Source of the DNA: Candidatus Saccharimonadota bacterium
Lineage (GTDB): Bacteria > Patescibacteriota > Saccharimonadia > Saccharimonadales > UBA4665
Assembly (NCBI GenBank): GCA_016700375.1
Contig: CP065016.1
Location: 1,110,001 to 1,142,000 of the forward strand
DNA: 32,000 bases
Direction: 5' to 3'
The notes beneath the pieces were generated by a model. It ran no database searches. It was given only the letters and a program-made list of their open reading frames with translations, and had not been told where the DNA came from. The position numbers and the translations under genes are program-made. Below, in pieces: positions 1-32,000 of this stretch; the stretch's first letter is position 1; every line of letters starts with the position of its first letter.

Positions 1-359
1 AGTATAGGGTGTTTATGCGTGAACACGTAGTGTTCAGTGCTGGTTTAGACAAGAGTGCCGTACGCGGTAGTGGCGCCGGTATTTGGTGTCTGTAGTCTGT
101 CTATCATGATATGAGCGCCCTTTCCGTTACGGTTTGTAATTCGTACAACTATACTACCACTGTTAGCAAAATGCAATAACAAAATGAAGTGAAACCTATA
201 TCTGCTAAATTTTTATCCCGGGTGATTTATGTAGACACGAGCGAAGTGTCTTTCAGTAGTAAAATGAGCCGCAAACCGAGCGCCAGCGAAGGCTTTCAGG
301 TGGGAGGACAGCCGCAGCCGGATTTATTCCGGCTCTGCGAGGAGTACAAGAGTCCTTCT

Positions 360-668
360 TTAAGATTCTTCTTGTATGCGGAACACTTTTTCTTCGGCCG
401 TTATAGGGTGGCCTGCCATACGTTCGAGATGCTTGAGACGTTCTTCTGTTTCGATTTCGTAAGCCTGTAGGCGCGATTCTATTACCTCAAGCTCGTGGTG
501 GAGGGCTGCAATTTCATCTGAATCGTTGTGGGCGTGTTTTTTTGTGTGTTTCGGTTTTTCCGTATCGTTGTTGTTGGTTTCGGTTTTACTATCGTCTGTC
601 TGGTGGTCGGACCCGTGAGGAATGTATGTGATGCCGAGAAACCCATCCGCGTCGTCATCGTGTGTCAT
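360..668 (-). CDS. hypothetical small acidic protein with coiled-coil-like C-terminus
   Basis: ORF 360..794(-), trimmed to the internal ATG at 668 (MTHDDDADGF...) because the upstream 42 codons run antisense through the trhO start. The N-half is D/E/H/K/T-rich and the C-half is heptad-like (EIAALHHELEVIESRLQAYEIETEERLKHLE). No family recognised. Confidence 0.3.
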   Translation of the reverse strand: MTHDDDADGFLGITYIPHGSDHQTDDSKTETNNNDTEKPKHTKKHAHNDSDEIAALHHELEVIESRLQAYEIETEERLKHLERMAGHPITAEEKVFRIQEES

Positions 669-683
669 GGGTACATTGTACGG

Positions 684-689
684 TATAAT
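684..689 (+). promoter_or_regulatory. candidate -10 box (TATAAT) 6 nt upstream of trhO ATG
   Basis: tataat at 684..689, spacer agaccc, ATG at 696. There is no room for a Shine-Dalgarno. Confidence 0.4.
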
Positions 690-695
690 AGACCC

Positions 696-1598
696 ATGCA
701 AAAGATTCTCCTTTACTACAAGTTCACCCCAGTCAAAGACCCGGAAATGCTTAAGCTGTGGCAAAAAACGTTGTGTGATTCGCTCAACTTGCATGGGCGC
801 ATACTGGTGAGCTCGCAGGGTATAAACGGCACAGTGGGCGGAGACATAGAAGACCTTAAGGCGTATGTAAAGAAGACAAAAGAATTTCCTGGCTTCAAAG
901 ACATACTATGGAAATGGAGTGAAGGTGGGCGAGACAACTTTCCGCGCATGAGTGTGAAGGTTAAAAAAGAGCTCGTTGCATTTGAAACATGGGATGAAAT
1001 ACAGGTGGATGAAAAAGGTGTCGTTGGCACTGGGCCGCACCTCAAACCACACGAAGTAAATGAGCTGGTGTCGCAATATGGCGATGACGTTGTGTTCTTT
1101 GACGGACGTAACCAGTACGAGGCTGCCGTTGGCCGTTTTAAAAACGCGGTAGTACCAGATACACGCACTTCGCGCGACTTTAAGAGAGAGCTAGAGAGTG
1201 GTAAATACGATGACCTGAAAAATAAAAAAGTCATTTCCTACTGCACGGGTGGCGTACGCTGCGAACTACTGAGTGCCATGATGAAACAGCGTGGCTTCAA
1301 GGACGTTTACCAAATAGACGGCGGTATCGTAAAGTACGGCGAAGCATATGGTGACGACGGGCTGTGGGAGGGAAATCTCTATGTATTTGACGGCCGTATG
1401 GGTATGAACTTTAGTGACCATGCCAAGGTAATCGGCCAGTGCATTCACTGCAAGGGCAAAACCAGTAACTACGAAAACTGTGCGAACCCCGCTTGCAACG
1501 ACCTTGTCCTCATTTGCGAACCCTGCAAGCGCGACCCCAAAAAGCTGTACCACACGAAAGACTGCGAGAAGAAACATCATGAAAAAACACCAGCTTAA
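696..1598 (+). CDS. trhO: rhodanese-domain protein of the UPF0176/TrhO (YbfQ/YceA-like) tRNA U34 hydroxylase family
   Basis: ORF 528..1598 trimmed to ATG 696 (MQKILLYYKFTPV..., a typical family N-terminus). Rhodanese active-site loop ISYCTGGVRCE. C-terminal Cys cluster CIHCKGKTSNYENCANPACNDLVLICEPC. Confidence 0.8.
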   Translation: MQKILLYYKFTPVKDPEMLKLWQKTLCDSLNLHGRILVSSQGINGTVGGDIEDLKAYVKKTKEFPGFKDILWKWSEGGRDNFPRMSVKVKKELVAFETWDEIQVDEKGVVGTGPHLKPHEVNELVSQYGDDVVFFDGRNQYEAAVGRFKNAVVPDTRTSRDFKRELESGKYDDLKNKKVISYCTGGVRCELLSAMMKQRGFKDVYQIDGGIVKYGEAYGDDGLWEGNLYVFDGRMGMNFSDHAKVIGQCIHCKGKTSNYENCANPACNDLVLICEPCKRDPKKLYHTKDCEKKHHEKTPA

Positions 1599-2001
1599 AA
1601 TCCTCATTCCGGTGGCATATTGCATCGCATCGCTTACCCTTTTCTATGTCGTGGTTCGCAGTGGCGTTACTGCCGTGCAGATTGTTGGCATAGTACTGGC
1701 AGTGACTGCATTTGCCCTGTGGATTACCGCCCGCGTCCAGCTCGCCAATAACTTTTCCATAGGTGCTCATGCAAATGAACTCGTCACAACGGGTCTATAT
1801 GCCAGATTCAGGCACCCGGTGTACTATTTCTCTATCTTGGCGCTCATCGGCATCACATTGGCTGTGGCGAACTATTACCTCTTCGGCGCCGTAGCAGTAT
1901 TGATTATCTTGGAAATGAGCAGAATAAGAGGCGAAGAACGAAAGCTGCACGATGCTTTCGGCAAACGGTACGAAGTCTACAAGAAAAACACCTGGTTTTA
2001 A
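1579..2001 (+). CDS. isoprenylcysteine carboxyl methyltransferase (ICMT/PEMT-like) family membrane protein
   Basis: ORF 1480..2001 trimmed to ATG 1579 (MKKHQLKILIPVAY...). Hydrophobic helices, then RFRHPVYYFSILALIG ... RGEERKLHDAFGKRYEVYKKNTWF, typical of this methyltransferase family. Overlaps the trhO end by 20 nt. Confidence 0.7.
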   Translation: MKKHQLKILIPVAYCIASLTLFYVVVRSGVTAVQIVGIVLAVTAFALWITARVQLANNFSIGAHANELVTTGLYARFRHPVYYFSILALIGITLAVANYYLFGAVAVLIILEMSRIRGEERKLHDAFGKRYEVYKKNTWF

Positions 2002-2221
2002 GCAAGGGCCTGATTGAGTAGATCACAAAGTATATAAAAAGAAAACGGGCTGGCCTCCGCTATCCAGCAGTGGCGTCCCGTTTCTCACTAAAAATTCTAG
2101 CAAAACTAGCGCGTAAAAACCAATACGCTTTCCTAGATCCCTCCGATATGAGGAATAATTTGGGGTTGCATCGCCTAGTATATTAACGTACACTTGAAAT
2201 GTACATGAAAGGATTACATAT

Positions 2222-2470
2222 ATGAGTATTACTGAAACAAATGTGGCAGACCTACGGTCAAATTTGGCCGATGCATTTACTGTTGCCCAAAATGGCGGTG
2301 TTGTGGTGGTCAATAAGCGTGGCGGGAGCGGAGTAGTTATGATTAGTCGGGACGAATATGAAGATTATGTTGCGGCTACCAACCCGAGGCTTATCAAAAA
2401 AGTCGCAGATGCACGAGCCGAGATAACCGCTGGCAATACTGTGACGCTTGAAGAGCTAATGAACCAGTAA
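2222..2470 (+). CDS. Phd/YefM-family type II antitoxin
   Basis: 82 aa. VADLRSNLADAF...VVVVNKRG...VVMISRDEYEDY is the Phd/YefM N-terminal pattern. A RelE-like ORF follows 2 nt downstream. Confidence 0.8.
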   Translation: MSITETNVADLRSNLADAFTVAQNGGVVVVNKRGGSGVVMISRDEYEDYVAATNPRLIKKVADARAEITAGNTVTLEELMNQ

Positions 2471-2472
2471 AT

Positions 2473-2730
2473 ATGCGAATCATATTTTCACGACGAGCGG
2501 AGAAAGACTTTTTAAAACTCAACCCACTTCTCAGAAAGCGAATAGGGAGCAAGCTGCAGTTCTATACTCATTCTCCTATGCCACTGGGACACGCAAAACC
2601 GCTCATTAATGCCGCAGCCGGGTCGTATCGCTACCGAATTGGAGATTATAGAGTTGTGTTTGACGTGAACCATGACACCATAGAAATTTTACACATAGAA
2701 CATAGACGAGATGTGTACAAGAAAAGGTAA
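2473..2730 (+). CDS. RelE/ParE-family type II toxin
   Basis: 85 aa. AEKDFLKL...YRYRIGDYRVVFDVNHDTIEILHIEHRRDVY is the characteristic RelE/ParE core. Sits immediately after the antitoxin. Confidence 0.8.
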   Translation: MRIIFSRRAEKDFLKLNPLLRKRIGSKLQFYTHSPMPLGHAKPLINAAAGSYRYRIGDYRVVFDVNHDTIEILHIEHRRDVYKKR

Positions 2731-3215
2731 TGGGGGCAGGGCAGCATGATAGTGAGACACTGGCGGAGGGGCAGCAGGTGTTTACTGCCTGTGCGTTCAT
2801 ATGGCGTAAAGAAAGTGAGGTGAAGCAGGTGTTTCTGGCGCGCCGCGCCGACACGAAAAAGTTTTTGCCCGGTGTGTGGGAGCTACCCGGCGGACACATA
2901 GACTACGGCGAAGATATGTGTGAGGGATTAGCGCGCGAGGTCATGGAAGAGTTTGGTATGCACGTAAATATTGGTGAAGTACTCGACGTATTTACCTACA
3001 TGAACGAAGTGAAAAAGTGCCATTCCATAGAGGTAATTTACTTTGCACAGTTTACCGACCCGCTTGAAAACATCCGGCTTCACCCGGAAGACCACAGCAC
3101 GTTCGGCTGGTTTGCGCTCGATGAACTGGAGCAAACCTATGTCTGCCCGAAAGACGCAGCTGACCCAGAAGTGGCCGCCATTCGCAAAGGTTTTGCGTGC
3201 CTGGAGATCTTGTAA
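2730..3215 (+). CDS. NUDIX hydrolase
   Basis: Complete Nudix box GHIDYGEDMCEGLAREVMEEFGM (GX5EX7REUXEEXGU). The ATG overlaps the relE-like stop (TAATG at 2728..2732). Confidence 0.85.
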   Translation: MGAGQHDSETLAEGQQVFTACAFIWRKESEVKQVFLARRADTKKFLPGVWELPGGHIDYGEDMCEGLAREVMEEFGMHVNIGEVLDVFTYMNEVKKCHSIEVIYFAQFTDPLENIRLHPEDHSTFGWFALDELEQTYVCPKDAADPEVAAIRKGFACLEIL

Positions 3216-3216
3216 G

Positions 3217-3257
3217 AACCCATCCCAAATCTTATGGTATAAGATTTGGGATGGGTT
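3217..3257. repeat. perfect hairpin: 19-bp arms, 3-nt loop
   Basis: aacccatcccaaatcttat (3217..3235) / ggt / ataagatttgggatgggtt (3239..3257). Lies directly after the Nudix stop. No T-tract follows. Confidence 0.7.
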
Positions 3258-3293
3258 GTAACAAACCAGCGCAAACGTATTGTGCCTTGTGCG

Positions 3294-3318
3294 TAATCGT
3301 ATCACTATGATACGATTA
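3294..3318. promoter_or_regulatory. 25-bp palindrome (11-bp arms) covering the first in-frame ATG of the Fic gene
   Basis: taatcgtatca-cta-tgatacgatta. The ATG at 3307..3309 spans the spacer/right-arm junction. Confidence 0.45.
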
Positions 3319-4368
3319 GAGCATATGAATGATACGAATATAACTATACTGCAATTGTTTCGGGGGAGTAAAACGCTTGCTTCCTCAGATGTACACCAGG
3401 AATTATCTGGTGGCGCCTCGCTTGTGACCGTGAAGCGGGCATTGAGTGAGTTGCATGCGCAAGGGTTTCTCGAACGTGAGGGTGCCGGTCGGTCTGTGCG
3501 TTATCGTATTAGTCGGCGCGGCGTATTGTTGCGGCCATATGATACGGCGGTATATTTGCAGGAACCACAGGAAAATAGAATGGCTTCAACGCAGTTTAAC
3601 CATGCATTGTTCCAAGGCAGCTACGAGCCAGTTATGAACGACGTAGCCATGCAGCGGCTCGACGCGGCAACCAAAACGTACCAAGAAAAAGCTCGCCAAA
3701 ATGAAGCGGTACATACGAAGGAGTTGCAACGTTTTATGGTGGAAATGTCGTGGAAGTCGGCTCGGATAGAGGGTAATACGTACACGCTGCTCGATACCGA
3801 AAAGCTGCTAACGTATGGCATCGTCTCGCCAAAAAACACACCGTTTGAGACGCAAATGCTCCTTAACCAAAAAGCAGCGTTTGATTTTGTGTGGGAAACT
3901 CAGGATATGTGGGAGCGGCCGAGTGTTTTATATATAGAAAAACTCCATGAGTCCATAATTGACCAACTTGGAGTGGCTCGAAACTTGCGTTCGACGACCG
4001 TGGGGATAACTGGCACTGACTACGAGCCGCTTGGTAATGGTTTCCAGATACGCGAGGCACTAGAACAGCTTTTGTGCTATATTCAACAGGCGGCAAATGC
4101 GTATGAAAAGGCGCTGCTCTTGACGGTAGGCATGAGCTACATCCAGCCATTTGCCGATGGCAATAAGCGCACGGCGCGTATGACGGCGAATGCACTGCTG
4201 CTTGCCAATGGCCTTGCGCCTATATCATACCGAAGTATTGACGAAACAGCGTATAAAGAAGCGCTGCTTATTTTTTACGAACAAAATAGCGTGGTGCCGT
4301 TCCGGGAACTTTTTGTAGAGCAGTACGAGTACTCGGCGACGCACTATAACATTGCGCGGCCAGCGTAA
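3307..4368 (+). CDS. Fic/DOC-family protein with N-terminal winged-helix domain; catalytic His replaced by Gln
   Basis: wHTH-like LVTVKRALSELHAQGFLEREGAGRSVRYRIS. Inhibitory-helix motif SARIEGN ((S/T)xxxE(G/N)) at 3757..3777. Fic core motif reads QPFADGNKRTAR (4144..4179) rather than HxFx(D/E)GN(G/K)R. Start is uncertain (3280 TTG, 3307 ATG or 3325 ATG). Confidence 0.75.
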   Translation: MIRLEHMNDTNITILQLFRGSKTLASSDVHQELSGGASLVTVKRALSELHAQGFLEREGAGRSVRYRISRRGVLLRPYDTAVYLQEPQENRMASTQFNHALFQGSYEPVMNDVAMQRLDAATKTYQEKARQNEAVHTKELQRFMVEMSWKSARIEGNTYTLLDTEKLLTYGIVSPKNTPFETQMLLNQKAAFDFVWETQDMWERPSVLYIEKLHESIIDQLGVARNLRSTTVGITGTDYEPLGNGFQIREALEQLLCYIQQAANAYEKALLLTVGMSYIQPFADGNKRTARMTANALLLANGLAPISYRSIDETAYKEALLIFYEQNSVVPFRELFVEQYEYSATHYNIARPA

Positions 4369-4380
4369 GAAAGGAAGACG

Positions 4381-6825
4381 ATGAGTGTACTGAAAAGTAT
4401 CGGACCAAAACTGCATGAATTTGTGTGGGACACGCTGGGCGAAGAGCAGGTACACGATTTGGGCGGCGAGTTTTTGCAAACGCCGTACAAGACGAGTAAC
4501 CCGCACTTTGATGATGTAGATGATGTTGTGCATGGCAGCGATTTATTTACGGCCTGGCTTTGGCAAGACTACGTGCATGAGGGCAAAACCATGCTGGAAC
4601 ATTTCCAAGCCTCAGAGCCAGCACTTTCAAAAGAGCAAGCTCTGCAGCTAGACCAAATGATTCGCACGGGCTTCATGAGTGCGTTCAGACTCGGTGAGGT
4701 GCGGCCAGGTAATATTGAGCTGGAAGACTTGCGAAGCGGCACGCGCTACCATGTGCGGGAATATTCTTTGGCTTCACAGGTGCATTCCGGCCAGTTTATC
4801 ATCGCACGGCTGTGCCAGCAGGGTGACCACTGGGAAATCAGTATGCCGGACGGGTCTATGTTCCCGTTCACCATGGGAGATGAAACCATGTTGAAAAATG
4901 CGGTCGAAAAACTGCCGGAGCGCGTTACCATGCAGCACACAACCGGCTATGCTCTGCTACGGCGCGACTTGGGGCTAGATGATTCGTACAAACCAGACCT
5001 GAACAAGCCTAGGCCTCAGCTGCCCAAAAAAGAAGCAGCAGCCGGGCTACAACAGGCAATGGCCGAAACCGGAGTTGATCGGTACATTGCGCCGACTATA
5101 ATTATGCAGCTGCTGGATGAAGAATTTGCCGCTAAAGATATGCCGCCATTTCCTCCTGCCGGTGTGCGCGTGCTTCTCGGTCTGGCTGGCGATAACGAAC
5201 AGCTTGAAAAACTTATGGGAGTGGCAATGGACTACTGGAATGCCCATGTCTCGAAACGAAAGCTGAAAAAGCCCCATGTTCCCGATGTGGTGGTCAATGA
5301 ATTTGACCCCAACGGCTGGGTTGAAAAAGCCAATACGGCGCACGAATTCCTTATTGTACAAGATTCGCCAGCAGCATCTAAGGTGTACGAAGATATGTTT
5401 GCATATATGCTGAAAGAGCGCATGGTCACGCCCAGCCTCTACCGGCTTATTACGAATGCGGCGGTGGCGGAGCTGGGGCAGGGACATTTGCTGTTCGGCG
5501 AGCATTTGCTTGAAACCGCCCAGGCTTTGTGTCCGGACTACGACTTCGCGTGGCACCAGCAAGAGTTACTCGAAAATGGTCATTATGCCTTCGCTGGTCT
5601 AAAAGAACAGGGCGAGGATGGCCCAGAGGGCCTGCTGGAAAAATTGAAGCAGGCGCAAGAACGGCTCGGCCCTTCGCCGGAAATCATCAAAACCTATACA
5701 GATAAAAAGCTACTACAGGCATTTGCTGAGCGCGGAGCTGACACCGACCGAGAGGCGTTCGCGCAATTGGCTAGCCAATATGATGAAGCCTATGATGTTG
5801 CGGAAGAACTAACCAGTAACAACGCGAAAGATGTCGATGCCGTGTATACGTTAGTATGTGAGGTCCAGGAACGGTGGGCGCCAAACGTCGTATGGGTCGA
5901 TACGCTCCATAGGCTTATGGAAGCGTATGACGACAGCATGTTTGATGCAGATGGCCAAGACAGTAAAGACTATGCGGCTATGCTTGACAGCCTGAACCGC
6001 TTTCACCATGCGCTTGACACCGCTTCCGACTCAGTTGTACACAAGTGGATGACAGACTCTAGAGAATATGCCGATCATAGGCAGAATATTGTGTTCGCTT
6101 CGTTGCAAATTGCCCGGGCAAAGCCGAAGCAGCCGGCACTCTCGCACGCTGCTGCGGCGCTCTGCGCGTTGGCTCAAAAACGCACTGGCGATCCCATTTT
6201 TACCGTGCCGAGCCTCTTGGAAAACATGTCAAAAACAGATGAAAAAGCAGTGAAAAAACAGTTTTCAGACCTGGCAAAACTGCTGCCGAACGATTCTGCT
6301 AGCTTCCAAATCCTGGGAGACCAGCTTGAGGTGCAGAAACAGTACACAAGAGCTGTCTTGGCATTTGAGCACGCCATAGCTGCGCTCGACCGGTGCCGCA
6401 GCAAAAAACTCTGGCAAGACCCACCGTACAGTTATGAAACATTGGCAGAAAGCTACGAGTATATCGGCGCATCGCTGTACGACTGCTATACGGCGCTGGG
6501 ACGTATGGGCGACGCAGCAAAACTGACCAAAAAGCTTACCGCCCTTCAGTCCGACACACGACTGGAACACAACAAAACTGCCGATGCGCTCCAAAAAATC
6601 GATGAGAAACTGGTGGCAAAAGAGGCTGGCCAAGACAACCCCATCCTAGACTATATTCGCTGGTTCGAAACGCTCGACATAGATCTTTCCGGCGGCGATG
6701 GGAATGAAACGGTCCTGACAGGGTATAGTGGTGGTGAGAAAATTGGCCGCAACGACCCGTGCCCCTGCGGCAAACTTCGCCCCAACGGCCTACCTATGAA
6801 GTACAAAAACTGCTGCGGAGCGTAA
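4381..6825 (+). CDS. large uncharacterised protein with C-terminal SEC-C metal-binding motif
   Basis: 814 aa. The only recognisable element is the terminal DPCPCGKLRPNGLPMKYKNCCGA (CxC...CC, nt 6760..6816). RBS aaaggaag upstream. Starts 12 nt after the Fic stop. Confidence 0.7.
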   Translation: MSVLKSIGPKLHEFVWDTLGEEQVHDLGGEFLQTPYKTSNPHFDDVDDVVHGSDLFTAWLWQDYVHEGKTMLEHFQASEPALSKEQALQLDQMIRTGFMSAFRLGEVRPGNIELEDLRSGTRYHVREYSLASQVHSGQFIIARLCQQGDHWEISMPDGSMFPFTMGDETMLKNAVEKLPERVTMQHTTGYALLRRDLGLDDSYKPDLNKPRPQLPKKEAAAGLQQAMAETGVDRYIAPTIIMQLLDEEFAAKDMPPFPPAGVRVLLGLAGDNEQLEKLMGVAMDYWNAHVSKRKLKKPHVPDVVVNEFDPNGWVEKANTAHEFLIVQDSPAASKVYEDMFAYMLKERMVTPSLYRLITNAAVAELGQGHLLFGEHLLETAQALCPDYDFAWHQQELLENGHYAFAGLKEQGEDGPEGLLEKLKQAQERLGPSPEIIKTYTDKKLLQAFAERGADTDREAFAQLASQYDEAYDVAEELTSNNAKDVDAVYTLVCEVQERWAPNVVWVDTLHRLMEAYDDSMFDADGQDSKDYAAMLDSLNRFHHALDTASDSVVHKWMTDSREYADHRQNIVFASLQIARAKPKQPALSHAAAALCALAQKRTGDPIFTVPSLLENMSKTDEKAVKKQFSDLAKLLPNDSASFQILGDQLEVQKQYTRAVLAFEHAIAALDRCRSKKLWQDPPYSYETLAESYEYIGASLYDCYTALGRMGDAAKLTKKLTALQSDTRLEHNKTADALQKIDEKLVAKEAGQDNPILDYIRWFETLDIDLSGGDGNETVLTGYSGGEKIGRNDPCPCGKLRPNGLPMKYKNCCGA

Positions 6826-6905
6826 CATGCTAAAAGCAAGAACTCGTGCTATGTTGCAAGGTGAAGCGGACCCAGAAGTTGTTGCCATAAAAAAGGTTTT
6901 GCTAA

Positions 6906-7806
6906 CCCCAATCACGCATTAGCCATCTGGTAACCAAGTAGTACCCGCACATAGTGTGTAAAGTAACCTTTAACACTTCTTGGGAACGAAGTGACCAGGA
7001 AGTGGTGTTCCTTAAGCTTACCGAAGGTAGCTTCTATCTTTGGTCTCATGTGGAGCAAAAGCATTTGCCAGTCTGCGGCTAATTTCTTTCTTTGAGTATG
7101 ATGCGGTGGTGCGATCACTATAGTTTTATGTTTCTTCCAGAGTCGCTTGCGCATGACGCTGCCACCGTAGTGACTATCGCCGACAAGTATCTTCGTGTGG
7201 TCATTCACGAGTTGTTCGATGTGCTGATTGTCGTGTTCATTAGCAGGAGTAAATACAACAGCTGCTAACCTGTTGTTGTAATCTATGGCCGCATGGAGCT
7301 TGAACCCGTAGTGCCACCCTTGCCAGTTCTTGCCAAAGTCGGCTACACCCTTGGCTACTTTGTGTCTGTTAGCACGTATGGGCTTACAGACGGGGAGCAT
7401 TGTGCTGTCGACAAAGCGGAGCGGTGCTCCGCTTGCTAGAAGCGTCTGTAGCAACCAAACCATCTGTGGCAGTAATCGATGCACGTGAGCCACAAAGTTT
7501 TGGTACTTGGGCATATGAGGAAAACAATCCGAGTACTCTCTGCAAGCCCAGCCGTACAAACTCGAAAGGTTTTTGTGGGGTTCGGTGAGGCCATCCCATA
7601 TGAGGATAGTGAGGAGTTCACTGTCTTTAAGGGCCGGATGCTGACCTCGTTTGTTTGGTTGGACGACTATGTCGTCTACCCAAACAAACACATCTACGAT
7701 ATTATTCCTCTGTAAAGCACGCATATTTTCCTCCTGTTTGTTTTGAAAGATTTACAAGAGAAATTGTAGCGTGCTTTATCTATTGGTGGCTAATGCGTGA
7801 TTGGGG
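6906..7806 (-). mobile_element. IS982-family insertion sequence, apparently intact
   Basis: 20-bp perfect terminal inverted repeats: ccccaatcacgcattagcca (6906..6925) and tggctaatgcgtgattgggg (7787..7806). Flanked by the 8-bp direct repeat tttgctaa (6898..6905 and 7807..7814). Single transposase ORF inside. Confidence 0.85.
6912..7724 (-). CDS. IS982-family DDE transposase
   Basis: 270 aa. Pattern FVDSTMLPVC...GWHYGFKLHAAIDYNN...ILVGDSHYGG...IEATFGKLKEHH matches my recollection of IS982 transposases. Confidence 0.85.
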   Translation of the reverse strand: MRALQRNNIVDVFVWVDDIVVQPNKRGQHPALKDSELLTILIWDGLTEPHKNLSSLYGWACREYSDCFPHMPKYQNFVAHVHRLLPQMVWLLQTLLASGAPLRFVDSTMLPVCKPIRANRHKVAKGVADFGKNWQGWHYGFKLHAAIDYNNRLAAVVFTPANEHDNQHIEQLVNDHTKILVGDSHYGGSVMRKRLWKKHKTIVIAPPHHTQRKKLAADWQMLLLHMRPKIEATFGKLKEHHFLVTSFPRSVKGYFTHYVRVLLGYQMANA

Positions 7807-7829
7807 TTTGCTAAACTTGAAAGAATACA

Positions 7830-8720
7830 ATGAAACAAAGATGGCTAGGGCTGTCTAACAATACAAAAGGGGTTACGACGGGGCTTCTGTCGGCGTTTTT
7901 CTTTGCGAGCTACCTTGTGATTAACAGATATATTTACACAGAGTTTACAGTAGATTCCCTCGCATTTGCATTTCTTTTCAATGCTCTCGCTGGTATATTT
8001 GCCGGCCTGTCACTAATGCAAAAATACAATAAAAGAAAAATGAGAAGCATTTGGCAGGACCGTTACAGAATATTACTACTTTGTATCTATGGTCTAGCGG
8101 GTATGTTATTACTTTTGATGGGTCAGCGCTATACCACGTCTATACACGCGTCGTTGCTTGTGACGGGTAGTATTGTTGCCACAATGGTGTTTTCTACTTT
8201 ATTCCTTAAAGAAAGTATAACCACACGTCAAAAATGGTGGGTAGTTGGTATGTTTGTGGGACTTTATGTTGCCATCGTGGGCGTACAAGCCATAAGCTTT
8301 CTTAGGGGCGACCTGATTATCCTAATTGGTATTATATTTTTCGGGCTAGGAAACGTATTATCAAGAAGCTTAATGCAAAGACATGATTCCGCTATCATCC
8401 CAGATTTACGGGTTTTTCTTGTAGCGGTGATTGCGGGCTTGGTGTATGTATTGTTCTTTCATTCAATAAACATCTTCTCATTAGTTGGGCTGTGGACAGT
8501 CGTATCTTCGCTATGTTTCTGGCTGACAATGAGAAGCTTCGCAGCCACTGTTCACTTAGTGAATGCGAACCACGCGATTGTACTTGTAAATGCGCAGATA
8601 GTACCAGCATCACTTGCTGGTGTTTTTCTGCTGAACGAACACTACAGTTTGGAAAAATTTGTTGGTTCGGTGATTGTTCTCGTATGTATTTACTTCATAA
8701 CGTGGAGGGGTAGGGAATAA
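7830..8720 (+). CDS. EamA/DMT-family transporter
   Basis: 296 aa and about 10 hydrophobic helices in two halves. Typical of the drug/metabolite transporter superfamily. Confidence 0.75.
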   Translation: MKQRWLGLSNNTKGVTTGLLSAFFFASYLVINRYIYTEFTVDSLAFAFLFNALAGIFAGLSLMQKYNKRKMRSIWQDRYRILLLCIYGLAGMLLLLMGQRYTTSIHASLLVTGSIVATMVFSTLFLKESITTRQKWWVVGMFVGLYVAIVGVQAISFLRGDLIILIGIIFFGLGNVLSRSLMQRHDSAIIPDLRVFLVAVIAGLVYVLFFHSINIFSLVGLWTVVSSLCFWLTMRSFAATVHLVNANHAIVLVNAQIVPASLAGVFLLNEHYSLEKFVGSVIVLVCIYFITWRGRE

Positions 8721-9283
8721 TGCCGCACATACATACCCAGCCAGGGCAGCACGATATGACGGTGAGCGCGTACATAATCCGGCGCGACGGCGATGACTGG
8801 AAATGCTTGGTACATATGCACCGTAAGGCAGGCAAGCTTATGCAGGTGGGTGGCCACGTCGAACTAGACGAAACACCATGGCAAACACTTATGCATGAAA
8901 TTCGTGACGAAAGTGGCTACCAAGTATCTGAGCTAAGTGTATTACAGGTTCTGCAGCCGCCTCATTTGGAGACTGCTGTGGTGCATCCTGCACCCTTTTC
9001 TTCAAACACGCACAATGTTGGCAACGGCCACTTTCATTCCGACTGGTGTTACGGCTTTGTCGCGGCCGACAGGCCGAGCGGCATCGTCGCGAGCGGAGAA
9101 TCGACAGATGTTCGCTGGTGTACCCTAGCCGAGCTACGCAGTCTTGCGGAGCAAGGCATATGTTTGTACGACGTCATCGATTTATACGAATTTTTGGTAA
9201 GCAACGTAAGCAGCTTTCAGCAATATCCATGCGGGCAGTACTCACTAAAAAAGCCGGCTCATGGCGAAACGGTCATACCATGA
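8720..9283 (+). CDS. NUDIX-family hydrolase with slightly degenerate Nudix box
   Basis: GHVELDETPWQTLMHEIRDESGY, i.e. GX5EX7 then HE-I-x-DE-x-G rather than REUxEExG. TAATG overlap with the EamA stop and ATGA overlap with def. Confidence 0.7.
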   Translation: MPHIHTQPGQHDMTVSAYIIRRDGDDWKCLVHMHRKAGKLMQVGGHVELDETPWQTLMHEIRDESGYQVSELSVLQVLQPPHLETAVVHPAPFSSNTHNVGNGHFHSDWCYGFVAADRPSGIVASGESTDVRWCTLAELRSLAEQGICLYDVIDLYEFLVSNVSSFQQYPCGQYSLKKPAHGETVIP

Positions 9284-9846
9284 AAGGGTTGCGCCTGACA
9301 CGGCTCGGAGACCCGTTGCTCCGGCAAGTTGCGCGTGAACTAACGGTCGCAGAAATCAAATCAGGTGAAATTCAGCAGCTTATAACAGATATGCTCAAGA
9401 CAAATGAGGTAAAAGGCGGTATGGGACTTGCCGCGCCTCAGGTTGGTGTGCCGCTGGCTCTTGCCGTTATAGACATTCGGCCAACGAAACATCGTCCGAA
9501 GGCTGAACCGTACCGGAGCGTCGTAATCAATCCGCGGTTTACTGGTGTAGGACGGAGGGTGCGCACATGGGAGGGATGTCTTAGCGCTGGAAGTGGTAGT
9601 ACCGTTTTATTTGGTCAAACACTGCAGTACAAGCGCATCCAGGCGCAGTGGCTCGATGAAGGCGGAAGGGCACATGACGAAGAACTCTCGGGCTTAGTGG
9701 CGCACGTTTTTCAGCACGAAACCGAACACCTACAAGGTGTTCTATTTGTAGACAGAGTGCAAGATACTAAAACATTTATGGTAGCGAGTGAATACCGCAA
9801 AAGAATTCTAAAAAAGGCTTCTTTAGGTCAAGACAATACCGTATAA
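9280..9846 (+). CDS. def: peptide deformylase
   Basis: ORF 9046..9846 trimmed to ATG 9280 (MKGLRLTRLGDPLLRQ). All three PDF motifs are present: GMGLAAPQVG, EGCLS, QHETEHLQG. Confidence 0.85.
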   Translation: MKGLRLTRLGDPLLRQVARELTVAEIKSGEIQQLITDMLKTNEVKGGMGLAAPQVGVPLALAVIDIRPTKHRPKAEPYRSVVINPRFTGVGRRVRTWEGCLSAGSGSTVLFGQTLQYKRIQAQWLDEGGRAHDEELSGLVAHVFQHETEHLQGVLFVDRVQDTKTFMVASEYRKRILKKASLGQDNTV

Positions 9847-9877
9847 TCGCCAGAAATAGTAATGGCAAAGGAGTAGC

Positions 9878-10927
9878 ATGCGGTCAAAATCAAAAAAACT
9901 GTGGATTGTAGCAGGAGTTCTCTTGGTCATGACAGGAGGGACGCTATGGTTATTTGGCGGGAATTCTCCACAAGATCGCTTGAGCCAAGAAGACTGCACC
10001 AGTTATGAGCAATATGATGAAAAAGGTGGCTCTTGCTATTACGACTGTGAAACAGATGAAGAATGCGCGACGATTGAGCAGAAGATAAATGCCGAACTTG
10101 ATAGCTATTTTGAAGGCTCTCAAGCAAAAGTGGCTCCGACAAAACCTAAGCCTCAGCCTGCTGTCGAGCAACCCCAAAATACAAACGACCAGCCCACAAA
10201 ACAGTACACCCTCGAGGAAACCGGCTCGGACACGCGGGGCAAAGTATATACGGTCACTACATCGCAGGAGCTTTCGCCGCAACCACGTAGCCGTGATGCT
10301 GAACTATGGCAGTTATTCACCCGGGTAGCGAGCAAGCAAACCATTAGCGAAAGGTTGCTGACGTTTGAGGTGTTCTCTGATGCAAATAACGACAGCGCAG
10401 CTTCTGTGTGGCAGAGTCAAGATAACCCGGCCAAATGGCACATGAATGTCAATGCCGCCTTTATGGATGACCGCAAAGACCTTATACATACCATGGTGCA
10501 CGAGTTTGGTCACATTGTCACCCTTAACACGACTCAGGTAGAACGAGTGAGCGGGAGCTGTCCTAGGTTGGAAATACCCGAAGGTTGCACAAAAGCGGGG
10601 TCATACTTAGCAAATTTTGAGTCTCGTTTCTGGGCCAAATATGGCTCCAGCGTCCCAGGTAATTACGGTGACGACCAAGACGAAGTTACGACATTTTACC
10701 AAGGCAAAGAAGATGCTTTCGTTACCGAATATGCCGCCACAAACCCCATTGAAGACTTGGCGGAAACGTGGGCGTACTTTGTACTACGTGCGAAACCAGC
10801 TGACACAAGCGAAAAAAGCCAGAAAATACTCTCACTCTACGACTACCCCGAACTGGTTCAGCTGCGTGACCGCATACGGGCAAATGTAGGCAACGAACTG
10901 ACGCAGCGCAATTTGCTAAAGCGTTAG
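9878..10927 (+). CDS. membrane-anchored/secreted protein with HExxH motif (putative zinc metallopeptidase)
   Basis: N-terminal anchor KKLWIVAGVLLVMTGGTLWLF. Low-complexity P/Q/T linker. MVHEFGHIV (HExxH) with a downstream EDLAETWAYF. RBS aaggag. Confidence 0.6.
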   Translation: MRSKSKKLWIVAGVLLVMTGGTLWLFGGNSPQDRLSQEDCTSYEQYDEKGGSCYYDCETDEECATIEQKINAELDSYFEGSQAKVAPTKPKPQPAVEQPQNTNDQPTKQYTLEETGSDTRGKVYTVTTSQELSPQPRSRDAELWQLFTRVASKQTISERLLTFEVFSDANNDSAASVWQSQDNPAKWHMNVNAAFMDDRKDLIHTMVHEFGHIVTLNTTQVERVSGSCPRLEIPEGCTKAGSYLANFESRFWAKYGSSVPGNYGDDQDEVTTFYQGKEDAFVTEYAATNPIEDLAETWAYFVLRAKPADTSEKSQKILSLYDYPELVQLRDRIRANVGNELTQRNLLKR

Positions 10928-10940
10928 AAAAGATTAGTTT

Positions 10941-11585
10941 TTATTCGAAGTGCAGTTTGTACGAAGCGGCTAGTTTATCTTTGTAGCTTGCGTCTACTCC
11001 GTCTAGGTTGACGCCAGACAGCAGGAATACGACATTGCTATTACGAACATAAAGTTGCTGGTTCGCTTCTTTGCTACCGTCCGTGCGGTTTCGTGACCAG
11101 AAAAAGGCTTCATCGCCCACACCAGACTTATCTTCCTTCAGGTAATAAACGGTGTCGCCGTATTTTTCGGTGCTGCGTACGCTATTCATTTCAGTTTTGG
11201 CGGCAGCCTCATCGGCGTACTGCCGGTAGGAAATAACGAACGTCACGCCCTTACCACTGTCTGTTTCGTTGTAATCGCACTCAAATTGTTTTGTGTTTGG
11301 TCCGGTTATCTCGCTGACTTTTGCGGTGCTATTATCGTCGTCAGTAAAAGTAACACCCCACACTGGCGCCAGCTCTGCAAATGTGTACGTCGAGCAATCG
11401 GCCAGCTCTCCAACAGCTTTAAACGGAATCTTTGGTGAGTCTGAAGTGGTGGTATTCTTTTGCTGACTTGCTGAACTTTTGTTTGAGCTGTCTGTCTTGG
11501 CGGTATCTTTATCCATGAGGATAAAGCCCGCTCCGCCCACGACAACCACCATGGCAATAATGGAAAGTAATATCTTTGGTTTCAT
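10941..11585 (-). CDS. hypothetical membrane-anchored/secreted protein
   Basis: N-terminal anchor KILLSIIAMVVVVGGAGFIL followed by an S/T/K-rich linker. Strong RBS (aggagga) 5 nt upstream. No family recognised. Confidence 0.6.
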   Translation of the reverse strand: MKPKILLSIIAMVVVVGGAGFILMDKDTAKTDSSNKSSASQQKNTTTSDSPKIPFKAVGELADCSTYTFAELAPVWGVTFTDDDNSTAKVSEITGPNTKQFECDYNETDSGKGVTFVISYRQYADEAAAKTEMNSVRSTEKYGDTVYYLKEDKSGVGDEAFFWSRNRTDGSKEANQQLYVRNSNVVFLLSGVNLDGVDASYKDKLAASYKLHFE

Positions 11586-11640
11586 AGTTCCTCCTCTTAC
11601 TTACTAAATACCATGCTAGCGTATTTGCTGAGAAATAGTA

Positions 11641-11823
11641 AGGCCCCTTGCATAATCAACCATCCCATCCACCAGACTCCCTTCCAGCCATCTCATGGCT
11701 TACGTCCTCGCTCTCTCGGTCGCCGTAACTACGGTTACGGCTCTGTCGGTCACTCCTGGCGCACTCATGATTTGACTGAAATGGAGCTGGTTCTTGTGAG
11801 AAGGTTATTTATGCAAGGGGCCT
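11641..11823. repeat. 183-bp element closed by 15-bp perfect inverted repeats (MITE-like or structured RNA)
   Basis: Arms aggccccttgcataa (11641..11655) and ttatgcaaggggcct (11809..11823), extendable imperfectly to about 25 bp. Internal hairpins agccat-ctc-atggct (11686..11700) and gccgtaac-tacg-gttacggc (11722..11741). Helix ccagactcc (11672..11680) pairs with ggagctgg (11783..11790). Confidence 0.4.
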
Positions 11824-12227
11824 AAGTAAGAATTCTCGCAGATGTTTTACTCGTGTCAGGCTCCCACTATACTGAACACATCCCTCAGACAGCCTAGCTA
11901 GTAACAGAGGCATATAATTTGTAAGATTCTGGTACATAGAACCACGAGGAGTGTTTCGTATATGGCCAAGCATTACCGCTCCTGGCCAAGACGGGCAAAT
12001 TGTGGGTGTCATGGCCTAAGCAGTCCGCCGAGGTTGCAACTGACCTGACCGGCAATACCGTCCGCGAATATATGCTAACAACCGGTCTTGTTGATGTATA
12101 AGTCGCTGCCATTGACTCATTCTGGTCTGGGTTACAGTTTGTTTACCGCATGAAAGACAGACAACGGTAGCAGCAGCTAGTTACTAGACTTGGGTAGTGA
12201 TTTACAGTATACCTCCGGGGATATAGA

Positions 12228-12914
12228 ATGAGTGGAATGGACAACGCACCCCATTTGGTACCGCGCGAACAGATTTTGGCTGGCTTTAACTTTCGGCATG
12301 CCGCCAAGCGGTTTGACTCTACAAAAACTGTATCTAACGAAGACTTTGAGCTACTGCTTGAAGTAGCCCGGTTATCGCCGAGCTCATTTGGGCTAGAACC
12401 ATGGAATATCATCATTGCAAACGGTGCGTTGCGCAAGGGGCTTACGCCACTGTGCTGGGGGGCGCAGGGCCAGCTACCGACCGCCAGCCACTTCATCATA
12501 TTTACCGCCAAGACATCTGGGGCAATGGCACCGGGTGCTCCATACGCAAAAAAGGCGTTGCAGTCAGTACGGGGCATGAGCAAGGTAGAAGCGGATGAGT
12601 ACGTGGCATTTTATAAAAAATGGCTTACGGATGACTACGCCAGACTCAATGCGCCGGAACTACTGCACGAGTGGGCGGCGCGTCAGGCCTACATTGCCAT
12701 GGCAAATATGATGACCGTAGCAGCAATGCGCGGGATTGATTCATGCGCAATCGAAGGCTTCAATGTTCAAAAAGTAACAACCTTACTTGCTGCAAAAAAA
12801 CTAATCGACCCCCGCCAAGACCTGCCTGTTGTCATGCTAGCTCTCGGCTACCGCATAGACCCGCCCAAGCCCAAAACCCGCCGCCCCATGGGTGAGATTA
12901 TGAAGGAAGCTTAG
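12228..12914 (+). CDS. NAD(P)H nitroreductase family protein
   Basis: FNFRHAAKRFDSTKTVSNEDFELLLEVARLSPSSFGLEPW plus C-terminal IDSCAIEGF...LALGYR, the classical nitroreductase-fold pattern. Confidence 0.85.
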   Translation: MSGMDNAPHLVPREQILAGFNFRHAAKRFDSTKTVSNEDFELLLEVARLSPSSFGLEPWNIIIANGALRKGLTPLCWGAQGQLPTASHFIIFTAKTSGAMAPGAPYAKKALQSVRGMSKVEADEYVAFYKKWLTDDYARLNAPELLHEWAARQAYIAMANMMTVAAMRGIDSCAIEGFNVQKVTTLLAAKKLIDPRQDLPVVMLALGYRIDPPKPKTRRPMGEIMKEA

Positions 12915-12916
12915 CG

Positions 12917-13168
12917 GTGACCCAGTCTGTTTTTGTAGAAATACCAGGGGTTGGCCCATCGCTGGCTCGCGACCTAGAGTCGTTGGGTTATACGGCGATT
13001 GATGGTCTCCGAGGTGAAAACCCCGAGCAAATGTATGAACGCTTGCAAGCCAACGCCGGTGTGCATATAGACCGCTGTGTGCTTTACACTTTCCGTTGTG
13101 CCGTGTATTACGCTTCCGGCGGCCGTGATGCAGAGAAACTAAAATGGTGGAACTGGAAAGACCAGTGA
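12917..13168 (+). CDS. helix-hairpin-helix domain protein (Cdd1 'pathogenicity locus'-like family)
   Basis: 83 aa with a GTG start. EIPGVGPSLARDLESLGY (HhH) and the ...CVLYTFRCAVYYAS pattern. Confidence 0.6.
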   Translation: MTQSVFVEIPGVGPSLARDLESLGYTAIDGLRGENPEQMYERLQANAGVHIDRCVLYTFRCAVYYASGGRDAEKLKWWNWKDQ

Positions 13169-13354
13169 AGGTTATAGGTGGTAAGGGCGTAGAGGTAATC
13201 CGCCCAGCCTCCAAAAAGAAATAACCTGCTATTTCTCTCGCCTCAAATTCTCCGCCGCCATTACCCGCAGCGCCAAAAATGTCTTTTTGCCCTCTCCGGA
13301 AAATTTGTCCATTAGCCGGGTAGGGTTGTTAAGTAAAAAACATGACCATAGGGT

Positions 13355-13360
13355 TATAAT
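13355..13360 (+). promoter_or_regulatory. candidate -10 box (TATAAT) 8 nt upstream of the rloC-like ATG
   Basis: tataat at 13355..13360, spacer aaggtgaa, ATG at 13369. Confidence 0.4.
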
Positions 13361-13368
13361 AAGGTGAA

Positions 13369-15531
13369 ATGAGAACAGATAGGGTAAGTAAGGTCGTTAA
13401 GTATACTCTTAAGTCCTATGTTAAATATACTGGGCCAGATGACCTTTTTGATCGTGCCAACATATTCTTTGCGCAAAACGGTCAGGGTAAGAGTGCATTA
13501 GCGCTGGGAATTCGTGATGAATATCTTAAGTCTAATTCTGAAGATGGTTTAAGAATATATAACAATGACTATGTCGAGGCAAAATTACGAGCTAGTGAAG
13601 GTTCGGGTAACATTCGTGGAGTTAAATTGAACTTTGGGGATAACGCCAGCATAGAAGAGCAACTCTCGATGCTTGAAAAGGAACGAGCAGAGATATTGAG
13701 CGAGGCTGAGGCGCTTGAGAATGAGAATAAAACCCTTATAAAAACTACCGAGGATACTATTCACGATATTTTCACCCGACGTAAAGGAAAATCAAAGATA
13801 AAAACAAAATCCCATAAAGATGGAGTGCACGAAAAAGTTGTTGGTCTTTGGGTAGATGAATATATTGAAGCGCTAAAGCTTTTCCCGAAAGAGGATTACG
13901 GAATCATTTCAGGCGAGGATAATCTCAGTAAAAACCTAGATGCAATCACTAACGTTAATTTACCATCCATTGTCTTGCCAACAGATGAAGATTACCGAGA
14001 AATCGGAAGGATTCTCAATAAAACGTATGATACATCTACTATCCCAGTTCCAGAGGTTGTGAAATGGCTTGAAATAGGGGTTGGACTTCATCATGGCAAG
14101 CAGGCATGCGAGTTTTGCCTAAGCAAAGTTGATATTATCGAAATTGAAGACAGAGTAGCAAAGTACACACAGAATGCACAAAGTATTGATAGCAAGAAAA
14201 TTGAGGATATTATTAGTAGCATCGCCAGCATTGCGACAAAGGTGAGAGGCCTTGTTACCAGCAAACTGGGCATACTAATTGCATTTGACAATCATACTGA
14301 TGCAGAGTTGTTCTTTAATGACTTAGAGATCCAGCTTGAATATACTGAAAAGTATACGACGGCCTTATCAGAAAAACTCAATAACATGGCTGGTCAAAAA
14401 GAAGATATCTCCGGCGACCTAAAAAATACCCTAAAATTAATTGATAGCAATATAGATGACCTCAGGCGCGTCAAGGCCGAGCTCAAGACCGGTTACGAGA
14501 AGCGTATCAATCGGCTTGAGGTGCTCGTTAAGGGTGGTATCGGCTATGAGATAAAAAACAACGAAGTCATAAATAATAATATTACAACATATAACAACAA
14601 CCTAAAAAAGCTTTCTTACCTTAGAAAAGACTATCGTAAAAGGATGACCGTAATCAATGACCTGAAAGACAGCAAATCTGATCTCTCCGATTTCGCTAAG
14701 TATCTAAACGAGATTTTAGCCGATATCAATATAGGATTTAAACTTCGACTTGATACTACCGATAAATCCTATTTCATCGAAAACATTGCAACTGAGGAAA
14801 AACTACACATCAAAGACATTAGTGAGGGGGAACGTAATTTTCTTGCACTCATCTACTTCTACTACGAGATGTTGGGCGATGATGGAAAAACATTAAGAGA
14901 TGGCATTAATGTTGTTATTATTGATGACCCTATTTCAAGCCTTGATGATGAGAATAGGTTTTACATACTTGAGCTTGTCAAAAAAGTGATTGACGATAAG
15001 AGCTTTCAGTCATTCGTGTTCACCCATGCATGGCACGACTTCTATGACCTTTGTTATGGTAAGAATGAAGACCAGCATATTAGGAAGTATGAGATTCGTA
15101 AAGTAAACGGTAAAAGTATCGTGTATGCAGCTAAGAGCATCATAAATCCGTATAGAAAATTATTCAAAAAAGTTTTTGATTTCTCAGAGAAGAGCTTTGG
15201 GGACCTAGATTTGGATGAAATACTTCATACGCCAAATACCATGAGGCGTGTCCTTGAGGAGTACATGCGTTTTAATCACGGTATTGAATTTGCAACTCAA
15301 GCAAACTACAACAAGATAGCCCGGGCGCTAATGCGTCAAGAGGTTGCAAAAATAAGTACTAAAAATGAAACTAAAATTAGAACTCTGTTAACTGTTTGTA
15401 ATGTCTTGTCGCATGGTACCCCACGTGCTAAATCTGCAAGCGACATACACAATAGTGCCAAATTTCTTATGGGTAGATTTAAGGATATTGATAAGTATCA
15501 TTATGATGAAATGAGGCAATTGGATGAATAG
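13369..15531 (+). CDS. AAA_13-family ABC-type ATPase, RloC/PrrC-like (putative anticodon nuclease) with coiled-coil CxxC zinc hook
   Basis: 720 aa. Walker A AQNGQGKS (aa 35-42). About 440 aa of helical insert with CEFC at aa 247-250 (nt 14107..14118). ABC signature ISEGERNFLAL, Walker B VVIIDDPISSLDD, H-loop FTHAW. C-terminal domain has NTMRRVLEEYMRF ... NVLSHGTPR (an R/E/H arrangement as in PrrC-type nucleases). AT-rich compared with its neighbours. Confidence 0.75.
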   Translation: MRTDRVSKVVKYTLKSYVKYTGPDDLFDRANIFFAQNGQGKSALALGIRDEYLKSNSEDGLRIYNNDYVEAKLRASEGSGNIRGVKLNFGDNASIEEQLSMLEKERAEILSEAEALENENKTLIKTTEDTIHDIFTRRKGKSKIKTKSHKDGVHEKVVGLWVDEYIEALKLFPKEDYGIISGEDNLSKNLDAITNVNLPSIVLPTDEDYREIGRILNKTYDTSTIPVPEVVKWLEIGVGLHHGKQACEFCLSKVDIIEIEDRVAKYTQNAQSIDSKKIEDIISSIASIATKVRGLVTSKLGILIAFDNHTDAELFFNDLEIQLEYTEKYTTALSEKLNNMAGQKEDISGDLKNTLKLIDSNIDDLRRVKAELKTGYEKRINRLEVLVKGGIGYEIKNNEVINNNITTYNNNLKKLSYLRKDYRKRMTVINDLKDSKSDLSDFAKYLNEILADINIGFKLRLDTTDKSYFIENIATEEKLHIKDISEGERNFLALIYFYYEMLGDDGKTLRDGINVVIIDDPISSLDDENRFYILELVKKVIDDKSFQSFVFTHAWHDFYDLCYGKNEDQHIRKYEIRKVNGKSIVYAAKSIINPYRKLFKKVFDFSEKSFGDLDLDEILHTPNTMRRVLEEYMRFNHGIEFATQANYNKIARALMRQEVAKISTKNETKIRTLLTVCNVLSHGTPRAKSASDIHNSAKFLMGRFKDIDKYHYDEMRQLDE

Positions 15532-16795
15532 CATTAACTGTCCGAAATGTGGAAGTTCAATAGACATTGATGAAGTGCTAAGTGGGCAGATTGAGGCACG
15601 GGTGATTGCGTCGGAGCATCAGAAGCATCTGGCTGAGATTGAGAAGTTGAAGTCCGAAGACGAGCAGAGGCGTGTCGAGGAGCGTAAGGCGTTTGAGGCT
15701 ACAGCGAACGAAAAAATTAAGGCACAGCAGGAACTGTTAGAGGAAAAGTCGCGCCAATCACTTGAACTTGAGCGTGAAAAAATGAAAGTGCAGCTGGAAG
15801 GCGAAGCTAAGAAGAAAGCGCAAGAGCAAGAATTACTTATTGAGCAGCTCCGTGAAGATGCGAAATCTGATAAAGAATCAGCAATGGAATTACGTGAACT
15901 TGTGAAAGAGTTACGCGAGGATTTACGTGGTGAGAAGAAAGCCCGTGAGAACGCCGAGCTGGAGGCTCAGAAGAAACTCAGCGAGTCAGAGGATAAAATT
16001 CGTCAAGATGCTTTGAAGACTTCCGATGAATCACATCGTCTGAAAATGCTTGAGATGGAAAAGAAGCTTACCGATACACAAGCGGCTTTAGAGGCTGCTC
16101 AACGCAAAGCGAGTCAAGGTTCACAACAAAATCAAGGTGAAGTGCTAGAGCTGGATCTCGAACAGCGTCTACGCGAAGAATTCCCATTTGATGACATTAC
16201 AGAGGTGAAAAAGGGGCAACGCGGTGCTGACGTACGACAAACAGTAAAAAATAAATCGTTTAAACCCTGTGGTGCTATATTGTACGAAACAAAGAATGGC
16301 AAGTGGCAACCTGCATGGGTTGCGAAGTTCAAAGTTGATATTCGAGAGGCTGGCGCAAATGTAGGTATCATCGTTAGTCAAGAATTACCGCAAGAATATG
16401 GCGATATGTGCCAGCTTGATGGTGTTTGGGTGTGCAAACCAGTTCTTGCACCTGTGCTTGCTGCTGCGCTTCGTAACGCAATACTGCAAGTTGATATCGC
16501 TAATCACAATAACGAGAACAAGGATGAAAAATTAGAGGGTTTGTATCAGTTTTTGGTTGGTCCAGAGTTTCGGCATCGTGTAGAAGCCATCGTTGAGAAC
16601 TACGGACTTATGCAGGCAGAAATTGAAAAAGAAAAACGTACAGCAGCATTGCGCTGGAGTCGACAAGAAAAGTCAATCCGTGCTGTAATAGATAACACAT
16701 TAGGTATGTATGGTGACCTGCAGGGGATAACGGGCGGAGCACTTACGAGTATTAAAGCTATAGAAGCCGAAGTAGGCGAAGATGTCGAGGACTGA
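15524..16795 (+). CDS. DUF2130-like protein: CxxC knuckle, long coiled coil, C-terminal PD-(D/E)xK-type motif
   Basis: 423 aa. INCPKCGS at the N-terminus. About 190 aa of E/K/Q/R-rich heptad sequence. Then FPFDDITEVKKGQRGAD(236)V...AILYE(255)TK(257)NGK. The start overlaps the upstream stop by 8 nt (ATGAATAG). Confidence 0.7.
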   Translation: MNSINCPKCGSSIDIDEVLSGQIEARVIASEHQKHLAEIEKLKSEDEQRRVEERKAFEATANEKIKAQQELLEEKSRQSLELEREKMKVQLEGEAKKKAQEQELLIEQLREDAKSDKESAMELRELVKELREDLRGEKKARENAELEAQKKLSESEDKIRQDALKTSDESHRLKMLEMEKKLTDTQAALEAAQRKASQGSQQNQGEVLELDLEQRLREEFPFDDITEVKKGQRGADVRQTVKNKSFKPCGAILYETKNGKWQPAWVAKFKVDIREAGANVGIIVSQELPQEYGDMCQLDGVWVCKPVLAPVLAAALRNAILQVDIANHNNENKDEKLEGLYQFLVGPEFRHRVEAIVENYGLMQAEIEKEKRTAALRWSRQEKSIRAVIDNTLGMYGDLQGITGGALTSIKAIEAEVGEDVED

Positions 16796-16882
16796 TTAGC
16801 TTGAGATTTATTTGAGGCGCGGCTTGATATCTTTTTTGCTTCGGAGTCGTTGAGTTTTGCGAAGAGTCAGGCAGTTCGGTTT

Positions 16883-17440
16883 CTAGTCAACCCTGACTAA
16901 ATACTGTCCCAAATCGGCGCGCATGATGCTTTCGCGTTTGGCCGGGTGGCCATCGGCTTCGACGATGAGCGTCATGAGTGGTTCGGTGCTGGAAGGTAGG
17001 GCTGGCAGGCTGATGACGCCCAGCTCATCCGTTGTCGCTTCGGTAAGTACTTCGCTGACGGGGTTACATGGTGCTTTGATGCACTGTACTTTGACTTCAC
17101 TTGAAACCTTCACGCGGGTACGGGCGAGCGGCTGCGCCTTTGCTCCATTTGTTATAACAACCAGCGTCACTTGCGAGGGTTTTGTGCCAGCACTCGGCAC
17201 ATTCACGCCAAAGGTTATGCCCCGCTCGAAAAGCTGGCGGGCATAATCGGTGTTGGTGCAAAGCGGGTCGGTTGTGGTGTAGTTTGCAGTTGCGCGGTCG
17301 CAGCGCAAGGCTTTTGAGATGTCATTTGTGTCGGTGTTTGTAGGGGCATTACCTCGTTTAGAAAGCAGTAGGAAAGTCACGCCAGCGCCAACGACAATGA
17401 GGCAGGCAAGTATGATGATGAGTTGTGAACGTTTTTTCAT
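16883..17440 (-). CDS. hypothetical membrane-anchored/secreted protein
   Basis: ORF 16883..17458(-) trimmed to ATG 17440 (MKKRSQLIIILACLIVVGAGV, a signal-anchor). No family recognised. Confidence 0.5.
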   Translation of the reverse strand: MKKRSQLIIILACLIVVGAGVTFLLLSKRGNAPTNTDTNDISKALRCDRATANYTTTDPLCTNTDYARQLFERGITFGVNVPSAGTKPSQVTLVVITNGAKAQPLARTRVKVSSEVKVQCIKAPCNPVSEVLTEATTDELGVISLPALPSSTEPLMTLIVEADGHPAKRESIMRADLGQYLVRVD

Positions 17441-17446
17441 ACCCCC

Positions 17447-17452
17447 AGTATA
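17447..17452 (-). promoter_or_regulatory. candidate -10 box (TATACT) 6 nt upstream of ATG 17440
   Basis: The minus strand reads tatact-gggggt-ATG. Confidence 0.35.
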
Positions 17453-17470
17453 GCGCATGGTTTAGGCGTC

Positions 17471-18193
17471 TTACGCGCGCTTGCCAAATATACCTTTTTT
17501 CGCAAGGTATGGCATGACAATGAGGCCGTTAATATCGAGCAGTGCATGGACAGCCATAGGTACAAAAATAGTTCCGCTGCTCATGAAAAGTTTGAGAAAT
17601 ACCCAGCCAATGACGGTAGTTGCAAGCACAACCTTCCAGCCACCGTAGAGATGCTCAATCCCAAAAACAAGAAGCGCTAGACCCATCGATACGGCCGCGT
17701 TGCCAGTGACAAGAAAAAGGAGCGCGGGCAGCATGGCGCGGAAGAAAAGTTCTTCGGTAATACCGGCCGTTACCGACATACCGACAGCCAGCCATCGCTC
17801 TTTGGTTGTAGTAGGGACAAGTGCTTCTTGCGGTGCCTCGCGGCGCTTTTTCAGACTACGTTTGACTCGCCAGCCAACAATGAAGGCTGCAATGAGAAGC
17901 CCTATCACGACGCCAATGATGACACTGGTGTCGTGTTCGCTATTGCCGCTCAGACTGATGAATGCAGAGCTGTCGCTGCGGGCAATCGGCTCAAACAGAT
18001 AGTGGACGTGTCCAGCGAGTAGTAAAAGCGTTGCTGCTGGAAGGGCAAAAATTAGCCAGGACTGACTAATCCAGCGCAGGTATAACCTGCTTCTTTCTTT
18101 TGTGCGTATGAGCTCGGCGTAATCTTTGACGCCGGTGTAGGTTGAGTAAGCCGATATGGCGAGTGCGACCAGAAGTAGGGGTAAAAATGACAA
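17471..18193 (-). CDS. CPBP-family intramembrane glutamic endopeptidase (CAAX protease/Abi family)
   Basis: Multi-pass membrane protein with the motifs ITEELFFRAML (EExxxR), FGIEHLYG (FxxxH) and AVHALLD. TTG start with a ggaga RBS. Confidence 0.8.
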   Translation of the reverse strand: MSFLPLLLVALAISAYSTYTGVKDYAELIRTKERSRLYLRWISQSWLIFALPAATLLLLAGHVHYLFEPIARSDSSAFISLSGNSEHDTSVIIGVVIGLLIAAFIVGWRVKRSLKKRREAPQEALVPTTTKERWLAVGMSVTAGITEELFFRAMLPALLFLVTGNAAVSMGLALLVFGIEHLYGGWKVVLATTVIGWVFLKLFMSSGTIFVPMAVHALLDINGLIVMPYLAKKGIFGKRA

Positions 18194-18236
18194 AGAGTTT
18201 TCTCCGTATTACGGTTGAATGAAATGATATAACTCT

Positions 18237-18242
18237 TATACT
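18237..18242 (+). promoter_or_regulatory. candidate -10 box (TATACT) 8 nt upstream of ATG 18251
   Basis: tatact-ataccatt-ATG. Confidence 0.4.
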
Positions 18243-18250
18243 ATACCATT

Positions 18251-18787
18251 ATGAAATACGTTGCGTTGCTGCGCGGGATTAATGTAGGAGGCAACCGCAA
18301 AGTGCCGATGGCAGAGCTTAAGACTGCGTTTGAGCAGTGTGGCTTTAGTGATGTCAGGACGTACATAAACTCTGGCAATGTCATTTTCGAATCGCTCAAG
18401 AAGCCAAATGTGAGCGCTATGCAAAATACGTTATTGTCAACCTTTGGGTTTGAAATACCGCTCCTTATCCTCGACGGCGACCGCATTTGCCGCATTGCCG
18501 AAGCGATTCCGGAAGGGTGGCAAAACGACACCACACAGAAGTCAGACATAGCCTACCTATTTCCAGCGGCGGACGATGCGACTATTACCATGAAACTCGG
18601 CTGCAATGCAGACATAGAAACGGCGGTATATGTAGAGGGCGCACTGTTGTACTCCGTTGAGCGCAAAAACCAACATCGCAGCAGCCTGCTCAGGGTAGTA
18701 GGTACGCCACTGTACCAACAGATGACCATTCGTAACCTAAACACTGCCCGTAAGCTAGCTGAACTTTGCTACGCTCGTTCGCAGTGA
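18251..18787 (+). CDS. DUF1697 domain protein
   Basis: MKYVALLRGINVGGNRKVPMAELK...VRTYINSGNVIF is the signature N-terminus of DUF1697. Confidence 0.8.
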   Translation: MKYVALLRGINVGGNRKVPMAELKTAFEQCGFSDVRTYINSGNVIFESLKKPNVSAMQNTLLSTFGFEIPLLILDGDRICRIAEAIPEGWQNDTTQKSDIAYLFPAADDATITMKLGCNADIETAVYVEGALLYSVERKNQHRSSLLRVVGTPLYQQMTIRNLNTARKLAELCYARSQ

Positions 18788-18788
18788 G

Positions 18789-18794
18789 TATACT
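18789..18794 (+). promoter_or_regulatory. candidate -10 box (TATACT) 8 nt upstream of ATG 18803
   Basis: tatact-agctctat-ATG. Confidence 0.4.
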
Positions 18795-18802
18795 AGCTCT
18801 AT

Positions 18803-19180
18803 ATGACAAGAATCACAAAACAGCTCCTGGCACTGTTTTATGCAATGGCAGTATTGGCTCAGGTATTTGTAATTACAAAAGTCATTCCCATTGCTTGGGT
18901 AAATGGCGGGCGGAGCGAGTCCTTCAGTGAGCAGGCAGGCTTGTCTGTAGCTAGCATTTTCTTGATTGCGCTCATTGGATTACTCACTTGGTATCTTATA
19001 GCTCAAAAAAATCGCAAATTTGGTATGGCAGGACTCGTTATTATCACAATCTGGTGGCTTGGATCCCTGCCGCTGCAGCTACTTGGTACATCTTTTGAAA
19101 AACTGGTGCTTGCACCGCTTCATGCATTTGGGATTTTTGCGTATGCCCGTGCAATACTCACAGTGAAAGCTTTGAAGTGA
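18803..19180 (+). CDS. hypothetical integral membrane protein (about 4 TM)
   Basis: 125 aa and hydrophobic throughout. The stop overlaps the GTG start of the next gene (GTGA). Confidence 0.5.
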   Translation: MTRITKQLLALFYAMAVLAQVFVITKVIPIAWVNGGRSESFSEQAGLSVASIFLIALIGLLTWYLIAQKNRKFGMAGLVIITIWWLGSLPLQLLGTSFEKLVLAPLHAFGIFAYARAILTVKALK

Positions 19181-19908
19181 GCCATGTGCAAACTGCCAAA
19201 ATGGTTATGGATAACCTGAAAAAGTATGTCAGTGATGCCGACGCGGTGAACTTGCAGTGGTTTTTCAAGACGGGGCCGGGGGAGTATGGCGAAGGTGACC
19301 AATTCATCGGCGTCCGCGTGCCGATGATACGGAAGATATGTAAAGAGTTCAAACAGTTGTCGCTTGCTGAGGTACAAAAACTCATCGAAAGTCCGTTTCA
19401 CGAACACCGCATGGCAGGGCTCATTATACTGACGCTGCAATACCCACACGCATCAACGAGAGCGAAAAACGACATATTTGACCTCTATATGCGTGAGCTA
19501 ACCAAGCGAAATATCAATAACTGGGATCTCGTTGACGTTACTTGCCGTCACATTGTCGGTGAACATGTGCGAGAAAACCGTGCAGTGTTGTACAAACTTG
19601 CGAATAGCGACAACCTGTGGGAACGGCGTGTGAGCATCATTAGCACATTTGCCTACATTGCTCGAGGTGATGCGACTACCTCACTTGAATTGGCCGAATT
19701 ATTACTACATGACCGTGAGGACCTCATGCATAAAGCTGTTGGCTGGACGCTGCGCGAAGTCGGCAAACGCTGCGATGAACAACTGCTACGCAATTTTCTT
19801 AATCGACATGCGCACCATATGCCACGCACCGCTTTGCGGTACGCTATTGAACATTTGCCCCCGGCTGACCGACAGCACTACATGAAAAAGAAAGACACTA
19901 GTTACTAG
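19177..19908 (+). CDS. DNA alkylation repair protein (AlkC/AlkD-like HEAT-repeat family)
   Basis: NLQWFFKTGPGEYGEGDQFIGVRVPMIRK...HEHRMAGLIIL...NNWDLVD...LWERRVSII...HKAVGWTLRE is the pattern of the DNA_alkylation family. Confidence 0.75.
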   Translation: MSHVQTAKMVMDNLKKYVSDADAVNLQWFFKTGPGEYGEGDQFIGVRVPMIRKICKEFKQLSLAEVQKLIESPFHEHRMAGLIILTLQYPHASTRAKNDIFDLYMRELTKRNINNWDLVDVTCRHIVGEHVRENRAVLYKLANSDNLWERRVSIISTFAYIARGDATTSLELAELLLHDREDLMHKAVGWTLREVGKRCDEQLLRNFLNRHAHHMPRTALRYAIEHLPPADRQHYMKKKDTSY

Positions 19909-20296
19909 TGGTAATGCTTAGCTGGAGGACGCTAGCAAGGCTAACCCACAGAAGGTAAGGAATAAATAGGAACGCAACGATGCGGTTGTGCGGCCAAATG
20001 GCAACCATTAACCAAATGATAGTTGCCCATACGATGAGGATGCACGTGGCTGCCCCTACGAGGCTGCGCAGCCCAAACTGAATGGGCGTAAATGCAATAT
20101 TCGCGACTACATTTATGATAAAAGGTAGGAGTACGATGAAGGGGATTTCTTTTCGAGCGTACAGCATCCATACGTAAATATTGACACCAATAATTATGGG
20201 ATACAGGAGCGTCCAGATGGTGCCAATGATATTTGGGCTTGGTGTCCACGAAGGTTTCGTGAGCGCATCATACCACTGCATAGTGTCATTGTTCAT
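19898..20296 (-). CDS. tspO: TspO/MBR family tryptophan-rich sensory protein
   Basis: ORF 19898..20377(-) trimmed to ATG 20296 (MNNDTMQWYDALTKPSWTPSPNIIGTIWTLLYPIIG..., the canonical TspO N-terminus). 5 TM. Confidence 0.8.
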   Translation of the reverse strand: MNNDTMQWYDALTKPSWTPSPNIIGTIWTLLYPIIIGVNIYVWMLYARKEIPFIVLLPFIINVVANIAFTPIQFGLRSLVGAATCILIVWATIIWLMVAIWPHNRIVAFLFIPYLLWVSLASVLQLSITTSN

Positions 20297-20377
20297 GAGC
20301 TTAAGTATGGACGGTACGAACTTTTTTGCCAAACGAAAAATTCCTGCTTGAGGTATACTAAAACAAAAGGAGGGCAT

Positions 20378-20770
20378 ATGGAATTAGTCAAGCAACTTGT
20401 GGTGGCGGGTGGCGTCATGGGGGCGCTGGACTGGATTTGGCTTGGAACGGTCGCGAAAACGTTTTATCGCTCGCAAATCGGTAAACTCCTACTCGACAAG
20501 CCAAATATGACGGCTGCAGTATTGTTTTACGTTATTTACGTAGTTGGAGTGGTGACATTTGTCATCTCGCCGGCTCTTGAAAGGGGTTCGCTCGGCTACG
20601 CCCTGACACGCGGCGCGCTCTTTGGCTTTGTGGCGTATGCCACCTATGACTTAACAAACCTTGCCACCATCAAAGGCTTTACCACCAAAGTTGTTGTGGT
20701 TGATTTGGCTTGGGGGGCACTGCTGACGGCCACGGTCGCGGGTGTGACATTCGCCATACTGCACCGCTGA
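20378..20770 (+). CDS. DUF2177 family membrane protein
   Basis: ORF trimmed to ATG 20378, preceded by aaggaggg. GALDWIWLG...FYRSQIG...GALFGFVAYATYDLTNLATIKGF. Confidence 0.7.
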   Translation: MELVKQLVVAGGVMGALDWIWLGTVAKTFYRSQIGKLLLDKPNMTAAVLFYVIYVVGVVTFVISPALERGSLGYALTRGALFGFVAYATYDLTNLATIKGFTTKVVVVDLAWGALLTATVAGVTFAILHR

Positions 20771-21627
20771 TGAAACGCCTGCTGCAACTATTTTTCGTCG
20801 GGTATGTGGTTTTGTCTGTTGCGACACTTGTTCGTTATGGCATGCTTGGAAACGTATTCAGCAAAATGGCACTGTGTTGGCTGGCTGGCCTGCTCCTGCT
20901 GACTCTATTCTTTGCGGTCGCACTTGCTCGGCAGCGGTTTGATTTGGTGGACACTGCCTGGGGCTTGACCTTTATGGCTATTGCCACAAGCGCCTTTGTA
21001 ATTGGCCCCTATACAGTCGGGTTAAACGCGGCTACAGTAGTTTTAGGGCTGGTGTGCATTTGGGGGCTTCGGCTGGCGTGGCACATTGGGCGCCGGTTTT
21101 TGCGTTCCTCCAGTACAGATGAACGCTACGTTGAACTCATGAAAAAATGGCGCGGTAACAGAGCGCTAAATGCCTATGTTCGTATATATGGAGTGCAGTC
21201 GCTCTTGGCACTACTAGTATCTATACCAGTTATTCATATTTGCATCAGTCAAGGGGTAGCTTGGAATATATGGATGCAACTAGGTGTCTTAGTATGGGCT
21301 GTAGGCTTTTGGTGTGAGACGCTGGCTGATGCGCAGCTAAAGCGCTTTCTGGCGAACCCAGTAAACCGCGGCAAGCTCATGACTCACGGTCTTTGGAAAT
21401 ATTCGCGCTACCCAAACTACTTTGGCGAACTCACTATGTGGTGGGGAGTTGCGCTCATGTCGCTCGGCACCGCACATGGCTGGGTGGGCTTGGGTGGCGC
21501 GGCTGTCATAACCTATCTCATAGTCTACGTTTCCGGCATCCCCCCAAAAGAGGCGAGACTAAAAACCAGACATGGCTGGGAGGACTATGCAAAAAAGACC
21601 AGACTACTTCTACCGGCTCCCAGATAG
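20770..21627 (+). CDS. DUF1295 / steroid 5-alpha-reductase-like membrane protein
   Basis: ORF trimmed to ATG 20770 (ATGA overlap with the upstream stop). HGLWKYSRYPNYFGELTMWWGVAL is the family signature. Confidence 0.75.
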   Translation: MKRLLQLFFVGYVVLSVATLVRYGMLGNVFSKMALCWLAGLLLLTLFFAVALARQRFDLVDTAWGLTFMAIATSAFVIGPYTVGLNAATVVLGLVCIWGLRLAWHIGRRFLRSSSTDERYVELMKKWRGNRALNAYVRIYGVQSLLALLVSIPVIHICISQGVAWNIWMQLGVLVWAVGFWCETLADAQLKRFLANPVNRGKLMTHGLWKYSRYPNYFGELTMWWGVALMSLGTAHGWVGLGGAAVITYLIVYVSGIPPKEARLKTRHGWEDYAKKTRLLLPAPR

Positions 21628-21670
21628 GTTGTCAAACACAAGCTTTTATGCTAGTATATCTTCATAAATT

Positions 21671-21913
21671 ATGAGCGAATTTACTGGCGATGTTTATCTT
21701 GGTACTCGTGTCGGTCGAAGGCGGGCTGAAGGTGCGTATAATTCAGTTTTTGAGAAGGCAAAGAATGCCATACTGGATGTTATTAAACGAGATTGGGAAT
21801 ATGGAAATCGCAATGTAGGCCAGGTCACCATGTCCGTACCATCTACTTTTGGTGTTGAGGATTATCATGAATATAGATTACAAAATCGGCCGGATGACGG
21901 GGAAAAGCAATAG
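21671..21913 (+). CDS. hypothetical small protein
   Basis: 80-aa ORF with no overlapping alternative. No family recognised. Confidence 0.4.
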   Translation: MSEFTGDVYLGTRVGRRRAEGAYNSVFEKAKNAILDVIKRDWEYGNRNVGQVTMSVPSTFGVEDYHEYRLQNRPDDGEKQ

Positions 21914-21963
21914 AAAGATAAACGCGTCTTTAGGCATAATGCAGTAAGGCTACTCCCATTATT

Positions 21964-23571
21964 TTGAGCGAAGAATTGGCTAATAAATTAAAAGAGTTGC
22001 CCAAAACCCCAGGGGTGTATTTTCATAAGTCAGCCTCAGGGGAGATTATTTATGTGGGGAAGGCGGCGGTGCTGCGCAACCGGGTACGGCAGTATTTTCA
22101 GGCAAGTCGGTCGCGCGACCCAAAAACAGAGGCGTTGGTAGCAGAAATAGTCGATACCGATTGGATGGAAGTGGAAAGTGAGCTTGAAGCGCTGTTCCTC
22201 GAGGCTGAGATGATTCGCCGCTATATGCCACGCTATAACATTTTGCTGCGCGACGATAAGGCCATGAGCTACATACGCATCGACATCGATAGCGATTACC
22301 CCACAGTTAGTACCACGCGCCGACCGCTCGATGATGGTGCACGTTACTACGGCCCGTACTTTTCGACTACGGGCGTTCGTGCGGCACTCAAACTGCTGCG
22401 CCGTATTTTTCCCTTTGCCTACAAAAAACCAGCGGGACAAAAACGGGTGAGCCTGTACTATCACCTTGGCCTTGACCCTGGGTTGGAAGAAGGCAAGACA
22501 AACCTTGCCGATTACCGCGCAAACCTGCGCAAGCTCATAGCGGTCATAGAGGGTAAACGCGAGCGCATCATCCGCCAGGTGGAGAAAGAGATGAAAGTCG
22601 CCAGCAAAGCCCAAAACTTCGAGTTGGCTGCCAAACTGCGAAACCAAATGGCGGCACTGCAAAACCTTGGCCGCCAAGTCATCTTTAGCGACAAAGAATT
22701 TATGGATATCAGCAAAGACCATGCGCTTGGTGAGCTGGTTGACTTGCTGGGCCTAGCGAAATTTCCGCGTCGGATAGAGGGCTACGACATATCCCACATG
22801 CAGGGCACGAACGTTGTGGCGAGCATGGTTGTATTTACCAATGGCGTGAGCGACAAAGGCCAATACCGCAAGTTCAAAATGACCCGTCAGCAAAACGACG
22901 ACTTTTACAACATGCACGAAACCATTACTCGCCGCCTGAGCGATAAAAATATGAAAGCTTGGGGTAAGCCCGACCTGTTCCTCATAGACGGCGGCAAAGG
23001 CCAGCTAGACGCCGCGCTCCGCGCCCGCGCCGAGTTTGCGTCAAGGACGGACCCTGACGCAGTGCTGCGTCAGGGTCCGTCCTTGACGCAGGGATTCATG
23101 ATGCCCATGATAGGGCTGGCGAAGCGGGAAGAGCAGATTGTCATAAAAAAAGAGCAGAGTGCAGAGGGTAGAGGGCAAAGTTCGTCCGAGGTTGGCTCGA
23201 ACGTTACGCTAGATGTAAACGTGTTGCATAAACTCGGTGGGTACACCACTGAAACTGACGATTTTATTCTGGTAAATTTGCCCCACAGCACCAACCTTGT
23301 AAAACTACTGCAGCGTATACGCGACGAGTCTCACCGCTTTGCCGTGAGTTATCACTCTACGCTCAAAGTAAAACAGCAAACCGCTAGCGTGCTGGATGGC
23401 ATCCCCACCATTGGCCCGGCAACCCGCAAGAAACTCATTAAAACATTTGGCAGCGTGCGAGGTGTTATGCAGGCACGCGACTGGGAGCTCGCAAAAATTG
23501 TCGGCGATAAGAAGGCGGTAATTTTACGTCAATACCTACGGCCGGTTCAAAAGGAGCAAAGAAAAACATAA
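21964..23571 (+). CDS. uvrC: excinuclease ABC subunit C
   Basis: N-terminal GIY-YIG (PGVYFHKSASGEIIYVGKA...LRNRVRQYF), UvrB-interacting region, C-terminal nuclease motifs (IEGYDISHMQG, LIDGGKGQL, IGLAKREE, IRDESHRFAVSYH) and a terminal HhH. TTG start. Confidence 0.9.
   Translation: MSEELANKLKELPKTPGVYFHKSASGEIIYVGKAAVLRNRVRQYFQASRSRDPKTEALVAEIVDTDWMEVESELEALFLEAEMIRRYMPRYNILLRDDKAMSYIRIDIDSDYPTVSTTRRPLDDGARYYGPYFSTTGVRAALKLLRRIFPFAYKKPAGQKRVSLYYHLGLDPGLEEGKTNLADYRANLRKLIAVIEGKRERIIRQVEKEMKVASKAQNFELAAKLRNQMAALQNLGRQVIFSDKEFMDISKDHALGELVDLLGLAKFPRRIEGYDISHMQGTNVVASMVVFTNGVSDKGQYRKFKMTRQQNDDFYNMHETITRRLSDKNMKAWGKPDLFLIDGGKGQLDAALRARAEFASRTDPDAVLRQGPSLTQGFMMPMIGLAKREEQIVIKKEQSAEGRGQSSSEVGSNVTLDVNVLHKLGGYTTETDDFILVNLPHSTNLVKLLQRIRDESHRFAVSYHSTLKVKQQTASVLDGIPTIGPATRKKLIKTFGSVRGVMQARDWELAKIVGDKKAVILRQYLRPVQKEQRKT
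23037..23090. repeat. perfect 54-bp palindrome (26-bp arms, 2-nt centre) inside the uvrC reading frame
   Basis: tgcgtcaaggacggaccctgacgcag (23037..23062) / tg / ctgcgtcagggtccgtccttgacgca (23065..23090). Encodes ASRTDPDAVLRQGPSLTQ in frame. Confidence 0.9.
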
Positions 23572-23577
23572 GACACG

Positions 23578-23583
23578 TATAAT
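23578..23583 (+). promoter_or_regulatory. candidate -10 box (TATAAT) 9 nt upstream of ATG 23593
   Basis: tataat-ggagtgcat-ATG. An alternative GTG lies at 23587. Confidence 0.35.
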
Positions 23584-23592
23584 GGAGTGCAT

Positions 23593-24174
23593 ATGACTGC
23601 ACGGACGCATGATGTTGCTGCTCTTACTGCACTTACGTTGTGGATTCTGGCCGTGCCGCCCGGCAAGACTACAGTAGCCACAGCGCTGACGGCGGTGCTT
23701 GCAAACCAGCTTGGTGGGATTGCGCCAGACATAGACCAGCCCACGGCGCCACTGTGGCGCAATATACCGGTTGGGCGGTACTTTGGAAAGATTTTTGGGG
23801 CACTGGTGGGTGGGCATCGTTTCTTTTGCCACTCTATTTTGGGTGTTGCAGCATTTGGGGCGCTTAGTTTGCTACTACTCCAATTTTTGCAGCCAATTAT
23901 GCCGAACGTAGATATACATTTCGTCTGGGGCGCCTTTCTGACCGGTGTTGTGTCTCACCTCATTATGGATAGTTTCACCAAAGAAGGAGTGCCATGGCTG
24001 CTGCCCATTCCATTCAAATTTGGGTTTCCGCCGCTGCGTCGCCTGCGCGTGACTACCGGCAAAGGCATGGAAAACTTTGTTGTACTGCCGCTGCTCATTG
24101 CCATTACTACTTGGCTCTGCGCCAGCAATTACACGGCACTGGCCGAAATCATTCAGCGCAACCTCGTGAAGTAG
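23593..24174 (+). CDS. membrane-bound metal-dependent hydrolase, YdjM/DUF457 family
   Basis: MTARTHDVAAL...GGIAPDIDQPT...HRFFCHSILG...SHLIMDSFTKEGVPWLLP are the His/Asp motifs of DUF457. The ORF track starts at GTG 23587. Confidence 0.7.
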   Translation: MTARTHDVAALTALTLWILAVPPGKTTVATALTAVLANQLGGIAPDIDQPTAPLWRNIPVGRYFGKIFGALVGGHRFFCHSILGVAAFGALSLLLLQFLQPIMPNVDIHFVWGAFLTGVVSHLIMDSFTKEGVPWLLPIPFKFGFPPLRRLRVTTGKGMENFVVLPLLIAITTWLCASNYTALAEIIQRNLVK

Positions 24175-24271
24175 TTGTGAGATTTATTACAGCACGTCCT
24201 CTCCACCGGGCGTATAAAGAATATGGATATAAGGCGCTTAGTCTCTCAAATAAACAATAAGAGGAAACCAT

Positions 24272-24886
24272 ATGGCGGTAAAAGCTTCAATTACTCCTGA
24301 AGTGGGTGGAAACGTGCTTGTATTCCCAGAACGGGGCCAACGTCATGTAGTAGATGAACTTTCCTGGCTCCTTACAGGTATTGAAACTGCAGGTGTTACT
24401 TATGCAGGGCGAGAATCTCAAAAAGCTCTACTTTGTAAGGTATTCGGTATTGTGTTGGGAGCTACCGTACAGGATATTTCTCTCACGCGTACGCGCGCCC
24501 ATAGACTGGAACGCATAGAAAAAAAGATCAATATGCGAATTGCAGATTCTGATTCTTCAGGCAGACCCGTGTACAGAAATCAGATTAGGACCGTAACCGA
24601 AAATGTTCCGATAACGAGAGATACAACTCCGGCATGGCAGACACCCGTTGAAGTAGTAGCGAAAGTAAATGGCAAATATCTGCCGGTAGATTTGGCAGAC
24701 CATGACGCGGTGTTATCAGGACAAGAATTCACCAGTACTCTTAGAGATTTAATTCGTTATGCTGTTGATAATACTGAGCTCGTTTATGCCGCAGAAGCAG
24801 TCATGCCAACCATGGAAGAATTTATTGCTAAACCTGCCCCTAGGATTGGCGTTGTTGCACTCGCCTTAACTGGCACCGAAGGCTAA
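24272..24886 (+). CDS. hypothetical protein
   Basis: 204-aa ORF with RBS aagagga 7 nt upstream. No family or motif recognised. Confidence 0.5.
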   Translation: MAVKASITPEVGGNVLVFPERGQRHVVDELSWLLTGIETAGVTYAGRESQKALLCKVFGIVLGATVQDISLTRTRAHRLERIEKKINMRIADSDSSGRPVYRNQIRTVTENVPITRDTTPAWQTPVEVVAKVNGKYLPVDLADHDAVLSGQEFTSTLRDLIRYAVDNTELVYAAEAVMPTMEEFIAKPAPRIGVVALALTGTEG

Positions 24887-24969
24887 TTTGCCCGCTACAA
24901 TGTGATAAAAATTACCGACTGCCGATCGCATATAATGCATAATTAGAATCGAGCTTCTAAAACAAATAC

Positions 24970-25611
24970 ATGGCAAATTTTTCCGAAATGTCTCGAAATT
25001 CAATTCCAGGTTCGGCGGTTAGACCGCAAGAAATTGATTTTGCTGCAGAAGTAGACTCATTTATTGCCAGTCTAGAAGAGCAATTGAAACCCGCAGGCCC
25101 TATACGTCAGCGTCAGGATAATGCAATCGAACATTTGAGGCGTTTTGGACTAGCGCCGAGGGAACAGATTGATACCGTTAGGGCAGATTTGGAGCGGGCG
25201 CTCGGTTTTGAGTGCCGAATACTTCGAGTTATTCGGGCGGTAATAGCTTCTGCTGATGGCGGTGAGCGCACCGTGACACGGCTGATTGCAGGCGGATACC
25301 AGCAAATAAGTGACGAAGTGGTCGACCCCACGGTACGGGTTATAGATAACTGGGATGGACACCAAAACAATCTGAGCGACGAAACAAGGACTCGGCTGTG
25401 GCAGCTGTGTGCCAATACAGAAAACCCCGTTTACATTGCCGCTGGTGCGCAGGATAGGTTTGAAGGTGACATCCATGAGGCACTTGTTGCTGTTGGACGA
25501 GACCAGGGCATACCGGTGCGCGATGCTTACCGCCTTGGTGGCCCTGCGGTAAGCGGTGTTCGTGAGCCACAGAGCTTTGTTGAATGGTCGCAGTACTCGC
25601 TTACTGCTTGA
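24970..25611 (+). CDS. hypothetical protein
   Basis: 213-aa ORF with its own upstream tacaat/tataat boxes (24897..24936). Helical N-half. No family recognised. Confidence 0.5.
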   Translation: MANFSEMSRNSIPGSAVRPQEIDFAAEVDSFIASLEEQLKPAGPIRQRQDNAIEHLRRFGLAPREQIDTVRADLERALGFECRILRVIRAVIASADGGERTVTRLIAGGYQQISDEVVDPTVRVIDNWDGHQNNLSDETRTRLWQLCANTENPVYIAAGAQDRFEGDIHEALVAVGRDQGIPVRDAYRLGGPAVSGVREPQSFVEWSQYSLTA

Positions 25612-26137
25612 AAAGTGATAATTTTCCAAGGCGGGGGATAATATGTGTTTGTAAAAATGTTATTCTTGGCCCATCTTTTACCCTAGATAGCTGTTGATAC
25701 CATTCAAGTTGTTTCGAGGGGTGTAAAACTGCGTATCCACTTGTTAGTTCCGGGTGCTCACCATCACCGGGGTAAATGAGAGCATCCTCGTGAGCTTCCC
25801 CGTAGGACCATGTTCCTACCGTTGTGTCGGCGTCTATTTGAACGGGTCGCCGGAGCTTAGGCTCTATTTTTGAAAGGTCGATTTCTTGGCGAAATGTTAT
25901 CACGCCCCTGTAGCGGTTAGGGCGCCAATCATTTGCTCGAATAGTATTTTGCAGTGCATCAGGCACACAAATATCGAGGTCACTCACACTTATTCGGTGA
26001 AGCGTAAGGGGCATATCGAGCATGACCTTATAAAGCGCTAACGCAGTACTTCCAACGATAATAATGCCTGACCGGCCATGCTCGCTCGTATGGGCTGCGA
26101 TTTCTGGGGAACGATTGAGGGCTTGGAGCTGGAGCAT
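25601..26137 (-). CDS. putative nucleotidyltransferase-fold (Pol-beta superfamily, MNT/KNTase-like) protein
   Basis: 178 aa. IIIVGSTALALY...(x12)...ISVSDLDICV fits the minimal NTase pattern hG[GS]x9-13Dh[DE]h. The 3' end overlaps the convergent upstream gene by 11 nt. Confidence 0.5.
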   Translation of the reverse strand: MLQLQALNRSPEIAAHTSEHGRSGIIIVGSTALALYKVMLDMPLTLHRISVSDLDICVPDALQNTIRANDWRPNRYRGVITFRQEIDLSKIEPKLRRPVQIDADTTVGTWSYGEAHEDALIYPGDGEHPELTSGYAVLHPSKQLEWYQQLSRVKDGPRITFLQTHIIPRLGKLSLFKQ

Positions 26138-26239
26138 TTATATAATTATAACATAATATTCCCGGAATAAAAATGTGATGGTCATTACAGTCGCTCCATT
26201 AGCGCATAGTATACTGTTCTCATATGCAAGGAGTTCAAC

Positions 26240-27097
26240 ATGGCTTTGTGGGATAAAATCGGCAGTAGTGGGAATGTAGAAGACCGGCGGGGCATGGGGA
26301 CCGGCGGTATAGCCGTTACGAGCATTGGCGGGCTCATTTTGTTTCTTGCATTTGCATTTCTGGGCGGCGGTACAGGGCAAAACGGCAGTATGCTCGAGCA
26401 AATTCTTGGCCAGGTCGCCCAACAGCAGCCGACCACGACATCTCAGCCCGCCGAATTCCAGGGTGCCGACCAGTACGAGACGTTTACCAAGAAAGTGCTT
26501 GGGTCTAACAACGACACCTGGCAGGCAATACTTGCCGTGCAAGGTGTGGAGTATACACCCCCGAAGCTTGTACTGTTTCGGGACCTAACGCAGTCTGCGT
26601 GCGGCGCGGCTAGTTCGGCCGTTGGGCCGCACTATTGCCCCTATGACCAAACGATTTATATGGACGAAACATTTTTCGACGAACTCCAGCGGCGGTTTGG
26701 CGGCAGTAGCGGCGATGTAGCACAAGCCTACGTTATTTCACACGAGGTCGGGCATCATGTGCAAAACGTCACTGGCACCATGGAGCAGGTAGCCGCTGCC
26801 CAGCAAGACGACCCGGGTGCGGCAAATGAGTTATCGGTACGCTTAGAACTACAAGCCGACTGCTACGCGGGCATATGGGCCCGTTCGCTCTCGCAGCTTG
26901 GTGTTTTTGAAAACCCCGACGAAATCAAAGAAGCGCTCAGTGCTGCTGCAGCCGTCGGCGATGACCGTATACAAGAAGCCACGCAAGGTCGCAGCAACCC
27001 CGAGACCTGGACACACGGCTCATCCGCTCAGCGTACTAAATGGTTTACTACGGGCTACAACACGGGAAAAATGGCAAGCTGCAATACGTTTGAGTAG
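26240..27097 (+). CDS. YpfJ-family neutral zinc metallopeptidase
   Basis: MALWDKIGSSGNVEDRRG N-terminus, a single TM, and ISHEVGHHVQN (HExxH). RBS aaggag. Confidence 0.8.
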   Translation: MALWDKIGSSGNVEDRRGMGTGGIAVTSIGGLILFLAFAFLGGGTGQNGSMLEQILGQVAQQQPTTTSQPAEFQGADQYETFTKKVLGSNNDTWQAILAVQGVEYTPPKLVLFRDLTQSACGAASSAVGPHYCPYDQTIYMDETFFDELQRRFGGSSGDVAQAYVISHEVGHHVQNVTGTMEQVAAAQQDDPGAANELSVRLELQADCYAGIWARSLSQLGVFENPDEIKEALSAAAAVGDDRIQEATQGRSNPETWTHGSSAQRTKWFTTGYNTGKMASCNTFE

Positions 27098-27433
27098 TCA
27101 GCTCCTATGGTTAGTGTTTTACTACTGCCGTGCAAGCCTTGCAGAAGTCTATGCCCATTTCACTAAATCTAAATACTTCGATAGTCTCCAAAGCCGGTGG
27201 ATACGGTCCCATTGATATACCCTGTATAATGGGCGGACGGAGAATGTTAAAACTATAAAGCTTTTGTATTAAAACGGCTAATTGTTCTTTTGTAATACTT
27301 TCTCCCGACCCTACAAGTACTTTATTAAAATCGTAAGACGTTTCATAGCTTTCGTTACTCTGACTAAACAATAAATTAATCATACTAGCCTCAACAGGCT
27401 CAAGATTTTTAAGAATGGTAATGTAGTAATTGT

Positions 27434-28475
27434 GTACTAAGCCCCAATTGTCCAGACACTTAGACATGAGTTACTGTTCCTTTCCATACCGCTTCATAGT
27501 GCTCCATTGGCGGCAGGTTATTGCAGCTGCTATGCCGTCTCACGCGATTGTATTCGTTCTGCCATAGTTTCATTGCTTCGTTGAACGCGACGACATCAAG
27601 CTCGGTCGTTTTGGTGACGTGGTAAAACTCTTCTTCGTCTGTCCGATGGCTCCGCTCGACAAAACCATTATGTTGGGGTGTACCCGGTCGGGATAGCTTG
27701 TGCTCGATGCCCCGGTCGAGCAGGTACTGCGTGAACGGGTGGATACGTCTGAGCTCATGGTCACGCTTTTTGTTACCGCCAGTAGACAAATTGGTGAACG
27801 TGGAGTGGTTATCTGTCTGGACACATTCCACCGTAATACCAATCGATTCGTAGAACGCCAGGGCTTCACGCACAAAGGCGATTGAGTTGCTATTCGACAA
27901 GCCATCCTTGACCGCCAGGTACCGGATCTTGCTGACAATGTCTATCGCTGTAAACTGCTGTCTCCGACTCCGTCGTTTATCTTCGTCCGGACGAACCGGT
28001 GCAGCCTTAGTGTCAATCTGCACTCGGTAGCCTGGATAGGGCGCGTAGAACGGTCTCGTTGGCTTTTTCTTTGGATGTTTCTGGTGCTTTACGAGGTCGG
28101 CTCGTTCAATAATGCCGCGGACAGCTTTCTCGCCAATGGATATTCCAGAGTCACTCATCTCATCGACGATTCGCTTCGGGCCATAGGATAGTCCCAGCCT
28201 GATTTGTAGCACCAAATCCTCAATGTCTTCATTCGTCTGCCAGGATACCCTGCCTTTTGGTCCAGGCTTCTGCGGGAACAGTTCGATCCGCCAAGCATAG
28301 ATAGTATCCCGATGGATCCCAAACATTCGGGCAGCGATTGCCGCGCCTTTCGCATCGGCTTCAGTTAACACTCGTTTACGATAGGCAATAACTTGATGTC
28401 GGGTTAGGTTCTTCTTCATACACATATGCCCCAATTCTACACACCGAGGTGTCGGAGGGATTGGGGCTTAGTATA
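27434..28475 (-). mobile_element. IS481-family insertion sequence, apparently intact
   Basis: Terminal inverted repeats (g)tactaagccccaat (27434..27448) and attggggcttagta(t) (28460..28474). Flanked by the 16-bp direct repeat gtaatgtagtaattgt (27418..27433 and 28476..28491). Confidence 0.8.
27460..28434 (-). CDS. IS481-family transposase (HTH + rve integrase core)
   Basis: N-terminal HTH (AARMFGIHRDTIYAWR). DDE core YRVQIDTK..., VQTDNHSTF, RPGTPQHNGFVERSHRTDEEEF. The start may be ATG 28419. Confidence 0.9.
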   Translation of the reverse strand: MGHMCMKKNLTRHQVIAYRKRVLTEADAKGAAIAARMFGIHRDTIYAWRIELFPQKPGPKGRVSWQTNEDIEDLVLQIRLGLSYGPKRIVDEMSDSGISIGEKAVRGIIERADLVKHQKHPKKKPTRPFYAPYPGYRVQIDTKAAPVRPDEDKRRSRRQQFTAIDIVSKIRYLAVKDGLSNSNSIAFVREALAFYESIGITVECVQTDNHSTFTNLSTGGNKKRDHELRRIHPFTQYLLDRGIEHKLSRPGTPQHNGFVERSHRTDEEEFYHVTKTTELDVVAFNEAMKLWQNEYNRVRRHSSCNNLPPMEHYEAVWKGTVTHV

Positions 28476-28863
28476 GTAATGTAGTAATTGTTTGTTGACG
28501 GATTCACACTGCGATTCACTAAAAGGTTTGCCCACATCTCCTGTAATATCTCGTTTTCTTCTAAGGACGACTCTTCAAAGAATTGGCTTAAAAACTTGGG
28601 GCTCACCCTATTTGGATCTAGATTAGACTCTTCGCACTTCCTTCTTACGCGCCCAGCAATGTTTATGAGGTTATTCCATCTCCATAATTTGATCCAATCA
28701 CCTCCTAATAAACCTAACAAATCACTACCAGCAAATTTTTGCAGGAAGTCATAGTCCTCTTTGTTTATCTCACCTTCTATCGCTGGGGTCTTTAACTTCA
28801 TAATTAAATTGGCCCTTCCGGCCATTTATAGATGATATCTTGCGGGCATATATTTATGACTCT

Positions 28864-28940
28864 TGGTACCCCGCACAGGAATCGAACCTGCAACCTCCGG
28901 TACCGGAAACCGACGCTCTATCCAATTGAGCTAACGGGGC
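28864..28940 (-). tRNA. tRNA-Arg (anticodon CCG), CCA encoded
   Basis: The reverse complement folds as a cloverleaf: GCCCCGT-TA-GCTC-AATTGGATA-GAGC-G-TCGGT-TTCCGGT-ACCGG-AGGTT-GCAGG-TTCGATT-CCTGT-GCGGGGT-A-CCA. Acceptor has G1.U72 and U7.G66 wobbles. Confidence 0.9.
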
Positions 28941-29008
28941 TCGTCCTCCCGTACGCGCCTACCTCGTTTTACCTATCGGTAAAAGCTTCGGCCTAGCGCT
29001 ACGGTCGT

Positions 29009-29064
29009 CCTCTCAAAATCTCAAACGGTCGACTTCGCTCCCTGGTTTGAGATTTTGCTAGAGG
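29009..29064. repeat. long hairpin (13-bp perfect stem plus 5-bp extension) between tRNA-Arg and folC
   Basis: cctct-caaaatctcaaac (29009..29026), 18-nt loop, then gtttgagattttg-ct-agagg (29045..29064). Confidence 0.6.
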
Positions 29065-29125
29065 AAGTGGTACCGAGTGAATTATAGCACGTATAACAGA
29101 GGTGTGGTATGGTAATGGGGTGAAA

Positions 29126-30397
29126 ATGACCACTCTTTCTGAGGTGAATGAGGCGCTGCGTCCGTATGATGCTGTTTCGAAGCGCACTGTTGGCAAGCAC
29201 ATAACGCTTGGTCGCACAGAACGCCTCATGGCCCACCTCAGCAACCCAGAAAAATCGCTTTGTGTCATACATGTGGCCGGTACTAGCGGCAAAACATCTA
29301 CCTCGTATTTCATCACTGCACTACTTGTAGCCGCAGGTTCTAAAGTCGGTACCACCGTCTCGCCCTACGTAGACGGAATGAACGAACAGGTTCAAATAAA
29401 TGGTCTGCCACTTTCCGAGAAACAGTTTGCCGCATACTTCGGCGAGTTCATCGAGCTGCTGAGCGATGCGCCAGAGCAGCCGACCCGCTTCGAGGTTTTG
29501 ATAGCGTTTGCCTATTGGGTCTTTCAAAAAGAACAGGTTGACTATGCGGTCATAGAAACCGGTATGGGCGGGCTGGACGATTCTACGAACATCGCGGCCC
29601 GCACTGATAAACTTTGCGTTATCACCGATATCGGTTATGACCATATGGAGCATTTGGGAACTACTTTGGGCAAAATTGCCTATCAAAAGGCAGGGATTAT
29701 TCACGATGGCAACACTGCACTCATGTACGACCAAAATCCAGAAATCATGACAGTGGTGCGTTACTGGGTGAGCCAGCAAGAAGATGCTGAGTTGCTTACT
29801 TTTGAGCAAGATAGGCTTGCTAACGCGTACCATGGTAATTTCTCAGCAGACATGCCAGAGTACCAGAAGCGCAACTGGCTGCTGGCATTCGCGGCCTACA
29901 AATTTCTGGTAAAACGAGACGAATTACGCGATATTTCTGCGACAAAGTTGCAAAAAACCATGGAGCTACAAGTGCCAGGGCGCATGGACGAACGCAGGAT
30001 TACGGGCAAAACCATACTCATGGACGGAGCACATAACGGGCAGAAAATGAGTGCGTTTTGGCAAAGTTTTGCTGCAAAATATCCTGGTGTGAAGCCAGTC
30101 GTACTGCTCGCCCTGAAGCAGGGTAAAGAAATAGCCGATATTGTTCCGCTACTGCAAAACCACGCCGCTGAAGTCATAGTTACGACCTTCACCAAAACAC
30201 AGGACTTGCCCCTGCTTTCCATAGGACCAAGTGAAATCACCAGCGTACTACAGGCAAATGGAGTGAAATGTCGTGCCGTACACAGTCAAAAGGAGGCATA
30301 TGAAACGTTCCTCCATCACGTTCAAGATATTGGTGTTATAACGGGTTCTTTCTTCCTCATTTCTCAGCTTCGGGAAGGACATAGAGAACTCAGATGA
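29126..30397 (+). CDS. folC: bifunctional folylpolyglutamate synthase / dihydrofolate synthase
   Basis: Mur-ligase P-loop HVAGTSGKTSTS. Also ETGMGGLDDSTN, DHMEHLG, LMDGAHN. ORF 29102 trimmed to ATG 29126 (MTTLSEVNEAL). Confidence 0.85.
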   Translation: MTTLSEVNEALRPYDAVSKRTVGKHITLGRTERLMAHLSNPEKSLCVIHVAGTSGKTSTSYFITALLVAAGSKVGTTVSPYVDGMNEQVQINGLPLSEKQFAAYFGEFIELLSDAPEQPTRFEVLIAFAYWVFQKEQVDYAVIETGMGGLDDSTNIAARTDKLCVITDIGYDHMEHLGTTLGKIAYQKAGIIHDGNTALMYDQNPEIMTVVRYWVSQQEDAELLTFEQDRLANAYHGNFSADMPEYQKRNWLLAFAAYKFLVKRDELRDISATKLQKTMELQVPGRMDERRITGKTILMDGAHNGQKMSAFWQSFAAKYPGVKPVVLLALKQGKEIADIVPLLQNHAAEVIVTTFTKTQDLPLLSIGPSEITSVLQANGVKCRAVHSQKEAYETFLHHVQDIGVITGSFFLISQLREGHRELR

Positions 30398-30401
30398 TAT
30401 T

Positions 30402-30476
30402 TTGTCATTCTGAGCGAATGCGAAGAATCTTCTCTGGACTTCATAGGAGATCTTACGCTCATGCTCAAGATGACAA
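30402..30476. repeat. imperfect 75-bp palindromic intergenic element
   Basis: ttgtcattctgagcgaatgcgaagaatct... pairs imperfectly with ...agatcttacgctcatgctcaagatgacaa. The 7-bp termini ttgtcat/atgacaa are perfect. Confidence 0.5.
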
Positions 30477-30509
30477 GATGGTGGCGGGGTGCATTAGGAG
30501 AAGACAATC

Positions 30510-31019
30510 ATGATTCGGGATATTGTGGCGGTTGATGAAAAAGGTGGTATGGCAAAAAGGGGTAAAACCCCATGGTTTATACCGGAAGACCTTACGTATT
30601 TTCACGAACAGAGCAAACGGTTTGGCGGCAACCTGCTCATTGGGCGTGGCACCTACGAGGCTATGAAAAAGGGGTTAGTCGAAAGACACGGTGCGAACGC
30701 GTGGCCACCAGCTGGACGCCACTTGTATGTACTAACTTCTCATGACATACCAGACGAAACGAACGTAACCATCATTCATTCTCTCGAAAAATTTTTGGCA
30801 GATATGGCCGCCGCTGGTAAAGATGTATGGAACGGCAGCATTGCCGAGGTGGAGCCAGACCAAATCTACCTGACTCGCGTGCATGCAGACTACGACTGCG
30901 ACAAGTTTTACCCCATGGAACGACTACGAAACTTCACGCTCATAAAATCATGGCCGGGTACGCCAGGTGTAGATGAGCCGCAGTATACATTTGAGGTTTA
31001 CGAGCGTATAAAAAACTAA
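30510..31019 (+). CDS. folA: dihydrofolate reductase-like protein
   Basis: IVAVDEKGGMAKRGKTPWFIPEDLTYFHEQS...LLIGRGTYEAM...PAGRHLYVLT... matches the DHFR layout. RBS aggaga. Adjacent to folC. Confidence 0.75.
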   Translation: MIRDIVAVDEKGGMAKRGKTPWFIPEDLTYFHEQSKRFGGNLLIGRGTYEAMKKGLVERHGANAWPPAGRHLYVLTSHDIPDETNVTIIHSLEKFLADMAAAGKDVWNGSIAEVEPDQIYLTRVHADYDCDKFYPMERLRNFTLIKSWPGTPGVDEPQYTFEVYERIKN

Positions 31020-31074
31020 GATAACACTGGCTTATATATAACCAAAGATACGAACGTAATAGAAAATTGTGTCT

Positions 31075-31111
31075 AGAAAAATGAAAAAGCCCAGACAAGC
31101 CGGACTTTTTC
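31075..31111 (-). terminator. intrinsic terminator on the minus strand
   Basis: The minus-strand RNA GAAAAAGUCCGG-CUUGU-CUGGGCUUUUUC forms a 12-bp stem (2 G.U pairs) followed by AUUUUUCU. On the plus strand the wobbles become A.C mismatches. Confidence 0.6.
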
Positions 31112-31255
31112 ATGCGGATTGTCACTAGGTGACTCCCCGCACACTGCCCCGAAGGGCGGTGACCACCTCAACGATGGTATTTACCACTCTACGCTCATGC
31201 GCAAACCATTGCAAGCACGAGCATTTTATGATGTGGATAACCTGGGGATAAATCC

Positions 31256-31504
31256 CTATAGATAATGTCTTCTTAGGAAGGCGATACCGGAACCGGTTTT
31301 AAGATATTGCTCGTATGCAATGGCTTTATTCTTCGACGTAAAGGCAGTGTAAACGATTAAGTCCCAAGGACGGTACTTGCTCGTGTGTTTGCTGCGACCG
31401 GCATTATGATTGGTAAAACGTTGTCGTAAATTGGAAGTGATACCGACATATGTTTCATTGAACCGCTGACTTTTTAGCAGATAGACGTAATACACAGGTA
31501 GCAA
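31256..31504 (-). CDS. GIY-YIG nuclease family protein (UPF0213/YhbQ-like)
   Basis: 82 aa. YYVYLLKS...ETYVGITSNLRQRFTNHN is the GIY-YIG core. TTG start with aggagga upstream. Confidence 0.8.
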   Translation of the reverse strand: MLPVYYVYLLKSQRFNETYVGITSNLRQRFTNHNAGRSKHTSKYRPWDLIVYTAFTSKNKAIAYEQYLKTGSGIAFLRRHYL

Positions 31505-31634
31505 TAATATACAAAGAATCCTCCTTCGCGCAAGGCTTCGGAGGACATTCTATTTCATGGTTTGGACTAGTGGAATGTATCAGACAGAACACACGTTCGA
31601 TATATTTATTCTACGAAGCTTTAGCGAAGTAGAA

Positions 31635-31711
31635 TGGTACGCCCTGCAGGATTCGAACCTACGACCTTCTGTTCCGAAGACAGACGCTCTAATCCGCTGA
31701 GCTAAGGGCGC
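31635..31711 (-). tRNA. tRNA-Arg (anticodon UCG), CCA encoded
   Basis: Reverse complement: GCGCCCT-TA-GCTC-AGCGGATTA-GAGC-G-TCTGT-CTTCGGA-ACAGA-AGGTC-GTAGG-TTCGAAT-CCTGC-AGGGCGT-A-CCA. G1.U72 wobble. Confidence 0.9.
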
Positions 31712-31743
31712 GCAAATGTATGCATAGTATAACAGGGAAATAT

Positions 31744-32000
31744 CTAAATAACGAGGAGGATGACGCCAAAGGTGCACATGGCGGCAGCAGTGAGTTTGCG
31801 TGCAATGTTAGTGCGCTCGCTGCGCATAAAAGCAAAGGCCAGTAGGGCGGTGACGATTATTCCTGCTTGGCGAATAGGCGCTACGAGGCTAAAAGGACCG
31901 TATAGGTAGGCATAGTTCATAGCGGCATTGCCAAGTGCATATATCACTGCCAGGATGATCAGCAGACGAAGTACTTTACCGCGGATGAGGTTTTTACAGA
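31744..32000 (-). CDS. EamA/DMT-family transporter, C-terminal part (5' end beyond the window)
   Basis: The frame stays open from 31947 to the window edge (…KVLRLLIILAVIYALGNAAMNYAYLYGPFSLVAPIRQAG...). Hydrophobic EamA-like C-terminus. Confidence 0.6.
   Translation of the reverse strand, partial: CKNLIRGKVLRLLIILAVIYALGNAAMNYAYLYGPFSLVAPIRQAGIIVTALLAFAFMRSERTNIARKLTAAAMCTFGVILLVI

Follow-up and report, generated by a model that had tools for sequence, protein, structure and literature searches.

A putative defence islet that joins an RloC-family gene to a DUF2130 gene in a Saccharimonadia-type chromosome

Positions ~13300-16880 of the DNA analysed here, a stretch of 32 kb that we call the window, may well represent a small defence islet acquired by a chromosome of the Saccharimonadia type (Patescibacteria), a reading to which we assign a probability of roughly 0.55. 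The islet would consist of a self-contained tRNase of the RloC family, an established class of phage-defence enzymes (gene 1), and a co-expressed DUF2130 nuclease (gene 2) of a kind that accompanies many defence systems. DUF2130 is strongly conserved and widely distributed, and it is recurrently the immediate same-strand neighbour of diverse defence systems. Since it recurs beside so many of them, the two genes probably form a loose and optional partnership rather than a new dedicated two-part system. The sequence-only reading that preceded this work had proposed the latter, and its overall interpretation is thus partly supported: the open reading frames, the motifs, the overlap of 8 nt and the low GC were all confirmed, while the claim of a coupled system with Rad50/Mre11 logic was not borne out.

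The locus and its two genes

The features of the locus, all on the forward strand, are as follows.

13300..13368, +: AT-rich leader of gene 1 and start of the low-GC block (GC in 100-nt windows falls from 0.53 to 0.36 at ~13300)
13369..15531, +: gene 1, 720 aa, RloC family; its ABC ATPase head is split by a coiled coil that carries a CxxC hook, and an anticodon-nuclease domain of HEPN type forms the C-terminus (Pfam, PADLOC, AF2, Foldseek)
13471..13494, +: Walker A/P-loop AQNGQGKS, residues 35-42 (N37, G38, G40 and K41 invariant in 16 homologues)
14107..14118, +: CEFC zinc-hook motif, C247 and C250, between two helical arms (both Cys invariant in 16 family members)
14818..15033, +: C-terminal half of the ABC head, with signature ISEGERNFLAL, Walker B VVIIDDPISSLDD and H-loop FTHAW (S485, G487, E488, D519, D520 and H553 invariant in 16 homologues)
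15136..15528, +: anticodon-nuclease-like C-terminal domain, R626-x3-E630-x51-S681-H682 (the four residues invariant in 16 family members)
15524..15531, +: 8-nt overlap ATGAATAG, in which gene 2 starts before gene 1 has ended (read from the sequence)
15524..16795, +: gene 2, DUF2130 protein of 423 aa (Pfam PF09903, E = 1.2e-55)
15539..15550, +: N-terminal CPKC knuckle, C6 and C9 (invariant in 30 sequences of both DUF2130 subtypes)
15566..16117, +: long E/K-rich helix, residues 15-198, a presumed coiled coil (a single helix in the AF2 model, pLDDT ~80-91 up to residue 150)
16130..16435, +: predicted PD-(D/E)xK-type alpha-beta-beta-beta-alpha-beta core, residues 203-304, with D236, E255 and K257 (conservation and order of predicted secondary structure)

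The AT-richness first seen in gene 1 stands, and it can now be extended downstream. GC amounts to 0.381 in gene 1 and 0.453 in gene 2, against a mean of 0.498 ± 0.032 for the other genes. GC at third codon positions (GC3) is low in both (0.383 and 0.403, ~2 SD below the 0.524 ± 0.062 of the remaining window), so that the AT-rich block, as delimited by GC in 100-nt windows and by GC3, covers gene 2 as well. A Shine-Dalgarno-like AAGGTG lies at 13361-13366, upstream of the gene 1 start, and no convincing sigma-70 promoter was found in the leader. As had been stated earlier, the pair has no restriction-modification (R-M) gene, integrase or tRNA as a direct neighbour; R-M genes are absent from the whole window, mobile genes come no closer than a DDE transposase at 6912-7724 and an rve integrase at 27460-28434, and tRNAs are found at 28864 and 31635.

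The two proteins and their relatives

By sequence and predicted structure, gene 1 is a member of the RloC family that shows every sequence hallmark published for RloC and has a Rad50/SMC-like fold, in agreement with its earlier identification as an RloC-type zinc-hook ABC ATPase. It matches Pfam AAA_13 with E = 1.7e-51. In its AF2 model (pLDDT 79.9), a hairpin at 246-252 is flanked by helices 92-241 and 256-453, and the best Foldseek matches of the model are Rad50, SMC and SbcC (lowest E = 2e-6), while a sequence-profile search of the PDB aligned residues 444-562 with Rad50 (E = 3.7e-5). The published RloC motif is R-X3-E-X36-52-H, often with Ser before the His (PMC2610378), and the invariant R626/E630/S681/H682 of gene 1 agrees with it. 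One homologue in the family carries the NCBI name 'wobble nucleotide-excising tRNase'.

The characterised RloC proteins of Geobacillus kaustophilus and Acinetobacter baylyi (Davidov and Kaufmann 2008; Klaiman et al. 2012, 2014) are of the same size class as gene 1 and share its coiled-coil-split ABC head, its CX2C hook and its C-terminal R-x3-E...S-H triad, and the family of gene 1 is often R-M-linked; in sequence, however, the relationship is only distant, and the comparison is one with the published motif pattern. Gene 1 furthermore departs from them at the canonical HEPN arginine position, five residues before the catalytic His, which is a Cys (C677) in its family, as well as in the overlapping downstream DUF2130 gene, which has no described parallel in RloC, and in a window without R-M genes. 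PrrC, which is linked to the Type Ic R-M system EcoprrI, likewise fuses an ABC ATPase to a C-terminal Arg-Glu-His anticodon nuclease, the RNase being kept latent by the NTPase domain. Unlike gene 1, it measures 341-416 aa, lacks the coiled-coil/hook insert and invariably resides inside an hsd locus (PMC2610378), and the PADLOC PrrC model aligns only to the ABC part of gene 1. The PADLOC model PDC-S06, a single-gene AAA_13 candidate, is matched over the full length (7.3e-34), and six PDC-S06 models are matched end to end. The PDC-S06 definition is silent on DUF2130, and in the accessible literature its support is computational only. Hence, the idea of an unnamed pairing survives in part: no named system holds the pair and gene 2 has no match in PADLOC or NCBIfam, but gene 1 alone already belongs to a described family, RloC, and to the candidate PDC-S06.

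Gene 2, which had rightly been recognised as a DUF2130 coiled-coil protein with a PD-(D/E)xK motif, is presumably a coiled-coil PD-(D/E)xK nuclease, with DNA as the presumed substrate. Its AF2 model begins with a beta-hairpin at residues 3-14; D236, E255 and K257 are invariant in 15 members of DUF2130 clade A, and the Foldseek matches are weak, yet nearly all are PD-(D/E)xK nucleases (best E = 5.7e-3, probability 0.99). The family was entered as PD-(D/E)XK in a superfamily survey that also includes RmuC (PMC3424549). RmuC resembles DUF2130 at the level of design, in that a long helical N-terminal region precedes a PD-(D/E)xK domain at the C-terminus, but it is a separate Pfam family, and the N-terminal CxxC knuckle is a feature of DUF2130. 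More than 1200 homologues share 60-75% identity with gene 2, and the family comprises 4048 cluster representatives at 50% identity. In the searchable literature, we found no report that ties DUF2130 or COG4487 to defence.

Recurrence of the pair and of its parts

At the junction, the last codons of gene 1 contain a GAGG, 8 nt before the ATG of gene 2, and nucleotide homology to other rloC genes extends up to 15515, while homology to other DUF2130 genes begins at 15519. The identical junction is present on an independent 2-kb metagenome contig. In a clade represented by two further loci (L085 and L086), rloC and DUF2130 stay abutting across a divergence of RloC down to 62% identity and with differing flanks; one alignment runs across the junction, and the last rloC codons supply the Shine-Dalgarno sequence for DUF2130. 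This is the appearance expected of a true two-gene unit. The two genes directly adjoin in L086 (0 nt) and are 2 nt apart in L085.

Pairing of RloC with DUF2130 is real but facultative. The two families came to lie side by side in at least four lineages independently, in either gene order, and in most of these the genes abut and share an orientation. To this extent the co-localisation on which the proposal of a coupled system depended is borne out, but a DUF2130 neighbour was found for no more than 4 of the 53 dereplicated clusters of the RloC family, whose dominant neighbours are Type I, II or III R-M genes (~18 of the 53). The 61 reference-genome loci of DUF2130 include no orthologue of gene 1, an RloC partner is missing from at least 80% of DUF2130 loci, and the nearest relatives of gene 1 and of gene 2 (75% identity) each lack the other.

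What DUF2130 does sit beside is varied. In a set of 84 DUF2130 loci, ABC ATPases of the defence type were counted 15 times at positions ±1-2 versus twice at ±3-8 (OR 14.7; Fisher p = 7e-6), a statistic inflated by ascertainment, as adjacent cases supplied the query ATPases and RloC led to four of the loci; 16 of the 17 are on the same strand. The commonest immediate neighbours are OLD-family nucleases and Gabija, and the established systems that DUF2130 abuts include a complete Gabija, a DUF4297-HerA pair, OLD nucleases and Type I R-M; further neighbours are RloC/PDC-S06, PDC-S46 and TrlF-like ATPases. Gabija and OLD-family proteins, ABC-ATPase nucleases of defence islands, are both missing from the window. 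Since the definition of Gabija comprises GajA and GajB, DUF2130 can at most be an add-on to it. On Lactococcus plasmids, DUF2130 genes of ~97% identity lie beside either a PDC-S06 AAA_13 gene (5.5e-245 for the one on pC42) or a TrlF-like ATPase, which are mutually unrelated.

Explanations for the pairing

The islet was probably acquired horizontally and would hold two separable modules on one shared transcript. Acquisition is suggested by the low GC3 of both genes, given that the GC3 of DUF2130 genes normally follows that of the host. By homology to characterised RloC, gene 1 would dimerise through the C247/C250 zinc hook and monitor DNA with its Rad50-like ABC head. Upon DNA breaks or restriction failure, ATP-driven switching may free the HEPN-type RNase (R626/E630/H682), and the freed C-terminal domain would then cleave tRNA anticodon loops, halt translation and bring about abortive infection. 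Gene 2 would be translationally coupled to gene 1 via the 8-nt overlap, its product being not a dedicated RloC subunit but a general accessory to defence systems or an independent defence-island nuclease.

Alternatively, the two genes could encode a dedicated complex in which the DUF2130 nuclease replaces Mre11/SbcD beside the hook ATPase, with the CxxC motifs or coiled coils perhaps joining the two proteins. This complex would sense or cut DNA that is foreign or broken, and tRNA cleavage would follow. We regard this as possible but unlikely, and as less likely than an islet with an accompanying DUF2130. The overlapping or abutting genes, the pair kept intact in the L085/L086 clade, the repeated juxtapositions, the shared low GC3 and an invariant lone CxxC beside long helices in both proteins argue for it, and Rad50-Mre11 and SbcC-SbcD likewise place a hook-bearing coiled-coil ABC ATPase gene beside a nuclease gene. 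There, however, the nuclease is a calcineurin-type phosphoesterase instead of a PD-(D/E)xK enzyme and co-occurrence is obligate, whereas here it is optional and the ATPase has its own RNase effector. Davidov and Kaufmann raised a Mre11/SbcD-like associated nuclease for RloC and judged it improbable, while suggesting that an associated R-M enzyme might tether RloC to DNA; the characterised RloC works alone (PMC2610378). The lack of a partner in 49 of 53 RloC clusters and the unpaired closest relatives speak against the Rad50/Mre11 logic first proposed, as do a search for fusion proteins that found none and the behaviour of DUF2130, which does not covary with a partner, keeps near-identical copies beside unrelated ATPases and equally abuts independent systems such as Gabija and DUF4297-HerA.

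Two other readings take the adjacency to be without functional meaning. That DUF2130 is a resident housekeeping repair or recombination nuclease of RmuC-like design, upstream of which rloC happened to land, with the overlap reflecting only a compact genome, seems rather improbable to us. Clade A shows very strong conservation (72% mean column identity) and in most Saccharimonadia genomes lies among housekeeping genes with host-like composition, surroundings that would fit a non-defence role too; one record labels a homologue Mycoplasma MG148-like, and distances of 2-34 nt to an unrelated gene upstream are frequent in these genomes. Although DUF2130 GC3 usually tracks the host (52 loci), gene 2 itself is atypical in the window (z = -1.66), and adjacency is far above a uniform null (~0.2 expected in 52 RloC clusters, 3 seen). 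The strong position and strand bias of ABC defence ATPases, as well as the frequency of DUF2130 on plasmids and conjugative elements next to defence genes, also argue against mere chance. The latter would suit a backbone gene of such elements, acting in DNA processing, establishment or anti-defence at the border of a cargo hotspot in which RloC, OLD, R-M and other defence genes are interchangeable and functionally unrelated to it, an explanation that we consider the most doubtful of all. It draws on the Saccharimonadia DUF2130-B genes between T4SS genes (TrbL, TrbC, VirB4, TraG) and RadC/recombinase, where the cargo in the slot varies, on Mesorhizobium DUF2130 amid relaxase, ParA, WGR, DUF736 and ArdC genes, on Lactococcus plasmids whose variable slot is flanked by DUF2130 and a serine recombinase, and on a spread over phyla at ~60% identity. 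The window, however, is free of T4SS and plasmid genes and many DUF2130 loci are plainly chromosomal, and co-oriented, abutting neighbours in 16 of 17 cases are not what hotspot cargo would lead one to expect.

The RloC-family protein, the DUF2130 protein and their surroundings

The coordinates, motifs and overlap described in the sequence-only reading were all recovered.

Features of the window (nt, strand)
13369..15531, + strand: gene 1, ORF of 720 aa
15524..16795, + strand: gene 2, ORF of 423 aa, overlapping gene 1 by ATGAATAG
6912-7724, - strand: IS-type DDE transposase (DDE_Tnp_1_3)
27460-28434, - strand: IS-type rve-family integrase, about 430 nt from tRNA-Arg(CCG)
28864-28940: tRNA-Arg(CCG)

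The proposed likeness of gene 1 to RloC was borne out by profile searches. The protein matches Pfam AAA_13 (1.7e-51) and, over its full length, six models of PDC-S06, a PADLOC candidate system modelled as a single gene (best E = 7.3e-34, residues 28-715); the PADLOC model of PrrC covers its ABC part only, and NCBIfam gave no match for either gene. RloC was defined by Davidov and Kaufmann in 2008 as a protein of 658-897 aa with PrrC-like ABC motifs, a helical insert with a central CX2C zinc hook, and the motif R-X3-E-X36-52-H, in which a Ser often stands just before the His (PMC2610378). With its 720 aa, split ABC head, CX2C insert and C-terminal R626-x3-E630-x51-S681-H682, gene 1 agrees with this definition. 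All four residues of the C-terminal motif are invariant in 16 aligned homologues, as are the P-loop, C247/C250, the ABC signature, Walker B and H553. PrrC, in contrast, is compact (341-416 aa), has no coiled-coil insert and is always found within a Type Ic hsd R-M locus, whereas gene 1 carries an insert of about 360 aa and no R-M genes were found among the window ORFs scanned; that none adjoin the module had been noticed beforehand. The HEPN superfamily has the active-site motif Rx4-6H (HEPN survey). In the gene 1 family, a Cys takes the place of the canonical arginine that would stand five residues ahead of the catalytic His: C677 is nearly invariant, and N678 and H682 are conserved (16 aligned).

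In the AF2 model of gene 1 (pLDDT 79.9), helices 92-241 and 256-453 lie on either side of a CxxC hairpin at 246-252, such that C247/C250 may form a putative zinc hook. The best PDB matches of the model in Foldseek were Rad50, SMC head plus coiled coil, SbcC, RecN, JetC and LmuB, and a sequence-profile search of the PDB returned Rad50 heads only. Judging by these sequence features, we conclude that gene 1 adds a new member to the known RloC family and, as an RloC gene, is ordinary. It is probably self-sufficient, because characterised RloC is active on its own (PMC2610378) and the PADLOC model of this family consists of one gene. The steps leading from DNA sensing to tRNA cleavage, which in RloC is a zinc-responsive excision of the wobble nucleotide, may be ascribed to it by homology.

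Gene 2 was confirmed as a DUF2130 protein (PF09903 / COG4487; 1.2e-55, 189 bits at a gathering cut-off of 26.7, residues 173-409) and has no match in PADLOC. DUF2130 is a member of the PD-(D/E)XK families with no function assigned (PMC3424549), and falls into about 4,000 clusters at 50% identity. Relatives of gene 2 within its own subtype, clade A, are 60-75% identical, with D236, E255 and K257 invariant in 15 clade A sequences. E255 is conserved at 90% or more over both subtypes, and C6 and C9 are invariant even in the second one, DUF2130-B, which is only about 20% identical. Our first DUF2130 HMM, made from close relatives only, missed this divergent subtype in the comparison locus L001, and a broader profile was rebuilt. 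The AF2 model (pLDDT 77.7) predicts a beta-hairpin knuckle, a helix at 15-198, an alpha-beta-beta-beta-alpha-beta order in residues 203-304 and a C-terminal helical region. Foldseek gave no match at E <= 0.001; the weak top matches are almost all PD-(D/E)xK nucleases, among them the SPARDA nuclease subunit, MspJI, BstEII, Cap4, Bax1, BamHI, Ecl18kI and AgeI. Gene 2 is a putative nuclease, by homology. We found no fusions of DUF2130 with an ATPase, long forms bearing DUF2130 only. The phage collection contained no DUF2130 match, and IMG/VR yielded no more than 4 loci with DUF2130 and 3 with RloC.

The low GC content that had been estimated for the module was reproduced by computation, with 0.381 for gene 1 and 0.453 for gene 2, as against 0.498 +- 0.032 in 26 other ORFs examined. 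GC3 is low in both genes (0.383 and 0.403, versus 0.524 +- 0.062 elsewhere), so the compositionally foreign block covers both, at about 13300-16880; the notion that gene 2 is resident and gene 1 inserted, suggested by overall GC, was dropped for this reason. DUF2130 genes otherwise follow their host in GC3 (mean z = 0.18, 52 loci), and gene 2 of the window is atypical (z = -1.66).

The flanks are ordinary chromosome, with peptide-deformylase-like, NUDIX, nitroreductase, Cdd1, Rce1-like protease, UvrC, Mur ligase and DHFR genes and two tRNA-Arg genes, and, going by the names of its closest homologues, the window belongs to Saccharimonadia / Patescibacteria. The only mobile elements in the window are the IS genes, distant from the gene pair. 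No synteny was found between these flanks and other DUF2130 loci, and a contig carrying a 100%-identical gene 2 (L184) was set aside, since it has the same genome arrangement and hence gives no independent context. A promoter and terminator scan of the locus gave the same counts as shuffled sequence, with no terminator between gene 1 and gene 2, and was set aside as uninformative. The search for flanking repeats returned an 18-nt direct repeat of 83% identity (12977-12994 / 16844-16861) that brackets the gene pair, one copy lying inside the Cdd1-like gene, and a 16-nt inverted repeat (81%). Both were judged chance matches and rejected as insertion scars; the imperfect direct repeat is probably chance, though it could be a scar.

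Association of RloC and DUF2130 genes

The sequence-only reading proposed the two genes as a coupled candidate defence system. Including the window, four arrangements were found, which represent at least four separate RloC lineages.

RloC-DUF2130 arrangements
Window: rloC followed by clade A DUF2130, 8-nt overlap
L086 (comparison locus): rloC, 36% identical to gene 1, stop at 7073; DUF2130-B, start at 7074
L085 (comparison locus): hsdR, rloC, DUF2130-B
Lactococcus plasmid pC42: DUF2130, full-length PDC-S06 AAA_13, Type II R-M

In L085 and L086, the RloC proteins are only 62.5% identical and the upstream genes differ, yet the pair is conserved: a single 2.3-kb alignment spans the junction, and the ribosome-binding site of DUF2130 lies within the final codons of rloC (AGAGGAGAT). 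At the window junction, rloC homology stops at 15515 and DUF2130 homology starts at 15519. Around 84 dereplicated DUF2130 loci, defence-type ABC ATPases occupy 15 of 305 slots at positions +-1-2 and 2 of 569 slots at +-3-8 (OR 14.7, Fisher p = 7e-6), and 16 of the 17 share the strand of DUF2130; this test is biased by ascertainment, the query ATPases having been taken from adjacent cases and four of the loci having been found via RloC. Subject to this bias, the adjacency of RloC and DUF2130 is operon-like and commoner than chance.

The proposed co-localisation thus stands as far as position and the number of lineages are concerned, but not as a rule. An obligate two-gene system of RloC and DUF2130 fails on co-occurrence in most genomes that have either gene: a DUF2130 neighbour is present in only 4 of 53 dereplicated RloC-family clusters, and no gene 1 orthologue was found at any of the 61 DUF2130 loci taken from reference genomes. 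The dominant neighbours of the RloC clusters are R-M genes (about 18 clusters in all), namely N6/N4 methylases in 10, Type III Res in 5, and HsdR/M/S and Type IIG in others. Downstream of the 75% homologue of gene 1 lies a Type III methylase gene, downstream of the 64% homologue a peptidase gene, and a 48% homologue is found in a mobile element beside copper-resistance genes. Relatives of gene 2 at 75%, 71% and 68% identity sit among housekeeping genes. AAA_13 of the pC42 type was found on 96 plasmid records, 4 of which carry DUF2130.

DUF2130 beside other defence systems, and how the pair may be read

The DUF2130 family emerges as a general companion of defence systems of many kinds, to which it lies in tight juxtaposition; several of these systems are established in their own right.

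Defence-type genes beside DUF2130
OLD nucleases: L033, L047, L020, L158, L163, an Enterobacter plasmid, IMG/VR contig L179
OLD-DUF2130 coordinates: L033, 4194-7236; L168 (Enterobacter asburiae NZ_CP083835.1), 4118-7410; L179, 4007-7407
Complete Gabija: L171, Aliarcobacter butzleri plasmid NZ_CP104379.1, 4989-10195 (GajA 2e-190, GajB 3e-270)
Full-length ATPases of the PADLOC candidate PDC-S46: L031, 1279-4664, and L016, 3424-7296 (PADLOC 3e-264 and 1e-201)
TrlF-like ATPases: L165 (Lactococcus lactis pNP40, NC_010901.1), L166 (Lactococcus pCV56A), L175 (Bradyrhizobium ottawaense)
DUF4297-HerA: L167, Ralstonia solanacearum CP085044.1, 3939-10371 (DUF4297 PADLOC 2e-161)
Type I R-M: Chryseobacterium
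Reverse-transcriptase-like gene: L172, Sulfurimonas paralvinellae NZ_CP041407.1, 4989-7920

The OLD and DUF2130 genes are spaced by 2-11 nt or overlap in three independent cases, and the literature searched makes no mention of a class of OLD nucleases partnered by DUF2130. As an aside, OLD-family nucleases (AAA_15 plus TOPRIM) are the commonest immediate upstream neighbours of DUF2130. On the Aliarcobacter plasmid, DUF2130 is followed after 1 nt by GajA, overlapped by GajB, and then by a DNA methyltransferase; this could be either a Gabija variant with three genes or a densely packed island. In two Saccharimonadia genomes, the gene immediately upstream of clade A DUF2130 encodes a PDC-S46 ATPase, with a 1-nt overlap in L031. 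On pNP40, a classic phage-resistance plasmid of Lactococcus, DUF2130 is followed after 47 nt by an 846-aa 'TrlF family AAA-like ATPase' with a partial match to PADLOC Ppl (both genes within 6001-9871), and the corresponding slot of the related plasmid pC42 carries the PDC-S06 AAA_13; the Lactococcus DUF2130 genes are about 97% identical, yet have unrelated ATPases as partners. We found no defence phenotype for the pNP40 pair in the literature searched. The order in Ralstonia is NERD-UvrD helicase, DUF2130, DUF4297 and DUF87/HerA, such that DUF2130 is directly ahead of DUF4297-HerA; the upstream 'AAA family ATPase' is the NERD-UvrD helicase and was therefore rejected as an ABC ATPase. In Sulfurimonas, a gamma-glutamylcyclotransferase-family gene and the reverse-transcriptase-like gene follow DUF2130 with gaps of 1 nt and 24 nt, in what may be a DRT-type arrangement.

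That DUF2130 accompanies such diverse and partly established systems speaks against the Rad50/Mre11 logic put forward initially, namely a dedicated complex of the two proteins, and argues for gene 2 as a co-expressed putative nuclease that would act either as a promiscuous accessory or as an independent defence-island nuclease. Furthermore, the partner in Rad50-Mre11 and SbcCD is a calcineurin-like phosphoesterase, whereas gene 2 matches DUF2130 / PD-(D/E)xK only. We regard a dedicated complex as unlikely, though it keeps some weight: the unit is conserved between L085 and L086, the two genes overlap and are alike in composition, and CxxC motifs occur in both proteins. That gene 1 came to lie beside a housekeeping gene purely by chance appears quite improbable, given the recurrence of the arrangement in separate lineages. 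DUF2130 might also be a backbone gene of conjugative elements that happens to border a cargo hotspot. Saccharimonadia DUF2130-B genes are indeed found in such T4SS/ICE-like backbones (TrbL/TrbC, VirB4-like, TraG-like, RadC, serine recombinase; L158-L164 and L001), and copies that are 93-96% identical differ in their cargo and entirely in their flanks. This suggests that, in this episymbiotic lineage, a conjugative element has a slot for variable defence cargo. As an account of the present gene pair, the backbone reading is considered very unlikely.

A further reading, which as a whole is given a probability of roughly 0.2, is that DUF2130 is a so far unrecognised, widespread defence-associated nuclease without an ATPase of its own, which would dock on SMC/ABC ATPases encoded by its neighbours. 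With its hook-like CxxC, long coiled coil and PD-(D/E)xK domain, it would lend systems such as RloC/PDC-S06, PDC-S46, OLD/GajA and TrlF-like ATPases a DNA-cleaving or DNA-end-sensing arm. The operon of the window would then be one case of a modular 'ABC ATPase + DUF2130' class, possibly held together by a heterotypic Zn-hook/coiled-coil pairing of C247/C250 in RloC with C6/C9 in DUF2130.

Significance, and further loci in the window

The recurrent operon-like arrangement of RloC and DUF2130, and the wider association of DUF2130 with defence, appear to be undescribed. In the literature searched, there was no paper tying DUF2130 or COG4487 to defence, and nothing relevant was found on rlo gene names, TrlF or COG4487; PDC-S06 features there as a computational candidate only, and a lactococcal plasmidome paper leaves DUF2130 unmentioned. 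Few defence proteins are considered to link DNA-damage sensing with translation shutdown, and RloC is among them; a recurrent, co-expressed DNA nuclease partner would give a testable hypothesis for its DNA tethering or triggering. As neighbours of RloC/PrrC, the HEPN survey gives R-M, RhuM and Fic/Doc only. The DUF2130 family itself is large, very strongly conserved and found immediately beside many defence systems on plasmids and conjugative elements, pNP40 included. If it modulates or supplements its neighbours, the present one- and two-gene definitions of several defence systems would be incomplete; otherwise, it can still serve to mark defence hotspots on plasmids and in Patescibacteria.

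Some further observations concern the rest of the window. At 3280-6825, a wHTH-Fic/DOC protein (PADLOC SoFic 4e-14, PDC-S04, a further PADLOC candidate, 1e-14) is encoded 13 nt before an ORF of 814 aa without a match in Pfam or PADLOC, and the two, about 7 kb upstream of the gene pair, may form another defence-type locus. The ORFs at 24272-24886 and 24970-25611 likewise gave no match in Pfam and PADLOC searches; with a GC3 of 0.33, the former ranks lowest of all in the window and may be a further foreign insert. Finally, a YdjM-family membrane protein is encoded at 23587-24174, 7 kb downstream of DUF2130. Homologues of 54-63% identity are found near DUF2130 in five Saccharimonadia loci (L013, L023, L025, L027 and L037), on its downstream side at a distance of 0.1-2.5 kb in four loci and of about 4.7 kb in L037, and this proximity may be a remnant of ancestral synteny.
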